Position numbers and translations under genes: made by a program
Notes under the pieces: model-generated
Told to the model about the DNA's origin: nothing
The model's input: the letters and a program-made list of their open reading frames with translations, nothing else
Databases searched by the model: none
Shown here: positions 1 to 64,000 of the stretch, in pieces
Layout: the number at the start of each line of letters is the position of its first letter
Numbering within the stretch: the stretch's first letter is position 1
Assembly: GCF_009914755.1 (NCBI RefSeq)
Contig: NC_060947.1
Length of the DNA: 64,000 nucleotides
Reading direction: 5' to 3' (one strand)
From: the human T2T-CHM13v2.0 reference genome, Homo sapiens

Positions 1-53
1 CCTGCTATAGTCATACTTTCTTTCTCCTTAATTAGGGAAAAATCTGGAATACA

Positions 54-395
<342 letters not shown>

Positions 396-651
396 TTATG
401 GGAAGTACTTCATACAAACTATGAAATTGTGAGCAAAGTCTAACATCCCATAAGATGATGGTTTGTGAGGAATGCCCTGGGCCCAAAGGGAGTGATCCTA
501 ATAGGCCATAAAAAAAAGAACTACAATCACTTTTAAAGTTTGCTCATGTTAAACCATGAATCCACATACAGTGCAGAATGTACTAAATTCTTGAACAACA
601 TTGTAGGCTGATTGTTTTCATAGAACATTGACTTAAGATACCTAAGTTTCA

Positions 652-830
652 AGCTGGGCATGGTGACACATGCCTGTAGTCCCAGCTACTCAGGTGCCTG
701 AAGAGGGAAGATCACTTGAGGCCAGGAGTTTGAGGCTATAGGGCATTGTGATCATGCCTGTGAATAGTCACTGAACTACAGCTTGGGCAATATACCGAGA
801 CCCCATCTCTATTAAAAATAAATAAATATA
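652..830 (+). mobile_element. Alu monomer (FAM/FRAM-like)
   Basis: Single arm with 7SL-like gtgaatagtcactg...gagaccccatctct and an A-rich tail. Confidence 0.85.
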
Positions 831-3800
831 TACACAAGTACATAGATAAATAAATAAATAAATGGGCCTATGTTTAAAGCTTCTGCTTGAAAGAATAAAG
901 AAAAAGGTAGTTTTAAAATGGAAAGTCATAAACATCCAAATCTTAAAAATTCATGAATTTAGATCATATTGGAAGTAGTACTGGTCAGATAGTTTGGTGG
1001 AGATGGAGAAAGAGTGTTTTGCAGTGTCAGAGTGGCTTCATTAAACACAAAGGGAGAAGTGATTTGCAGCTGGAAATTTCAGATTCACCATAAAATTAAC
1101 ATACATGCCCGATGGGTTCTCATCTAATAAAACTGAGAGAGAGTGCTTGGTATCCTAAAGGCAAAACAACTTAATAAAATTAATCTATCGTGCTCCTAGT
1201 GCTTAGGTACTGCAAGGCTTCAATGATGCATTTTTCATTAAGTGACTGGGTAAATATAATTCTCTGTGTTAGAAAGTCTGAGTCCTTATTCTAATTTATT
1301 GAAATTAGAAATAAAGAACTTACTTAATGACTCATCAGTGTTGGGAAGACAAAGGGGAGGGCACCGTTTTATGGTGGCCCCTATGACTAGAAGAGGGGTA
1401 GTATGAATTTTTATTGGGCTTGAACCAACAGGACTCTTCCGGGACTCATTTATTCTTCCCAGACACCTTTGTCCCAATTTTAGGGGCTAGACAAACTCCA
1501 TACTACCCTCATTTAAATCTTCTAATGTGCATTGAACTCTCTGCCTTTATGTAAGGGGCAGACTGAGCCAGGAAAAAGGAGCTAAGCTAGAGCCTGACCT
1601 TTGTATTTCTGTCATGTTTTACAGAGTAATCCCAGCAAGGGAAAGAACTGACTCAGGGCAGGTTCAGCCTAGCTAGTGTTATCTTTGTGTGTGTTGGAAG
1701 GAGCAGAGAGGGCTAATGAGAAGGCATCTGCTTGGGTTGATGTGAAAAGAACCCTGGGACAAAGGTCTCTTATCCCAAAAGATATACCTCACCTGCCTGC
1801 CCCTTTCACCATAGGTTTCCAACATAGTTAGTCATTCAGTCCCTTGAAAAAATAGAAGTCTTCTTTTAACATGCAAGCGCTCTCAGGAGGTATAAATTGT
1901 TCATGTTTCACAAGTCCTCTCAAGCGCTGGAGTCAAATAAGACTCATGCCCCCAATTGTCACTTATCTTAGGTAAATTCTTAATCTGTCTTAGCCTCAGC
2001 TAAACCATCTGCCAAATGGAGATGATAATCTCTACCTCAAAGGTTGTTTTGTTAAATGAAAAGCAAATGTGTAAGTACCCAAGAAAGTGCCTGACATGCA
2101 TCAGATGTGTCCTTACCTTCTGTCACTTGATCTGTATCAGTCAACTGAGGGGGGAGGTGGCAAAATGGAGTGTAGAAGTGGGTCCCAAAGAATCTAGAGG
2201 AGTAGGCCCAGGCAGGAAAAGCAAAATACAGAAAGGCCAACTCTGACTCAGAATTATGTCCAGGGTTGGAATTTCTGTGCGTCAAAGTGCTGAAATAACA
2301 TGCAGTAGCAGTTCAAGCCTGCTGTTAAGTAGCACTAGCACGATGGTTCAAAAGAGGGCTTTGTGACTCAGCCTTGGTTCTCAACATAGTGGAGAAGAAC
2401 TCTGCTTATCATTTATATGACACTGGGTAAGTTACTAATTTGGCTGAGCCTCAATTACCTCCTCTGTAAAATTAAGAGTATAATAGTGCTTTCCTTAGAG
2501 TTATTGTTAGGCTTAAATGTGTTACTATGCATACAGTGGCTGGCACAAAGTAAATGTTCAGTAAATGTAACTTGTCATTAGTATTACCAGTAACTCTACT
2601 ATTACTATTATTTTATCTTCCAGAGTTAATAAATTATTTGTAAGTTCCAGAGCACTTAGTCCTAGGACCAGATTTCAGATGAATTTGGGAGAAAACTAAA
2701 GATTTTTTTCTAGTGTTACCCTACTTCTTATTTCAGAGTCTTTTTAGGCCTGGTGGCAGCCCCCCACCCTAAAGGGTTCAGTGTCTTATTCCCTTTCTAT
2801 TATTTGCCTTTTCATAAGCTCTGCCCTCAGAGTTTCTGGAGGGAAGACTCCAACACGAATTCTTGCTATTATATGAATGGGTGTTAACTCAAATCCTGCA
2901 CCTTCCATTGAATTTACACTTTTAATAAAGGCAGTCTCTTAATTTCAGAGACCATTAGTTATTTTATTCCCTTCAACTCCAGGGATAGATTAGCAATAAA
3001 CAAGTGGCTCATGTACAGACTTTTATGGTCAATTTTTCATACAAACTAGTAAATGAAAAACAGCTTGTGATGGAAGAAGCTCAGACCAACTTGATCAGGG
3101 CATGTGAGGAATGACTTGGGCCCAGAGAGAGAGATTCTAATAAACCAGGAAAATGACTTTCTTAACCCCCATTGTTCATTGACGTCAAGTCCAAAATGCA
3201 CAAGCCTGGGTGCTGAGCAGGCTTGCAAGTTTACTTGTCAGACCAATTTAAGACCCTTGACATTTGGGTTTCTTTTTAGCCAGGCAAAATAGGGGAGAAG
3301 GAATTTTACAATATATATTTTAAAACATCAAATCAGAAGGATGCTGAGATTCATCTTGGCATTTTTATTTTACCATTTGCTTCCCCAAAGTACTTTTAAT
3401 CGGGTGAATGTTAAGTTTGGGGTCAGTAGAGGACGAGAAGGCATGTTGGGCACCAGAATCAACTATTAGATTTTTTTTAAAAGGAAAACATAATATCCAA
3501 ATGCTCTTTCAAGCTACAATTCTCGGAGATACTCCAAAGAAAATAGCGCTTAATTGGCTCATGTGATCTTCCCTAAGTAGTTATCTACAAATATATCCAA
3601 TAGGTCCAGAAAGTTTAGACTGCTGAGGCTGAGAAGAGGTGAGTGGGATGATGTATTTTGTGATTAAGCAGCTTGGTATATTAAAGTGTCATTGTTAGAA
3701 CATGAGTTGTAAGTGCTCTTCTCCATGCGCCCCTCTCACTCCTTGTTCCCCAGTGATCCCTCTTGTGCCCCTGGATGGTCTTTACTTCTTTCTGGCCTTC

Positions 3801-4399
3801 GTCTCAAAACTTGTTTTTATAGACGCGCGCGCGCGTGTGTGTGTGTGTGCACACTTGCATTTGCATTGAATCGGACAACAAAAATTCCCACTGTGATGTG
3901 AACGAATAAAAAAACCCAGCTCAACAAGATATTTGCATTTTAATAAAGAATATAAAGTCCTAAAGATAGAATTTCAGGCACTAGTAATTATGGAGTAAGG
4001 GGCTTCTTGGCCAGATGGAGCTTTATTATGTTTCTTTTTACCATGTGCCTGCAATATTTAATTAGGCTCTACTCACATCTATCTGGCCTTTGTAATCATC
4101 TGGCTTGCATAAGAAGTTATAGGTAGCAGGCAGTAGCTGATGTGAAGAGACCCACTGGGTTAGCAGTAGACTTAGCAAAATGTGGCACATATAGGCTACT
4201 AATTTTATTTAAGTAGGCTTTGTTCACCAACAGAGGAAGTTGAAACAGTATCTGGCATTCATTCCACATTCTGGCATTCTATAATAGCAAGTGCTATCAT
4301 GTATCAAGCACAGTGTTAAATGTTGAGCTCCAATCAGTAATAAGATATGGTTATTTTCTTGGAAGAACTCAGAGTCCAGTGGGAAAGACAAGTAAACAT

Positions 4400-5610
4400 T
4401 AAAAAATACAAAGTGATTGGACAACTGGCTAGCTACTTGAATAAAATATCTGGATCCCAAGTGACTCTTCACCGAAATAAATTCTGGATTGATCAACAAT
4501 TTCAATATTAAAAGATGGAAAAACCATAAGGTACTAAATGAAAACATGGTGATTTCTTTTATAATCTTGCAATGAAAGAAACCTTTCTAAGTAAGCATGC
4601 TACAAAAACTGAATATATATATATATATAGGAAAAATTTGATACAGTTGACTACATAAATACTATCATTTCTGTATGGCAGTAATAAATAATTAAGCAAG
4701 TCAAAAGGCAAATGACAAACTAAGAAAAAAATATGTATTACAAAAATGACAACAGACTACTTTAAAAAATATACCTGAAGCATTTACAATTCATGAAGGG
4801 AAAAGACTAGAAATTGGATAAGGAATCTTAACAGAAAAAGAAATATAAATACCCAATGGATATAAAAATTCTGCTCAAACTTGCTTTTAATTGTTTAAAG
4901 ACAAATCAAAACAATGAGTTATAATTTTCCCCTATCACATTTAAAATTTGATGAAGTTTTATAGAACAAGGTTTCTGAGGCTATAGGGATGCAGTAACTC
5001 TCATGCACAGTCAAAGTAAAACTTGGAGCTATATATTTGGAGGGCAATTTGACATATTTATCAAGGTTGTAAAAGGCCATAATCTTTAACCCAGCAATTC
5101 CAGTTTTAAGAATTTATCCCTAGGGCACATTTACATAAACAAGCAAATATACATTTATAAAAGGATGTTCATTATAACATTCTTTCTAATAGCAAACCAA
5201 AACAAAACAAGCACAGCAGTACCAAACCAAAACAACAATAGAAAAAAAAGACAGTCTCCTCAATAGGTAAGTGAATCACAGTACATCCATCCTTTGAATA
5301 TTATGTAGCAAATTAAAAAAAAGTATATATATATATATATATATATATCCTCTGATATGGGAAGCGCTCCTAGATACATTGAATGAAAAAAGCAAGGTAC
5401 AGAACAGTATGATCTGATCTATGTGACAACAAAGCATATGCAGATATTCTTGCATATGCATTAAACAATTCTGGAAAAATACACAAGAAACTGTTAACAG
5501 AGAGCTTACCTCTGGAGATTAAGACTGTGGTGGGAGGCTCCGATATGGACATATTCTACTTTTCAATTCATAATCTACTGTACTGTTTGCATATTTTAAC
5601 CATGTGCATT
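4400..5610 (+). mobile_element. Old L1 (L1M) 3' ORF2/3'UTR fragment
   Basis: A-rich; L1 motifs such as acccagcaattccagttttaagaatttatcc and caaaaggcaaatgacaaact. Confidence 0.8.
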
Positions 5611-6529
5611 TATTATTATTACCGTTCTTTATCACTAAATAAATACTATTTTATATGTAAGTGAAATATAATACCAACTCCAATTATAACATATATAATA
5701 TGTATACATATATAGATAGAAAGCTAGACTACTATACAGGCTACTCTAATAGCATAGGAGATGGTCACCTAAGCCAAATAATGTCACTGTCATGGTTGGG
5801 GGTAGGGGGAGGCTTACTGAAAGAAGGTGATAGCCGCACTGTATTTTGATTGATGACTAAGAATTAGGTGAAGAAGAGAGTTGTAGGGGTTACTCCAAGA
5901 AAATACATATTATTCTATATTCTATATGTTATTGTAGAGAACAGTAACATAAAGAAATTATTGATTGGGAGCTGCAGTATGGTAGGGGATGTTAGGCTGG
6001 AGAGTGGGAGCAGTTGAAGTTGGAGATAGAGACAGGGACTAGAGACTTTGAAGGGCTTTGCCTGCCATGCTAACTACATTAGACTAAAGTCTCAGGGACT
6101 AGTTTTCTTGAAAACGATGAACTAAAAGATTCACACTGTGATGTAAATAAATAAAAACAGGTATTTGCATTTTAATAAAGCACAGAATGTTCCACAGGTC
6201 CAATTTCAAGCATTGGTAATTAGGGAAGAGGAATCTCCCTCATGTCTCTCAGTTCACACATTTATGAGAGGATGACACACCTGGTTGTCTGCATACCAGA
6301 CTGTTCTACTCAGTAGGGAACTTGCCACCCTTCTGGAGGTGGGGGAGGATTCTATTTTCCAGAAACCCCCTAGTCCATCACTGGTAATAAGAAACTAGGG
6401 ATAGAGGGTGGCTCCCATGGCAACCAGTGCCCACAGCCCTGTAAACACTTATAGCTGAGAGGGACTGGGAGGCAAACAGGTGTTCTAACCAGCTGGGTCT
6501 GCTGGTTTCTTTCCATTGGTACCACATGG

Positions 6530-6745
6530 TCCAGGGGAAAGTGCACAGATTCTGGAGTAAGACAAACCTGGGTTTTCATACTGGCTTTGTCACTCATTAG
6601 CTCTGTGACTCTGGGCAAGTTACTTAATCTTTCAGCATTGCAAGTCTCTTGTAGGGTTGTGTGAAATAATGTATTTTAAGCACTTAGCACAGTGCCTGAT
6701 GTGTAGGAAGAAACTGATGAGTGTTAGCTTTTGTAATCATGATTA
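6530..6745 (+). mobile_element. MIR SINE
   Basis: ctctgtgactctgggcaagttacttaatct...cacttagcacagtgcctg. Confidence 0.85.
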
Positions 6746-7859
6746 TTCCCACTTCCGCATGAACCCACTAAGGATTGCTATAGTCTTTGCCATATTTATT
6801 AAATTATCATTATCCATTCTTACCCATGAGTCTTCCAAGAACTTTTGTCCTCTTTCTCCAAAAGTCCACCAAATATTATTATTATTATTCCTTCTTCCCT
6901 ATGAGCCCATTGTCGATTATTGTTCCGTTGTCATTATTATGAAAGTCACTGATGATGTTATCTCCCCTTCCCTGTGAGCCTCCTGACTCCACCTTATGAC
7001 TCCTGACTCCACCTCGTGACTTCTCCAGGCCCCACCACTGGAGGGAGCAGCAGAGCTGAAGCGCTGTTCCTGCCTTCCAGAGCCGCCCTGCTTGCTTTTA
7101 GCATGTGAAGAGGGCCAACAAGGCAGAAATGAATGGATTTCCAAGCTCTGCCTCCTCTCCTACCTTTCCTCCTATGCTCGCCAAGGTCCCAGCGTCTCCT
7201 ACAGTTTGGGGTTTGTGTTCTCTCATCTTTTCTTCCTTGTTGGAGTGATTGAAATAAATAAGTTCAACCAATAGGTGGAAACAAGTCAGCTTGAGTTTCA
7301 CCAGAAAGCGTAGGAGGACCTAGGTATCAAGAGAAGGTGAAAGAATTCTTCAGATGTGGATGGAGTCTACGAACCGCAGACCCAGAATTTCTAAGAAGAT
7401 ATGAATGTGAGATAATGAAAGTTACTTCTTTTTCCTGAGCTCTTACACTGTGCTAAGCACATAACATCCTTATTGCACTCATAAGAGTTTGACACTCATT
7501 ATTCTCCTCCTGCAGATGAGGACGCCGAGGCGGGAGAAATTAAGGGACTTGTCTAAGGTCACAGGCTTGTCTGCCTCCTGGGCTGGGGACTTTAATCTCT
7601 ACCTTAAGCTGCAGTTTAAAGAGAAAGAAAAAGAAAACAAACTTGAAGTTGAGCAAACATGGGGCAGAGACAGCTCAAGGTTATTTCTCTTCATATTTCA
7701 ATGATAACCTCAGGTTGTGATTTTTAGAATTTTTCTCTTGTATTTTCCTTTTAAATTTGTTATGGCTTTGTAGCCTTTAACTTTTGTTTGCAGTTAGTAT
7801 CCTTTGAACTTCATTATCTGTTTTCTCTATGATTTCTAAGAGAAAAATCTGCAGAAAAA

Positions 7860-8110
7860 AATAATTACAGCTACCATTTATGGATTACCTTTTGCATGCT
7901 AGGCAATTTACAGACATCATAGCGAATCCTCTAACAACTCTCAGGATTAGGTCTATTATTATTCACTTCAACTTTACAAAAAGAGAGGCTGAGACTCAGA
8001 AAGTTTTCATGGCTTGTCCAAGGACATGCAGTTGGTAAGTGGCTAAGTGGAAGATTCAAACCCTGGGCTCTTTCGCTCCAAAGCTCATGTTCTTCCCCAT
8101 ACTATAAAAC
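7860..8110 (-). mobile_element. MIR SINE
   Basis: Reverse-complement MIR core: gaggctgagactcagaaag...gattcaaaccc. Confidence 0.8.
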
Positions 8111-8759
8111 TGACTGTTTGTGTACCACGCTACCTCAAAAGGGTTTATGGCTTGTTTTTGGTCAGACAAGGAAAAAAGAAAAGAATCTCTGTGTGTTAGC
8201 CTTGGGAGGAGGATGAGTGGGAGCTGTTTAACAGAGAGCACAGAACAATGCCCAGGGCCCATGGAAGACAGAGGAGAATGGTGAGCTGTTGGCAGAGTAA
8301 GAAGCATCCCCAGGAATTTGTGTCAACAAACCCCTCACCCCGAAGTTGTTGCCTTCAGTAGTGTGACCCTTCAACCACTGAGTGGCATCTGGAACTAAGA
8401 TGTGATACCAGATGGGTTATTTTCCCTCTCTCTCTGACACAACTAGGCTGACAGAAGGTTTAGAATAAAATGTTGGAACCATTTTGCGAGGTTTGAAGGG
8501 TGTGAGGAGTAGGGACAAGCTCATTTCTGAAGAAGGGGAAGGTAAATGAAATCTCATGTTTTCTTTGTCTTCAGGAGGTCTCCAGGAGGGGATGAGTCAC
8601 TGGAAAATCTTTTGACAGAGCCTTTAATGAAAAGTACTCAGGAACTTCTAATGCTCCCTACCAGGTCTTCCCTTATTAAGTCCCCTAATGTGTGACCAGT
8701 GTGTAAAGCAAAGGGATTTGCCCCAAGTTGACTCTCTGATGTTGTAAAATGGTCAGTAG

Positions 8760-9311
8760 TGTAATAATGGTGACCCTATTAACAGACAAAGTGGCCCTTT
8801 TCCATGTTGTCCCAAAGGATTGTCAGGCCTGGCGCCAGCAAGAATTGCTACTGAGGGAGGAATCTTGCCTAGAACTTTTTTGAGACCTGCCACCATCCAG
8901 TCTGCTCTTTGTTCCCCTTTGAGCCTGGCCTCATTTGGCTGTTCTCCCTCTGGTATGCCCCTAGCTAGCGTGCCAGCCAAGCTGTTGCCCTTCACACACC
9001 CCGCCCGCAGACCGATATGCTTGCTCCCTTTGCTTGGCTGCCAGGGAGAGGATTTATATCAAGATTGCTCAACTAGGAAATGCCGAGTTCCATACAATTC
9101 CAATGCTTGCTTTCTGTCACATTTTTGTTATTTCATAGTCTTGACCTTTAACCTTTATGTCGAGAAATCCTTGTGGATGAGTCTACCTTTGAATGATTTG
9201 TCTTGCAGCCTCAGGTTTAATATTCTGTGTCTCGAATTATTTTAGATGCCTGGGCTAGTCTGCCTCTGCTCTCATTGACCCGCTATCAATAAACACAGGG
9301 TTTGCTTAACA
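8760..9311 (+). mobile_element. Probable old solo LTR (family not identified)
   Basis: Begins TGTAA, ends TAACA, has AATAAA at 9288-9293 and is GC-richer than its flanks. TSD degenerate. Confidence 0.5.
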
Positions 9312-9754
9312 ATAAGGCATATTCTGTTTTATGTGTGTACTCACTCTGATCAAAATAGAGATGTTTATAAATGGAGTTCTCTATGGAGGTCTAAGCCAAA
9401 CCACAACCTGGGCATTTCTATAGTACTTTGTAAATTGTTGTGCAAGTGGTAGTGTTAGATAAAATAACACACTGAGGGGAAAGTGAGTTTTTATTGCTAT
9501 AAAACTACTTTAACCTAACCTTCTTCCCACACATTTCACCCTTCTGGCCCCTCAATTATGGTAGTAGGGAGCAGTAGGAGAGCAAGAGTAACCCTAAAAT
9601 CACCAACATTGAAATACAGTCTCTTAAGTCAATACTCTTAGTCAACAACATTTTAACAAAAAAGATTGTCTTTACGCATAGGCCTGTAGTAGGCAGGTGG
9701 GAACCTACACTTCAGCAGTTGTATGAGCCAGGGGGTAATTTTTGAGGTCTAGCT

Positions 9755-10125
9755 TTAGAAGAGTGTGCTCAACCTTGGCTGTGCATGGGAATAACCTGAG
9801 GACTTTAGGAATACTAATTCCTGGGTCCCAACCTCAGAGACTTTGATTTAGGTAATCTCGGGGGGTGGGGTGCAATCTGGTCATAGGGATTTTAAAGAGC
9901 TCTTTTGGTGATTCTTGTATGTAGCCAAGGTCTAGAACCATTAATCTAGAGCCTTGTTGCACAAAGTATGATATGTGTGCCAATAGAATGAACATTACCT
10001 AGGAACTTGTGAGAAATGCAGATGATCAGGCCCTGCCCCAGACCTACTGAATCAGAATCTATGTTTTAACAGAATGCCCTGGTGATTCATATGCACATTA
10101 AAGTTTGAGAGGCACTGCTCTAGAA
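9755..10125. mobile_element. Two adjacent MER5-family hAT-Charlie MITEs
   Basis: ctcaaccttggctgtgcat...tctagaaccatt and agaaatgcagat...agacctactgaatcagaatct...gtttgagaggcactg, with ctag-type target sites. Confidence 0.85.
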
Positions 10126-10439
10126 GTGTCATCTCTTGAAAAGCACACTCTGGAAAGAACACTAGCATAGTCAACCAACATGCCCGCTGGCATTCTGGGT
10201 TTTTGAAAATATGACAAATAAACCCTATGACATCAATTGCAGAGGGAGTATCTACATCAGTCTAAGAAAGATGAACTCTCCCACTACAGAAAAATGAGAG
10301 GAAAAGGTAGACAACTTAGCATGTAGCACTGTTTCTTTCTGGTCTATCTTGTAAGCTTGGATTCTTCTGCTGGTAGTCTTCAAAGACTCATGGATATGGA
10401 GAGAGGTGCCAAAAGACTAAATAAAACAATGATTTTCCC

Positions 10440-10900
10440 CCCAAAGCAAGGAGAATCTACAAATGGTAGCCTAGTGAGTTTGACGTTGTTCCCCAGCAAA
10501 CTTCTAGAATAGATTATTAAGAAGATGATTTCTGAGCCCTTAGAAAGAGACTTACTAATCACTAGAAACCAGCATGGGTTCATTAAGAACAAGTCATGCC
10601 AGACTAAGCTCATTTCCTTTTGGATGGGCTTACAAGAAGAAGCTGCAAAAATTATTTACCTGGGCTTCAGCAAGGATCTTGACAAACACTTCTGTGATGT
10701 CCTTTCAGACAAGGTGGAGAAATGGGGACTAGCTGAGAGCATGGATAGTTGAAGGTTCAACTCGTTAAATGATCATATACAAAATGTATGGATTTAATGA
10801 ATTATTGTAAACCCAGAAAGACACTTGGATCAGGTTAAGATGTTGACCAAATTTAGAACTAAGACCAAGCTTGGAGGGACATTTGTATACATTGTATAAC
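10440..10900 (+). mobile_element. L3/CR1 LINE reverse-transcriptase fragment
   Basis: ORF ITRNQHGFIKNKSCQTKLISF...IYLGFSKDLDK matches the CR1 ORF2 motif QHGF..GKSCLTNL..F...IYLDFSKAFD. Confidence 0.92.
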
Positions 10901-10949
10901 AGAAAATAACAATGTTCATTGTTGTCATCTTCAGGCCTTACACTGGCAT

Positions 10950-11100
10950 AATACTTTTCTAATTACAGAGCACTTTCACATATGTTGTTTCATTTGATCT
11001 TCACCACAACCCTGCAAAATTAGAATAGTGATTATGTCCATTTTACAGATAGGAAAACCGAAGTTGAAAGATTCAGTGATTTGCCAAGTGGACAAATACC
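10950..11100 (-). mobile_element. MIR SINE
   Basis: tttcatttgatcttcaccacaaccctgc...ccattttacagataggaaaaccgaag. Confidence 0.85.
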
Positions 11101-11104
11101 TATA

Positions 11105-11520
11105 AAGATACCACATGTTCTCACGCATATGTTGGTGCTTAAAAAAAATTGAAATCACGGAGATAGACAGTAGAATAATGGTTATCAGAAGCTGGGAGGG
11201 TAGTTGGGGGTGGGGGGGATAAAGTGGAGGTAGCTAATGAGTACAGAAATACAGTTAGATAGAAGGAGTAAGATCTAGTAGTTGGTAGCACAATAGGGTG
11301 ACTATAATTAACAATAATTTACTGTATATTTTAAAATAACAGGGTGAAATTGGAATGTTCCTAACACAAAGAAACAGTAAGTGCTTAAGGTGATGGATAT
11401 TCCAATTACCTGGATTTGATGAGTACACATGGTATGTCTGTATCAAAACATCATATGTACCCCATAAATATATACAACTGTTATGTACCCATAATAATTA
11501 AAAATAAAAATGTAAAAAGA
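11105..11520 (+). mobile_element. L1MA 3' end
   Basis: ccacatgttctcacg...gtagcacaatagggtgactata...catatgtaccccataaatatatac followed by an A-rich tail. Confidence 0.92.
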
Positions 11521-11559
11521 GTTTTAAAAAATGAACATAAAAAACCCATATATTTGAGG

Positions 11560-12145
11560 CAAATATAAAGTTGTATGTTTCAGCTTCAAAACTAACTGCA
11601 TGAACTCAGAGTGAAGGCAAGTCTTAGCAGTAATTCTATAAAGGGCATGGTAGTTTTAGTTAACTTCAAACTTAGTATGAGCCCACAGTGTTAAGTGGTT
11701 GCTAAATATGCTATTGAGATCTCAGGGGTATATTAATGAAAGTACAATGTCCATCACATTGGAGGTGATAGTTTCTTTGTTTCCAAAGTTGATCAGAACA
11801 TCTCTAAGGTACTGTTTTACTCTGATTATTGCATTTCCAAAAAAAAAAAAGATGTTTTATCCGGAAAAATGAAGACTTAAGGAAGAATTTTGTGTTACAC
11901 ATTTTCTGTGGGTCAATGGGTATACAAGCTGGAATAAGGCAGCTCCCAGGACACTAAAAAATTTCCTGACCATTATAGTTACCTGATAATTGAAGGACAA
12001 CCATTCTTTACAGTTAGTAAAGCCCCTACCCCTCCCCCTCTAGAAGAGTTCAAGCAGAGGCTGGTCAGCCGCTTGTTTGGTATGTTGTAGAAAGTTTGTG
12101 CATTGTATCATCTCTGATGGCTCTTCCAATTCTAACATTTTCCAA
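11560..12145 (+). mobile_element. L3/CR1 3' portion
   Basis: cttagtatgagcccacagtgt...gagttcaagcagaggctgg...ttccaattctaacatttt. Confidence 0.75.
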
Positions 12146-13019
12146 GTCTAGAATTCCTTCACTGTGTCTGGATAAATATGGTCAAGTCCAACTTTGGGTC
12201 ATCAGTTGATGAATTCCCCAAGACTGACTGTTGGGGTCAAAATGGAGCAATGGCTTGAGTAATGATTCTGCAAATTAAGGAATCATTGGCTAGTTTTGAC
12301 AGGTTTCTTGCCAAGTGCCACCTTTTACAGGATTTGTCTCAAGCTCAGAATTAATTTTGGCCTCTGCTAGCCTGTGATTTCACGTAGATTGTTCCTGGAC
12401 CTTTTGCATATGGTACCAAAGATGGCCTTCTAAAGTAACCAGGGATTTCACCACAAAAGCCATCCTTTGTAGGCCAATAACTCATGAATGGCTTGAATTT
12501 CTCCACAAATTCTTACCACGCCCAGTTGAAAGCATGACTCTAGCCAGGATCCTGCAGAGTTAATTTACCACACAATATGATAGTTTTGGCTTAGGGTCCA
12601 TTGTTTGGGGTGGGAGGGGCCTGAGGGAATATCTTTCTTCTCCAGACCTGTTGCCACTAGTCATGTGGTTTCCTTTTCAGGGATTTCCCCAGAATGGGGA
12701 CCATCTCATCACATTGGCCCCCTCCTCAGCTTTGGAATCACTTTATCTCTCTCAGGGAGGGAAGTTGAAAGAATTTTCAACTTCTACAGCAGAGCTGAGT
12801 GGCTTGGACTTCTGGGAGGGAAGGGGAGAGATCGGGTCTAAATTTGGGAATGCATGAGTCTTCCTTCTCAATGATCCTACAGGCCAGCTTCCATGCATAA
12901 GTGGGGCCTGGACTAGATTTCCACAGGAGGACTGCAGGTTTTGTTGGACAATGATGATGAGTTAGGCCAAGGCACCTCCTTCCCTTGAGAGTTGCAAGGT
13001 CAGGATCTCAGAGAAACCT

Positions 13020-13285
13020 GAGAGAGCATAACTTAGTGGTTATAAACACAATCTTTGAAGCCAGACTGGCTGGGTCCAAATCTTGTCCCTAACACTTGCT
13101 AGCTGTGTGACCTAGGCAGCCTACTTAACCTCTATGTGCCTCCATTTCCTTTTTTGTAAGGAATGTGAATGGTGATAGTACCTACCTCATAGATCTGTTG
13201 TGAGGATTAAGATGCATAATAAATGTAAAGCACTAGAACAAGGTCTAACAAACATAAGTGTATGTGAGTGTTTGTTCAATAATAT
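13020..13285 (+). mobile_element. MIR SINE, near full length
   Basis: ttagtggtta...gccagactggctgggt...ctagctgtgtgacct...tagtacctacctcatag. Confidence 0.92.
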
Positions 13286-13619
13286 ACATCAAAGAGTAGG
13301 CTGAGAAGGTGGTCAATTTAGTAAAAATATTTATTGAATATCTACTATGTTCCAGATACTCTGCTCACTGAGGTTTAGCGTGGGAGAGTCTGGCTTTGGA
13401 AGCAGGCAAACTTGAACTCTAATTCTAGCTCTGCCCTTGCCTATGAGCTTGGTGACCTGGGAGGATGGTACTTAATCTCCCTGAGCCTCTGTTTTTTCAT
13501 GTGTAATATGGGGATAATAACAGCAAGGAATCTTACACAGTGTTGTTGTTAAGAGAAAATGAGACAGTGCCTATAGATCTGACACATAGAGAGGAGCTCA
13601 CTAGGTGGTAATACATGAC

Positions 13620-14125
13620 TTCTGTAAGCTGGGATCCATATGATTAAACCCAACAAAAATAAATGGCAAGTCTACATTTTAGTTAAAAACCCAATTTCAA
13701 AATAACACATCACTTGCACAAGTAAAGGACAAGAAAGGATTGAATTGGCAAGAGCTTGTGTGAAAAAGAGCTGTGGATTTTAGTTGACCACAAGTTTCCT
13801 GCGAGCCAACAGTGTGATCTGGCTGCCCAAGGGCTAATGTAATTTTAGATGGCATTAATAGAAATGGTGAGTTGAGATTCCGGCCAGTGATGGTTCCCTG
13901 TCCTCTTTACTCTGTGCTGGTCAGATTGCTGCAGATGTACAGGACTTTATCCTACTTACAATATTCCTGGATGGGCAATGACAAGCTCATTGACAAACTG
14001 TCCAGAAGTAGCGACCTGGGTTGGGGGGAATTGGCAAACTCTTTCTTGAGGATGAGATGAAAATAATCTGAGGAGGGAAACACTAAGGCAATATTTGAAA
14101 CAGTTCTTTCTTCTAGTGAAAATGT
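13620..14125 (+). mobile_element. L3/CR1 fragment
   Basis: tgtgtgaaaaagagctgtggattttagttgaccacaag...gagccaacagtgtgat...ctttactctgtgctggtcaga. Confidence 0.8.
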
Positions 14126-14134
14126 TTACAGAAC

Positions 14135-14915
14135 ACACCCCACATCCAATCTGTCAGCAAATTCTGTTGGCTCTTTCCTCAAATTATATCAATATTCTGA
14201 CCATTTCTCATTGCCTCTTCTGCTACCATCCTGACCTAAGCCAGCCTGTCTTGCCAAAATTACTACAATAGTCTCCCAGTAGATCTCTCTGCTGTCACTC
14301 TGGCCCCCTCTGTCTGCTCTCCAAACAGAAGGCTGGAGGGCCCTATTTAAATATATCTCCAGTGGCTTCCTATTTCATTCAGAGCATAAATCAAAGTCCT
14401 CATAAAAACCTACAAGGGCTTTCTGAGCCTGGTTCCTATTACCTCTGTGACTTCAACTCTTACTCTCTTCCTTGCTTACTATGCTCCAGCCACACTCCTT
14501 TACTCACATTCCTCAAACCGGCCAGGCATTCTCCTGTCTCAGGGCTTTTGCATCTGCTGTTCCCTCTGACCAGAACCCACTTTGCCTAGATAGTTGCATG
14601 TCTTGCTCCTTCACGTCCTTCAAATTGTAATTCAAGCATTACCTTCTCAATGAGGTCTTCTCGATCACCCTTTATAAATTGTCACAATCTCCCCCACAAA
14701 ACACATCTCTGTATCTCCTTTCTCTGCTTCATTTTTCATTACCGCACTTATCATCATCTAATATTCCATATACTTTATTACTGACTATATTAATTGTTTG
14801 TTTTCCACACTAGAAGGGCAGGGATTGTTGTTTGTCTTTGTCACTACTGTAACCAATGCCCACAACAGTGTTTGGCATACAGACAGCAGCCAATAAATAT
14901 TTGTAGAATAAACAG
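14135..14915 (+). mobile_element. L2 LINE 3' end
   Basis: cacatccaatctgtcagcaaattctgttggctct...gctccagccacact...caataaatatttgtagaataaa. Confidence 0.9.
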
Positions 14916-17636
14916 ATATATAAAATATATCAAAGAGGTGCTCTGTTTAAATCTGATAGGGGTAGGGTAGGCATGAACTTTGCCATCTCTGGAACCTGAA
15001 TAATTGAGAGTTAACTACATGAACACATTTGCACATGAACGCTGGCCAAACTCTAGAAGCACCACTGAGTGAGCACTACAGGACATGGGGGAGACAACTC
15101 CCATCTTCCAAACTTTGGAGGATTATTATGTATAAGAAGTAGATTTCATCGGGGTTGCAACTTGAATCAGAACTAGAGCCAGTGAGTATGAAGGGAGTAC
15201 ACACAGGTAGATACGGAATCAATAGAATGATTTGAGATTCTCAGGTTGTCTGATGAAGTGGTAAGCTCTCTAGCTTTGGAAGTGTACAAGAAGAAGCTGT
15301 ATATCTCTCTGTTAGTCTTGCTATAAAAAATTTTCTGAAGTGGCCGGAGGATTGATTGGTTCATACCACCTTGACAATCTTTGTAGCTCTGAGATGCTAC
15401 AGCCAAAAGTCAAAAGTGTGTGAGCCCAAGGATGAGGGGTAATATATGTTTGTTTTTTACAACTTGAGAGAGGTCTTTGGCCTTTCTTCCTGGAATCCCA
15501 GAGACAAATTTTCCTTGCAAAAGTTCATTCCATCCTAATTGCGATTCCATTTCCCAGAAATTACCTGATGCTGGGCTGATGATTAGTGGCCAGCCAGGGG
15601 TAAAGGGACTGATTCCCATGGCAACCAGGTTGAAAAAACATACCATGTGGAGAATTGTCAGCAACGAGCTACGTTTGCATTATAAATAGATATTTAATTC
15701 ATTGAGATAGTTTGTGACAACTTCTGCATTATAAATAGGTACTTAATTCATATAGATAGCTCTGACAGCAAGTAGGAAAGTTAAACCCCAAAGCCACTCT
15801 TTGTCTTTAAGTATTTCAGAGTTAATTGACAACCATTTTTTTCCTTCTAAAACATGTAGAACTTGGCTAAGTGGGAGAACGGTATATGTGAGTGTTTTTA
15901 GAAAGCCAACTAATAGTCCAACGTCACAACATTTCTCACTATTTGTTTCTCACTGAAAGATTTTTCAGAATTTTCCCTGAGTGCAAGAGTATCTCTCTTT
16001 GAATCCTTTTGACACAGGAGACCCCAGGTTCAATGTCTGGATTTCACAAGAGTTATTTCCTGTCATGTTTGTCTCACTGTCACCCTGCTTTTCTAACTCA
16101 GAGGCATCTCAAAATTTCAGTACTTGGCCCTCTGCTCTTATCTTCCCATTTCTCTTTCCCTTGGTGAAAGCTAAAGCAATCACGTTATCACTTGCTAACT
16201 TACACAACTTTACTAGCCTTGACAATATACACTTTGGAACACCCAAAGGTTGGAAAACAGAATCAGATCTGATCAAAGGACGTTTATCCTAAGACTGAGG
16301 ACCAACTCTTTCCGGTGTTCAAAATATACTGCTTGATTGAGGGTTAGGGATGGAGAGTTTGAGGGCAAAAAGTGGTGTTCAGCAGCAAGCAGCAATTAAG
16401 TTTGGCTAAACTCAAATGTAAAAGTAATTTTGAAATGCAATTTTTACAAATACTATAGTAAATTAGTATAAGGGACTAATAGAATCTCATCAAATGGAAA
16501 TCAGAGTGGGACTTTGTACTTCTACATTCCAAAGAGCTTAATACAAATTAGTCTATAATACTCAGAGTGTTTCATTCTGTAAGGATTAAGGTAAATGGGA
16601 TGCTTTTTTTTTTTCATTAACTTGCTGTGTAAATATGCTTCCTAATGCAACCATATAGAGGAGTTGCTTTCTAAACTTTATTATAACCAGGGTTAAATAA
16701 CTCACCAGGTACTGTACCCTTGTACATTGCTCTATTGAACAGTGTTAGCTTAGAATTAAACACTGCTGGGAGGCAAGTTTAACTTCTTTAGGGTCAGATT
16801 TGAAGGGGTCATGACCCCCTCTCAGACCTGTAGGTCACTTTTTCTGAGGTCTTTAACAAGCTTTGAGGAACTAGGTAAGCCACCCACCCCATTCCAAACG
16901 GCCTAATGGCCTAATGTGTACTGAATTCCCACTCATGGGGCAAGTGGCCTTCTAATCCAGGGGGAAAGATCAGTGGCTGAGAATGGGAGCTAGCCCCCCG
17001 CCCCACCATTTCCCCATTTGGAATCCTGGGAGGCGACACTGGCAGGTCCCCTGTTCCAAACCATCCACCTCATCTGCTTACTGGCTTCTTGAGATCCCAC
17101 CATTACACGCACATTCCTTTGGGAAAATGGAACTCTCTTTAGAGAGGGACAAAGTATCAGATTTGATTAATTGTTCTTACTTAAGAGTGAATTCATTTAC
17201 ACCCTGTGATTGCTAGGTAAGGGTCACAAAGCGCGCTTTTCCAGTTTCAAAGTGCTGCTGAGGGCCAATCCCACTGTTTGAAAGTGGATGTACTATGGAC
17301 CCAAACGTAACACAATGAAATGCATGTAATGTCTGTGTTTTCCCTCCTCAGGCTCAACTTGGAGAGAGTGTTGCCATTCATTCATTCATCTATCCCATGG
17401 AAGGGCAAAAGAATACTCTGGTCAGTGACTATGTGTCAAACCAAATTGGGAAGTAGCTATTTTGGAGCCCCCTCCCCACGCCCATCCTTGAACAACTTTC
17501 TCTTTTCTCGTACCCCTGCACTCTCTTATTCTGCCATCGAGATCAGCTCCAATACATCATTTCTAAATTGTTAGTGGAAAACAGACCAATAGAAGACCAC
17601 AGCCATAGTTTTTGAAGTTAAATAGTGAATACTCTT

Positions 17637-17662
17637 TTTATTCAGAAGAATGCATTTTTAAT
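17637..17662 (-). terminator. IGSF1: IGSF1 polyadenylation signals (ATTAAA and AATAAA)
   Basis: Plus-strand tttaat at 17657-17662 and tttatt at 17637-17642, about 240-260 nt past the stop codon. Confidence 0.85.
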
Positions 17663-17898
17663 AGAATTTCATGCGCCAGTAAATCAGTACAGTGAGGAGT
17701 TACAGGGGTGGGGAACCTCTCTTCAGGAAACATCTCACCCTGGCAGAGCTCTCAACTCCCAGAATCCCCTTTACCCAGCTCAGGTGATTAGAGACCAAGG
17801 AACAGCAGATGGGGCTGACTTGCAGGGTAACTGGTTGGATTTATAGGTCTCTGAGAGCAAGAGAGAGGAGAGGAAAGCTCTTGTAAAGGAGGAGATTA

Positions 17899-18034
17899 TT
17901 ATATTGGAACGGGCAGTTCCACAGAGATTCTCTGAGAGGTTGATGAAGGAGAATTGGCAGGGGTGCCTGGTTCTCCTTCTTGGTTACACTCTTCAAGGGC
18001 AATGGTCTGGTCTCTTCCGTCTGTCTCTGAGCCT
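17899..18034 (-). CDS. IGSF1: IGSF1 exon 20 coding part, cytoplasmic tail
   Basis: GSETDGRDQ...VELPVPI then tandem TAA TAA (17901-17896). Confidence 0.96.
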
Positions 18035-21000
18035 CTATGTAAAGAAAAAGACATGAGTAAGGGAGGACCCAGAAACTGAAAACAGATTGCACGGTGGGGC
18101 TCAGATACTAGGGGAGCATTTGTATGATTGTTTTTCTAGCACCACCTGGTTCACAGAAGGGGGCCATAATGAGGCATTTATTTACCTGGTTCGCAGTCGA
18201 GGCCACTTCTTCCACTCTATGGCTAGCACTACCCCCAAGGCTACAACAACCACCACGATTAGGCTACTTCGGACAATGTTCCCTACAGTGCACTCCTGAG
18301 CAACAGGCCCTGTGGTGATGAAAGAGGAGAAACCGAGGCCATGGAGATTAGCGTGTGTATGTTCCCCTTGATCTGGTATTGCCCCACACTCTGGCCTTCT
18401 TTAGGGTTCACGTGGGAGCCATCTGTTCAGACTACAGAGGGGGTGGGCAGTGGCAGAGTTTATGCTGAAGCAGAAGCAGCCCTCCTTTCCTTGGGGAAAA
18501 GAGGCCTGAAAAGAAACCCACTCACTATCTTCAAATATATTTAAGGTCCCACCTCCTCATCATCCTTAGGAGAAAGATGACACACTTCAGGTCCCTGGCT
18601 CCAAAGCTCCTCCATTCTCCTGATTTGGGATGTCTCCATGGGGACTGTCCCTGGGATCCCAGGTGTGTCACACCAGGACCATGGAGAGATTATTCTCTTA
18701 CCTGCTGCCCCCACCAGCTCCAGGGGATCACTAGGCTCTGACCAGATATCAGGGTAGGCCTGGAGGCGGTAGCTGCAGCTGTAGTTTCCAATGCCTTTTC
18801 CTTCTACGTTGTTGATGACAAAGTCTCCATCCTCTGAAAACTGCTGAGGTGCTTCTTCTCCATCATGTTCTAGGACAAATTCAACACCTGGCAGGGGTCC
18901 TCGGCACTGAAGGGTGATGTCCTTCCCTAACTTGAACATGGTGCTGGGCCAGGCTGACAGAGAGGGTTTAGGGGGCTTATCTGCAACCAACAAGGACACA
19001 GAGTTAAAAGAAATGATCCTGAACTTAGCCTTTTACCCCCTTATTGCTTACTGCTAAAAACTACAAAATCGTGACTTGTACTGAAGTCTCCAGGACCTTA
19101 CCAGTCACCCAGATCTCCAGGGAGTCACTGTGATTTGAAGCTGCAAAGGGAGTAGAGTCCAAATAATAAACACAGCTATAGATCCCAGAGTCTTCACCTC
19201 TCACTGCTGGCATCCAGAAGTCAGCCCTGTACCCACTTGGCCTCTGTTGCTCTAAAGGCTCCTGAGCCCCCTCCTTCAACAGGACAAATGTTGAGTCTGG
19301 CAGTTCCCCTTGACACTGAAGAGTCATATTTTCGCCAGGGGCCACCATGGGACCAGGCTGGGCTAATAGGCTGGGTTTGGGGAGTAAGCCTGGAAGAAAT
19401 GAACTCCTGGTCAAAGAGAAGAGGTCACTTTCCAGTGCATCACCCCTGGGGTCTCTGCTCAATAAAGAGGAAAGGCAATTGGTTGCCTCTCCTCGAGCTC
19501 TCTGAAAACTATCTCCCATGAACTAGTCTATTCCCTCCTTTCTACACTTCCATGCCCACTCGACAGCCTCTTCCCCTTACCTGTGACTAGGAGTTCCAGG
19601 GTGTTGCTAGGTTGTATCTTGATAGAACTGGTCCAGTCAGGGTGGTAGCAGCAGCTGTAACGCCCCATGCTAGTACCAGATATATTGGTGATGGGGAATG
19701 CCCCGTCATTACTGGTGGATCCCCAGAGCTGCATTGAAGTGGCTTCTCCTTCTTTGTGCAGAATGTATCCTACTCCATGGACCGGCCCTCGGCACCAGAG
19801 AGTAACATTCTGCCCCATGGGAACCACAGAACTGGGCTCAGCAAACAACCATGGCTTAGGGAATGTGTCTAGAAAGAGACCAAGGTTGTAAAGTGGTGAC
19901 TATAGAAACTTATGAGTTCCTGCTTAAATTAACACTCTATCTTTCTCCTCTTGGGCACGGTAGTTCCCCTCCGTGGCCTAGCCTAGCCTTCCAGGAGGAA
20001 TTACTCTCCCTAACCCCTTCTCCAATGATCTCCATCCCAGTCCCATGTCCGGTCGGTCCTTACCAGTCACCCAGATCATAAGGGGCATACTGAGATATGA
20101 CCCCCTGTTTGACATGGTTGTCTCATAGTAGATACAGCTATAGTTCCCAGAGTCCTCTGCTCCAACAGTGTGGAGAAGGAAGTCAGCTGAGTTCCCTGAG
20201 ACACTCCGAAACTGTAAGGGAACATGGGCTCCCTCCTGCAAGAGGGCGAACCTCATGCCCTGGAAAGTCCCTTGGCAGCGCAGGATCACACTCTTCCCAG
20301 GAAACACCACAGGACCTGGCTGTGCCAGGAGAGTGGGTTTGGGGTAGAATTCTGAAATTAAAGAGACCACAGCATGAGATAAACCCAGCCCTCACATCCT
20401 GCAAATAGCCTTTTAAAGTGTTATTGTAAGACACAATATATGTTTGTTGTTAAAAATTAGAAAATATAGAAAAAAAAACTAATGAAGGAAACACAATTCT
20501 ACCACTCAAAGATAAATATTTTTAATATTTAATTGCCATTTATTCTTTCCATATATTCCCATGTCCATGTAGCTATAACTGTTTACATAATTGGGACTCC
20601 ACTTATGCACAGTTGTGTAGTTGTGTAGTATGCAGCTGACATTTCAAGGTCTTCTCCCTTTCTCTGAGAGCCATCCAGCCCACCGGTCTCTGACAGCCCA
20701 GCTAGAGAAAAAGTGGACATTGAGCCTAAAGCTCAATGCCAAGCCATAAAAATGTGCAGAAATAGGGCAAGTTGAACCGAGCTCTTGGGATTAGACACCC
20801 CCATCTACCTCATTTATTTCCCCAGAAGTGAATTGCTTGCCTCCCCACTGCCTTTGTTTCTTGTTCCTGTAATAATAACATGAGCAGCTGTGCATCATGG
20901 ACTGGTCACTATGGGCCAGCCGCTGTCCTAAGCACGTTCTCAGTGTGTTTTAGAAGAAACATTTCTTCCTCTCCCACTGACAGCCTTCCACCCACCATCC

Positions 21001-24000
21001 CAGGGTTGGCACCACCTCTACCTGGAGTCCCCCCTCCTAACCTGTCACCACGAGCTCCACAGGGTCGCTGGGCTCAGACCAGATAGAAAAGTCATAATAT
21101 CGGCAGCTGTAATTCCCTCCATCACCAATGCCCACCGAAATGATTAGAAAGTGAGCTGCACTGGCCCCCGGACTTGCCCAGGACCTGTCACTGGATGCTA
21201 TTTCACTTCCATCTTTGTAAAGAATAAAGCTCATATGCTGGTGGGGGGTGGAGCAATTGAAAGTCACTCGGGCACCAGGGGTGACCACAGGGCTGGCCCA
21301 TGTCTTGAAGAAGGGCTTAGGGTACATTTCTAGAAGGCAAAAAACAAAAACAAAAACAAAAAACAAAATACAACACAAAACCAAATTAAGAACAAGAAAG
21401 AGAGAAAGCAAATATAGCAAATATTGGTTCTCGGAGGCTTCTTTGCTTTTAAGTAAGTGCATTTAAAAAGTAAGGTAAATCCACTTTGCAGATGGACTTC
21501 TCACACAGGGACCCTTCAACCCCACCCCTCACTACCTCCAGATGAGTCCTCAGTGTGATCAGGGCAGGCAATGGAGGCTAGTAAAAAGGTAGAATTTTTC
21601 TTGGGGTTCTGCTGATTCTCTGAGCCTCAGTTTGCCCATTTGGACAAGGGGAAAATGGTACCTGCTTCACCCACCTTGAAGAGTTGCTCTATGGTGAAGT
21701 GAGATAATTGATGTGAAAATAATTAGAAAAATTAAATCACCCTCCACGAACCAAAGCTATTAATAACGATTATGGCTATTAATATCGTGCAGCCAGAGGC
21801 CCTGGCACTCCCAGCGCCACGCCTGCCTGGCTCTAAGATTGGACACAGGCTCTCAGGACCAGCAGCAAAGTTTGCTGCAGGGAGAGGAGTGTCTGACCCA
21901 GGGCTTTGCCTTTCCCTCCACCCTGCCCCCTTTCCTCCCACACCCTTTTCAGCTCTACCTTTTATGACAAGCTCCAGCGGCTCACTGGGCTCAGACCACT
22001 TGAAGGGGCGTTTTTCAGTGTGAGTGCGGCAGCTGTAATTGCCTTCGTCTTTATCCTCCATTCTCTGGATTGTAAAGAAGGCTTCTCTTCCAACAGCACC
22101 AAGTTGCTGGACAGGTTCTTGCTCTCCCTCCTTATACAGAGCAAACCCCATGCCTGCCAGCCATCCTTTGCACCGGAGTTGTAGTTCCTGGCCCCGGATT
22201 GTGGGGGAAGCAGAAATGACAGGTTTGGGGAGGATGTCTGGAAAACAGAATGGGGTGAAAAAGGAGTCAGAAGTTTGCAGTTGCCCAGATGGGATACTCA
22301 GGGTCACTTTGTCAGCAAATAAAGACATTCATTCTGGGCTGGCCCTAGGCTCTTCCAGTCAGTCTCCTCACACTCTCTTTCCCATTCCGCCCCTCCCCCT
22401 ACCCCATAACCCCCTACCATTTCAGTGCCCCTCCTCTCCTACATGCAGCACGAGCCCCTTGGGCTCCAGGGTCCCTGTGAGTTCATTCCCTCACTCCCAG
22501 GAGCAGTGTTGGAGTCCCAGGGGCACTGGGGATAACTCCCGGAGACCCTCTACATTTTCTTACCTGTCCCCACCAGCTCAAGTGCCTCACTGGGCTCCGA
22601 TACAGCCATCTCCTCCCATGAATGGCAGTGGTAGCTCCCGGTGTGGCTCTGGGTCAGGGCGCCAAGGGGGAAGGCAGCCCGGACCTGCTCTGAGGCCGGG
22701 CGAGTGGCGATCCACCCGGTCCCATCCTTCAGCAACACAAACTCCTTAGTTGAGCCAGAAGGGCTTCTGCACCAGAGGGTTAAGTTCTTCCACGGGGCCA
22801 GAGGAAAGTTGGTCTCTGCCCACAGCTCAGGCTTAGGGGTTGGCATGACTATTTCTAGAAACAGCAGAATTAATGAAGCCATCCTCCCGCCTCCCTTCCC
22901 CTCCCTCCTCCTTGCCCTTGAACCCTCTACCCAGATCACACTGCCCACCTCCCCTTGCAACCCAAATCCAAACCCTTTCCTTCTTTCCTTCCTTCCTCAG
23001 GTGCTGGGGAAAGGGGAAGCTGGTGTCTTATAGCTGAGCCTCAGAAAAGTGCAGAAGCTTGGAGGAAATTTTGCAGGCAGAAAGGCAAAGTTGGAGGCTG
23101 AATTTTGCCAGCAGCTTTAGCAAGTGCCCCTTCCTGGCTGCCCTTCCCTCCCAACCAGCCACTCCCTGGCCAATGACACTGACGCTCTGTAGTTATTTCG
23201 GATCTCCAGGGAGGAATGTCCCAGTCTGGAGCAGGAAAAACTCACCAGTCTCTTCTATCAATACCCCATTGCACAGTCCTGCAAAAGAAATTGCTGCCAG
23301 GACTCGGCCCCCTCCCCCACCGGGACTTCACCCCGGCCTTCTGCCCGGGGCCCCTTCCCCCACTTGTACTCACCACAGCAGAGAAGGGCCGTGACTATGA
23401 AGAGCATGGTGACCCCTTGAGCTGTTCCCAGCAACCAGGCTTCTCTAGTGAGACCAGAAAAGAGATGAGAGGAGTTGCTGGGATGAGGGGGAGGGTGGAG
23501 GAAAGGGGGCGGCAATTTATGTCATTGGCTTACTCGCTACCCAATGGGGACTGGATATGGCCAAGATAATCGGATATAATCTTATTTGACATCAATGACT
23601 TTTCTTTTTGAGGGCCTTACCACCTACAAACCTCTTGCTCTTTCATGACCCACGTGTCCCCCCCGCCCCCTCCCCACTCCGCAGCCTATATCATATGTCA
23701 GCTCCCCATGGCCCCTGATTAGGTTGTTGCTGGAATTGAGATGTCAGATGGGAAAATGCTTTTATATTATTTGGAGCTCTCAGAACCCCTGGAGCTCATT
23801 GTGATCGGCAGCTCTGGGTGGTGTGTGTGGGGGTGGAGGGAGAAACTGTGAGTATTTCTCAGTCATCAAGTTTAAGTTCGGAAGCAGTTGTTGTGGCAGT
23901 ATTGGTCCTCAGACCCACCTGCCTCACCTGCCTTTGTTATGGAAGGGTTGCCTAGGCAGCTGTGATGAATTACTAGAAGATTGGCAGTGCCGAGCCAAGC

Positions 24001-27000
24001 TTTTCAGAGAGTAGAAACTCTCCCCTCACCCAGATTATAACTAGAAATGTGCAGCAGCTTTGGGTCATGAGTCTTGTAGTATTAGATGATATTAACCCAA
24101 AATCCATTGGACAATTTTTACTTAGAAAACACTGACCATCCTTCCTGGTGAGGAAAACATGATTTTCAAGCTGCTTTCTCTGAAATCTGGTTCCTGATCT
24201 TATTCTTTGATGCAGTGTTGCTGGGCTGGGGTGGGGCACATAAAGCTACATTTTTTTTTTTTTCTAACCACTGGCTTGGAGATTACTCTAATGAGTACGG
24301 GACCCAGGTCAGGTTCCGGAAAGAAGTAGAACTTGACCCCTGCTGAAACTTTTTGAAAACTCAAAGGGTGGTGGTTTTTGCAGAAGGCTTAGGTGGCTCC
24401 CTTCTGATTGCCCAAGTATTCTGTCCCTCAGATTCCAGTGGAAAACACAGACACATGTAATCATAATCATAATCCATTGTGCATTGAATACTTCCAGACA
24501 CACTGACCACAGTTGCAGGGCGGGGGGTACAGCCAGAAGCAGGGAGTAGGGGGAAGTAGACAAGGTATTCAGGAGCTAACATCCCTACTGGGTCAGAAGT
24601 GGTCATTTCTCTCCTTGTTCCCAGTAGAGTAGCCTGAGCACAAGCCATGGGGATGAGAGAGGCAGATGGCCCAGAGCACACCACAGAATCAAAGGAAATG
24701 GCAGGAGAATCTGTTTGGCCTGTGAGTTTGTGAGTCAGAGGAAACAGTCTGATTCTGTTGCCCCGTCCAATATCACATCAGATGGCCATCCAGGTCAAGT
24801 CTATATTCCCAGAATGCTCTGCACAGGTGGTTGGAGGCCACAGTGTCAGAGACTGGTTACTAAGGCAACTAGGATGCGTCACAAGGCTTAATAGCTCCTG
24901 AGAGCTAGGGATAAGGGTGAAAAGTTGGGATAGGAGTTGGATAACAGTCTGGGAGACAGGACAGCATGGCTTCTTACAAGAGGAAAAATCCAGAACAAGT
25001 TAATGAGGGAGACATCAATCATCTCTGAGGGCAGGATGGTTTGTGGGCGAGATTTGGGCACCCTCCGGGGGGGATGTCAGTGAATGCAGTTCTGATTACT
25101 CCTCTTGCCTCTGAGAACTATGCATTTCTCCACCCGCTGGCTTGAGTGCTGACCCCTCTGTGAGGCGAAAGAGACAGGTGGGGTGAGAAAGTCTTGTTCC
25201 CTAAGCCCAGAAGATAGGGGTTCTATAGGGTTTGCCTCTGTGGCTTGTCTCAACTAGGGCATGACTCATTCTTCAGACTCTGTTAGGTTGGGGAACAGGG
25301 GGCTGGGACAAGACAGTTACCTGATTCTGAGTCTCCGACACTTCCACCTTATCCACAGCACTACCAACAGCAAGGCAACAAGCTGCATGATTAGAGACAA
25401 CCTGATAGCTTCATTCAGAACGTAATTCCAGGTGAGATAGCCTGTGGCCAGAGAAGACCAGAATCAGAGGCCTTGATGGGGACAGGGGCAGGTGAATACA
25501 TTCATGGGGTGAGGACAATCTGGTTACTGACAGTGCTTATATTGAGAAGGTGAGGCAGAAGTGGCCTTCTTTTTCATGGAGAATGGGAGCCTTGAAATTA
25601 TCCTGCTAACTGCCTTTGAGGAATTGTGAGACCACCCCAGGGGAAGGGTGCTGAAACCCAAGGGCTCTGATTTTCAGGCCTCTGACTCCCTTTCCCATAT
25701 CTTTCTGGGCACTGATCTGGGATCCCTGGGGTATGGAGGGGCATTCCTCTGAAGAGTTATCCTCTCACCTGCTGGCCCCATCAGCTTCAGGGGCTCACTG
25801 CGATGTGACCAGATGTTAGGATGTGTCTCTACGCGATAGCTGCAACTGTAGGTCCCTGTGCCTTTCCCGTCAACATTACTGATGATGAAGTCTCCGTTTA
25901 CTGAGAATTTTTGGAATGTTTCTCTTTCTTCCCATTCCAGAGAAAATTCCAGTACTGGATGAGATACTCGGCACTGAAGGGTGATGGCCTTTCCTAGCTT
26001 GAACACAGTGCTTGGCCAAGCTGACAGGGAGGGTTTGGGGGGCTTATCTGAAACCAATCCAGAGACCAGAGTGAGAAGTGACCTCAAACCCAGTACCCTC
26101 TCCCCCAGAAAATGTTTCTGAGCTCCCCATTTGATCTTCTCTTCCTTTCCACTTCCACTTGGCCAGTGGCTTCAAGATTTGACTGTGCATTAGAATTCCT
26201 TTGCCCACCCCTTGGTGATCTAAAGATTCCTGGTTCCTTACCTTCAATCAGGAAGACCTCATACCTGTAAGCTTCCTCTGGCCTAAAGAAAAATAATTTT
26301 CCCAGGGGTTACAATGGGGCTGTGCCATACTGAGAGGTGGAGCTTGAGGAACAATCCTGGGAGACAAGGTCCCTAAAGTTTTGGAAGAAAGTTCTACACC
26401 ACCTTCCTAGTGCGTGTGTGTGTGTATGTGTGTGTGTGTTTTGCTCATAGCTCTCAGAGGATATGAGGCTACTAGCTCCTTCTTACAACACCACAATGAT
26501 GATAAAAACAAACAGGTTGATAATAAAAACAGTTGTTAACACTTGCCTACAACCATAAGCTCCACAGTGTTGTGTGATGGCATCCTAATGGAGGTCTTCC
26601 AGGTGAGAAGATAGTGGCAGCTATAGATGCCAGTATCACTGTAGGTTACATTGTTGAGGAAGAATGATGTGTTGTCATCGATGCTGGTGGCATCCAAAAA
26701 TTGAAGTGGTTTGTCTTCTCCTTTCTTATAGAGTGCAAGACCCACTCCATCCACTGGTCCTCGACACCGTAGGCTCACATTCTGACCCATTTGGACCACA
26801 GCACTGGGCCGAGCAAGTAGCCAGGTCTTGGGGAAAGTGTCTAGGATGAGACCCAGAATAAAAAGCACTAGTGATTTCACTTCCTGCTCCCACTCCTTAA
26901 GATTCTTTTCCTTCTCTTCCTCCAAACCACCCTTGGAAAAACCTGCCTACACCCAGTTTTACAAATTCTGCTCCCTTCTCTACTGTTAACCCTGGCCACA

Positions 27001-30000
27001 GGATTAGGTTCTCCAGGGAGCACAGAGGGAGATTTATATCCTTAGCCGTTAACCTAAGTTTCATGGCATACCCGTCTCTTACCAGTTACCCAGATTTTCA
27101 GGACATCACTAAGGAGTGAACCTCTATATGATGCGTCATAGTAAAAACAGAGGTAATGTCCAGTATCTTGGATCTTCAAAGACTGGAAGAAGAAATTTGC
27201 CTCATTTTTTATTGTCTTCTTGTGGTAAAAGGACTTCTCCAAGTCTTCAACCCTCATTAGAGCAAAGGTCATTCCATAGATTGGCCCTTGGCACCTGAGA
27301 TTCAGGCTTTCTCCAGGTGCCATGATGGGCCCAGGATGGGCTGTCAAAGTTGGTTTGGGGTAGAGTCCTACAAACGGAAGAGACCCTAAAGTTAGAGGCA
27401 AGATGATTCTTTCCTGTTGTCTTCTGTTTTCTCTTTCTTAATTTCTTTGAACAAGAAGTGGTAGCTGAAGTTTACCTTCTCTTCCCTATCCCTTCCTTGG
27501 ATCTCTGCCTCTGTAACATAATCAAGGGTAGATTCACTTATGCCCCTGTTCTCTCTCAAGAATCTGCCAGCTTCACTGAGCTCTAACCATGTGTAGGGGT
27601 GTATCTCAGTGGAAGATCTACATCTATAATTCCCTGTATCTTTAGGCCCCTGAAATGCCAAATGTAGTTCTTTCAACCACCAGAAAAACCAAACCTCTGA
27701 AAATAACATTGTTTTCATCTTTGCAGAGCATGAATGCCACTGAAATATTAAGGAGAGCTTTTGAATACATTAAGCTCATTTAAGACCCTACTTCTACAAC
27801 AAGACTGAAAGAAGCCAATAAAGAGGGTTTGGCCAGTAAGTCTGCGACCCAAATAAATCTTTGTTATGGGGCCACACATTCCTTTCCATGAATTGTTTCT
27901 CCAAGGAGATTTTACATGAAAGTGAGGGCAAACCTCACCTCCTACCACTCCTTCCTACCCCCACCCCAATGCCAGGCACACTTATCTATTCATTAAGGAA
28001 GGATCAGCTCTGTCATATGCTCACTGAGCATTTAGTATGCATCAAGCGTCATGTAGGTCTAGGTGTGTATGAGTAAAGAAGACACAGTCTCCGCTAGCAA
28101 AAAGCTCATGAACTGGTTGGTGGGGGATATTGGTGAACAGGTAACTACGGAAGTGTATTTTAGTGGAATCTATGCTGAAAGGGCATGAGTACAACAAACA
28201 TTCATACACTCAGTTCAAACAGGCAGTTTTTGTTCTTTGATCCTCAATAAAAAGCTATACTAACAAAATTAATATCTACCATTTATTGAGAACTTATATG
28301 CCAGGCACTGTACATATATATTTAGGCAAATCCTCACAACAACCCTGTGAGGTAGGCATTATTATTAAACCAATTTTGCAGATCAGGAAGCTGAGGCACA
28401 GAGAGAAGCATTACACAGTAGATCAGATAGATACTGTTATCCCATTTTTAGAGTAGAGGAAGCCAAAGCACAGAAAAGTGAAGTGACTTGCTCAAGACCA
28501 CACAGGGAGGCAGTGTCAGAAATAGAACTAGAAACCAGTATTACTGCTTCTAAGTCTAGGGTACTTTCTGTAGCACCACAGCTTTCCCCAAGCCTATTTA
28601 GCTGGATAGAGAGACTAAAGCAAATGTGGCCAATTCCATCTAGAAACCTCCAGGCCATGGGGTGGGGGAGTTCGGGCTGGGACATGTCTGGCATTTTACA
28701 TTTTGGGGAAATTTCTTCTATATTTAGAGATTGGTGCTGCCTTACTAGCTCTACTGATAGGGAACCAAGGTGATTTATAAAGCCATTTCTAAAATATGAG
28801 CTATCACATTCTTTGTCATTTGTTTTTTTTTGTTTTTACTCACCAACACTAGCAATCCATTCTGTTTTCCACACATAAAAATAACAATTACAAATAAAAT
28901 ACATTTGCAAATTTAAAACTCCATTTATAAGATTGCAGTGGCAGTGCCTGGCACATATTAGGTGCTCAATAAATACTGGTTGAATTAATGAATGAATGCA
29001 TGATATTCAACAAGTTGAGAACAACAAAGCTGTGATGAGCTGAAGCTGCTGGCCAGTTGGCTGGGCTCCTTTACTAGCCAAATGATTGGCTCCCATACAT
29101 CTGCCTTGCAGCACATGCCATTCTAATTTATATCTCAGTAAAACTTCAAACGACTGTAGCTCATGGGGCCTTGCAGGGCCTAGAAACTGGCTGAGGAAAG
29201 TAAAATCAGAAACCCTAGCTCAGCCAGCCATGATACCTGGGACAACAATTGCCAGATGCCAGCAGCCATAGCCACACCCACCTGCTACAACCAGCTTCAG
29301 GGGGTTGCTGGGCTCTGACCACAGGGTGGGGAGCATCTGGATATGAGTGCGGCAGATGTAAACCCCTTCATCCTCAGGTGTCAGGTTGTCAATGGAGAAT
29401 ATGGCCATTGTCCCAGTTGGGACTTGGTAATCCACAGGCTCTGCATATCCCTCTTTAAACAGCATGAATACCAAATCCTGCAGCCAGCCATGGCAGAGGA
29501 TGTTAACATTACACCCAGGAAGAGCGGGGGTCTCAGCCTGAATCCAGAAGATGGGCTTGGGCAGTTGGCCTGGAAGGATAGAATGAACTGGAATTAGGTA
29601 AAGCAAGGATAGTACTGTCTAGGGAGCAGCAGAGGAGAGCTCTACTTTAATTGAGGTTTCCCTGTATGATCCTTGTTTGCCACCCCTCCTTCTCCTATCT
29701 CTGCTCCAGAGTCTGCATCCCCCCTCTGCATTGCCCAATACAAAGTAGGCCCTTATTTACTAACTGTGGGATGCGTGCTTGCATGCATTTGTGAAACAAA
29801 CTCTCCCCTGGAAGGCAAGTTTGAATCTCAGGAGCTGGAGTTGATTCTTGAGTATCACTGTCATCTTACCTGGTGCCTCCAACTCTAGAACTTTACTGGG
29901 CTTTGACCAGCCTGTCTCCTTCCAGTAGCAGCACCGGTAAAGACCTGCATTGGACTCAGTAAGGGCACCTATAAGGAATGAAACTTGGAAGGTCTTGTGG

Positions 30001-30777
30001 GAAGGGCGGATCCAGGTCATCTGTGTCTTATCCTTCAGCAGCAGGAACTTGCTTGATATCCGAGAGGGGCTTCGGCACCAAAGCGTGATGTTCTCCCAAG
30101 GGGCCTGGGGGTAGTTGGACTCTATCCACAACTCCGGTTGAGGGTCCATCACTGTTATTCCCAAAGATCAAAAAGATATGAGCAGTCCAACCCTCTCCCT
30201 CCCATAACATGTCCCACAATGTCCCTTAAAATTAGCCCGGACCCAGATCCCTCATTTTGTCTTCCCTTGGGGACAGGAGTGTGCTCCTGTGGGGCATCGT
30301 ATAAGAACCCCAAGATATTTTGTCAAGGGGTCCAAATGAATTGGAGAATAAAGTCTGATGGTCTCTTTTCCATCTGAGATAAAGCTTTTTCACCATGCCA
30401 TAGGAAACCAAGTCCTCTGATTCCCAATCAGCCCAATCTATCTCTGGAATCTCAAGGCATTATGTCCAAGGTCATGGAGACACGCCAGCATCTTGGATCC
30501 TTTAGGAAGGAGGTGCCTGAGAGGGCAGGACTCACTTACCTATCGATGTCATACCCAGACTCATCCCTGAAAAGAGAGATTATGGTAAAGGAGAGCTCCC
30601 TTGTTGTCTCCATCCTGTGCTCAAACCTCAATACTTTCCTCTCCCACCCCTAATGAGTGGGTACCTATGACAGGGTCACTTGCCCCTCACCCCTTCCTTG
30701 TACTCACGAATGCAAAAGAGCAAAACAGTGAATGTCTTCAGCATGGTGGCCCCCTCCCCTGGTCTGTCCAGGGTCAT
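17899..30777 (-). CDS. IGSF1: IGSF1 (immunoglobulin superfamily member 1) spliced CDS, 19 coding exons, 1336 aa
   Basis: Exon lengths 70+27+282+288+285+294+279+121+71+33+291+279+288+288+288+288+279+124+136 = 4011 nt. Translation MTLDRPGEGATMLKTFTVLLFCIRMSLG...SQRISVELPVPI* is the protein I recognise as IGSF1. All junctions are GT-AG except one GC-AG. Confidence 0.98.
18186..18309 (-). CDS. IGSF1: IGSF1 exon 19, C-terminal transmembrane segment
   Basis: GPVAQECTVGNIVRSSLIVVVVVALGVVLAIEWKKWPRLRTR; 124 nt; phase 1-2. Confidence 0.96.
18702..18980 (-). CDS. IGSF1: IGSF1 exon 18, Ig12
   Basis: DKPPKPSL...GIGNYSC...LELVGAA; 279 nt. Confidence 0.97.
19102..19389 (-). CDS. IGSF1: IGSF1 exon 17, Ig11
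   Basis: GLLPKPSL...DSGIYSC...LEIWVT; 288 nt. Confidence 0.97.
19581..19868 (-). CDS. IGSF1: IGSF1 exon 16, Ig10
   Basis: DTFPKPWL...SMGRYSC...LELLVT; 288 nt. Confidence 0.97.
20064..20351 (-). CDS. IGSF1: IGSF1 exon 15, Ig9
   Basis: EFYPKPTL...DSGNYSC...MIWVT; 288 nt. Confidence 0.97.
21042..21329 (-). CDS. IGSF1: IGSF1 exon 14, Ig8
   Basis: EMYPKPFF...DGGNYSC...VELVVT; 288 nt. Confidence 0.97.
21959..22237 (-). CDS. IGSF1: IGSF1 exon 13, Ig7
   Basis: DILPKPVI...DEGNYSC...LELVIK; 279 nt. Confidence 0.97.
22564..22854 (-). CDS. IGSF1: IGSF1 exon 12, Ig6
   Basis: EIVMPTPKPELW...HTGSYHC...LELVGT; 291 nt. Confidence 0.97.
23246..23278 (-). CDS. IGSF1: IGSF1 exon 11, 33-nt micro-exon (GLCNGVLIEET)
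   Basis: ttcttttgcag|GA...ACTG|gtgagt; phase 1-1. Confidence 0.94.
23374..23444 (-). CDS. IGSF1: IGSF1 exon 10, internal signal peptide
   Basis: EAWLLGTAQGVTMLFIVTALLCC; 71 nt; donor G|GTGAGT. Confidence 0.95.
25321..25441 (-). CDS. IGSF1: IGSF1 exon 9, first transmembrane segment
   Basis: GYLTWNYVLNEAIRLSLIMQLVALLLVVLWIRWKCRRLRIR; 121 nt; phase 1-2. Confidence 0.95.
25769..26047 (-). CDS. IGSF1: IGSF1 exon 8, Ig5
   Basis: DKPPKPSL...GTGTYSC...LMGPA; 279 nt. Confidence 0.97.
26155..26356 (-). pseudogene. Fossil Ig-domain pseudoexon in IGSF1 intron 7 (paralog of exon 17/Ig11), 3' part decayed
   Basis: Phase-1 acceptor then (G)LFLKLHLSVWHSPIVTPGKIIFL*, 1-nt deletion, QRKLTGMRSS*LKVRNQESLDHQ. 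Confidence 0.8.
26547..26840 (-). CDS. IGSF1: IGSF1 exon 7, Ig4 (GC donor)
   Basis: DTFPKTWL...DTGIYSC...ELMVV; 294 nt; donor AG|GCAAGT. Confidence 0.95.
27083..27367 (-). CDS. IGSF1: IGSF1 exon 6, Ig3
   Basis: GLYPKPTL...DTGHYLC...KIWVT; 285 nt. Confidence 0.97.
27545..27841 (-). pseudogene. Fossil Ig-domain pseudoexon in IGSF1 intron 5 (paralog of exon 14/Ig8)
   Basis: Phase-1 acceptor then (D)LLAKPSLLASFSLVVEVGS*MSLMY...FMLCKDE..., frameshift, PKDTGNYRC...TWLELSE. Confidence 0.88.
28270..28580 (-). mobile_element. MIR elements in IGSF1 intron 5
   Basis: accatttattgag...cctcacaacaaccctgtgaggtagg...gaagctgaggcacagaga, with a second core at ~28435-28570. Confidence 0.88.
29282..29569 (-). 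CDS. IGSF1: IGSF1 exon 5, Ig2
   Basis: GQLPKPIFW...DEGVYIC...LKLVVA; 288 nt; donor G|GTGGGT. Confidence 0.97.
29870..30151 (-). CDS. IGSF1: IGSF1 exon 4, Ig1
   Basis: VMDPQPELW...C...AGLYRCC...LELEAP; AG/GT bounded; 282 nt. Confidence 0.97.
30540..30566 (-). CDS. IGSF1: IGSF1 exon 3, 27-nt micro-exon ending the signal peptide (RMSLGMTSI)
   Basis: ctcttttcag|GG...ATAG|gtaagt; phase 1-1. Confidence 0.95.
30708..30777 (-). CDS. IGSF1: IGSF1 exon 2 coding part: start codon and signal peptide (MTLDRPGEGATMLKTFTVLLFCI)
   Basis: ATG at 30777 and a second in-frame GCCACCATG at 30744. Donor C|GTGAGT. Probable acceptor ttctgcttttag with exon start near 30844. Confidence 0.95.
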
Positions 30778-31154
30778 GGGGCCTCTGGTGCTGGCTGTGT
30801 GCTCTGAGTCTTGAAGAATTTTTCTCCTCAGCAGGTGGTGGGATCTAAAAGCAGAATTGTTTTTACTCAGAGGACTTGTCCTGCTCCTTAAAGTTTAGTT
30901 TAGATGGCTAAATTGCACTTGACAACCCTACATTGTACTTCCTCACAGGCATGCAGGGTATTACAAGGTCACCTGCTGCTTCCTCTCCTTGCTCCTTTCC
31001 CTCACTTCCCTATCCTGCTCAAGGTCTTTGTTGGTATCAAAGATGTCAGATTTGTTGAAATATGGATTTGTCTCTGGGATCTCAGAAGCCCAGAATAGCC
31101 TGCAGAAGCTCCACAGGATGGGGGAGATGGGAGGTGCAGAGTCACCTTTTCAGA

Positions 31155-31278
31155 TATGCATATATATATATACGTATGTTTATATACGTATATATATGTG
31201 TATATACATGTATATATATGTGTGTATATATACATATATATGTGTGTATATATATACGTATATATGTGTGTGTGTGTG

Positions 31279-31308
<30 letters not shown>
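31155..31308. repeat. Compound (TA)/(TG)/(GA) microsatellite in IGSF1 intron 1
   Basis: Directly visible. Confidence 0.97.
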
Positions 31309-31309
<1 letters not shown>

Positions 31310-33029
31310 TCCTCCAACAACTTAAGAGAGGGGGCATTACTACCATCCCCATTTTACTGATGAACAAACTGAGGCTTAGAGAGGTTATATAATTTGCCCA
31401 AAGTCAAAAGATATTAAATATTAGAGCCCAAATTAGAATCCATGTTTAACTCCAAGGCCTATGGATCTAAAACAATGATTTAAACTCCCAGAGGTACCCT
31501 TCACTCCCTCTTCACCCTCCCTTACCCCTCTCACTTGATCCCTTGGATATCCTTCCCTTCCATAGAATGCTTTAGATCCAATATTACTCTCATTCTTGTC
31601 TCCTACCCCTAAAAGCTCAATACCCCAGTGTCAAGCATGTGTTAGAAAATCAAGCTGCTTGAGTTAATTTACATAAGGTCTAAATGATTCTTTCGTTGCC
31701 CTTAACTTCTAAACAGTTTTGTTGATTGCCTCTAAGGGAAATGGAATTGTTTGAATCTCAGGAAATACGGCAAAGATATTTGAGTTCAGGGAGGCTTTCC
31801 ATTCTCCCTGACCAAAGTCATTATTTACCATAGGCCTTGCATATACACAAGGTAGACTCTTGAGCTTTCATGCCTCTCTCCACCTCCCCCCACAGTAACC
31901 TTTCACCAAGGGAAGGTATGTCCCAGCCACGCAAACTCAAGCTAATTCTCTTCCACCAACTTTCTACTGGGAGTCTGAAGTCCTGGCTGACTCCAGCTGT
32001 TATTAAATCTTAGCTCAGAAGAGTGGGGAAGAGGCAGCTCCCAGAATAGAGAAAGGAACTGATTTTGCTTTTCCAGACTGACCTTGGACCTCAGCCTCAA
32101 ACTTGCCCCAGTGCTAACACTGGGTAGGATGGAGGAGCAGGAAGAGGAGGATATTTCGTGTTCAAAATATCTGGACTGTAGGGAACAAGTGGACAGTGAG
32201 AAATCCAAGGAAGCATAGGTCCATTGTACATTTTTCACTTTGTATCGAAGGATTTTCAGATTACCCACTCTGAATTTTCCTTATCTGTAAAGTGGAGGAG
32301 TAATATCGACCTAACATTATTGTTGTGTTGGGTTAGAGATAATACATGTACAGTGCCAGGCACATAGTGAACATTACATTTTAAAAAGATGCTTATTTTT
32401 TCTTCTTTTCAAAGGGGGCATCCAACTGGTGTAGGGCCCTAAAGATGCCCTTTCCATCTCAGTTCCTACAGTCCCTTGCTCCCACTCCTCTCAGGGCCAG
32501 GCCAAAGCTTGGATGCTACCCTGTTGCTTTGTTACCCTGGGGCTTTGGGCCAGGAGTTTTTGGGGGAAGCCAGGTTCCACTGCCAAGGGAGAGGTTCAAC
32601 CTGGGATTACACCCAGGAAATGCCATCTGAGGTTTCAGCCTTGCCACTTGGACCCCTAAACCAGGATCTTTGCCTACTGGGGGATTGAGGGGAGTCAGGG
32701 AAGCTGGGCTTTTTGGCATGGCTGACCCCTCCTCAATCACTAAGGAAATTGTACCATTTATATTCAGCCCAGATGATGAATCTTATACCGGGGGAACATG
32801 AGAACAGCCCCAAGCCTTGGGTTAGTTGGCCACGCCCATTTTGGCCTTTCACCCCACCCCCACCCCCAACTTTGGCTGCCTAGCCGTTTTACCCTTCCCT
32901 CCTACTCCACCCCAAGCACTTTCCCCACCCTTAGGCAGCGCCGCAGTGCTTTTGAGGGTGACATATCTGAAATGTCTAATGGCTCGCCCCCTGCATAGCT
33001 TTGAGGGCTCCAGGAATCAAAGGGGTTGG

Positions 33030-33650
33030 GCTCGGCGGGGTGCCGGGTACATGCTCAGCTGAGGGTTTGGAGGGAAGACTGAGAAGGAAAAGGGGAGATA
33101 TCTACAGTGCCCAGAGATTCTCACCGAGGCAGGTCTGGGATCCGGGAAGGAAAGGAGAAAGGCAGGAATGAAGCGGGTGGGGGGACAGACTGGGGAGCAG
33201 TTTGATTTACGGCAATTAATTACAGCAAGGAGACTCTTTCGGGGTTTTGTTTAGGATCCGGTGGCCAGTATTTAATATTCAGCCACTGAACTATGCGCTC
33301 ATTTGTAGGTACTTACGGTAGTTGAAGGCCCGCTCCGATGTTGGAGATTCTCCAGTGAGCTCCTCCAGATGCAGCAAACTGCCCGGCATGAGAAGAGCTG
33401 TCTAAGGACAGCCTCTTCGGCTCTGAGCCCCGCCTTCCTCTCTCCCCCGCCCGCCTGCCGGCCCGCCCCAACCTCCTCCCCTCCCTGGGCCGGGCTCGGG
33501 GAGCCCACCTACACCAACTCTGCCTGGCACCTGCAGTCCTCTGACGACGGGGATTTCTACGCCCCTCCCAGCTCCCCGCCTCTCTCCGGACTCCCTGCAG
33601 AGGTTGCTGGAGCCAAATTCAGGCCCCTGCCCCCTCGCCTGTCTCTCAGA
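33030..33650 (-). promoter_or_regulatory. IGSF1: GC/CpG-rich IGSF1 promoter region
   Basis: Local CpG enrichment against a CpG-poor background, with several GC boxes (ccccgccc, cccgccc at ~33428-33470, ~33575). Confidence 0.75.
33317..33545 (-). other. IGSF1: IGSF1 non-coding first exon (5' end approximate)
   Basis: Consensus donor CC|GTAAGT (plus-strand acttac 33311-33316) at the edge of the GC/CpG-rich region. The TSS cannot be fixed from sequence. Confidence 0.7.
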
Positions 33651-33779
33651 GTTTCACTGGGTCACTGTATTCTGGGGGGGAGAAGGCCAGCTCTCAAGAA
33701 GATTTGTAGATCCTTCTCTCCAGCTCCCCAATACCTTTATCGGGATCTCAGATCTTCCCCTGCCCATTTTAACGCCCCA

Positions 33780-34215
33780 TTTATGCATAAACATCACCAC
33801 AGTTTAAGTGCCTACTATGTGCCCCTGGGCCCTGGGATCCATTATTTCTCATCTTCAGAGCAACTCTGCAAAATAAGTGTTACTCCCCTCAGTTTTACAG
33901 ATGAGGAAACGGAAACTCAGAGAGGGTTAAGTAACTTGGACAGCCTTCAAAGTCCATCTTGGGGTAAAAGCCCAGGCTTTAGAGACATACAAATGTATAT
34001 TTTAGTCCACATTTTACATTCAATAGTTGTGTGACCTCAAGCAAGTGAGTAAACTCTCTGAGTCCCAGGTTCCCCAACAGTAAAGTAAAAAACAAACAAA
34101 CAAACAAAAAACAGCAGAACCTATTTCACAAGGCCTCAATGGGATGATGTAAGTAAAACTCACAGCACAATAGGCCTAGCATATAGTAGGTGCTCAATAA
34201 ATGGTAGTGGTTGCT
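33780..34215. mobile_element. Pair of oppositely oriented MIRs upstream of the promoter
   Basis: ttttacagatgaggaaacggaaactcagagaggg (minus), then gtgtgacctcaagcaagt...gtaggtgctcaataaat (plus). Confidence 0.8.
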
Positions 34216-34500
34216 GCTGCTACCACTACTACTACTACTATTAATCTGTAAGCCCTTCCCCAAATGTCTTAGAGTAACATGATTTTAATAATATAGAGCA
34301 ACCTTTCACAAATGTTGATTATGAAAGACTTTTTATAATGATAATGTATGAATAAGACACTAATCAAAGCTCCTGATATATAACATATGATGAGATTAAA
34401 GTATAGCATCCAATGGGCTCACAGACTAATTGATAAGAAATATCAACATGATAGACTAATTGGCTAAAAAATAGACAAATTTTTCTTTATGTACATTTCC

Positions 34501-34764
<264 letters not shown>

Positions 34765-35730
34765 TTTTATGTACATTTTCTACCTGCATAAAAGATTTCA
34801 AATTATCTAATGAAAAACACTTTAATTCAAGAACAAACTGTGTAAAAATAAAGTAACAGCTCTTTTACAGCCAAATTGATTATCATATCTTCATGCATCA
34901 GGTGATATCAATTGTGGCTTCCATTATAAACTATAGATTATTGTGTAATGAATAGAATAGGCATATGAATAAAAAGATGTGTTTCTGGGCAAGTTATTTA
35001 GCCTCCAAGCCTCAGTTTTCTTATTTGTAAAATGGGGATAATAATTGCACTTACTACAATGAAGGGTTTGGGGTAGGATTGAATGGAAACCTTCCTGTAA
35101 GCCACCACATAGCACCTAGGACACAGCAAGCAGCCATTGATTCAACACAAATGTTAAGTACTTTCTTTGTGTCAGGGATTGTTCTAGATGCTGACAGTTC
35201 AGAAAGGATGACAGTTTCTCTTCTTAAGGAGTTTGTAGTCTAAGGATAAATCATACTAGAGAAGAAGTAGGAGGCAGCCAGAGAAGGAGGAGCCTTGAGA
35301 ATCAAAGAGGATTGCAATAGAAAAGATCATCAAGTAAGTCATGATAGTATGTGTTTGGATAATTGCAAGCACTTTGCTTGTACTGTGTGCCTAAACTAGG
35401 GAGCAGTAGCAGAGAAGGAGGGGAGGGTCAGAGTTCCCAAAACATTGAGAAGGCAACATTAGACAAACTTGATGGTTGTTTGGAAGACAACAGTAATAGT
35501 TATTATCTGTCAGGGTGAAAACATCCATGCCAATTTTCAAAACATTTACAGTATAGAAGAGCTTCAAGAAAGTGGAGCTTGAAGGATAGAGGTGAAGCAC
35601 CAAGGTTCACAGGGTGTTGTGGGAAGCCTTTCTCCATAAGCGAGTCTAATGTAAGATGATGATATTTTTTAAACCTAACTCTGTTTTATATATCCCAAAC
35701 AGGAGAAGCCCAGGGCAAACCTGATCCCTT

Positions 35731-35971
35731 CCCAGTGTTGTACTGATGTTGGCTAGCTCTGTATGGTTCAGGAGAACCCAATGTGCACATCTTATCTCAT
35801 CCCAGCATTCAATGACATAATGGTAGTAGCTTGAAAGTGGCCATGGTCAGAGAATTTTCACCACAGTCAGGGAATTTTCACAACTGAAGAAGTAAATGCT
35901 ACAAATCAAGTTTCTCCCAGCAACCTTCACATCTCTGGAGCTGTTTTTAAACATTTACTAGCAAACCACTT
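35731..35971 (+). mobile_element. MER63-like hAT DNA transposon
   Basis: ccagtgttgtactg...gtagcttgaaagtggccatgg...tgctacaaatca...taaacatttactagcaaaccact. Confidence 0.8.
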
Positions 35972-37822
35972 TTTTTCCAGTTTTATGTTTTAGGACAGTG
36001 ATTTTTACTGGGAAACAGGAAGGTTTCCAAACTGCTCAAGGATCCTGTTAAGTTTCATACACTCTCAAGAAAGTTATGAGCACTGTGCTCCATTCCCCTG
36101 TCCCCAACCTCACTACTCTAGTAAGCCATCTGAGGACTGTGTCAGATCTCTGGAGAGGTCTGTGCATTCAAAGTTTGACTGTGTGTTTTAGCATCCCACC
36201 CCACTCCTCAGCCAGTCCCAGGCCCCATCCCTTTCTGCAATGGAGAAGCAATGTGGAGTATACCAGTGAGGAACTCAGCTGGGACTAAGCAAGTGGCGTT
36301 CTGGGGCAGGGAGGAGGTCCAACCAGACAGATTAGGTTCCAACGGCAAGACCTGATGAGGAGGGGGTTAGGCTTTGGAGGTGGGGAGGTCAAAGCTGCAA
36401 AGGAAAGCTGGGGCCAACTCACAGAGCTTGAATTTCAACTTATCTTTTGTCAAGCACTTTAATTATTAAGGGCAGAGTTTGGGGCACTAAGTCATTTCCA
36501 GAAGCTATAACTGAGGGCATTTTCAGGAGTGTGCAGGAAGCTTCCTAGAATAAACCAAATTCAAGTGATGAATTAGAACTAAAACTTATTTAATCAAAAC
36601 ACTCATAGTGGGGCATTAGACATTAGATAGAGGCCTGGATGATCAGGCTTCTGGGTGCTTGTCACAAAGCAAACCAACAATGTGAATACCTAGGTGATTT
36701 TAACAAGTTTAATGGGTGGAGGGAGAAAATGAGGATTTTTGTGTGTGTGTTTCAGTGTTAGCAGAATCACAAAGTTCTTTTTGGTTTATGTACCATTTAC
36801 CAAAAAAGGTAATCTACTAGTCCACTGTCTCCAAATGACAATTCTCTTAGCATCACAATATGGCTTTTGTTTATACGAGGAACAGTGTGTATCTGAGTAC
36901 ATGGTGGGGGAGGGTGTTCAGAGACAGATATCCAAAATGCAGGAGAGCTCCGAAAGTGGGCTTCAAAGTGTTTCAGTATTCCCTTTTCCTGTGTTGGATG
37001 AAGTTGGTGGCTCCAGAATGAAAGGAGGTAGGCTCAGCCTCACTGCCTAGAGCAGGCAGGCACAGGTTCTATAAGCAGTTTAGGCCTGATCCAGGAAGGA
37101 TGCTTCCAGATACCAGTGCCAGGAAAGCCTTTTTCTGTCTCAGAGTCTGACTTGCCCCCAGTGTGTCCAAATTGTAGGCATTTGCATGGTGGGGCAGGGG
37201 TGGGAATGGGTGTGTTGTGGTGGGGGGATGGGGGGGGAGGGGGGAATGCCGCTTGGGAAGGCACAACTGGTCTCTCTAATATTTATTTACTCGTAATCAC
37301 TTGTCCAAAGGAAACTATAGAAGTCAATAATTTGGTTCTTTTATTCCTACGTATTGTATGATTAAACAATTATATGATTAAAATTAAGTAAAGATGGCTA
37401 AACTGCAAGAGCAACACAAATTAGCAATTTAAAAACTCATCATTGCAATATTACCAACTGTTTATAATCTGTTCCTAAAAACATCAGTTTACAGGCAATT
37501 ATTTAAATATACATGCATCTCTTCCAATTCTACTTGTTTTGTGATCTAGGATATGGTCAGACTTTCTGAAAGATTCATGTACCCTTGACAGAAGATGAGG
37601 AAATACTTTCTCCATAAAAGTCTGTTAAGTTCATATAATTGATTGCTTTCAGGTAGACAATACAAATTATTTTTTTTCTTAATCTATCATATTTCAATGT
37701 CTCCCTATCCAACTCATGCTTAATTATTATCTTGCTGTTTTCATTTTCTCCCTCCCGTTTATCCCTCCTTCATTCTTTCCCATTTTCCTTTTTGAACTTT
37801 CCTTATCATCCTTTCCCATGCA

Positions 37823-37825
<3 letters not shown>

Positions 37826-37866
<41 letters not shown>
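37826..37866. repeat. (TG)n microsatellite
   Basis: Directly visible. Confidence 0.97.
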
Positions 37867-37869
<3 letters not shown>

Positions 37870-38015
37870 GCTATAGATATACACACATAATAACAACTTG
37901 GTACAACCGTAAATTTTTACTTCCTTTTCCGCTAATCACCCTGGCAAAAACGCAATTAATTATAAAAATAAGATCTACACTCTCTTAAGAAATGTGGCTT
38001 TGAAAGTGAATTTAG

Positions 38016-38939
38016 TCACTTATCTCCGCGAGTATCTTCTCCCTGGGCTGCAGCTGTTTTCAGCAAAACCAATAGTTTGGGAGTTTTACTGACAAATGCC
38101 TTGAAGTCATCTTGACTACCAAAGATTTTCCTCTCATCTTGAAATAAGAAAGATAGCTTAGCTGAATGGTTCACATGGGGCTTCAAGCCCAGGAACTTCA
38201 ACTAGTAGATTTTGCTTCAAATTGGTCTCTCATCCACTGTTACTAAGGTATACTCAGGTGTCAGTCCTATATTTATCTTGTTGAAAATCACTTCTTTTTT
38301 GAGCAGCTTCTGAGACAATTTCTTTATCTTTCAAGTTTAAGAATTGTACAATAATATGCTTTGGACTTTTAGTATGAGAGATACATTTGAGTGGGAACTT
38401 ATAAATTTTCTCTGTATATAAGTCGAGATCTATGTTTAGCTCTGGGAAATTTTTATCAACAGTTTCCTTAATAATGGTTTCAAGGCTAATCTCTTTATTT
38501 TCTGCACCTTCAAGGATGCAAGATACATAAATATTGTACCACCTTGATGTGTTTTTGAGATCTATCATGTTTTCTTGCACCATGAAGAACTGTTTTCTTA
38601 GATGTTTTATCTTTTAAGACTGAAGCTCAATTTTGTCCTCATTTGTACTGATTCTCTCTTCCATGATATTTATTCAGCAATATTTCTTTCTTAGGGTTTC
38701 TTTCCATTCTTTGGCCTCACTAGTAGTGCCCCACAGTCTTTGCTGAGCTTTTTCTGTGTGCTTTTTAAAATGTCCACATGGTCTTGCATCAACGCCCTCA
38801 CCTCGGCCCTTTGTCTGGGTTCTGCCTGCTGCTCCTCCAGGACAGCCATATCTCCTGAATTCTCTGGGCTTCCTGGTTCCTCCTCAGCATCACAGTACTT
38901 ATTGGTTGCTACTAAACTTGTTTTTATCATTTTTCTCAT
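38016..38939 (-). mobile_element. Stand-alone L1 ORF1p-like relic (HAL1/ancient L1 type), disabled
   Basis: Three colinear ORF pieces carry ORF1p motifs: MEERISTNEDKI; DLKNTSRWYNIYVSCILEG; NFPEL; PKHIIVQFLNLKDKEIV; HSAKLSFLFQDERKIF. I saw no ORF2 following. Confidence 0.85.
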
Positions 38940-41900
38940 TCTAGATCAGGTAGGTTTCATTTTCTTTTTGTGCTACTCTCATAGCTGAGGTTTCCATTGG
39001 CTTTGTCAGTGTTCCCAAAGCCCAGCAATTTGGTTCGGAGCACAGCTGCTCCTTCTATCCTCTCCCCGAGAAGCTCAGGAGCTGAGGTCTTTTTATTGAA
39101 ATGCAAGACCTATTTTAAGCTGAAATCCTCAGAAATGCTATAGGAAATTAAGATATCATCAACTGATGTTCTCATCTAACAGGATTAGAAGTAAGAGCTT
39201 CATAACCTTACAGATAAGGTAAAGAAGTACATAAGTGCATAAATAAAAATAAACACACACATATAAATATGTAAGTGCACTAACTACCTGAATACATAAA
39301 TATACAAACACACAAAAGTAATATAAATGAACACACAAGTGCATAGACATAGAAATAAATATGAACGTAAAATGAGTCTCATATGTTCATAATATTTAGC
39401 TTCTGCCTGGCTGAGAGTTCACAGAATATGTTTGTGATTAAGCAACAAAGTATATCAGAATTATAAAGCAGGGAATGAGAGGAGTTTACCTACATGTTTC
39501 AGTGTTTGTGGAAAGGGATTTTGACTTAGTGTCGGGGGTCGAATTTCAGTCCTGGCAGAGCCACTTACTAGCTGGGTAATAGTGTGACATTTGGCAAGCT
39601 ACTGAAAGTTATTTGAGTCTCCATCTCCTCATCAGTCAAATGAGTATTCAATAACTGTGAGCTAAATCTGAATATAGAACTTTCTGTTTGCCTCATCCTA
39701 ATCATTACTTTTTAAATATATCTTTTTACAGTGAATATCTGGGATTTTGATTGGTGGGAGTGGAAATAGGACTTGATAGGGAGGGGGAACCTGAAAAGGT
39801 CCCAAATGGATACCATCTCAGTTCCCAGATTCTTTTTGAACAATTAAAGAGTAAATATTCCATTTGACTATACCCAAAGTATTATAGAAAGATGGAAAAA
39901 TACACTCTATCTTCAAGGTTATGAATTCGTGGGAGATATATTCATATTCACAGCTAAGGACGATATAATGCAGAACACAGTATGGAGCGTGAAACAAAGC
40001 ATTGTCATAACATAGAGAGGAGAGCATTTAATTCCAATTTGCAGTGCTTAGAAGTTCTTCGTTCAAGTCCCCCAGACTCAAGCATCTCTATCATTGAGCA
40101 TGGTGAGGTCACCTTTATGGCCTCCTGCTCCAAACCATCTGCTTCACCCACCTGATGTCTTCCTGGCATCCCACCATATGATTCACATCTTTGGGAATAC
40201 AGAGCAAGGAATCACAAAGTATTGTAGTGCATGGTGTGTGGAGATAGTGGCAGAAAATGAGGTTGGAGACCTGGACAGGAGCCAGAGCATTACAAACCAT
40301 GTGTGCCCTAATAGCACTTTTTAGTACAATTTCATATTTGTGCCAAATGAAAGGCCAGGTCATGATCTAGGTCCAAACAGAGGGCTTTTAACCAAGCAGA
40401 AAATGACCTTCTTTAGCTCCTAATGCTCTCCCTGATGTTAGTTATGCTATCCTGGGCACAGATCCTCAGGGACAGGACTCAGAGGCCACTTTCTGAGCTG
40501 ACAGTCCACCTGTTCCTCTAATTCAGTCTCCTAGTAGTTCAGGTTTCTGTTTCAAAAGAAAACAAAAACTGGAGATGGGACAGTTTACAATTAGAGTCAC
40601 ATGTATTAGACACCCATGTTTGAAAGTGTTGACCCTTTTCAAAGCTCTAATAATTTTTAAATCAGGCTCTGTCTTAGACTTCAATGTATCCAAGCAGATA
40701 ACGTTTAATGGGGTTTGTAGGAGAACATTTTAGAAGAGGAGATAGTGTGTAGGGAAAAGAAAATTGAAATTAGGTCTGGTAAATTCAAATGCAAAAGGTG
40801 ATTTAATCTGATTCTCATCTGTGTTCTCAGAAATACTCAGAATTCGTATGGAAAATTAGTATAAGCACCTAATAGGATTAACCTAATAAAAATTAGAACA
40901 GGTGCTTGGTATTTCTACATTCAAAACAACCGAAAAATAGTCTTTAGTGCTTGGAGTGCTTAGGAACTGTGAGATCTTAGGAAAATGGGATTTATGTATT
41001 CCTGCATTTATTCAAAAATATTAATTGCACACCTACTTTGTTTTCTAGTTCTGGAGATATATCAACAAAGAAAACAGAAAAAAAAACCATATATCCATCT
41101 ATAAATATTTGTCGTAGGTATCTGAGTAAATACATTTTCTAGTGTTTGAATATAAGGGGCTATTTTTATAACTCTACTGTTACTAAAGATACAGAACTGA
41201 CTTTTGCTCCAAACTATAACAACAAAATTCTTGGATGTCATTTAGCAATGTCTGGGATTGGTTTGGGTGTAGATGACTCTAAAGAGATTTTTGAATGGCC
41301 CTATCCAATTTTCTTTCCCTTAAGCCATTTGTTCAGAATCAAATGAGAAAGTAAGGCAGGAATGGTAGAAGTGTAGAAGAAAGCCCTTAGCATGTTTAAA
41401 AGGGGGTAGAGGAAAAGGCCATTTGGCATTAAATATCCTTTTGATTAGCTATGTGACCTTTACCTACAGAAAATTTCTTCTTAGTGTTTTTAGCAAGATC
41501 TTCAGAAACTTAGGATGGCATAATCCAGTTGAGGAATTGCAGTGCCAAGGAAATCTACTCTACAATTGTTGTTAGGCACCATGATGTTAAAAATACATAT
41601 TAACTAATGGAAATAGTGCTGGACACTAATTAAAGTATCCAAATGACTTTTCATTATTAATAACCCTGGATTTCAACAAGGAGCACTTGCTGTGGAAGTT
41701 CTGTGACTATCCTGGGCACAGTATGACAATATTTTAAAAATATGTACACCATGAAAGAATCCCACTTGAAATAGCTGTAAGATGGCACCAAAAAATTACC
41801 AAGTGGAACTTAGCATAGACTTAAAATGAGGTGGAAATTTATTCTTATGACTTCTATCTAAACTAAAAAGCAGTTTAAATTTTATATGCTTTGCAAAATA

Positions 41901-42708
41901 TATGGCAGACTTAATACCATATGCTTTCTTGAATTTCAAATGGTTAACTCCAATACTCACTTATTTAGCCAACCTTTATTAAATGCCCATTATAAACAAG
42001 GAACACTTAAATATTTGGTGGAATAAGATGGGCAAAGAATGGATGGAAGAATGGATGAAAGAATGCAAAACGCTCTAGGCATACATTAGCAGCTAAAAGA
42101 TTAACAAAATATTTTCACTGCCCTTCTAGTAACTAAAAGACTAGAAGAGGAGCAAAGACATGTAAGCAGATAAAAATAAAAATGTGCTAAAGTTTGATAA
42201 GAAAAGTGGAGAGAAAGTGGTCATGGAAGTTTAGCAAAGAGCAATATTCTCATCTGAGGGGATCAGCGAAAGCCTTGTGGGTAATGTCACATATGAACTG
42301 AAGTATGATTGGATTCATCTGGCAGCTGTAAATACTACATGGTTACTTCTCTGACAGTAGAGACTTATTCATCTGTGTATCTCCTGTGCCTAATACAGAA
42401 ATAATGCTAATAATAGTTAGTACTTATGAAGTGCTCACTATTTGCAAGGCATCACGTTGAGCATCTTACAAACATTGTCACATTTTCTTTCACAACACTC
42501 TGGAGCAGTGCTTATAACAATAGCAGTAGCAGCAGCAGGGGCAGCAGCAGCCACAAGAGCAAACAATATTTGTTGAATGCTAACTATGAGCCAGGCACCA
42601 GTTTAAGAACTTCCTATAGCTATTAGCATCCATTTCTTACAGATGAGATAACTGAGGCTCAAAGAGGTTAAGCAACTTGCCCAAGATAATACAAGCTAGT
42701 CAGAGGTA

Positions 42709-43008
42709 GACCGGGGGCAGTGGCTCACGACTGTAATCCCAGCAGTTTGGGAGGCCGAAGCGGGAGAATTACTTCAGTCCAGGAGTTCAAGACCAGCTTG
42801 GGCAACATAGCGAAACCCCGTCTCTACAAAAAATACAAAAATGAGCCGGGCGTGGTGGCGTGTGTCTATAGTCCCAGCTACTCATGAGGCTGAGGTGGGA
42901 GGATGGCTTGAACCTGGGAGGTCAAGACTGCAGTGAGCCATGTTCACACCACTGCACGCCAGCGTGAGAGACAGAGCAAGACCCTGTCTCAAAAAAAAAA
43001 GAAAACAT
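42709..43008 (+). mobile_element. AluJ inserted into a MIR; TSD tagtcagaggt
   Basis: AluJ diagnostics (ggcaacatagcgaaacccc, gaccctgtctc). Direct repeats at 42697-42707 and 43009-43019. MIR sequence continues on both sides. Confidence 0.94.
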
Positions 43009-43597
43009 TAGTCAGAGGTGGAGCTGTAATTTGAGCCCAGGTCATCTGATTCTAAAACCCATGTTATTGTGGCTCAATACCTGTTGCTTAGAATAAGTAA
43101 ATGAAAATGAAAAGAGGAAGAAAAAGAGATATTGTGAAGATAGAAACCATTGAATCTGCAAACTGTTGGGGGAGAAAGAGTAAGACCAAGAGCAAGACTG
43201 AAAGAGAGAGAGAGCGAGAAACTGTCACTGTATTTTCAGTCTAAGCTAAGAAATGTAAAGATTTTTCTCCTGTAAAAGACAAGCTCTCATATACTGGATT
43301 TTTAAAATTATTTTATAAAGTATTTGAGAAATGTTAAGATTTTTAAAAATATCTAGAGTAATATCCCGTAAAGGTTACCTAGAAAAAACTTCAAAGAAGA
43401 CACACAAAATGTACATGTTGGTTATTTTCTATGTAGTGAAGAATTATTGGAGGTGCTCTTTTTTCTTCATCCCTGTATTTTATATTGCTACAACAAATAA
43501 TTTATGATTAAAAAAACAAAATTTGAGAAGTTGGGTAACAATTTAGGGCAGAATTTTTAAATAATCAAAATTATTTGTTGTTAAGAAATACACAATA

Positions 43598-43925
43598 GGC
43601 CAGCACAGCGGCTCATGCCTGTAGTCTCAGCACTTTGGGAGGCTGAGGTGGGCAGATCTCTCAGGCCCAGGAGTTCAAGACCAGCCTGGCCAACATGGCG
43701 AAATACTGTCTGTACTAAAAATACAAAAATTAGCCTGGTGTGATGGCATGCACCTGTAGTCCCAGCTACTCGGAAGGCTGAGAGGCAGGAGGATCACTTG
43801 AACCCAGGAGGTTGAAGCTGCAGTGAGTGGAGATGGCACCAGTGCATTCCAGCCTGGGTGACAGAGAGAGGCTCTGTCTCAAAAACAGAAAAACAAAACA
43901 AAAACAAACAACAAACAACAAAAAG
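43598..43925 (+). mobile_element. AluJ-like element
   Basis: Dimeric Alu with a CAAA-rich tail. Confidence 0.94.
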
Positions 43926-45799
43926 ACACATTTAAATATTTAGAAATTTATGTTAAAATGAGAAAAAATACACTGGTTTGAATAGGTAAAGCAAAGCAGC
44001 AGAAAGAAAATGTATATCTATACAGTGTGTGTAAGTGAATAGTTTATAGTTCATATGATGAGTTACATTTCATATATACATATCATAATTTTAGAAATAA
44101 TTTTTTAAAATCACCAGAATAATAAAGTCTTTACTCTTCCTGTAGCACTTATTTCTGTTGATTTTCCTTCTTTTAGCACCAATGCTGCCTAACTGTCTTT
44201 CCTAAAGTTGCCATTTGCACCCAAAGAAACCCATTCCTAGTTTACATAACTGATCATATTACTGATAATATCATTTGAAGAGTTCACTTCTGCCCAACTT
44301 CTTAAATATCATCTTGAAATGATCACATCTTAATGTAATTACACTATTTTTACTGAGCTAACTAGCTGTTTAGTTGAATTGACTTGGATATTTGGTTAAA
44401 TGGAAAGTCGGTAGGGGACTTTTGAAGAGTCAGGTAAAGAGAATTGGACAAATGGGAGGCTAATTGCCCAAAAAAGGCCCAAATTGTGGGCCTCATATGA
44501 AAATATGGATTGCCATGGGAACCAAGGAAAAAGAAGAGGAAGAAGATAGTTATTAGCGTTTTTGAAATTGCTTTTAGTTCTGCTGTCCAATTTTCATTAG
44601 GTCAGATCTGATGGCTGTTATTATTTTTATTATAATTCTTTGTCTATGTATAGCACCATTGTTTCTTTTCCCCCAAAGTGCTCATAGATCCATTTTGCTC
44701 ATTTTCCTTCACAACAATGCTATTATGTAGAGCCTGGGTACATGGGGCCAATGCTTATTTTCTTAGCTAGCTTAGTGTACAGCACCTAATTGCAGAAAAA
44801 CAATCTGTTCAGAGGTAATAGTGCTTTTGGACTGAATGTTGATACGTCATATATAATATAGCCATTATAATTGATAATGGACATAACAGCCTTATGATAC
44901 TTTTGAAAGATGCTATGAATAGTATTCTTAGCAGCTATAAAGGACTAGGCATACATTGAGGAGAACTGGAAATATACTAATTATGTATCTGGATTGAGAA
45001 AGTTTTCTTTAAATTTGTGTTCCCTCAGAGTTTAGGGAGAGTAATAAAAGCAAACAACAATCTAAATTTTCTCTTAAAATGAGAAGACCATTCTGTGATT
45101 TTATAAATCTGTCACCTTATAACTTGAGGTCATCTGCTAGAAATCATTCATGTGGAAAACATCAACAGAGAGGTTTTTCTAAGACTCATGTTTATCACAA
45201 GGTAATAAGGTTAGATTGAATTTTTTAATGTAATTTTAATTTCAGCTCTAAATAATTTGTATCTTTTTCAACATTAAAAACACAAAAAGTACACATAAAC
45301 ACCAAGTAAGATCTAAAAATTTCCTGAAGTACATTAGCCACCCCATTTATATAACGAATATCTTCTTTGTTTGTGACCGTCTCAGCATTAAGCTAGATAA
45401 GTAGATGCAAAAACGAAGAGAGTTTGATTTGTGACGCTGTCCATTGCCCAGCAACGAGGGATTATGGTTGTTTTTGCAGCATTGCACCATTTTAGGAGGC
45501 TGGGGACAGTCTAGGCATATGCCACTTTTTTTCCACCTTGCCTGAAACAAACAGCAAAATGAAAAAATTTAATGTATTATTTATCAACAGGTTAAATTTG
45601 AGAACATTTACATTTTAAAGATGAATTATGAAAATCTAAATGTCCTTGAATGCTTAATTATCTGTGCCTTCTTTCTGAAAAAATTAATTATCAAAATGAA
45701 AACAGAACAAAATGGTACATTTACATGACTATAAAACTGATGAGAGTTATTCTCAAAAATCTCTGAAATAAGCTTAATAATGCATCAAAAATAATGTTT

Positions 45800-46225
45800 A
45801 AATGTTCACAAATATGGAACATAAATGTAAAATCCTGCATTTGGATCCCAAAATCACCAGATGCACAAGCAGAGGATGAGATGTGACTAAGTAGCAACAT
45901 GCGTAAAAAAGATTTAGGGGCTTTTAGGGACTGTAAGCTCAATATTATTCAGTTGTGTGTTGTGGCTGCATAGAAAACCAAATCCATCTTCATCTGCATT
46001 AGTAGAAAGATAGAGTCGGAAACAAGGGAGTGATAGTGCATCCCAGCTCTGTGCTTGGCAGACCTGTACTTGAAGTATTCAATGAAAATAGCAGGATGGG
46101 GGGAACATGTGGGTAGCAGCCAGAAGCTACAAGGCATCTAGAAGGGAGAAAGCAGGTTGCCTAAGAGTCTGGAAATCATTCTGGTGAGGGGCTGCTGAGA
46201 GACTTGGGCTTATTTACCCTGGAAA
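45800..46225 (+). mobile_element. L3/CR1 fragment
   Basis: aaatgtaaaatcctgcatttgg...aaaaagatttaggggctttt...tgttgtggctgc...gggcttatttaccctgga. Confidence 0.78.
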
Positions 46226-47624
46226 CCTCTCCACTCCCTAACCTTTTCTTTTCTCTCTCTTGCCCCTATTTCCCATCTTCTCCATTTCTTTCTCCTATCC
46301 TTCCTCCCTAAATAGTTCCCTCTCTAAAGCTATTTACCAAATTTGGCTTTTTGAGACTGGTATTATTTCCATGCATACCCTAAACACCACACTTCCTGCA
46401 GCCCTTTTTTCTTTCTCCCTGGTTCTTCTGCCTCCTCAATCACAGCCATCAGGACTGAACCACAGTAAGTCCCTTCCCCCTCCTCAACCCTTCTTTTTAG
46501 AAAGGGCTTCATATCCCTGGGAAAGGAAATAGAATATGAATTAACTAACACAGACCCTTAAGCTGAGGCCTTGTAAAAAAATGGGCCAGGTTCAAAAGAA
46601 GCAATTCTAATAAAGCAATAAAATGAACTTCTTTAGTCCCGCTAATACTTGTTGGCATTAGACATGGGAATTTGAGCACAGCTCCTCATGGGTGGGCCGA
46701 AAGTGCACCTGTAACACTAATCTAGGATGCTTAAATATCAGGTTCCCATTTACCAAGAAAAAAGGAGGGGGGAGTTTGTTAATACAAAAGCTTGAACATA
46801 GAACATTACCGCCTGAATGATTAAACCTATTTCAGAGGGCTGAAATCCTAATGACACCAATTTGTCAAAACATAAGAGTTTTAATGGGGAGCAGGAAGGG
46901 TAGGCAGTGGTATGCAACGTAGGAATCAACAACTGCGTACTTTAAAACAAAACATAAAAGCTCTATCTGGCTGAAATTCTCAGAATCACTATGGGAAATT
47001 AGGTGTAATTGACTGATGTGATATCATGTAATAGAAATAGGACTGAGTGCTCAGTATCCTCACAGTTAAAACAAGTAAATAAAATGAGTTGGCAGTGCAT
47101 AAAATGCTTATGGTGTGTAACAGTTCATGTAAATTGTCTACATCCTTGATTTAAACATTTTTGTAAACATAAATTTCTATGCTAGAAAGTTACAGATGGA
47201 AGAGAAGATGAAACAATAAAATAGAAAGGGCACGTAAAAAGGGAAGGGAAGGACAGATGGAAAAGAGAGGGAGGGGAGAAGGGGACAAAAGAAAAAGAAG
47301 AGGGGAAAGGAGGTACAAAAATAGAGTAAAAATAAATTTAAATGGGAAAATAAGAAAACAGGAGAGAGGGAGATAAGACGCAAATATTTGAGTGACTACG
47401 TCTCCATTTTCATAAAATCATCAAAGAAGTGAGAAACTACAGGGTTGTTTTTCGAATTTTGATCACAACAAATCCTTGTAATAGTGCTGATAAATTAGAC
47501 TGGGTGAAAAGGGAGAGAAGTGTGAGTCCTGATGAGTTCTTGGTCCAGTCATCTCTTCCAGGACCCGTTCATCTCTTTCCAGGTACACTTGCTCTGAGTA
47601 GAGGGGCTAGGCAAGTACACCAGC

Positions 47625-48130
47625 ACTGCTACTCGAATGCTCACAGCAACTTTATTACAATAGCCTTAAACTGGAAACATCTCAAATGCCCATCAACTGA
47701 GGAAAGAATAAATTGTATTACATTCAAACTACAGAATACTACTTAGCAAGAGAGAAAGAGGAGAGAGAGAGAGAGAGAGAGAGAACAAACTACTGATACA
47801 TACAAGGACTTCAATGAATCTGAAAGAAATACTATGTTAAGTGAAGGGAGCCAGATCCAAAAGCTTATATATTGTATAATTCCATTTATGTGGCATTTTA
47901 AAAACGGGAAACTATAGGTAGGAGAACACACTGGTGATTGCCACTGGTCAGGGTTAGAAGTACACAATTTCTGCAAAGGGAAATGAGGCAACTTTTGGAG
48001 GAAAAGGAAATCTTCTTTTTCTTGATTCTGGTGGTGGTTATATGTCTATGTGTGTTTGTCACAACTCAGAACTGTATGCTTACAATTGGTGAATTCTAAA
48101 TTATACATCAATAATGCCAATAAAAACAAA
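47625..48130 (+). mobile_element. Old L1 (L1ME-like) 3' end with (GA)n
   Basis: aactggaaacatctcaaatgcccatcaac...tatgttaagtgaagggagccaga. Confidence 0.82.
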
Positions 48131-48529
48131 TAAACAAGCAAAAACAAATGTCCTAGGTCAATATGCTACTAGTGGTGTTGCCCTTACTTCTTTCCCCTCT
48201 CCAGGATGTGTGTAGAAAGAAGATATCTAGGGGCCCAAAATAGAGATTGGAGATTTAAGGATGCTTGTTCACAGAATTCTTCATTGTCTTATTAATCAAG
48301 TTGAGATTTCTTACTCTAACATTCAAGGTCCTCCATAATGTACCCCACTCTGCCTCTCCAACCTTGACTGCCAACATTCTTACATGCATCTTCTTGACTA
48401 TTATCAGGCAGTTCTGCTCATTTCATACAACATGCCCTTCCTGCCTACTTTCCTATAATACACATACTATGTTTATTTCAATCAATTTGCCTTGGTTGAT
48501 GCTGGTTTCCCTCCATGTTCTGGCATGTC

Positions 48530-49400
48530 TTACCCTTATTTATTCAACAATTTATTGAATGCCTACTATGTGCTAAGTAAAGTGCTAGTAACTGAATATA
48601 CATTAAAAAGTCTGTCTAAACAAATTCGCTAAAGTCTCTGCCTTCACAGAACTCACAGGCAATTAAGCAGGTCATTACACTGTAGTTTGGAAAGGGCCAT
48701 ACGATAGCGGAAAATACAGGATATTAATAGTCTGGACAAAAGGAAGCCATGCAGACTTGGAAAGATAATCAGGACTTGATTCTCGAAGGAAATAACATCT
48801 AAGAAGAGACTTGAAAGATACTTTGGGATGCTCTGGGCACAGTCGGGAGAGTACTCCATGTAGAAAGAGCTACAAGGCAGAAAGGTCTGAAGGTAAGTGA
48901 GAGTATGGGAAGAAATTTCAGCATTTAAAATAATTTAAGTACATCATGAACATAGAAGATAAAACAAACAAGACAATGATAGTGGATAGAGATGCTTGAG
49001 CCAGGTTACAAATGGCTTTTAACATCATATCAAGGAGTGTGAAATGGAAGAGTGGTATCCTCATGTTGGAGTTGAGAAAGATTATTCAATCTACAGTGTG
49101 GAGAATGAATAGAATAAGGAGAGGCAGGGAGACAAGTTAGTAGATGAGGCATTTTTCTAAGCAACATTGACTACAGTGGTGGCAGGTGTAATAGAAAATA
49201 TATATTTAAGAGATGGGAGTAAAATTGGCATTATCTATCCATAGATTTGATAGTTTCAGTAGAAGAAATAAGGTGGTATCAAGGATGACTCTCAAGTTTC
49301 TGTTTGGAAACTTGATGCATAGTGGTACCATTCGCTAAGTTGGGGACACAAGAAAGAGAAGCAGATGATAAATACAAATTCACTCTTGGACGTATCAGCT
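48530..49400 (-). mobile_element. L2 LINE
   Basis: atttattcaacaatttattgaatgcctactatgtgc...tcaaggatgactctcaagtttct. Confidence 0.8.
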
Positions 49401-49879
49401 CATGTTTTTTACCCTTGACCACTCTTGTTCACATCAACCTCCCCTATGGGAAATCCTAGAGCCTGGGCCGTTCCCTTGAGCCTTTGTGTTTGTACAGACT
49501 CCTGAAGGAGAATGGAAATCCTTGGGGACAGGGTTTCTGTCTGAGACTTCTATCACCTCACAGGCCCTATCCAGTGCTAAGCATAGAATGAGTTGTCAAA
49601 AACACTTACTAATCAATTGAGCCCTGTCACGGGGCAATAAAATGTGATGTGCAGGTGGGCTTGTGTCATACCCACTACTGAAAATGGTTAGCGATAAAGA
49701 AGAGTTTCAGTACAAAAACCAAAGAAACATAGCAGGGAAGGTTTAAGAAGTGCCTCAGTTTACCCAATTAGAAAACAATTTCATATTAAATCCAACAGAG
49801 TTACTTAATATTTAAATAAGAACTGTTGATAGATTATTTTGTAAAAGAGACAATCCTCTGGTGATCTTAAGAATCATAC

Positions 49880-50640
49880 CCTTTGAGAATCTTCAAGTTG
49901 GAAGAATTCTGCAAGGTTTACTAGTCCAACCCCCAGTTGTTACCACAATTCCTTCTATAATATCCTTGCCTGTGGTCATCTAGCTGGTACTTATATACCA
50001 TTAATGAAAGAGAACTCATTATGTTCAAACTCAACCCATTCCATCTTCAGATAGCTCTGACTGAGTGTTCTTGTTTATAATTAACCTAATTATGTCTCCA
50101 AAATGAAAGTTTCATTTATGTATTATTCATATGTTTCAATGCAGAGCTTATAAACCTTTTAGTTTTCCGTTCTTTAGGTCAGCTCTTACCAGTTTCTTCA
50201 GCTATTCCTTATATGGTATGGTTTTGCATTCCTTACCCCCCCTGGTCACACATCCGGGTATGTGGCAGTTTATTCATAACTTTCATGTATTCTGGCCCCA
50301 GAAATGAGCAAAGTACTGTATTCCAGGTGTCATCTTGAAAGGACAGAGAGCAGCAGGGTTATTGCCTCCCTCATTTTGGAAATTTTTCTCCTGTAAATAT
50401 AATCTAAACAGATAGCAGCTTTTTTATCTATGGCTAATTGTGGATACCTATTGAATGAGTGTTAACTTCAAACTGTCTTTTACATACACTGCTGCTAAGC
50501 TATGATCTGTGGGAATCAAGTAAAAATCTCAAAGTGCAGTTTAAGTTCCCTCTCTTCCCATTTATTTTATCAAATTTTAAAGTGAAAATTAATAGATTAC
50601 ATCTCTCCTCACTGAGGTTCATTTGCCTTTTTCTGTTGGG
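49880..50640 (-). mobile_element. L3/CR1 fragment
   Basis: ctagtccaacccc...tggtcatctagc...cagagagcagcagggttattgcctccctc. Confidence 0.7.
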
Positions 50641-50688
50641 TACATGAAGATTTTATGTAACAATGATTCTTATATTTATCTTGGAGCT

Positions 50689-51047
50689 TGCTATGGAGTG
50701 AAAATTTTTGTCTCACTAAAATTCATAGGTTGAAACCCCCAATGTGACTGTATTTTGAGATAGGGCCATTATGGGAGGTAATTAAGGTTAAATGAGGTCA
50801 TAAGGGTGGGGTCCTGATCCAGTAAGATTTGCATTCTTATACGAAGAGACACACTCTCTCACCCTGCAACATAATAGTGAAAAGGCAGCTGTCTGCAAGC
50901 CAGGAAGAGAGCCCTTGCCAGAAACTGACCATGCCAGCACCTTGATCTTAGACTTCTAGCCTCCAGAATTGTGAGAAAACAAATTCCTGTTGTTTAAGCC
51001 ATCTAGTCTGTGGTATTTAGTTATGGCAGCCTGAGCAAATGAATACA
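50689..51047 (+). mobile_element. MLT1A-like MaLR solo LTR
   Basis: TG...CA ends; gaggtaattaaggttaaatgaggtcataagggtggg; 5-bp TSD gagct/gagca. Confidence 0.92.
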
Positions 51048-51249
51048 GAGCACCAGCTTAGCACAGGGCTTGACATGTTACCAGAGTTTAATGGAAGTCT
51101 GGCTATTTAATTGAAAGATGGACATTGTCTACAAACAGTAAAAAGTGAAAATTACTTTACTCATACTTATCGTGCTTTGACTTTTGGCATCTGCAGTAAT
51201 ATGGGACCCTATTATTGGTCATATGAAAGCCAGTTTGGGATCCTGAAAT

Positions 51250-52570
51250 CACACCCAAAAGATCACTGACTACCTTGCTTCACCTTTGAAGGACAATTTC
51301 ACTGGATATAAAATTATATATTGGTAGAAATTTCTTTAAACAGTATGAAGATTTCACTTCACTCTCTTCTCACTTGTATGGATTCTGACAAGTCTACTAT
51401 AAGCCTTACATTTTCTTCATCTATAGATAAGGTGTTTTGCCTCCCTGCACTTTGTCTTCACTCAAGATTTTCTCTTTGCATTTGATTTTTGCAGTCTGAA
51501 TCAAAATGCCCAGGGGTGTGTGTGTGTGTGTGTTCGGTACTTATCTTTCTTGGTGTTCTCTGAACTTACTGGATTTGTAGTTTGGTATCTGTCACTAATT
51601 TGTGATGTTCTTGGTCATTTAATGCTTCAAAAATGTCTTATGCTATCTTTTCTCTTTCTTCTCTTTCTGGGATTCTAACTAGATTTTTTACCTCCTTTGA
51701 TATTATCTTATAGTTATTGTATATTTTGTTCTTTTTCTCCCCTCCTCCTGTCAGAGCCACTGAAAGGATTTTCCTAATTCTCATTATGAGAATATTGTGC
51801 AATTCCTGGAGGAAAAGCCCACAAAAGTGTGGAGAGCCCCTCTATGATTTTCCCCCTCATAAACTTCTCACTCTCACACTAGTTCACATTTAATCTCCAG
51901 TAATTTTTCATAATTACTAGAGAATTAATTAAATAGTCATACTGTTTATGGTTTCCAGCAGGTCTTCATTAGATAAGCAGATATGAATGCGCCTATCTCT
52001 CCAGCTTTTGAGATGTTGGGTTGTTCTGCCATCTCAATTCTCTGAGGCTAAGAAAAGTCATCAGTTTTCTATTTACTGTCCAGCATTTTTTCATTGTAAG
52101 GATGCGAATGGCAACTTTCAAGCTCCTTACATGTTAGGGGTGAAAGTGGAAGTCCCCTTTATTTTTTTAATTAAGAGAAAAAAGTTTTTTGTATTTGCTA
52201 AGATCTCTACCCTTTTCAATAATCTTCATTTATTCCAAAATATCTGAGTTTCTAACTGGTATTATTTCTACTCTGCCCGAAGAAATTCCCTCAGTAGTTA
52301 TTGTAGCGTAGGTCTGCTGGTGACTAATGTTATTACGGTACTGATGGATGGAAATATTTTCTATTTTGCCTTCATTCTTGAGAACTATTTTTGCTCAATG
52401 TGGAATTCTTGGATGAGTGTTTGCTTCTGTGTTTTAGTTCTTTAAGATGTCATTCATTCCACTGTCTTCTGGTCTCCATAGCTTCTGATTAGAAGTCCAT
52501 GGACATTTGAATTGTTGTCCATCTGTATGTAAATTGTCATTTTTCTCTGGCGACTTTCAAAATATTTCTT
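51250..52570 (-). mobile_element. Old L1 5'/ORF1-region fragments, antisense
   Basis: ttgaaggacaatttcactggatataaaatt; ttcattcttgagaactatttttgctc; cattccactgtcttctgg. Confidence 0.8.
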
Positions 52571-53018
52571 CATAAAAAGCACCCAAATTTGAAAGGAAGA
52601 AGTAAAACTATCTCTAGCCACAGAAAATGTAATCTCATATACAGAAAATATAAAAAGGAAATATTAAAAATCTACTAAAAGCTATTAGAGCTAATGAACA
52701 AATTAAGATTAACACATGCAAGTTCAACACATAAAATTTGATGTATTTCTATATCCTTTCATCGAACACTATGAAAAATAAATTAAGGAAACTTTCTATT
52801 TATGATACAACAAAAAGAATAAAATACTTTGAAGTAAATTTAACTGGGTAATTTATAAAGGATGTAATAAACTGGGTAATTTATAAAGTCTTGTGCTAAG
52901 AAGTACAAGATTTATACAGTGAGAACTACAAAACATTGTTAAAAAATTAAAGAAAACTTTTAAATACATGGAAAGACATCCTGTGTTCATGGATTGGAAA
53001 ACAATATTTAAAGATGAC

Positions 53019-53457
53019 CGCTATGGTTTTTGTGTGTCCCCCAGAATTCATGTGTTGGAAATTTGGTCCCCAGTGTGATGTTGTTGGAAGGTTGAGCCTT
53101 TAAGGGGTGATTAGTTTGTAAAGAGGGAGTAAGGTTGCTCTCATGGGAGTGGTTTAATTCTCACAGGGATCAGTGAGTTCCTGCTCTCACAGAATTGGAT
53201 TAGTTACAGCAAGAGCAGATTGTTATAAAGTGAGGCTGTCTCTTGTGTTTTGTTTCTTTTGCAGGCACCCACTTCCCCTTTCAGTTCTCTGTCATGTTAT
53301 GATGCAGTAGGATGCCCTCACCAAAAACCAACCAGATATGGTCACTTGATGTCAGACTTCCTACCCTTCAGAACCATGAGCCAAAATAAAATTCTTTTAA
53401 AAAAATAATAACCCCCCTCAGGTATTCTGTCATAGTAACAAAAAATGGACTAAAACA
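53019..53457 (+). mobile_element. MST-family MaLR solo LTR nested in L1
   Basis: gctatggttt...tcaggtattctgtcatagtaaca...ggactaaaaca; TSD atgac/atgaa. Confidence 0.9.
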
Positions 53458-53824
53458 ATGAAAATACTATTCAAAGTGATCAACAGACACAACACAATCC
53501 CTACCACAATCCCAATGACTTTTTTTTCTTACAGAAAATGAAAAATGCATCCTAAAATTGATGTAAAATCTCAAGGAATACTGAACAGCCTAAAGACTTT
53601 TAAAATACAAGAAAAAAAGTTAGCTCACACTTTTTGGTTTTAAAACCCTCTTCAAAGCTATAGTAATCAAAATAACATAATTCTAAGGACAGATACATAG
53701 ATTAATGGAATAGAATTGAGGCTCCAAAACTATATGCATACACTTATGGCCAATTGATTTTCAGCAGGTGTGCCAAGACTATTGAATGAGGGAAAGAGTA
53801 GTTTCATCAACAAATGATGCTGGG

Positions 53825-54064
53825 TGTTCTCTCTCATAGGTGGGAAGTGAACAATGAGAACACATGGACACAGGAAGGGGAACATCACACTCTGGGGACT
53901 GTTGTGGGGTGGTGGGAGTGGGGAGGGATAGCATTAGGAGATATACCTAATGCTAAATGACGAGTTAATGGGTGCAGCACACCAACATGGCACATGTATA
54001 CATATGTAACAAACCTGCACATTGTGCACATGTACCCTAAAACTTAAAGTATAATAATAAAAAA
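53825..54064 (+). mobile_element. 5'-truncated young L1PA 3' end; TSD aaatgatgctggg
   Basis: ggagatatacctaatgctaaatgacgagttaatggg...aacttaaagtataataataaaa. Direct repeats at 53812-53824 and 54065-54077. Confidence 0.96.
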
Positions 54065-55633
54065 AAATGATGCTGGGACAACTGGATATCCATATGCAAT
54101 AGAATGTTTTATAGATATTGTCTAATCGATGGTAAAATTTATATGGAAATGAAAGGACCTAGAAAATTCAAAGCGATTTCAAGAAAAGAACAAAGTCAGG
54201 GGACTTACATAACCCAGTATCGAAACTTACTACTAAGCCATAGTAATCAAGAGAGTGTGTTGTTGGCACAAGGACAGGCATTTAGACCAACGGAAGCAAA
54301 TTAAATTTTCAGAAACAAATTCTCACATATACCTCTTCAACAAAGATCCCAAGACAATTTGACAAGGAAAAGGGTAGATTTTTCAATAACAGATATTGTG
54401 ACAATTATATACCCCAATACAAACAAAATGAAAAAAAAAACCTTACATACTTACCTCACATCATACAAAAAAATTAACTCAAGGGCATGCTAGTCCTAAA
54501 TTTAAGAGCTAAAACTACAACATTTTTAGAATGAAGCATAAGAGAAAATCTTTCTATTTTGGGGTAAGGCTATGATTTCTTTGATACAACGCCAAAGACA
54601 TGGAAAAAATAATTTGTGAATTTGCATTTTATTAAAATCGGCATTTGAACACCAAAAACCATTATTAAGAAAATGAAAAAACAAACCAGAACTGGAGGAA
54701 AATATTTGCAAATTGTACATCCACTAAATCTTTTTATCCAGAATTTATGAAAACTATAATATCTCAGTAATAAGAATACAAACGACACAATTGACCACTT
54801 AAAGATTTAAATAGAAAACTCACTGAAGAAAATAACCAAAGGGCTAGTAAGCACATAAAAAGATACTAAATATCATTAATCATCATGGAAATGCAAATTA
54901 AAGCCATGATAAAATACCAGTATACACCCTCTGGAATGTCTACCATCAAAAAAACCCAGACTATACCAATTGTTGGCATAGATGTGGAAGACAGTGTGGA
55001 AGTTTCTGTAAAGTTTACTGTAAAGTTATCATGTGACCGAACAATTCCACTCACAAAAATCTACCCAAGCGAAATAAAAACATATGTTCAGACAAAGACA
55101 TATACAGCAATGTTCATAACATTGTTCATAATAGCTCCAAACTGGCAACATGGCAAGTGCCTATCAAGTGATGAATGGACAAAAGCAATGTAGTTTATCC
55201 ACACATGAAAATGCTTTTTGGCAACTTAAAAACAAGCCACTGATATGTACTATAATAGGGATAAACCTCAATAACATTATGCTAAATGAAAGAAGCAAGA
55301 CACAAAAGCTGCAGATGTATTATTCCATTCAACTAGAATATTTAATAAAAAGGTAAAATTTTTACAAACAGAAGGCTGGTCAGTGGCTGTCTAGAGCTTT
55401 GGGTAAGCGCTAAGATTAACATTAAACAAACACAAGAAAACGTCTTAGAGAGATGAAAATACTTTAAAACTGAACAGTAGAGATGGCAGGATAACTCTAA
55501 ATCTAATAAAATAATTGAATTGTTACACTTAAACAATGGGTGAATTTTATAGTTTGTAAATTAAATCTCAATAAAACTGTAAAAAGAAAGCTAAAAAGAG
55601 GATATTATGAATAAATTTATGCCAACAAATTCA

Positions 55634-56081
<448 letters not shown>

Positions 56082-56281
56082 CTATTTTAAAGATAAAAAC
56101 AAAAGTAACGACCTAAACACTGTAATCTAGTTAATAAACATATTTCTTTTATTGGCATGATTTAGCAATTCTGAAACTACACTATACATGTACTAGGGTT
56201 GAAAAAATAAGCAAGTATATTATAAATGGTAAGAGCCAAGTTCCTCTATCAGAGAAAGAAGTAACAAATAAGCAGTTCAAG

Positions 56282-56790
56282 TGTATTAGCTTTTTATTGC
56301 TGCTACAACAAATTACATAAACTTAGTGGCTTCAAATAATGCATTTTGTTTTATAGTTCTATAGGGCTAGAATTCCAACATGGTTCTCAATGGGCTAAAA
56401 TTAAAGTGTCAGCACAATGCATTCCATTCTGGCGGCTTTAAGGGATAATCTGTTTCCATGCCTTTCCCCGATTTTAGAGACCGCTCATATTCATTGGCTT
56501 ATGGCACCCTTTCTTTCTCTTCAAAGCCAGCAATGTTTTATCTCTCTGTGTCTTTCTTGCATAGTAGCTGACTCCCTGTTTGGCCCTCGTCATCTACTAT
56601 TAAGGACGCCCTTGTGATACATTGGGTCCATCCAGACAACCCAGAATAATCTCCATATTTTATGGTCAGCTGATTAGAAACAATTCCACCTGCAATCTTA
56701 ATTTCTTTTTGCCAGGTAAGGTAACACATTCACAGGTTTCAGGGATTAGGATGTGAACATCTTTTGAGGACCATTATTCTGCCTACTACT
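56282..56790 (-). mobile_element. MLT1C/D-like MaLR solo LTR
   Basis: tgtattagc...aacaaattacataaacttagtggctt...cattcacaggtttcagggattagg...ccattattctgcctact. Confidence 0.9.
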
Positions 56791-59070
56791 GGAGGAATAA
56801 TAGAATAAACCCTGTATTATTGGATTAAAGTCAGAGATAGCAGTGTAAACTCAAGTTTGTTTTAATATATACACAAGTAGATACAAAATAAAGTATAGAT
56901 AAGTGTATATATATACATAGATTTCCTAGCTCTTAGCACATAGAAGTAGTAACACCTCAGTAGTAACAAGCAAACTTAGTTCCAGATCTTGGTTTCTAAA
57001 CACTATCCTCTAATAAAAGCAGTTAGGGTTTCTTGGAGAAATGGATGATTTTAGGGCTGATACAAAAGAGACATGGATTAACTTACAGTGGCTGAAAGTG
57101 CTCAAAAATGACAACCACAACCAAAAGGATAAGATGATGTCAAAAGGTTATAGTACCCAAGCTGAAAGAATCCTCAATGGTCAAACCTGAACAAATTGGA
57201 ACGACAAATTAAATGATGATAGTATTGTATTTTAAATCAAAGGATAAATGAGTCCATACTGATATACATAAATAATTGAATAAATGAATGGGGGAATAAA
57301 AAATGATTCTCACTTATAGAAGAATTCCAGTTAATAATGGTAGGAGAAATGAGAGAAATAGAAAATCATAATTAGAATAGCAACATAATAATCTGCAGGC
57401 AAGCTCTGTTAATAAATGCTAAAATTAGTAGGTGAAATTTTAAGGAGACATAGGATATTTCCATCTCCCTCCCAAATATTATGTATTTCTGTGGTTTTAA
57501 AAGATATGTTAATAAACTCTTTTGTACTTCTTCTAGGAAGTGGAGTTAAATTCTTCTCTGTATAACTGTAGGCTAGACTTAGTGACTTGCTTCTAATGGA
57601 AAGACTATGAACTGTTACTGAGTATGTATTATGTATGTACTGAGCATATATATATACATATATATGTATGTACGTATGTATGTATGTATTACTGTGAAGA
57701 CTAGTTTCAAGTAAAAACACCTATAAAACACCACCTTGACCAAGTGGCCAAGGTTAACATCACGAGTAAAAAATCTTATTTCCTGATATTATATACTGAG
57801 AAGGGCACTTCCACCTCTGTGATATTCTTCTTCTTAACATATGACCCTGGTCTAATCTGGAGAAAACATAAAAGTTAAATTAAGGGAGATTCCATAAAAT
57901 TATTGACCAATACTCTTCAAAAGAGTCAAATTTGTGAAAGAAAAGGAAGACTGAGGACAGTCACAGATTGGCGGAGACTAAGGAGCAATGATAAAAACAA
58001 TGTGGCATCCTGGATTTGACACTGGGACAAAAAAAAAATCCATTAGTGGAAAAACTGGTAGAATCCTAATAAAGTCTGTAGTTTAGTAAAGAGTCATGTG
58101 CCAAGGTTAATTTTTGGTAAATGTAAGCATCATGGTTATGTAACATGTTAACAGTAGGGGAAACTGGGCGAAATTAGACTGAAACTCTCTGTAGTATTCT
58201 TACAATTCTTCTGTAAGTCTAAACTTATCTCTAATCTTTTTAAGGGGGAAAAATGTGAACAGACATTTTCACAAAGGCAAATACATGAACGGCCAGTACA
58301 CACAAAAAAGTATTCAATATCATTTTTATCAGAGAAAAGCAAATTAAAACCACAACAAGATATCAATACACACCCACCTGAGCACTGAAAATAAAGAAAA
58401 CTGTCAACACTAAGTGTGGGCAAGGATGTGGAGTGATCAAAATTTTCCTACACTGTGGGAGTATAAAATGGCACAACAACTTTGAAAAACGTTCTGGCAT
58501 TTCTTATAATACCAAATTATGACCAACTAATTACATGCCTTTATATTTAGTAAATAAAAAAATGTCAAAATAAAAAGTTGCACAGAAACATTCACAGAGG
58601 ATTTCATCATAATGGCAAAAACTGGGAAGCAGCCTAAATGTCTATTAATATGAGAATAGATAAACAAATTTTGGTATATTCATAAAATAATTGAATACTA
58701 TGCACAATATTAAGGAACAAACTAAGACTACTTGGAATATTATGGATGAATCTCAAAAACATTATTTTCTGTGAAAGAAACCTCATATATAAACATACTT
58801 ACTGTCTTATTATGAGGTTTCAGAACAGATAAGACTGATGTACTGTGGGAAAAAAATCAGAACATGTTTGCCTCTGGGGGTATGGGGCAAGAATTGACTG
58901 GGTTGGGGAAGGAGAGGACTCTGGGATGATAGTAGCAATCTATATTTTGAAAGGTATTTAGGACATACATATATGCATTTGTCTAAACTCTGCAAATGTG
59001 GATTTAATGCTTTTGCATTTTATTGTAGATAAATTTTACATCAAAAGAAAATCTATAAGCAACGATTTAA

Positions 59071-59136
59071 CTCTAGTTAATTATACGAATTCTCTAGTTA
59101 ATTATACGAATTCTCTAGTTAATTATACAAATTCTC
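59071..59136. repeat. 21-bp tandem repeat x3 (ctctagttaattatacgaatt)
   Basis: Three near-identical units with no spacers. Confidence 0.95.
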
Positions 59137-59844
59137 AAAGATTTAGTGAGGAGTATATTGATGTTTGCAATTCACTTTGAAATGCACCAAAAAACAAAAT
59201 GGATTCATGGATGGAGAGAAGGATGGTTGGACTGATAAATAATTGATAAAATAACTGCAGTAAAACGTTAATGGTAGAATTGAGGTTGTATACTTATAGT
59301 TGTTTATTTTAAGTTATTTTCAACTTTTTTGTGAAAGTTATTAAGATCTTTGTTTAAAAACTGGAAATAACATACTTATAAATTAACCATTTTAATTGAA
59401 CCAATCCATGGAGTATGAAAGAATGATTTTTTAAAAAGCAGAGTATGTTTTGGAAAAATTTGCATCAAAACAGATTAAAATTAAAATGTGGCACTTAAAA
59501 GCTGATCAAGATGGAATCAAGAAAACAGATAAGCCATGATGTATTTGCTAGCTGGGTGCCAAAGCCTTGGTGGTGGAGTGACTGGTGGGGAGAGGGCTTA
59601 AAGGTGGTAGAAACTTAAATAGTAGCTGTAGGCCTTATGGCTATTAGACAATATTCAGTTGTTACAGAACTACTGCTGTGTACAGTCCAGTTGACCTATC
59701 TTGAGGAAGAAATGCCTTCTTGGGCTAAAAACTGAATGGGTAGGATCAATGAGAGTGCTGAACTAGAAACAGATATTCAAGAGGCAGGAGTAGGACTGGA
59801 GTAGCAAACAAGACAGAAAAGGCTGTAGTTGGTTGCTATCACCA

Positions 59845-60487
59845 TCAGCATCTCTACATCGTGTCTCAGAGTCCTAAGAAGGCCATCAGAAGCATTGGGG
59901 TATATTTTGGTTGTCACAATGCTTGGGAGGTGCTATTGACATTAAGTGGATGGAGAACAGTGATGCTAGCTGTCCTGAATGTCTGGGATAATCGCATATA
60001 ATGAAGAGCTGTTCTCCTACACAGCTTTCAAATATTCCAGTGAGCTTTAATAATGTATGTGAGAAAACGGTTTATAGTTATCGAATTTTGTCTTAACAGT
60101 AGCTTTTATCCTACTGTTTCCTGTATCTCTCTCTGCCTTGTATGTTTTCCCATCTTTTATGTGATGCCTCCCAATCCTTTTACTTTTCTTAAATATGAAC
60201 TTATTCAGTATAAGTTGGTGCAATCATGTATTTCATTATGTTGTCTGATGGAGTCGTGCCCTTGCATTTATATATTGAAATACATATCATTTTATTGTAA
60301 ATTACTTTCCTTTCATTCCTCATTTATATTTCAGTTAGGTCACTGTATTGATTTTTTTGAAATTATGTATGTAGGTAAGTTATACTATCTATGTACTTCA
60401 TTTAAGGATAGTGAAGAGGGAGTCACAAAATATTTGTTATTAAGAGGGAGTATTAGGTCTCACAGGAATGAGAACTACTGATCTAGA
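59845..60487 (+). mobile_element. MER20B-like hAT-Charlie element
   Basis: attttggttgtcacaatgcttgggaggtgctattgacatt...tgagaactactgatctag. Confidence 0.75.
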
Positions 60488-61111
60488 GTTAAGAATGAAA
60501 GATAAACATGGATAATAAGTGAGGCTTTAGGTTGTTGAAATCCTGACTCATCATTACCATAGTAGGAGGAACAAATATTCAGTATGAGTGAGCCACTGGA
60601 GCAGAAAGTTTCTGCCTGAGAAAAATCATTACCAGTGTGTGTCAGGCCCTTTTCATCAGCATGTCATTTTATCTTCACAACAATCCTGTAATATATGTTC
60701 TATTATTATCCCCATTTTTCGGATGATAATTGGACCTCAGAAAGATGAAATCAGTCCTAAGTTCTCTTAGTCGCTGAGTGGCAGAACCTGGAGTGGAACT
60801 CAAGTCTATCTGATACCAAAGCCCCATGCTTTCTATTATCCTACTCAGCCTCTACAAAAGCAAGCTAGGGAAGAAAGTGCCAGATGTTCCCTTCCCTCTA
60901 CAGAAGCAGCAGCCTGTGAGGATCCATGAGTACTAATCTTTCAGCATGTATGGAGTGCTTCAAGCTGTGCTAGGAAATCAGAAAAAAAAATAACATAGAA
61001 GTCCCTTGCCCGCAATGAATTTCTTGTCTAACTGGATATGTAAGATGTATAAGTATAGTGTTAACTTAGAGGATAAAGAGAAAATGGTGATAGCTGAAGA
61101 AACAGCAAGGA

Positions 61112-61113
<2 letters not shown>

Positions 61114-61155
<42 letters not shown>
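61114..61155. repeat. (TG)n microsatellite
   Basis: Directly visible. Confidence 0.97.
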
Positions 61156-61158
<3 letters not shown>

Positions 61159-62589
61159 ATTGTGTCTCATGTATGTCTAAAGGAAACCTCCACAAATATT
61201 TACTGAGTGTCTACCACGTGCATGGCAAAAAGCAGAGAAAGAAATTGAACGCATGGTGAAATGCTGGGACATCAAACCAGTCTTTGGGATGGTGGGAGGG
61301 GAAGAGCCCAGGGCACAGAGGAAAGGACATATCTGCTTGTCAGAGGCCAGCGCCCACAGGAGAAGGGGCCTACAACATGAAAGAAATTTGAGATGCCAGC
61401 TAGGGAGGCATTGGCCAGACCTGCTGTGCAAAAGCCAGGATGAGGTTATTCTTTTCCTTTGAGTAAGAGTTGAGAGCGGAGGAGGCAAGTTGAGAGGCCA
61501 AGGAGACCAGAAAAGGTTTGGGACAGGCTGTGGGCATGAATACAACCAAAGAATCAACAATAAATGAATAAAAGATTGTGGAGCTGCCTGCAGGGCTCCG
61601 GGGAAGTTAAGCTGCTGGGATTTATGCATTGGTTGATTATCCACTTTGTGCGCCACCCATAGTAAATATTCAACCCCAGGCAGCCGCCTCTGCACCTTCC
61701 CCACTCTTGGCCTGCTAGCCAATGTTCTGTCTCATTTATTTCTAACTTATGAGCAATCTAAGCAACAAATTATAAAGACAGAGCATACACACATAGGGTT
61801 TGCTGTTATAATTAAAATTTACAACAAAATTAATCTGACACATATTTAATGATATGCATAATTGTTATTGTACTGGGTGGCAATTAGGCATAAATTGTAA
61901 ACAGTTCACATAAATGCCTGTAATTAGAATTACTTCCACACAGTTAAACCAAATTCTTAGTTTCTTTCCTGAGTTTGTCAGCCCTTGTATATCCCTCATC
62001 TGCATCTACGTCAGCAGTGCAGATACTGAGTTGGTGTGAATCATCGCCTTCTTCAAGCACTTGTTACCATTAGAGAATAAAATCTGGGGTCTTTTTGCTC
62101 AACAGTTTCCTCTGGCTGCTACCCACAGGGCCCTCTCACCTTAAGTGCCCATGAAGAGCCAGCTCTCTCTCGTGGTATCCTCTGCCAACTCAGGGGGTGC
62201 TGCCTGTCCTCTCCAGAGGGATTTCAGATGGGGACAATGAGGAAAACCCTGGCTAGTGATGGTAACATAGGGGAGAAAATTAGCTCTGAATTTTAGGGGG
62301 CAGGTGGATCACAGGGCAAGAAAATGACTGAGTTCAGCATATAACCCCCTTCCCCCTGTTCCTGATCCTATGAAATGACTAATACTGTCATCTTTATGAA
62401 TGTCTTTAAGGGGATACATTCTCACTTAAAAGAAAACGCCATTTCATCCTAACCGTCAAAACATCGCTCCCTCCATTCCAATGAGGCTATTTCCTGAAAT
62501 GCCTTTAAACTCCAGATAGGTGTTGCTTTTACTTTGCCATTAAAAATAAATTTTAAAATCCCAAGGGAGCCAGCATATCAATAGGAATA

Positions 62590-62820
62590 CATACCTAAAC
62601 TTTAGAGTCAGATAGATCTAGATGCCACAACTTGCTAGCAGTACAATTTTGGTATTTACCCTTTCTAAACCTCAATTTCCTCATCTGTAAAATGGTGATA
62701 ATAATAGTGTCTATCCCATACAGCCATTGTGAAGATTTCATAGGATCACGTATATAAAACATTAGCACACAGCCTGGAGCATAGTAAAATTTCAGTAACT
62801 GTTGGATGCATTTATTACTA
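62590..62820 (+). mobile_element. MIR SINE
   Basis: cctcaatttcctcatctgtaaaatggtgataataatag. Confidence 0.88.
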
Positions 62821-63494
62821 TTGTGGCAATTGTTGCTTTTACCTGTAGCCTTAGCTTCCTCATTATTTTGATGGTCCCTTCATTTGTTTTCTTCTGTAGG
62901 AAGCAGAACTGCAGGAAATGTATGAAATGCTAGTGGTGAAATCTGGATGGTGAAGCCACCAATGACCTTAAATCAAACAGAACAGCACAGATGGCTCAGA
63001 CTCTCATCTATATTCGTATTTGTTAGAGGAAGGTTGGTGCTGACCTGGAACATGGCAAGACCTGGCATTAAGAGAAAACGGAAGCCAGGCCAGATGACAG
63101 ATGAAAATGATCATTAGAAACATTCATTTCATCACCAAAAATGTATTAGCAGAACCTCAGTGCCTTACCGATATAAGTGATTTAGGCAAGATATTTTAGA
63201 AGGGAAGAGAGCACATGTGAGTTAACATGTGCAACAGCATGACAAGGGCACTAATGGAGGGGTATCCTCAATACAGTGGTAACACCCAGGATGGAGGAAG
63301 TACTCCCTTCTGCTTGGGTGGTTCAGGGAAGCTTCTCTTTAGAGAAGCAAGTTTTGAAGTGAGTGTACAAATACACTAAATTGTATAATTTTTTTTAAGC
63401 CAGTGTTTGTCAAGAGGCATTTTCTCATACAGCTGAATTTTCTGAACTTACCTTGTGCCTCCTCAAATGACATGGATTTCATGGCCACTATCCC

Positions 63495-64000
63495 ACTTAC
63501 CATTCCTCCATAACAAGCCCCAAAATTAGTGGAATAAAACAATTGAATTATGCTCATGGATTCTATGGCTCAGGAATTTGGTCAGGTCATAGTGAGAATG
63601 GCTTATCTCTCTTTCACAATGTCGGGGACCACAACTTGGAAAATTTTGTGACTGGAGGGGACTTGACAGCCAGGAAGTGGGATCATCTAGAGGCATCTGT
63701 GCTCACATATCGGGCAGCTGATGCGGGTTGTTGCTGTTGCCCTCTGTTACTGTCCTGGTCATGCTCTATTGGTCAAAGCACAGCAATCCTTCTATATTAA
63801 AAAGGAGGGCACATAGATTCCACTTCTCAATGGGAAGAATATCAAAGAATTTGAAGATATGATATAGACCCTGTGGGCCTTAGATGGATATCACTTCTGT
63901 CTCCTTAGAGACTGTCAACTGGAACACCTCTACACAATTTGTCCATGTGACTTGGTCTTAACAGCATGGTGACTTCAGGGTAATTGGACTTCTTACGTGG
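63495..64000 (-). mobile_element. MLT1 (F/G/H-like) MaLR LTR sequence, runs off the window end
   Basis: ccccaaaattagtgg...tgctcatggattctatggctcaggaatttgg...ctattggtcaaagca. Confidence 0.82.

What the first reader, a model, noticed from the sequence alone, without database searches (positions are those of the whole stretch)
17620..30844. IGSF1 appears to be a fusion of two tandem 7-Ig receptor genes, with the missing parts still readable as intronic fossils
Seen: exons 2-9 and 10-20 pair colinearly. Exon 2 (ACC ATG, MLKTFTVLLFCI) matches exon 10 (ACC ATG at 23407, MLFIVTALLCC), and micro-exon 3 matches micro-exon 11. Ig1~Ig6, Ig2~Ig7, Ig3~Ig9, Ig4~Ig10 and Ig5~Ig12. TM exon 9 matches exon 19 (both phase 1-2, ending WKCRRLRIR / WKKWPRLRTR). 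Ig8, Ig11 and the tail exon have no functional N-terminal partner, yet decayed copies lie at the expected intronic positions (27545-27841, 26155-26356 and, less certainly, ~24940-25157). Established: IGSF1 is co-translationally cut at an internal signal peptide into a 5-Ig N-terminal part and a 7-Ig C-terminal part. Inference: the internal signal peptide is the second gene's original leader, and the polyprotein arose when copy 1 lost its last exon and poly(A) site and spliced into the leader exon of copy 2. This would be a self-cleaving gene fusion with progressive decay of the N-terminal copy.
Basis: partly seen in the sequence, partly recalled or inferred. Interest (0 to 1): 0.9.

Follow-up and report, generated by a model that had tools for sequence, protein, structure and literature searches.

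The report
IGSF1 gene fusion with dead exons
Human IGSF1 is an in-frame fusion of two tandem copies of one receptor gene, as already published, and two decayed exons in its introns suggest that each copy began with seven immunoglobulin domains.

Summary
Exons 2-9 and 10-20 are colinear paralogues with matching phases, exon sizes and intron sizes. Leader exons, TM exons and several introns are significantly similar.

A profile of the 12 Ig exons finds exactly two further Ig-exon relics in the 64 kb window. F1 lies at 27546-27841 (E 7e-13) and F2 at 26188-26356 (E 2.4e-8). Both are on the gene strand, in the two introns the 5-versus-7 colinearity predicts, and both keep their AG acceptors but have broken reading frames.

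F2 matches Ig11 at partner level: 59% identity, and 190 versus 191 nt of upstream spacing. F1 pairs with Ig8 in nucleotide ML trees (bootstrap 74-84), but alternatives are not rejected and its 3' third looks more like Ig7.

The third "tail" fossil is not confirmed. Only a weak, repeat-like 3'UTR match lies next to it.

The core interpretation, a fusion of two similar genes with the internal signal peptide as the ancestral leader, is already in print (Guselnikov & Taranin 2019; Smith et al. 2022). The pseudoexons were not found in the searchable literature. They favour one of two scenarios that the 2022 paper left open. All 13 orthologue models examined already have 5+7 domains.

The parts
30708..30844 (-). 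Copy 1 leader exon (exon 2); block 30697-30764 is homologous to the copy 2 leader
   Evidence: SW z 9.2, 0 of 300 shuffles; shared CACCATG and identical donor GGTGAGTACAAG
30540..30566 (-). Copy 1 leader micro-exon (exon 3, 27 nt)
   Evidence: Aligns positionally with exon 11. Its own similarity is not significant. Flanking introns z 4.8 and 3.9
25769..30151 (-). Copy 1 Ig exons Ig1-Ig5 (exons 4-8), with the two pseudoexons between them
   Evidence: Phase 1-1 exons; pair with Ig6, Ig7, Ig9/11, Ig10 and Ig12
27546..27841 (-). Pseudoexon F1: near full-length dead Ig exon between Ig2 and Ig3, the positional counterpart of Ig8
   Evidence: nhmmer E 7e-13. AG acceptor kept, donor AG|GG, in-frame TAA, at least one frameshift, first Ig cysteine replaced. 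ML sister of Ig8
26188..26356 (-). Pseudoexon F2: 5' part of a dead Ig exon between Ig4 and Ig5, counterpart of Ig11
   Evidence: nhmmer E 2.4e-8. blastn to Ig11 E 7e-9; single-segment nhmmer E 9e-12 against 3.5e-5 for Ig9. Identity 0.59. 190 vs 191 nt spacing and AG acceptor kept
25321..25441 (-). Copy 1 TM exon (exon 9, phase 1-2), whose donor now splices to exon 10
   Evidence: z 8.3 against exon 19, 0 of 300 shuffles; phases
24791..25157 (-). Putative relic of the copy 1 terminal exon (uncertain): pseudo-acceptor at 25158/25157 and a 3'UTR-like stretch at 24791-24934
   Evidence: Position 163 vs 151 nt after the TM exon. 3'UTR match E 2.4e-5 and 1.8e-4. Coding part not significant. Repeat-like extra copies elsewhere
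31008..31138 (-). Sequence upstream of the copy 1 leader, homologous to 23704-23847 upstream of the copy 2 leader; the most 5' detectable part of the duplicated unit
   Evidence: nhmmer E 4.7e-4 and 3.7e-4 per query, colinear; alignment
23374..23444 (-). Copy 2 leader exon (exon 10); ATG at 23407; the 37 nt before it are read through as the linker
23246..23278 (-). Copy 2 leader micro-exon (exon 11, 33 nt)
18702..22854 (-). Copy 2 Ig exons Ig6-Ig12 (exons 12-18)
18186..18309 (-). Copy 2 TM exon (exon 19)
17609..18034 (-). Copy 2 terminal exon (exon 20: cytoplasmic tail plus 3'UTR)
   Evidence: hub annotation

Best explanation
IGSF1 is the in-frame fusion of two tandem copies, about 6-7 kb each, of one LRC-type receptor gene.

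SHOWN OR STRONGLY INDICATED
- The ancestral gene had a split leader (leader exon plus micro-exon), seven single-exon Ig domains, a TM exon and a tail exon.
- The phase-2 donor of the upstream copy's TM exon (exon 9) is spliced to an acceptor 37 nt upstream of the downstream copy's start codon (exon 10). Those 37 nt are open and in frame, so one 1336-aa precursor is made.
- The downstream copy's own leader therefore sits internally.
- In the upstream copy, the exons at the Ig8 and Ig11 positions died in place and persist as pseudoexons F1 and F2. That copy now encodes five Ig domains.

FROM THE LITERATURE
- The internal leader still acts as a signal sequence. [quoted passage not shown]

INFERRED
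- Exon death happened before the eutherian radiation.
- The upstream copy's terminal exon and poly(A) site were bypassed and decayed.
For: - Colinearity of exons, phases and sizes.
- Intron sizes match, computed from the hub's exon coordinates: 141/95, 388/391, 300/326, 242/195 and 327/392 nt. The two fossil-bearing introns are 1914 and 499 nt, against 1607 and 600 nt for exon plus flanking introns in copy 2.
- Exon and intron similarity between the halves.
- Leader homology: z 9.2, 0 of 300 shuffles. TM homology: z 8.3, 0 of 300 shuffles.
- Exactly two extra Ig-exon profile hits in 64 kb, both on the gene strand and both in the predicted introns.
- F2: identity to Ig11 is 0.59. Known partner pairs show 0.56-0.74; 59 non-partner pairs average 0.46 with a maximum of 0.56.
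- F2: E 9e-12 to Ig11 against 3.5e-5 to the next best exon.
- F2: it starts 190 nt after Ig4, while Ig11 starts 191 nt after Ig10.
- F1: ML sister of Ig8 in two alignments.
- F1: in parametric simulations this grouping appears in 49 of 60 runs when true and in 0-4 of 60 under each of six alternative trees.
- ML path lengths for F1-Ig8 (0.97) and F2-Ig11 (0.64) lie at or near the range of the functional pairs (0.35-0.80).
- All 13 orthologue models examined, including elephant and tenrec, show 5+7 domains.
- Literature: fusion/duplication and the internal signal peptide (PMC6557307 passages; PMC9162367 sections).
Against: - F1's overall identity to Ig8 (0.49) equals its identity to Ig5 and is barely above Ig7 and Ig2 (0.48). 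All of these are at non-partner level.
- F1's best local match is the 3' end of Ig7: 71% over 72 nt, z 15.8, against z 5.4 for Ig8.
- F1 has the long loop between the second cysteine and the tryptophan seen in Ig2/Ig7, not the short Ig8 form.
- AU tests do not reject F1 with Ig2/Ig7 (p 0.36-0.47) or other placements, nor F2 with Ig9 or Ig3.
- The protein tree with 13 orthologues puts F2 beside Ig9 (support 0.645) and F1 near both Ig8 and Ig1/Ig6.
- The intron between Ig4 and F2 is not significantly similar to the intron between Ig10 and Ig11 (z 0.8).
- The terminal-exon relic is weak and repeat-like.
- The exon 10 acceptor aligns to an internal AG of exon 2, not to the exon 2 acceptor.
- No genomic DNA from other mammals could be examined.
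Confidence: 0.78

Rival explanations
1. A mixed history. F2 is the Ig11 counterpart, but F1 is not the Ig8 counterpart. F1 would be a dead duplicate of an Ig2/Ig7-type exon. Ig8 was then either lost from copy 1 without trace or added to copy 2 after the duplication.
For: - F1's 3' third is 0.68 identical to Ig7.
- F1's best local and segment matches are to Ig7: z 15.8 and E 2.9e-8, against E 0.014 for Ig8.
- The cysteine-to-tryptophan loop length is like Ig2/Ig7.
- AU p for F1 with the Ig2/Ig7 clade is 0.36-0.47.
Against: - The full-length ML trees place F1 with Ig8.
- Simulations on the F1+Ig2/Ig7, F1+Ig7 and F1+Ig2 trees give a false F1+Ig8 grouping in only 3, 0 and 0 of 60 runs.
- The position between Ig2 and Ig3 is exactly where Ig8 is missing.
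- This rival needs one more event than the 7+7 model.
Confidence: 0.12
2. The ancestral unit had five Ig exons. Copy 2 later gained Ig8 and Ig11 by internal exon duplication. The relics in copy 1 are independent, short-lived exon duplications or conversions.
For: - Smith et al. 2022 kept open that loop 9 or loop 11 arose by an extra duplication.
- Ig9 and Ig11 are 0.61 identical.
- Deep nodes of the Ig tree are poorly resolved.
Against: - It requires two independent gains in copy 2 and two independent gains plus losses in copy 1, at the same two positions.
- The F2-Ig11 distance equals that of the other partner pairs.
- The 190 vs 191 nt spacing.
- Ig8 and Ig11 are present in all 13 orthologues examined.
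Confidence: 0.07
3. The two intronic matches are chance or compositional artefacts and not exon relics.
For: - F1's identity to any single exon is no higher than that between unrelated Ig exons.
- Some non-exon segments of the locus give spurious hits of E about 1e-4 to 1e-3 in control DNA.
Against: - Profile E-values are 7e-13 and 2.4e-8, with no comparable hit in the remaining 64 kb on either strand.
- The strand and position are correct, and AG acceptors sit at the exact profile start.
- Ig hallmark residues are readable in translation.
Confidence: 0.02

Closest known systems
Published model of IGSF1 origin (Guselnikov & Taranin 2019, PMC6557307; Smith, Harrison & Bernard 2022, PMC9162367)
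   Same: The domain pairings are the same: 1/6, 2/7, 3/9+11, 4/10, 5/12. Both papers describe a fusion or duplication of two similar genes. The 2022 paper treats the internal signal peptide as the ancestral leader, reports a faster-evolving N-terminal part, and places the origin in eutherians.
   Different: Both papers inferred this from the relationships of the 12 expressed Ig domains. In what I read, neither mentions intronic remains: a term search of the 2022 text gave 0 hits for pseudo/remnant/vestig/relic, and the single 'pseudoexon' in the 2019 text concerns opossum genes. The 2022 paper left open whether loop 11 was lost from the N-terminal part or loop 9/11 was duplicated later. The relics favour in-place loss from a 7-Ig copy. 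The supplements of both papers were not opened.
Pseudoexons in leukocyte-receptor-cluster genes (KIR2D pseudoexon 3, recalled from memory; opossum LRC pseudoexons, PMC6557307 passage)
   Same: A single-domain Ig exon stays in the gene but is no longer spliced in, which shortens the ectodomain.
   Different: The IGSF1 relics are much more decayed, with stops, frameshifts, a lost donor or a deleted 3' half. They lie in one half of a fused duplicate gene.
Conjoined or read-through gene fusions of tandem neighbours (general knowledge, recalled)
   Same: The upstream gene's last exon is skipped, and its penultimate-exon donor joins an acceptor in the 5' part of the downstream gene. One transcript spans both genes.
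   Different: Here the partners are paralogues, the fusion is the fixed main transcript, and the product is split again by the internal leader. A downstream-only transcript is reported only in rodents.
[quoted passage not shown]
   Same: An internal signal sequence directs co-translational cleavage into separate membrane proteins (IGSF1 processing as described in PMC9162367).
   Different: This is a cellular gene, and the internal signal is a retained leader of a duplicated gene. Smith et al. say they know of no other cellular protein processed this way.

Membership tests
LRC-type Ig receptor gene architecture | Each Ig domain is encoded by one phase 1-1 exon of about 280-300 nt | tested here: met
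   12 exons of 279-294 nt, all phase 1-1. F1 spans 296 nt with an AG acceptor at the profile start.
LRC-type Ig receptor gene architecture | Split leader: a first coding exon ending in phase 1, followed by a micro-exon of about 30 nt | tested here: met
   Exons 2+3 (27 nt) and exons 10+11 (33 nt). That this is typical of LRC genes is recalled, not tested.
LRC-type Ig receptor gene architecture | TM region with the conserved N..R motif | tested here: inconclusive
   Exon 19 reads GNIVRS (N-x-x-R). Exon 9 reads NEAIRL, with one extra residue between N and R. The motif definition comes from a PMC6557307 passage.
Tandem gene duplication followed by fusion | Two colinear paralogous units on one strand, including non-coding sequence | tested here: met
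   Exon and intron similarity, matching order and spacing. Upstream block 31008-31138 matches 23704-23847.
Tandem gene duplication followed by fusion | Remains of the upstream copy's terminal exon and poly(A) region | tested here: inconclusive
   Pseudo-acceptor at 25157 and a 3'UTR-like stretch at 24791-24934 (E 1.8e-4). The coding part is not significant, and the 3'UTR piece also matches two sites outside the gene.
Tandem gene duplication followed by fusion | Independent transcription of the downstream unit | not testable with these tools
   Reported for mouse isoform 4, which starts in intron 9; not reported in human (PMC9162367 Discussion).
Pseudoexon (dead exon) | Significant homology to functional exons at the colinear intronic position | tested here: met
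   E 7e-13 and 2.4e-8, in the Ig2-Ig3 and Ig4-Ig5 introns.
Pseudoexon (dead exon) | Disrupted reading frame and/or splice sites, and absence from transcripts | tested here: met
   F1: TAA stop, frameshift, donor GG. F2: stops, frameshift, 3' part missing. Neither overlaps any exon in the hub's annotation. No annotated protein matched F1's open segment (weak evidence).
Pseudoexon (dead exon) | Orthologous relics in other species | not testable with these tools
   No mammalian genomic DNA other than this window is held.
Internal-signal-peptide polyprotein | Co-translational cleavage at the internal leader | not testable with these tools
   Literature only (PMC9162367 Introduction and Fig 1 legend). 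Here only the homology of the internal leader to the N-terminal one was tested.

The most novel reading that the evidence does not exclude
The locus may once have held three or more tandem copies. A possible third Ig-exon 3'-end relic lies on the gene strand at 33632-33702, about 220 nt upstream of today's exon 1. On this reading, the present promoter and 5'UTR region sit in the wreck of a still more upstream copy, and the array has been decaying and fusing from the 5' side. The two intronic pseudoexons are the middle stage of that process.
Probability: 0.1. Interest if true: 0.5.

Novelty: already known. Interest (0 to 1): 0.3.

Why it matters
The origin of IGSF1 by duplication and fusion, and the ancestral nature of its internal signal peptide, are already published. 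What this analysis adds is modest but concrete physical evidence in the DNA.

- The upstream copy appears to have started with the same seven Ig exons as the downstream copy.
- It lost two of them by exon death in place, not by deletion at the time of duplication.
- This favours one of the two scenarios that the 2022 paper left open for loops 9 and 11.
- It fixes the pairing Ig3 with Ig9 by colinearity.
- It gives rough limits of the duplicated unit, about 31.1-24.8 kb and 23.8-17.7 kb in window coordinates.
- It supports the view that the N-terminal part is a slowly decaying passenger.

For clinical variant reading, the two pseudoexons keep intact acceptors. They are therefore candidate sites for pseudoexon activation by deep-intronic variants in IGSF1 deficiency. 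That last point is an inference and was not tested.

Tried and rejected
- Tail-exon coding relic at 24940-25157: SW z 0.8. A global alignment was uninformative. The acceptor-region test gave 33 of 300 shuffles unrestricted and 18 of 500 restricted. Not accepted.
- 3'UTR relic at 24791-24934: first looked good (E 2.4e-5). Controls showed the same 3'UTR piece matching 6309-6425 and 15526-15632. Downgraded to suggestive.
- Exon 1 as a relic of a TM exon from a third copy: SW z -0.4 and 0.3. Rejected.
- Further intron 1 to intron 9 homology: none, apart from 31015-31138 matching 23715-23847.
- Naive decay simulation: decayed copies always regrouped with their source. It does not mimic the real F1 and was set aside for the tree-based simulation.
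It was replaced by FastTree.
- Search of the protein database with F1's 80-aa open segment: 5 candidates, none at E <= 10.
- No orthologue model with a 6- or 7-Ig N-terminal part appeared among the 120 listed of 232 hits. The longer models were checked. P0100 (1447 aa) carries receptor Pfam domains PF00001/PF13853, so it is probably a merged model; this is my reading of the Pfam column. P0087 (1371 aa) is marked low quality. P0005 (1360 aa) has its extra residues in the linker.
- Xenarthran models were not among the rows listed.
Full report
**What is there**

The window holds human IGSF1 on the minus strand. Splicing the annotated coding parts gives a 1336-aa ORF.
- All 12 Ig exons are 279-294 nt and phase 1-1.
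- TM exons 9 and 19 are phase 1-2.
- Leader exon 2 is phase 0-1. Exon 10 begins in phase 2 and ends in phase 1.
- The two micro-exons are 27 and 33 nt.

**Colinearity of the two halves**

A sensitive blastn of the N half against the C half gave these matches:
- Ig1+intron+Ig2 with Ig6+intron+Ig7: 965 columns, 58%, E 4e-32.
- Ig4 with Ig10: E 3e-28.
- Ig5 plus about 220 nt of intron with Ig12 plus intron: 550 columns, 66.5%, E 2e-63.
- Ig3 equally with Ig9 and Ig11: E 4e-13 and 1e-12.
- TM exon 9 with exon 19: E 1e-3.

Direct tests with shuffles gave:
- Leader exon 2 against exon 10: z 9.2, 0 of 300 shuffles. The match includes CACCATG and an identical donor GGTGAGTACAAG.
- TM exons: z 8.3, 0 of 300 shuffles.
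- Micro-exons alone: z 1.3, 48 of 300 shuffles, so not significant.

The micro-exons nevertheless align positionally. Intron pairs are similar in global alignment:
- Leader to micro-exon: z 4.8.
- Micro-exon to Ig: z 3.9.
- Ig1-2 against Ig6-7: z 6.1.
- Ig5-TM against Ig12-TM: z 7.5. All four of these had 0 of 200 shuffles reaching the score.
- Ig3-4 against Ig9-10: z 2.5, 5 of 200 shuffles.

Intron lengths, computed from the hub's exon coordinates, correspond: 141/95, 388/391, 300/326, 242/195 and 327/392 nt. The two odd introns of the N half are 1914 and 499 nt. In the C half, the exon plus its two flanking introns come to 1607 nt (629+288+690) and 600 nt (191+288+121).

**The fossils**

A nucleotide profile of the 12 Ig exons was searched over all 64 kb on both strands. 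It found the 12 exons (E 1e-43 to 1e-59) and exactly two more hits, both on the gene strand:
- 27554-27840: E 7e-13, profile positions 10-268 of 288.
- 26188-26356: E 2.4e-8, profile positions 4-150.
- The next hits have E 0.58 or worse.

*F1* begins right after a preserved ...tcgcag acceptor at 27841.
- It has an in-frame TAA and needs at least one frameshift to be read.
- A Tyr stands where the first Ig cysteine should be.
- It ends near 27546, where the donor reads AG|GG instead of AG|GT.

*F2* also begins after a preserved ...tcccag acceptor.
- It carries stops and a frameshift.
- It is alignable only to about 26198, which corresponds to Ig11 position 164 of 288.
- The distance from its start to Ig5 is about 100 nt shorter than in copy 2. 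Its 3' part has therefore been deleted.

**Which exons the fossils correspond to**

*F2*
- It matches Ig11 far better than any other exon. SW z is 16.3, against 5.6 for Ig9 and 4.3 for Ig8.
- Segment nhmmer gives E 9e-12 against 3.5e-5 for Ig9.
- Identity is 0.59. Known partner pairs have 0.56-0.74; 59 non-partner pairs average 0.46 with a maximum of 0.56.
- It starts 190 nt after Ig4, while Ig11 starts 191 nt after Ig10. That intron pair is not itself significantly similar (z 0.8).

*F1* is harder to assign.
- Its identity to any exon is 0.39-0.49, with Ig8 and Ig5 at 0.49 and Ig7 and Ig2 at 0.48. This is non-partner level.
- Its strongest local match is the 3' end of Ig7: 71% of 72 nt, z 15.8.
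- It has the long loop between the second cysteine and the tryptophan, as in Ig2/Ig7. Ig8 has the short form in all 14 species, counting human.

*Trees*
- ML trees of the 14 nucleotide sequences, on two alignments, recover every published pair.
- They place F1 with Ig8 (aLRT/UFBoot 81.8/74 and 91.3/84).
- They place F2 with Ig11 (70.7/73 and 75.7/78), inside a strong Ig3/9/11 clade.
- AU tests do not reject the alternatives. For F1 elsewhere, p is 0.08-0.47. For F2 with Ig9, p is 0.14-0.22, and with Ig3, 0.32-0.41. Only F2 with Ig5/12 is rejected (p about 0.03).
- Simulations on the fitted trees recover F1+Ig8 in 49 of 60 runs when it is true. Under six alternative trees it appears in 0-4 of 60. 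Long-branch attraction is therefore not a likely cause under the model.
- A protein tree with 13 orthologues per domain and X-masked pseudo-translations keeps F2 in the Ig3/9/11 clade (support 0.978) but beside Ig9 (0.645). It leaves F1 between Ig8 and Ig1/6.

My reading: F2 = Ig11 counterpart with probability about 0.85. F1 = Ig8 counterpart with probability about 0.75, resting as much on position as on sequence.

**The third fossil**

It lies 163 nt after exon 9; exon 20 lies 151 nt after exon 19.
- The stretch is not significantly similar to the exon 20 coding sequence (z 0.8; 33 of 300 shuffles unrestricted, 18 of 500 restricted).
- Just 3' of it, 24791-24934 resembles the exon-20 3'UTR colinearly (E 2.4e-5 per query; 1.8e-4 window-wide).
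- The same 3'UTR piece also matches 6309-6425 (E 7.5e-4) and 15526-15632 (E 7e-3) outside the gene.
- I treat this relic as suggestive only.

**Limits of the duplicated unit**

- Upstream of the leaders, 31008-31138 matches 23704-23847 colinearly (E 4.7e-4 and 3.7e-4 per query; alignment).
- No counterpart of exon 1 is found in intron 9 (z -0.2).
- The exon 10 acceptor aligns with an internal CAG|AG of exon 2, not with the exon 2 acceptor.
- The 37 nt before the copy 2 ATG are read in frame as 12 linker codons.

**Other species**

The protein database lists IGSF1 from many eutherians (232 hits, 120 listed). I read 16 of them and mapped the domains in 13.
- In all 13, Ig2 abuts Ig3 and Ig4 abuts Ig5 wherever both are present. 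This includes Loxodonta and Echinops.
- The 5+7 form therefore predates the split of Afrotheria from Boreoeutheria.
- Two models each lack one N-terminal domain by my threshold (Rhinolophus Ig3, Echinops Ig4). One assignment (Erinaceus Ig5) was dropped as a mis-hit.
- Mean identity of human to these species is 0.823 for N-terminal domains (62 values) and 0.901 for C-terminal domains (91 values).
- F1's open segment found no annotated protein.
- No mammalian genomic DNA besides this window could be searched, so conservation of the relics is untested.

**What is known**

- Guselnikov & Taranin 2019 (PMC6557307; passages seen) state the same domain pairings. [quoted passage not shown]
- Smith, Harrison & Bernard 2022 (PMC9162367; Introduction, Results and Discussion read) propose that the C-terminal gene was duplicated upstream of itself and that the internal signal peptide keeps its ancestral role.
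- They also propose that loop 8 was lost from the N-terminal part 'during or after' duplication.
- For loop 11, they leave two options: it was lost, or loop 9/11 arose by an extra duplication.
- A term search of that paper gave no mention of pseudo-, remnant, vestig- or relic.
- Four library searches found nothing on IGSF1 intronic relics: IGSF1+pseudoexon, IGSF1+duplication+eutherian, IGSF1 with five exon-relic terms, and IGSF1+A1BG+leukocyte receptor cluster.
- Subscription-only papers, including the 1998 gene-structure papers, and the supplements of both papers were not seen.

**Verdict**

The finding is real, and its interpretation is right in the main, but the main idea is already published. 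The two pseudoexons appear to be a new supporting detail. They favour a 7+7 origin with in-place exon death in the upstream copy.

Noticed in passing
window 33632-33702 (minus strand): Possible 3'-end relic of a third Ig exon, about 220 nt upstream of IGSF1 exon 1. The full Ig-exon profile gives E 0.73. A 3'-end sub-profile chosen after the fact gives E 0.0014, with the next non-Ig hits at E 0.099 and 0.13. Exon 1 shows no similarity to the TM exons.
   Followed up: partly
window 17700-17900, 24791-24926, 6309-6425, 15526-15632 (all minus strand): Part of the IGSF1 3'UTR has weak matches of similar strength at three other places in the window (E 1.8e-4, 7.5e-4 and 7e-3). It may be an old dispersed element; no repeat library was available to name it.
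   Followed up: partly
window 26545-26546 (donor of exon 7, Ig4): Exon 7 ends ...GTTGTAG|gcaagt, so it has a GC rather than GT donor. The intron that follows is the one holding pseudoexon F2.
   Followed up: no
window 31151-31294: Self-inverted, low-complexity block in intron 1 (several inverted self-matches, E down to 3e-21). It coincides with a stretch masked in NCBI's file.
   Followed up: no
proteins P0001, P0109, P0112, P0114-P0116, P0118-P0120: Turtle proteins named 'IGSF1-like', 'alpha-1B-glycoprotein-like' or unnamed, 836-1911 aa, match Ig8 at 38-48% identity. The 2019 paper says such non-mammalian 'IGSF1-like' names are not orthologues.
   Followed up: no
proteins listed: Many species have an annotated 1240-aa IGSF1 form, about one Ig domain shorter than the 1320-1342-aa form. 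Which exon is skipped was not checked.
   Followed up: no

What the first reader, a model, noticed from the sequence alone, without database searches (positions are those of the whole stretch)
26155..26356. Second dead Ig exon in intron 7 at the slot corresponding to Ig11
Minus strand: ccttgtctcccag|GA then (G)LFLKLHLSVWHSPIVTPGKIIFL*, against Ig11 GLLPKPSLLAQPGPMVAPGENMTLQC. TAG (26283-26285) falls at the Gln25 position, and the Cys codon is reduced to GC by an apparent 1-nt deletion. The shifted frame reads QRKLTGMRSS*LKVRNQESLDHQ, against QGELPDSTFVLLKEGAQEPLEQQ. A weak VKS/EATGQ trace (cf. VRGEDSGI) follows before similarity is lost.
Basis: seen in the sequence. Interest (0 to 1): 0.75.

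Follow-up and report, generated by a model that had tools for sequence, protein, structure and literature searches.

The report
Decayed Ig exon in IGSF1 intron 7
Intron 7 of the human IGSF1 gene holds the broken front half of an extra immunoglobulin-domain exon, a fossil showing that the gene's first half once carried a counterpart of the eleventh Ig domain of its second half.

Summary
On the minus strand, right after an intact acceptor (…tgtctcccag|G, 26357|26356), about 159 nt (26356-26198) align to IGSF1 exon 17 (Ig11) from its first base. The alignment has one 1-nt gap in the first-Cys codon, an in-frame TAG at Gln25 and a later TGA. Exon 17 used as an nhmmer query over the whole 64-kb window hits it at E=5e-8. 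0 of 300 dinucleotide shuffles reach its score (z 7-13). A profile of the 12 live Ig exons finds only 14 places in the window: the 12 exons, this relic and a second relic in intron 5.

Exon 17 is the nearest exon by nucleotide similarity (85/145 identical; 28.5 bits against at most 11.9 for any other). A tree on 146 columns does not resolve the sister exon. A frameshift-aware protein alignment does not single out Ig11.

None of 102 mammalian IGSF1 proteins has a domain in this slot.

Best reading: a non-functional pseudoexon left by the duplication that built IGSF1. I found no report of it in print. Interest is moderate.

The parts
26048..26546 (-). IGSF1 intron 7 (499 nt), between exon 7 (Ig4) and exon 8 (Ig5). 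It is a GC-AG intron.
   Evidence: Hub annotation. Exon translations reproduced. Splice-site listing (exon 7 donor reads TAG|gcaagt).
26357..26376 (-). Acceptor of the relic exon, still intact: ttagggaccttgtctcc CAG|G.
   Evidence: There are 11 of 17 pyrimidines at -20..-4. The 19 real IGSF1 acceptors range from 8 to 15, and exon 17's own acceptor also has 11.
26198..26356 (-). Alignable part of the relic Ig exon, homologous to exon 17 nt 1-164 (Ig11 strands A to about C').
   Evidence: nhmmer E=5.2e-8, with the alignment shown. 85/145 nt are identical in codon register. 0 of 300 shuffles reach its score. The 12-exon profile gives E=3.9e-7.
26283..26285 (-). In-frame TAG at the position of Gln25 (CAG in exon 17).
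26281..26282 (-). Remnant 'GC' of the first (B-strand) Cys codon. One nucleotide is missing, which shifts the frame.
   Evidence: nhmmer alignment and codon-register alignment.
26248..26250 (-). TGA stop in the shifted frame, at the position of a Leu of ...FVLLKEG....
26236..26244 (-). Donor-like site AAG|GTAAGG (last exon nt 26242). With the intact acceptor it would define a 115-nt pseudoexon.
   Evidence: It matches the MAG|GTRAGT consensus at 8 of 9 positions. The 19 real IGSF1 donors match at 6-8 of 9. This is a crude consensus count only.
26259..26267 (-). Second donor-like site CAG|GTATGA (last exon nt 26265). It would define a 92-nt pseudoexon.
   Evidence: 7 of 9 consensus matches.
26048..26197 (-). 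Rest of intron 7, with no detectable remnant of the exon's 3' half (second Cys, donor) or of intron 17.
   Evidence: z -0.1 to 0.6 against the exon 17 3' half. (no nhmmer hit at E<=100). The 150 nt left compare with the 124+121 nt expected, so at least about 95 nt are missing if the ancestral lengths were similar.
26410..26447 (.). (CA)n-like microsatellite in the upstream part of intron 7. It is not part of the relic.
   Evidence: In one search the only non-self genome matches of intron 7 are to this run.

Best explanation
This is a non-functional relic (pseudoexon) of an Ig-domain exon. IGSF1 was built by duplication of a unit with seven Ig exons. The upstream copy (the N-terminal half, NTD) received a counterpart of exon 17 (Ig11) between its Ig4 and Ig5 exons.

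Every Ig exon of the gene is phase 1-1 and a multiple of 3 nt long, so skipping one keeps the reading frame. The exon could therefore be dropped from the mRNA without destroying the protein. It then decayed neutrally:
- the 3' half, with the second Cys and the donor, was lost or scrambled;
- the first-Cys codon lost a base;
- Gln25 became TAG;
- a TGA arose downstream.

Shown here: homology, register, the lesions, and absence from annotated proteins. Inferred: the order of events, and that the exon died early, before crown eutherians diverged. It has no role in the protein today.
For: Homology:
- Exon 17 as an nhmmer query hits 26353-26198 at E=5.2e-8 in the whole window.
- z is 7-13, with 0 of 300 shuffles reaching the score.
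- The profile of 12 Ig exons finds just 14 significant places in 64 kb on both strands: 12 live exons, a relic in intron 5 (E=7.6e-13) and this one (E=3.9e-7). The next hit has E=0.53.

Register:
- The alignment starts at exon 17 nt 1, directly after CAG|G.
- It is ungapped except for a 1-nt and a 4-nt gap.

Nearest exon:
- 85/145 nt (58.6%) are identical to exon 17. Exon 15 gives 49.7%, exon 6 gives 47.6%, and the others give 37-46%.
- The reciprocal nhmmer search gives 28.5 bits to exon 17 and at most 11.9 bits to any other place in the 30 loci fetched around the best Ig11-like places of the genome.
- Third-codon-position identity is 51%, within the range of accepted NTD/CTD pairs (31-63%).

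Relaxed constraint: identity by codon position is flat at 62/62/51%. Exons 7 and 16, a live pair, give 71/83/48%.

Not a repeat: in the whole human genome, intron 7 matches only itself and (CA)n runs.

Not expressed as protein:
- None of 102 mammalian IGSF1 proteins has more than 12 Ig domains.
- After an Ig4-type domain comes Ig5-type in 95, the protein end in 5 and Ig6-type in 2. None has an Ig3/9/11-type domain there.
- The hub's RefSeq table lists no exon in intron 7.

Literature:
- Guselnikov & Taranin 2019 (PMC6557307; passages read) report the same domain pairing.
Against: - The ML tree on 146 columns does not resolve the relic's sister. Holding it with Ig11 gives the best likelihood, but AU does not reject Ig9 (p 0.41), Ig3 (p 0.49) or Ig8 (p 0.25).
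- Quartet-informative sites number only 6, against 3 and 3 for the alternatives.
- The frameshift-aware protein alignment gives exon 17 only z 1.8-2.8 (16 of 200 and 3 of 200 shuffles reach it). Exon 15 reaches z 4.2-6.2 and exon 14 z 4.5-4.7. At protein level it looks like a generic Ig-exon start and keeps a 'GMR' that Ig9 has and Ig11 lacks.
- The flanking intron sequence shows no significant similarity to intron 16 (z 0.6-0.9). Similarity to the exon 17 3' half plus intron 17 is weak (z 3.2 in one scoring, 1.3 in the other).
- No orthologous DNA and no RNA data could be examined.
- The gene models behind the 102 proteins are largely homology-guided predictions.
Confidence: 0.88

Rival explanations
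1. It is a relic Ig exon, but not the specific counterpart of Ig11. It could be an old local copy of the Ig3/Ig9-type exon, or a member of the Ig3/9/11 subtype whose apparent closeness to exon 17 only reflects exon 17's short branch.
For: - AU tests do not reject grouping with Ig9, Ig3 or Ig8.
- Exon 17 has the shortest terminal branch of the subtype: 0.14, against 0.25 for exon 15 and 0.50 for exon 6.
- The protein-level alignment favours Ig9 and Ig8.
- 'GMR' matches Ig9.
Against: - It sits exactly between the Ig4 and Ig5 exons, which is the slot of Ig11 in the other half.
- Nucleotide identity is 58.6% to exon 17, against 49.7% to exon 15 and 47.6% to exon 6.
- nhmmer gives 28.5 bits to exon 17 and 10.8 bits to exon 15. 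Exon 6 as a query gives no hit at E<=10.
- The relic matches only exon 17 at 14 sites, only exon 15 at 9 and only exon 6 at 5.
Confidence: 0.1
2. The relic is still used as a cryptic or poison exon. The intact acceptor and a strong donor-like site let a 115-nt (or 92-nt) piece be spliced in at some level. That introduces the TAG and sends the mRNA to nonsense-mediated decay, or the site is activated by deep-intronic variants.
For: - The acceptor is within the range of real IGSF1 acceptors.
- AAG|GTAAGG matches the consensus at 8 of 9 positions, as well as the best real donors of the gene.
- Exon 7 has a weak GC donor.
- Inclusion would give a stop after 24 codons.
Against: - None of the 12 RefSeq transcripts in the hub's table has an exon in intron 7.
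- None of the 102 proteins shows an insert after Ig4 that resembles it.
- No paper linking IGSF1 to a pseudoexon, cryptic exon or intron 7 event was found. Every hit I opened or could judge was unrelated.
- Consensus counts are a crude measure, and no RNA data could be consulted.
Confidence: 0.08
3. It is a chance resemblance of intronic sequence to an Ig exon.
For: - Protein-level similarity to Ig11 alone is weak (z 1.8-2.8).
- The flanks and the 3' half show nothing significant.
Against: - E=5.2e-8 in a window-wide search, and 0 of 300 shuffles reach the score.
- The alignment begins at base 1 of the exon, immediately after an AG.
- The other 16 introns scanned give at most 17, against 29 here.
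Confidence: 0.01
4. It is a later insertion or gene-conversion patch copied from exon 17 into intron 7, unrelated to the original duplication.
For: Only that exon 17 is the nearest sequence.
Against: - A later copy should be more similar to its source than the accepted ancient pairs are. At 58.6% it is not. Over the same columns exons 4/12 give 67%, exons 7/16 give 68% and exons 8/18 give 74%.
- It is collinear, on the same strand, and starts at a splice acceptor in the correct phase.
Confidence: 0.03

Closest known systems
IGSF1 exon 17 (Ig-like domain 11), window 19102-19389
   Same: Homologous over nt 1-164. Same strand, same phase-1 start after CAG|G, and the same position relative to the neighbouring exon types (after an Ig4/Ig10-type exon and before an Ig5/Ig12-type exon).
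   Different: The relic has two stops and a frameshift. It has no first-Cys codon, no detectable 3' half or second Cys, and no donor at the homologous place. It is not in any annotated transcript.
Pseudoexon 3 of two-domain (lineage III) KIR genes, in the same leukocyte-receptor-cluster family
   Same: An Ig-domain exon that stays in the gene but is not incorporated into mRNA. It is taken as evidence that the receptor descended from a form with one more Ig domain (passage of PMC3504360 read, which cites Vilches et al. 2000). Exon loss without loss of frame applies there too.
   Different: KIR pseudoexon 3 is a complete, fairly young exon, and some chimpanzee KIR still use the functional form. 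The IGSF1 relic is half gone, heavily mutated and apparently dead in all sampled eutherians.
Relic Ig exon in IGSF1 intron 5 (about 27570-27832, minus strand)
   Same: It is the second Ig-exon fossil of the same gene half. It was found by the same profile (E=7.6e-13) and sits in the other 'missing' slot, between Ig2 and Ig3, which corresponds to Ig8.
   Different: The intron 5 relic covers almost the full exon (profile positions 10-268) and keeps the F-strand motif ...DTGNYRC.... Its best nucleotide match is exon 13 (Ig7), not exon 14.
Model of IGSF1 origin by duplication of the C-terminal half (Smith, Harrison & Bernard 2022, PMC9162367; Guselnikov & Taranin 2019, PMC6557307)
   Same: The relic is what that model predicts if loop 11 was copied and then lost. 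The loop pairing is 1/6, 2/7, 3/9+11, 4/10 and 5/12.
   Different: Both papers argue from protein trees. In what I read and searched within them (the terms remnant, pseudo, degenerate and vestig had no hits in PMC9162367), neither looks for exon remnants in IGSF1 introns. Smith et al. leave open whether loop 9/11 duplicated during or before the event, and say loop 11 was lost 'during duplication'.

Membership tests
Ig-domain exon of IGSF1 (live, coding) | Nucleotide homology to the 12 Ig exons | tested here: met
   Profile nhmmer E=3.9e-7. Exon 17 as query gives E=5.2e-8.
Ig-domain exon of IGSF1 (live, coding) | Starts after an AG acceptor in phase 1 | tested here: met
   cccag|GA, with the alignment starting at exon 17 nt 1.
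Ig-domain exon of IGSF1 (live, coding) | Open reading frame of about 93-98 codons with length a multiple of 3 | tested here: not met
   TAG at 26283-26285, a 1-nt deletion, and TGA at 26248-26250.
Ig-domain exon of IGSF1 (live, coding) | The two conserved Cys codons (B strand, and F strand in ...G.Y.C...) | tested here: not met
   The first Cys codon is reduced to GC. No remnant of the F-strand region was found.
Ig-domain exon of IGSF1 (live, coding) | GT donor at the homologous 3' end | tested here: not met
   No alignable 3' end. The only donor-like sites lie inside the relic.
Pseudoexon / exon relic of an internal duplication (as KIR pseudoexon 3) | Homologous to a functional exon of a paralogous unit and lying collinear in the corresponding intron | tested here: met
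   It lies between the Ig4 and Ig5 exons, same strand, and is nearest to exon 17.
Pseudoexon / exon relic of an internal duplication (as KIR pseudoexon 3) | Not incorporated into mature mRNA or protein | tested here: inconclusive
   It is absent from the RefSeq transcripts in the hub's table and from 102 mammalian IGSF1 proteins. No RNA-seq data could be examined.
Specific counterpart of Ig11 (exon 17) | Sister of exon 17 in a tree of the Ig exons | tested here: inconclusive
   Holding the relic with Ig11 gives the best likelihood, but the alternatives are not rejected (AU p 0.25-0.49).
Specific counterpart of Ig11 (exon 17) | Highest similarity to exon 17 among all Ig exons of the gene and of the genome's related genes | tested here: met
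   58.6% against at most 49.7%. 28.5 bits against at most 11.9 bits over 30 loci.
Interspersed repeat | Many copies elsewhere in the genome | tested here: not met
   A whole-genome DNA search with intron 7 found only itself and (CA)n matches to query positions 99-163.
Poison / cryptic exon in use | Usable acceptor and donor and a premature stop on inclusion | tested here: met
   Consensus counts, which are crude. The stop comes after 24 codons.
Poison / cryptic exon in use | Splice junction reads or transcripts that include it | not testable with these tools
   No RNA data are available here. Literature searches found none.

The most novel reading that the evidence does not exclude
The fossil is not inert. 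Its preserved acceptor, together with the strong donor-like AAG|GTAAGG 115 nt downstream, makes it a latent poison exon behind the weak GC donor of exon 7. It may be spliced in at a low or regulated level, lowering IGSF1 output through nonsense-mediated decay. Or it may be a ready-made target for deep-intronic variants that cause X-linked IGSF1 deficiency in patients with no coding mutation.
Probability: 0.08. Interest if true: 0.6.

Novelty: new member of a known kind. Interest (0 to 1): 0.42.

Why it matters
Published models of how IGSF1 arose rest on protein trees. They had to assume that the N-terminal half 'lost' the loops matching Ig8 and Ig11, and they left open whether Ig9 and Ig11 duplicated before or during the event (PMC9162367).

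A physical remnant of an Ig11-like exon in the correct intron shows three things:
- The upstream copy started with this exon.
- The Ig9/Ig11 pair therefore predates the duplication.
- The loss was exon decay in place, not incomplete copying.

With the intron 5 relic, the gene reads as 7+7 Ig exons. This is a modest but concrete addition for those studying IGSF1 and the leukocyte-receptor family. It also flags a deep-intronic site that could matter when interpreting non-coding variants in IGSF1 deficiency.

Tried and rejected
- **Frameshift-aware protein-to-DNA alignment with 200 shuffles.** It detects Ig-exon likeness but ranks Ig9 and Ig8 above Ig11, so it does not help to assign the slot. 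One search used a cheap frameshift penalty and gave noisy scores.
- **Homology of the flanks.** The upstream 190 nt against intron 16 and eight other introns gave nothing significant. The equal lengths (190 and 191 nt) are therefore only a coincidence I can note.
- **Tail 26048-26211 against the exon 17 3' half plus intron 17.** This gave z 3.2 in one scoring, 1.3 in the other, and no nhmmer hit. I considered, and dropped, an alignment of ...SNAQSNLEATGQ to the exon end ...SNHSDSLEIWVT with a mutated donor at 26156|26155.
- **Last 40 nt of intron 7.** The best match is the intron before exon 18, but only by one point (12 against 11).
- **A 10-nt exact match (AACTTTAGGG) with the intron before exon 6.** It is not significant family-wise: 447 of 1000 shuffles do as well.
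- **ML tree and AU tests.** These were unresolved.
- **Genome-wide six-frame protein search with Ig11.** It listed 112 places and none in intron 7, so it is too insensitive for a frameshifted half exon.
- **Relics of the non-Ig exons.** There are only weak reciprocal hits, exon 9 with exon 19 and exon 2 with exon 10 (E 0.1-0.3), and no relic of exon 20 in intron 9.
- **Orthologous intron DNA of other mammals.** No tool here holds it.
- **Literature.** PMC8560734 matched 'IGSF1' only through IGSF10. PMC9826517's 'intron 7' refers to USP9Y. The search listed 15 of 1,251 papers, and none of those 15 holds IGSF1.
Full report
**What is there**

IGSF1 lies on the minus strand. I rebuilt its coding sequence from the hub's coordinates, and it translates to a 1336-residue protein. 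Exons 4-8 encode Ig1-5 and exons 12-18 encode Ig6-12. Every Ig exon is phase 1-1 and 279-294 nt long, a multiple of 3.

Intron 7 (26048-26546, 499 nt) separates the Ig4 and Ig5 exons. On the minus strand it reads ...ccttgtctcccag|GATTGTTCCTCAAG.... In the frame handed on by exon 7 this gives (G)LFLKLHLSVWHSPIVTPGKIIFL, then TAG at 26283-26285. The next frame continues ...QRKLTGMRSS, then TGA at 26248-26250, then LKVRNQESLDHQ.

**Is it more than chance?**

I aligned each of the 12 Ig exons locally to intron 7 and to dinucleotide-preserving shuffles of it.

| Query exon | Scoring | Result |
|---|---|---|
| 17 | permissive (two schemes) | z 7.0 and 13.3; 0 of 300 shuffles reach it |
| 17 | strict | z 3.7; 2 of 200 shuffles reach it |
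| 15 | permissive | z about 3 |
| 14 | permissive | z 4.4 in one scoring, 1.0 in the other |

The alignment begins at base 1 of exon 17, which corresponds to 26356, the first base after the AG.

- nhmmer with exon 17 alone over the whole 64-kb window, both strands, reports 26353-26198 at E=5.2e-8. That is better than its hits to five of the live Ig exons. Exon 15 gives E=0.008, exon 14 gives E=1.7, and exon 6 gives nothing at E<=10.
- The nhmmer alignment is ungapped apart from a 1-nt gap inside the first-Cys codon and a 4-nt gap at 26209|26208.
- In a scan of 18 introns against 12 exons, only intron 5 (score 30) and intron 7 (score 29) stand out. Every other intron scores at most 17.
- A profile built from the 12 live exons finds 14 significant places in the window: the 12 exons (E<=7e-41), 27832-27570 in intron 5 (E=7.6e-13) and 26353-26209 in intron 7 (E=3.9e-7). 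The next hit has E=0.53.
- In the whole human genome, intron 7 matches only itself and (CA)n runs, so it is not an interspersed repeat.

**Which exon does it correspond to?**

In codon register over the first 146 nt, the relic is identical to exon 17 at 85/145 positions (58.6%). Exon 15 gives 72/145 (49.7%), exon 6 gives 69/145 (47.6%), and the others give 37-46%. Over the same columns the accepted pairs give:

| Pair | Identity |
|---|---|
| exons 4/12 | 67% |
| exons 7/16 | 68% |
| exons 8/18 | 74% |
| exons 5/13 | 51% |
| exons 6/15 | 57% |
| exons 15/17 | 62% |

Used as a query against 30 loci fetched around the best Ig11-like places of the genome (IGSF1 itself and chromosome 19 receptor genes), the relic scores 28.5 bits on exon 17 and at most 11.9 bits elsewhere.

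Identity by codon position is flat (62/62/51%). Live pairs show the usual excess at positions 1 and 2, for example 71/83/48% for exons 7/16. The 51% at third positions lies within the range of the accepted pairs (31-63%).

Three results count against a firm assignment:
- The ML tree on 146 columns leaves the relic unresolved. Holding it with Ig11 gives the best likelihood, but AU tests do not reject Ig9, Ig3 or Ig8 (p 0.41, 0.49, 0.25).
- Quartet-informative sites number only 6, against 3 and 3.
- My frameshift-aware protein alignment ranks Ig9 (z 4.2-6.2) and Ig8 (z 4.5-4.7) above Ig11 (z 1.8-2.8). SPIVTPGK resembles Ig8 and Ig9, and GMR is shared with Ig9.

The claim 'counterpart of Ig11' therefore rests on nucleotide similarity plus position. 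The relic lies after the exon that pairs with Ig10 and before the exon that pairs with Ig12.

**What is missing**

Nothing of the exon's 3' half is detectable.
- The exon 17 3' half against 26048-26211 gives z -0.1 to 0.6.
- Adding intron 17 gives z 3.2 in one scoring and 1.3 in the other.
- nhmmer finds nothing at E<=100.

So is my own alternative, an exon-end remnant with a mutated donor at 26156|26155.

Only 150 nt remain where about 245 nt (124 nt of exon plus 121 nt of intron 17) would be expected. If the ancestral lengths were alike, roughly 95 nt or more have been deleted. That is an inference.

The upstream 190 nt show no similarity to intron 16 (z 0.6-0.9). A shared 10-mer with the intron before exon 6 is not significant (447 of 1000 shuffles).

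**Other species**

No mammalian DNA other than human is available here. Protein data are.
- A search with the Ig4 exon returned 102 IGSF1 proteins from primates, rodents, lagomorphs, carnivores, ungulates, whales, bats, eulipotyphlans and elephant.
- None is longer than 1360 residues or has more than 12 Ig domains.
- After an Ig4-type domain comes Ig5-type in 95, the protein end in 5 and Ig6-type in 2.
- The three inserts of 10 residues or more after Ig4 are two models that skip Ig5 and one short intron read-through.

Many of these are predicted models. This is evidence that the exon is not used. It does not prove that the exon is dead everywhere.

**Explanation**

Two papers infer from protein trees that IGSF1 arose in eutherians by duplication or fusion of two similar units. 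Both give the loop pairing 1/6, 2/7, 3/9+11, 4/10 and 5/12.
- Guselnikov & Taranin 2019 (PMC6557307; passages read).
- Smith, Harrison & Bernard 2022 (PMC9162367; outline, Results and Discussion passages read).

Smith et al. state that loop 8 and loop 11 were lost from the N-terminal half. They leave open whether loops 9 and 11 duplicated during or before the event.

The relic fits the version in which a seven-exon unit was copied whole and the extra exon then died in place. Phase 1-1 exons can be skipped without frameshift, so loss of the donor or 3' half would remove the domain cleanly. Stops and a frameshift then accumulated.

**Comparison with known cases**

The closest described case is pseudoexon 3 of two-domain KIR genes, from the same receptor family. 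It is an untranslated Ig exon taken as proof of a three-domain ancestor (passage of PMC3504360). The IGSF1 relic is older and half gone.

**Novelty**

I found no mention of an IGSF1 pseudoexon.
- Searches for IGSF1 with pseudoexon (3 papers) and pseudo-exon or related words (2 papers) gave nothing relevant.
- IGSF1 with 'intron 7' gave 2 papers and IGSF1 with 'cryptic' gave 16.
- Of these, PMC8560734 and PMC9826517, which I opened, proved unrelated. The other papers I judged from search listings only.
- Within PMC9162367 the words remnant, pseudo, degenerate and vestig do not occur.
- The 1998 gene-structure papers are outside the searchable library.

**Possible residual activity**

The acceptor (11 of 17 pyrimidines, CAG|G) is within the range of the gene's real acceptors. 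Two donor-like sites would define pseudoexons of 115 nt (AAG|GTAAGG, 8 of 9 consensus matches) and 92 nt (CAG|GTATGA, 7 of 9). Both would carry the TAG. Exon 7 itself uses a GC donor. Whether this is ever spliced cannot be tested here. I give it about 8%.

**Verdict**

This is a real, statistically solid exon fossil. It is most likely the dead counterpart of Ig11, of ordinary kind but apparently unreported, and of moderate interest.

Noticed in passing
window 27570-27832 (minus), possibly 27549-27841, in IGSF1 intron 5: A second, nearly full-length relic Ig exon sits between the Ig2 and Ig3 exons, the slot of Ig8. The 12-exon profile gives E=7.6e-13 over profile positions 10-268. It has several stops and frame changes but keeps ...KDTGNYRCRSSTEIHPYTW... 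and starts after ...gggtcgcag|AC. Its best single-exon match is exon 13 (Ig7, E=5e-7), not exon 14 (E=0.11).
   Followed up: partly
window 26545-26546 (minus), donor of exon 7: Intron 7 is a GC-AG intron. Exon 7 ends ...GTTGTAG|gcaagt, and it is the only one of the 19 donors of the transcript that is not GT.
   Followed up: no
window 26410-26447: A (CA)n-like microsatellite lies in the upstream part of intron 7. It is the only part of the intron with matches elsewhere in the genome.
   Followed up: no
window 25321-25441 vs 18186-18309; 30708-30844 vs 23374-23444: There are weak reciprocal nucleotide hits between exon 9 and exon 19 (transmembrane exons, E about 0.2) and between exon 2 and exon 10 (signal-peptide exons, E 0.1-0.3). 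This fits a duplication that covered these exons too, but the hits are not significant alone. No relic of exon 20 was seen in intron 9.
   Followed up: partly
proteins P0001-P0102: Only 29 of 102 database IGSF1 proteins show all 12 Ig domains. 53 show 11, and the missing domain is most often one from the C-terminal half: Ig10 in 22, Ig8 in 14 and Ig11 in 9. One is a human 1240-residue entry (P0039) that lacks Ig10. These look like predicted exon-skipping isoforms, which the phase 1-1 exon design permits.
   Followed up: no
window 6309-6428 (minus): The exon 20 3'-UTR region (query positions 200-316) has a weak nhmmer match here (E=0.0009), and weaker ones at 15526-15632 and 22984-23044. This is probably a shared low-complexity or repeat segment.
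   Followed up: no

What the first reader, a model, noticed from the sequence alone, without database searches (positions are those of the whole stretch)
27545..27841. Dead Ig exon in intron 5 at the slot corresponding to Ig8
Minus strand: cgcag|AC (phase 1, like all IGSF1 Ig exons) then (D)LLAKPSLLASFSLVVEVGS*MSLMYSKALLNISVAFMLCKDEN. This aligns without gaps to Ig8 EMYPKPFFKTWASPVVTPGARVTFNC over the first 26 residues. TAA occupies codon 21 (27780-27782), and the B-strand Cys26 is TAT (27765-27767, one change from TGT). FMLCKDE matches FILYKDG. After a frameshift come PKDTGNYRC (intact D-x-G-x-Y-x-C motif) and TWLELSE (cf. WSEPSD). Length is ~295 nt and the donor is degenerate (ggggcataag).
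Basis: seen in the sequence. Interest (0 to 1): 0.8.

Follow-up and report, generated by a model that had tools for sequence, protein, structure and literature searches.

The report
Fossil Ig exon inside human IGSF1
An intron of the human IGSF1 gene holds the decayed remains of an extra immunoglobulin-domain exon, and a second remnant lies two introns further on, which together indicate that the gene's front half began as a full seven-domain copy of its back half.

Summary
On the minus strand, 27841..27545 starts with an AG acceptor in phase 1. It reads an Ig-like frame broken by TAA at codon 21, has TAT in place of the B-strand Cys, shifts frame, keeps an intact D-x-G-x-Y-x-C motif and has no GT donor.

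A DNA profile of the 12 live IGSF1 Ig exons hits it at E=7e-13 (43 bits). The best control score was 6.8 bits. It is single-copy in the genome, so it is neither chance nor a repeat.

The same profile found a second, truncated relic at 26356..26198 in intron 7 (E=2e-8), clearly closest to Ig11. The gene order therefore reads Ig1, Ig2, relic A, Ig3, Ig4, relic B, Ig5, parallel to Ig6-Ig12.

Kinship of relic A to Ig8 rests mainly on position. DNA trees pair them at 75-81% support, but its 3' half looks Ig7/Ig2-like.

No eutherian protein model carries either exon: 0 of 103 for relic A and 0 of 95 for relic B.

Published work inferred that loops 8 and 11 were lost from the N-half. I found no report of these relics. 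This is a modest new detail of a known kind.

The parts
27545..27841 (-). Relic A: dead Ig-domain exon (297 nt) in IGSF1 intron 5, between the Ig2 and Ig3 exons
   Evidence: nhmmer with a profile of the 12 live Ig exons scores 43.1 bits, E=7.1e-13, over model positions 10-268 of 288. Controls reach at most 6.8 bits. It is single-copy in the 3.1-Gb assembly. It has stops in all three frames.
27842..27843 (-). Retained AG acceptor of relic A, with phase 1 as in all live Ig exons
   Evidence: Upstream pyrimidines are 9 of 18, equal to the weakest live acceptor (exon 4).
27780..27782 (-). In-frame TAA stop, at codon 21 of the relic
27765..27767 (-). TAT codon at the position of the B-strand cysteine
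   Evidence: 10 of 12 live loops have Cys at this ungapped position.
27620..27640 (-). Intact D-x-G-x-Y-x-C F-strand motif, read in a frame shifted by one base relative to the exon start
   Evidence: The profile alignment shows indels between about 27690 and 27650.
27543..27544 (-). Lost splice donor: GG where the live exons have GT (18) or GC (1)
26198..26356 (-). Relic B: 5' half of a dead Ig exon in intron 7, between the Ig4 and Ig5 exons. It has an AG acceptor at 26358-26357, stops and a 1-nt deletion, and its 3' half is missing.
   Evidence: The profile hits 26353-26208 at E=2.4e-8, model positions 4-150. The best single-exon match is Ig11 at 27.8 bits, with the next at 11.8. Identity to Ig11 is 86/146. 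It is sister to Ig11 at 76% support.
21042..21329 (-). Live Ig8 exon, the C-half unit in the same slot as relic A
   Evidence: Hub annotation table. ML sister of relic A at 75-81% support.
19102..19389 (-). Live Ig11 exon, the C-half unit in the same slot as relic B
21959..22237 (-). Live Ig7 exon, the closest match to the 3' half of relic A
   Evidence: 24.8 bits; 21.5 bits; 67/112 identity; best non-self hit genome-wide, at window 21978-22055.

Best explanation
Window 27545-27841 (minus strand) is a fossil exon. It once encoded an LRC-type Ig domain in the N-terminal half of IGSF1 and has since been disabled in place.

The lesions are a stop codon, loss of the B-strand cysteine, a frameshift, a further stop and loss of the GT donor. 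The splicing machinery now skips it, and it contributes nothing to the protein. If it were included, the stop at codon 21 would truncate the reading frame.

A second, half-deleted fossil lies in intron 7 (26198-26356). Together they indicate that the internal duplication that built IGSF1 copied a block of seven Ig exons. The N-terminal copy then lost the exons in the positions of Ig8 and Ig11 by decay in place, not because they were missing from the duplicated segment.

Shown: Ig-exon homology, lesions, position, single-copy status, and absence from annotated transcripts and from eutherian protein models.

Inferred: that relic A is the true counterpart of Ig8, that skipping is caused by the lost donor, and that both deaths predate the eutherian radiation.
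For: - **Homology:** the profile of the 12 live Ig exons hits relic A at E=7.1e-13 and relic B at E=2.4e-8. The next best hit in the 64-kb window has E=0.58. Controls reach at most 6.8 bits.
- **Anatomy:** relic A has a phase-1 AG acceptor, is 297 nt long (live exons are 279-294 nt) and keeps the D-x-G-x-Y-x-C motif.
- **Lesions:** it has 4, 5 and 6 stops in its three frames and no GT or GC donor.
- **Order:** Ig1, Ig2, A, Ig3, Ig4, B, Ig5 mirrors Ig6-Ig12. The DNA ML tree recovers all seven same-slot pairs: 1/6 at 100, 2/7 at 89, A/8 at 75, 3/9 at 63, 4/10 at 100, B/11 at 76 and 5/12 at 98. A MAFFT alignment gives A/8 at 81 and B/11 at 76.
- **Relic B is specifically Ig11-like:** it scores 27.8 bits against Ig11 and 11.8 against the next exon, with 59% identity.
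- **Not a repeat:** only the relic itself matches in the 3.1-Gb assembly.
- **Not expressed as protein in eutherian models (Ig2-Ig3):** Ig2 joins Ig3 directly in 102 of the 103 models where both were located, out of 120 fetched. The exception, P0068, carries 26 residues of intron-edge read-through.
- **Not expressed as protein in eutherian models (Ig4-Ig5):** none of the 95 scorable models has a domain-sized insert between Ig4 and Ig5.
- **Transcripts:** the hub's table lists no exon overlapping the relic in 12 RefSeq transcripts.
- **Literature:** Smith et al. 2022 (PMC9162367, Results and Discussion read) inferred from proteins that loops 8 and 11 were lost from the N-half.
Against: - Sequence kinship of relic A to Ig8 is weak. 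Overall identity is 120/244 for Ig8, 118/242 for Ig5, 122/253 for Ig2 and 117/244 for Ig7.
- Single-exon nhmmer favours Ig7 (24.8 bits), then Ig5 (15.3) and Ig2 (11.5), with Ig8 at 7.1.
- Loop-specific protein HMMs favour Ig7 for the C-part (21.5 bits, against 3.2 for Ig8) and Ig4 or Ig11 for the N-part.
- The 3'-half tree puts relic A with Ig2/Ig7 at 73%.
- The AU test does not reject relic A joining the Ig2/Ig7 clade (delta lnL 4.7, p=0.35).
- Protein trees were unstable, with relic branches of 1.4-2.0, and contradicted the DNA trees.
- The A/8 pairing could be attraction between two long orphan branches.
- Generic Pfam Ig models do not reach their cut-off.
- No intron homology between the two halves could be detected to support colinearity beyond the exons.
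- No genomic DNA of other mammals was available, so the age of the lesions is untested.
- No RNA data were examined.
Confidence: 0.8

Rival explanations
1. Relic A is a dead Ig exon but not the counterpart of Ig8. It would come from an extra tandem copy of an Ig2/Ig7-type exon made within the N-half, or within the ancestral block, which later died. Under this reading the Ig8 counterpart was never present in the N-half or was deleted outright.
For: - The 3' half groups with Ig2/Ig7 at 73% support, with identity of 67/112 to Ig7 against 52/103 to Ig8.
- The best single-exon hit is Ig7, as is the best loop-specific HMM hit.
- The best genome-wide non-self hit lies in the Ig7 exon.
- The F-G region has the length seen in Ig2, Ig7, Ig5 and Ig12. 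Ig8 has a 9-nt gap there.
- The AU test does not reject placement with Ig2/Ig7 (p=0.35).
Against: - The ML optimum pairs relic A with Ig8 in two alignments (75 and 81) and in the 5' half (89).
- A copy made from Ig2 after the block duplication should be sister to Ig2. That topology costs 10 lnL units (p-AU 0.084, RELL 0.013).
- Relic A sits exactly where Ig8 sits in the other half.
- The independent relic B shows that the N-half did lose slot exons in place.
- Ig7-likeness of the 3' half is also expected if proto-Ig8 was Ig7-like and live Ig8 diverged later.
Confidence: 0.17
2. The stretch is a regulated cassette or poison exon that is still used. It would be included in some tissues to trigger nonsense-mediated decay or to produce a truncated Ig1-Ig2 product.
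For: The AG acceptor is retained, with a pyrimidine content (9/18) equal to that of the weakest live acceptor. IGSF1 is known to make short Ig1-Ig2 isoforms: one search lists proteins of 232-262 aa, and the hub table lists an extended exon at 28269-29569.
Against: There is no GT or GC at the homologous donor. The known short isoform ends at 28269, upstream of the relic (hub table). No annotated transcript and none of the 103 scorable protein models includes it. No RNA data were examined here.
Confidence: 0.02
3. The similarity is chance, or the stretch is part of a transposon or other dispersed repeat.
For: Generic Pfam Ig profiles are below their cut-off (E=0.022 for the C-part, nothing for the N-part). 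No transposon library was available to test directly.
Against: The family profile gives E=7.1e-13, while shuffled and reversed controls reach at most 6.8 bits. Strand, phase, length and position all fit an exon of the host gene. The stretch is single-copy in the whole assembly. NCBI's repeat list in the hub table does not mask it.
Confidence: 0.01

Closest known systems
KIR pseudoexon 3 (lineage III KIR2D genes, another leukocyte-receptor-complex family)
   Same: An Ig-domain exon still sits in the gene but is not incorporated into mRNA. Its presence is taken as evidence that the receptor descends from a form with one more Ig domain (PMC3504360, one passage read). IGSF1 is assigned to the same LRC superfamily (PMC6557307, passages read).
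   Different: According to that passage, some chimpanzee KIR genes still have a functional exon 3, so that loss is young. The IGSF1 relics are heavily decayed, with stops in all frames, a frameshift and a lost donor. One is half deleted, and neither is live in any of the 95-103 scorable eutherian protein models examined.
Published model of IGSF1 origin by internal duplication (Smith, Harrison and Bernard 2022, PMC9162367; Guselnikov and Taranin 2019, PMC6557307)
   Same: The loop pairing is the same: 1/6, 2/7, 3/9(11), 4/10 and 5/12. Both papers conclude that loops 8 and 11 have no N-half partner. My DNA tree reproduces these pairs.
   Different: The results of both papers rest on comparisons of expressed Ig domains. 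A term search of the 2022 paper found 'intron' only in connection with the intron 9 promoter, and 'nucleotide' not at all. Its Discussion left open whether loop 11 arose in the C-half during the duplication or was lost from the N-half. It said loop 8 was lost 'during or after' the duplication. The two intronic relics are physical remains that favour loss after duplication for both.
Live IGSF1 Ig exons (C2/I-set type, Pfam PF13895 and PF00047)
   Same: Phase-1 acceptor, about 290 nt, a K-P motif near the start, the D-x-G-x-Y-x-C F-strand motif, a W-x-E-x-S tail, and DNA profile homology.
   Different: No open frame, the B-strand Cys replaced, no donor, and a score below Pfam's cut-off. The live Ig8 exon scores 48.5 bits on PF13895, whereas the relic's best is 15.5 bits on PF00047.

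Membership tests
IGSF1/LRC-type Ig-domain exon (by descent) | Significant similarity to a profile of the gene's own Ig exons, on the gene's strand | tested here: met
   E=7.1e-13, 43.1 bits, model positions 10-268 of 288, minus strand. Controls reach at most 6.8 bits.
IGSF1/LRC-type Ig-domain exon (by descent) | Phase-1 AG acceptor and a length of about 279-294 nt that is a multiple of 3 | tested here: met
   AG|AC at 27843-27840 and a length of 297 nt. This is 3 nt longer than the longest live exon.
IGSF1/LRC-type Ig-domain exon (by descent) | F-strand D-x-G-x-Y-x-C motif | tested here: met
   Present at 27640-27620, in a shifted frame.
Functional Ig-domain exon | Open reading frame through the exon with both disulphide cysteines | tested here: not met
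   There are 4, 5 and 6 stops in the three frames, the B-strand Cys codon reads TAT, and there is a frameshift.
Functional Ig-domain exon | GT (or GC) splice donor at the exon end | tested here: not met
   AGG|gg at 27545/27544, against 18 GT and 1 GC among the 19 live donors.
Functional Ig-domain exon | Pfam Ig model above its gathering score | tested here: not met
   PF00047 scores 15.5 bits against a cut-off of 21.8 for the C-part, and nothing matches the N-part. The two frames had to be scanned separately.
Counterpart (same-slot paralogue) of Ig8 | Same position in the exon order of the duplicated block | tested here: met
   It lies between Ig2 and Ig3, as Ig8 lies between Ig7 and Ig9 (hub table). 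A second relic fills the Ig11 slot.
Counterpart (same-slot paralogue) of Ig8 | Sister to Ig8 in a tree of all the gene's Ig exons | tested here: inconclusive
   Support is 75, 81 with MAFFT and 89 for the 5' half. The 3' half instead groups with Ig2/Ig7 at 73. The AU test rejects none of the alternatives tested at 5%. Protein trees conflict.
Counterpart (same-slot paralogue) of Ig8 | Greatest pairwise similarity to Ig8 | tested here: not met
   The best single-exon hit is Ig7 at 24.8 bits, against 7.1 for Ig8. Overall identity is tied at 48-49% among Ig8, Ig5, Ig2 and Ig7.
Pseudoexon (present in the gene, absent from mRNA) | Not part of any annotated transcript or orthologous protein model | tested here: met
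   No overlapping exon in 12 RefSeq transcripts (hub table). Of the 103 scorable eutherian models, 102 join Ig2 directly to Ig3 and none carries a domain-sized insert. RNA-seq was not examined.
Transposon or dispersed repeat | Multiple copies in the genome | tested here: not met
   Only the relic itself matches at E<=0.001 in the 3.1-Gb assembly. No transposon consensus library was available.

The most novel reading that the evidence does not exclude
The two fossils record that IGSF1's N-terminal half started as a complete seven-loop copy and lost loops in place. Relic A also preserves the ancestral form of the otherwise orphan loop 8. Its 5' half is Ig8-like, while its 3' half is still Ig7/Ig2-like and has a full-length F-G region. 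This implies that proto-Ig8 was itself an older copy of the Ig7-type exon, and that live Ig8 was remodelled after the block duplication, including a 9-nt loss. If so, the relic gives the only outgroup-like view of where loop 8 came from.
Probability: 0.3. Interest if true: 0.5.

Novelty: new member of a known kind. Interest (0 to 1): 0.4.

Why it matters
IGSF1 loss of function causes X-linked central hypothyroidism. Its odd two-part architecture, 5 plus 7 Ig loops cleaved at an internal signal peptide, has been explained by an internal duplication.

The 2022 analysis (PMC9162367) left two points open. One was whether loop 11 was added to the C-half or lost from the N-half. The other was whether loop 8 was lost during or after the duplication.

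Physical remains of both missing exons, each in the expected intron, turn that inference into something directly checkable. They favour a full seven-exon duplication followed by exon death in the apparently functionless N-half.

In practice the relics give anchors for dating the losses in mammalian genome alignments. They also mark an intronic site with an intact acceptor that is worth checking in patients with IGSF1 deficiency who have no coding variant.

Tried and rejected
- **Generic Pfam scan of the two frames.** It gave only a sub-threshold hit. The frames could not be joined for that tool. The fourth query of that call was in the wrong frame for relic B and says nothing.
- **Protein-level trees.** These used 12 loops from 8 species plus read-through translations of the relics.
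  - Searches used a mis-framed second half of relic B; this was corrected.
  - The placements changed between runs. Relic A went with Ig2/Ig7 at 0.81, then basal. Relic B went with Ig8 at 0.83 and then 0.76.
  - The relic branches are 1.4-2.0 long. I give these trees no weight beyond showing that they conflict with the DNA trees.
  - One labelled loop per class was mis-assigned by best hit in some species.
- **Homology between introns of the two halves.** With exons and relics masked, the best hit was 28 nt at E=0.03 on the opposite strand, so nothing usable.
- **Relics of non-Ig exons.** Signal peptide, transmembrane, linker and cytoplasmic exons each found only themselves.
- **dN/dS of live N/C pairs for dating.** NG86 dS was 0.88-2.5 and undefined for one pair, which is near saturation on about 93 codons. 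This is too noisy for a date.
- **Literature search with six loose terms.** The search was badly posed, and none of the 15 listed papers mentions IGSF1.
Full report
**1. What is in the sequence**

Read on the minus strand, the window shows ...cgcag|AC at 27845-27840. In the phase used by every live IGSF1 Ig exon, the next 20 codons are open and begin with a K-P motif. They are followed by TAA at 27782-27780.

Five codons later, TAT (27767-27765) stands where 10 of 12 live loops have the B-strand cysteine in the same ungapped register. The frame runs on through an F-M-L-x-K-D-E stretch to a second TAA at 27644-27642.

A frame shifted by one base carries an intact D-x-G-x-Y-x-C motif (27640-27620) and a W-x-E-x-S-E tail. 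At the position homologous to the donor the sequence is AGG|gg. The 19 real IGSF1 donors are 18 GT and 1 GC.

The stretch is 297 nt long and has 4, 5 and 6 stops in its three frames.

**2. Is it more than chance?**

I built a DNA profile from the 12 annotated Ig exons and searched the whole window on both strands.

- The 12 exons scored E=3e-59 to 9e-43.
- The next hit was 27832-27570 (-), at 43.1 bits and E=7.1e-13, covering model positions 10-268 of 288.
- A hit I had not been told of followed at 26353-26208 (-), at 28.2 bits and E=2.4e-8, covering model positions 4-150.
- Everything else had E of 0.58 or more.
- The reversed window gave at most 1.9 bits, and 20 locally shuffled copies (1.28 Mb) at most 6.8 bits.

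A BLAST-type search of the window's own 3.1-Gb assembly with the 297 nt found only the stretch itself. It is therefore not a dispersed repeat. NCBI's mask in the hub table does not cover it, but no transposon library was available.

Generic Pfam models are not sensitive enough here. The 38-residue C-part scores 15.5 bits on PF00047 (E=0.022, cut-off 21.8) and the N-part scores nothing. The live Ig8 exon scores 48.5 bits on PF13895.

**3. The second relic**

In the 499-nt intron between the Ig4 exon (26547-26840) and the Ig5 exon (25769-26047), an AG acceptor at 26358-26357 is followed by a phase-1 reading with a P-G-K motif. After that come a stop, a 1-nt deletion relative to the profile, and a G-M-R stretch as in Ig9.

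Similarity ends near 26198. The 3' half of the exon is gone.

This relic is specifically Ig11-like:
- Single-exon nhmmer gives 27.8 bits for Ig11, against 11.8 for Ig12 and 10.9 for Ig9.
- Identity is 86/146 to Ig11, against 74/146 to Ig9.

**4. What the two relics mean together**

The gene order in the N-half is Ig1, Ig2, relic A, Ig3, Ig4, relic B, Ig5. In the C-half it is Ig6 to Ig12.

A maximum-likelihood tree of the 14 DNA sequences (288 profile columns) recovers all seven same-slot pairs:

| Pair | Support |
|---|---|
| Ig1/Ig6 | 100 |
| Ig2/Ig7 | 89 |
| relic A/Ig8 | 75 |
| Ig3/Ig9 | 63 |
| Ig4/Ig10 | 100 |
| relic B/Ig11 | 76 |
| Ig5/Ig12 | 98 |

A MAFFT alignment gives 81 for A/Ig8 and 76 for B/Ig11.

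Two papers had already paired the live loops in this way. They are Guselnikov and Taranin 2019 (PMC6557307, passages read) and Smith, Harrison and Bernard 2022 (PMC9162367, Results and Discussion read).

The 2022 paper proposed that loop 8 was lost from the N-half "during or after" the duplication. For loop 11 it left two options: either it was newly made in the C-half, or it was lost from the N-half.

A term search of that paper found "intron" only in connection with the intron 9 promoter, and "nucleotide" not at all. Relic B, in the right intron and Ig11-like, favours the second option. Relic A favours loss after the duplication rather than during it.

**5. How firm is the link of relic A to Ig8?**

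The positional link is firm. The sequence link is only moderate, and the signal is mosaic.

- Overall identity is tied: Ig8 120/244, Ig5 118/242, Ig2 122/253, Ig7 117/244.
- In the 5' half, Ig8 is nominally best at 68/141, and the tree pairs relic A with Ig8 at 89%.
- In the 3' half, Ig7 is best at 67/112, against 52/103 for Ig8. There relic A groups with Ig2/Ig7 at 73%.
- Single-exon nhmmer gives Ig7 24.8, Ig5 15.3, Ig2 11.5 and Ig8 7.1 bits.
- Loop-specific protein HMMs were built from 38-64 distinct eutherian sequences per loop. For the C-part they give Ig7 21.5 and Ig8 3.2 bits. For the N-part they give Ig4 11.2, Ig11 8.9 and Ig8 5.9 bits.
- Genome-wide, the best non-self match of the C-part lies in the Ig7 exon.
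- The AU test does not reject relic A joining the Ig2/Ig7 clade (delta lnL 4.7, p=0.35).
- Being sister to Ig2 alone, as expected for a late copy of Ig2, costs 10 lnL units (p-AU 0.084, RELL 0.013).
- Protein trees with read-through translations were unstable and conflicted with the DNA trees. One of them used a mis-framed piece of relic B, which I corrected.

I therefore hold "dead Ig exon" at about 0.97 and "true counterpart of Ig8" at about 0.65-0.7. A reading that fits both halves of the signal is that proto-Ig8 was an older Ig7-type copy. Live Ig8 would then have been remodelled later. It has a 9-nt gap in the F-G region where relic A, Ig2, Ig7, Ig5 and Ig12 do not.

**6. Is either exon alive anywhere?**

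A search with the Ig2 exon for longer proteins returned 122 proteins at E of 0.001 or better, of which 120 were listed. All listed entries come from eutherian mammals, and most are named IGSF1 by their source. They include Afrotheria (elephant, manatee). I saw no xenarthran.

*Ig2 to Ig3 junction.* Both loops were located in 103 of the 120.
- 102 join them with only the split codon between.
- The exception is P0068, a "LOW QUALITY" desman model. It has 26 residues that look like read-through of the two intron edges and are not the relic.
- 17 could not be scored.

*Ig4 to Ig5 junction.* 95 of the 120 were scorable.
- 79 had a gap of 1 and nine had a gap of -8.
- Single cases had gaps of -37, -2, 3, 10 and 30.
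- Two lacked Ig5, so the next hit was Ig12 (gaps of 611 and 652).
- None had a domain-sized insert.

These are gene models, many of them predicted. They show that no annotation pipeline splices the relics in, not that the DNA is dead in every species.

**7. How it works now**

The relic most likely does nothing. The acceptor survives, with 9 of 18 pyrimidines upstream, the same as the weakest live acceptor. The donor does not survive. The hub table's 12 RefSeq transcripts skip the relic.

The known intron-5 read-through exon ends at 28269, upstream of it. Inclusion would bring a stop at codon 21. That the lost donor is the cause of skipping is an inference. I examined no RNA data.

**8. Age**

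The ML branch lengths of the relics are 0.54 and 0.45. They are at or above those of the live N-half exons (0.24-0.46) and above those of the C-half exons (0.11-0.43).

Synonymous distances between live N/C pairs are near saturation: NG86 gives 0.88-2.5, and one pair is undefined. Masked introns of the two halves share nothing detectable.

This is compatible with long neutral decay but gives no date. Genomic DNA of other mammals was not available here.

**9. Novelty**

Searches of the library for IGSF1 with "pseudoexon", "pseudo-exon" or "Ig loop 8" found no report of these relics.
- The only IGSF1-related uses of "pseudoexon" concern opossum LRC genes and a general remark in an IGSF10 paper.
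- The 1998 gene-structure papers are not in the library and were not seen.
- Supplements of the two key papers were not opened.

Relic Ig exons are a known kind. KIR pseudoexon 3 is the textbook case in the same superfamily (PMC3504360, one passage read). This is therefore a new member of a known kind. It is of modest interest, and its value lies in settling a stated open point about IGSF1's origin.

Noticed in passing
window 26198-26356 (-): A second, truncated dead Ig exon lies in IGSF1 intron 7, in the slot of Ig11. It is specifically Ig11-like and its 3' half is deleted. The finding given to me does not mention it.
   Followed up: yes
window 26545-26546 (-), donor of exon 7 (Ig4): The Ig4 exon uses a GC donor (TAG|gcaagt). 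It is the only non-GT donor among the 19 introns of the selected transcript.
   Followed up: no
window 21042-21329 (Ig8 exon), F-G region: In the profile alignment, Ig8 has a 9-nt gap in the F-G region where relic A, Ig2, Ig7, Ig5 and Ig12 have full-length sequence. This would be a post-duplication deletion if relic A is its counterpart.
   Followed up: partly
window ~26410-26445 (-), intron 7: An imperfect (CA)n run lies just upstream of the second relic.
   Followed up: no
live N/C exon pairs, window 18702-30151: Synonymous distances between the paired halves are near saturation (NG86 dS 0.88-2.5). The transmembrane exons of the two halves find no DNA match to each other. This seemed high to me for a duplication said to be eutherian-specific, but the sample is small.
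   Followed up: partly
protein P0068 (desman IGSF1 model): This 'LOW QUALITY' model carries 26- and 30-residue inserts at the Ig2/Ig3 and Ig4/Ig5 junctions. They look like read-through of intron edges, that is, prediction artefacts at exactly the two introns that hold the relics.
   Followed up: partly
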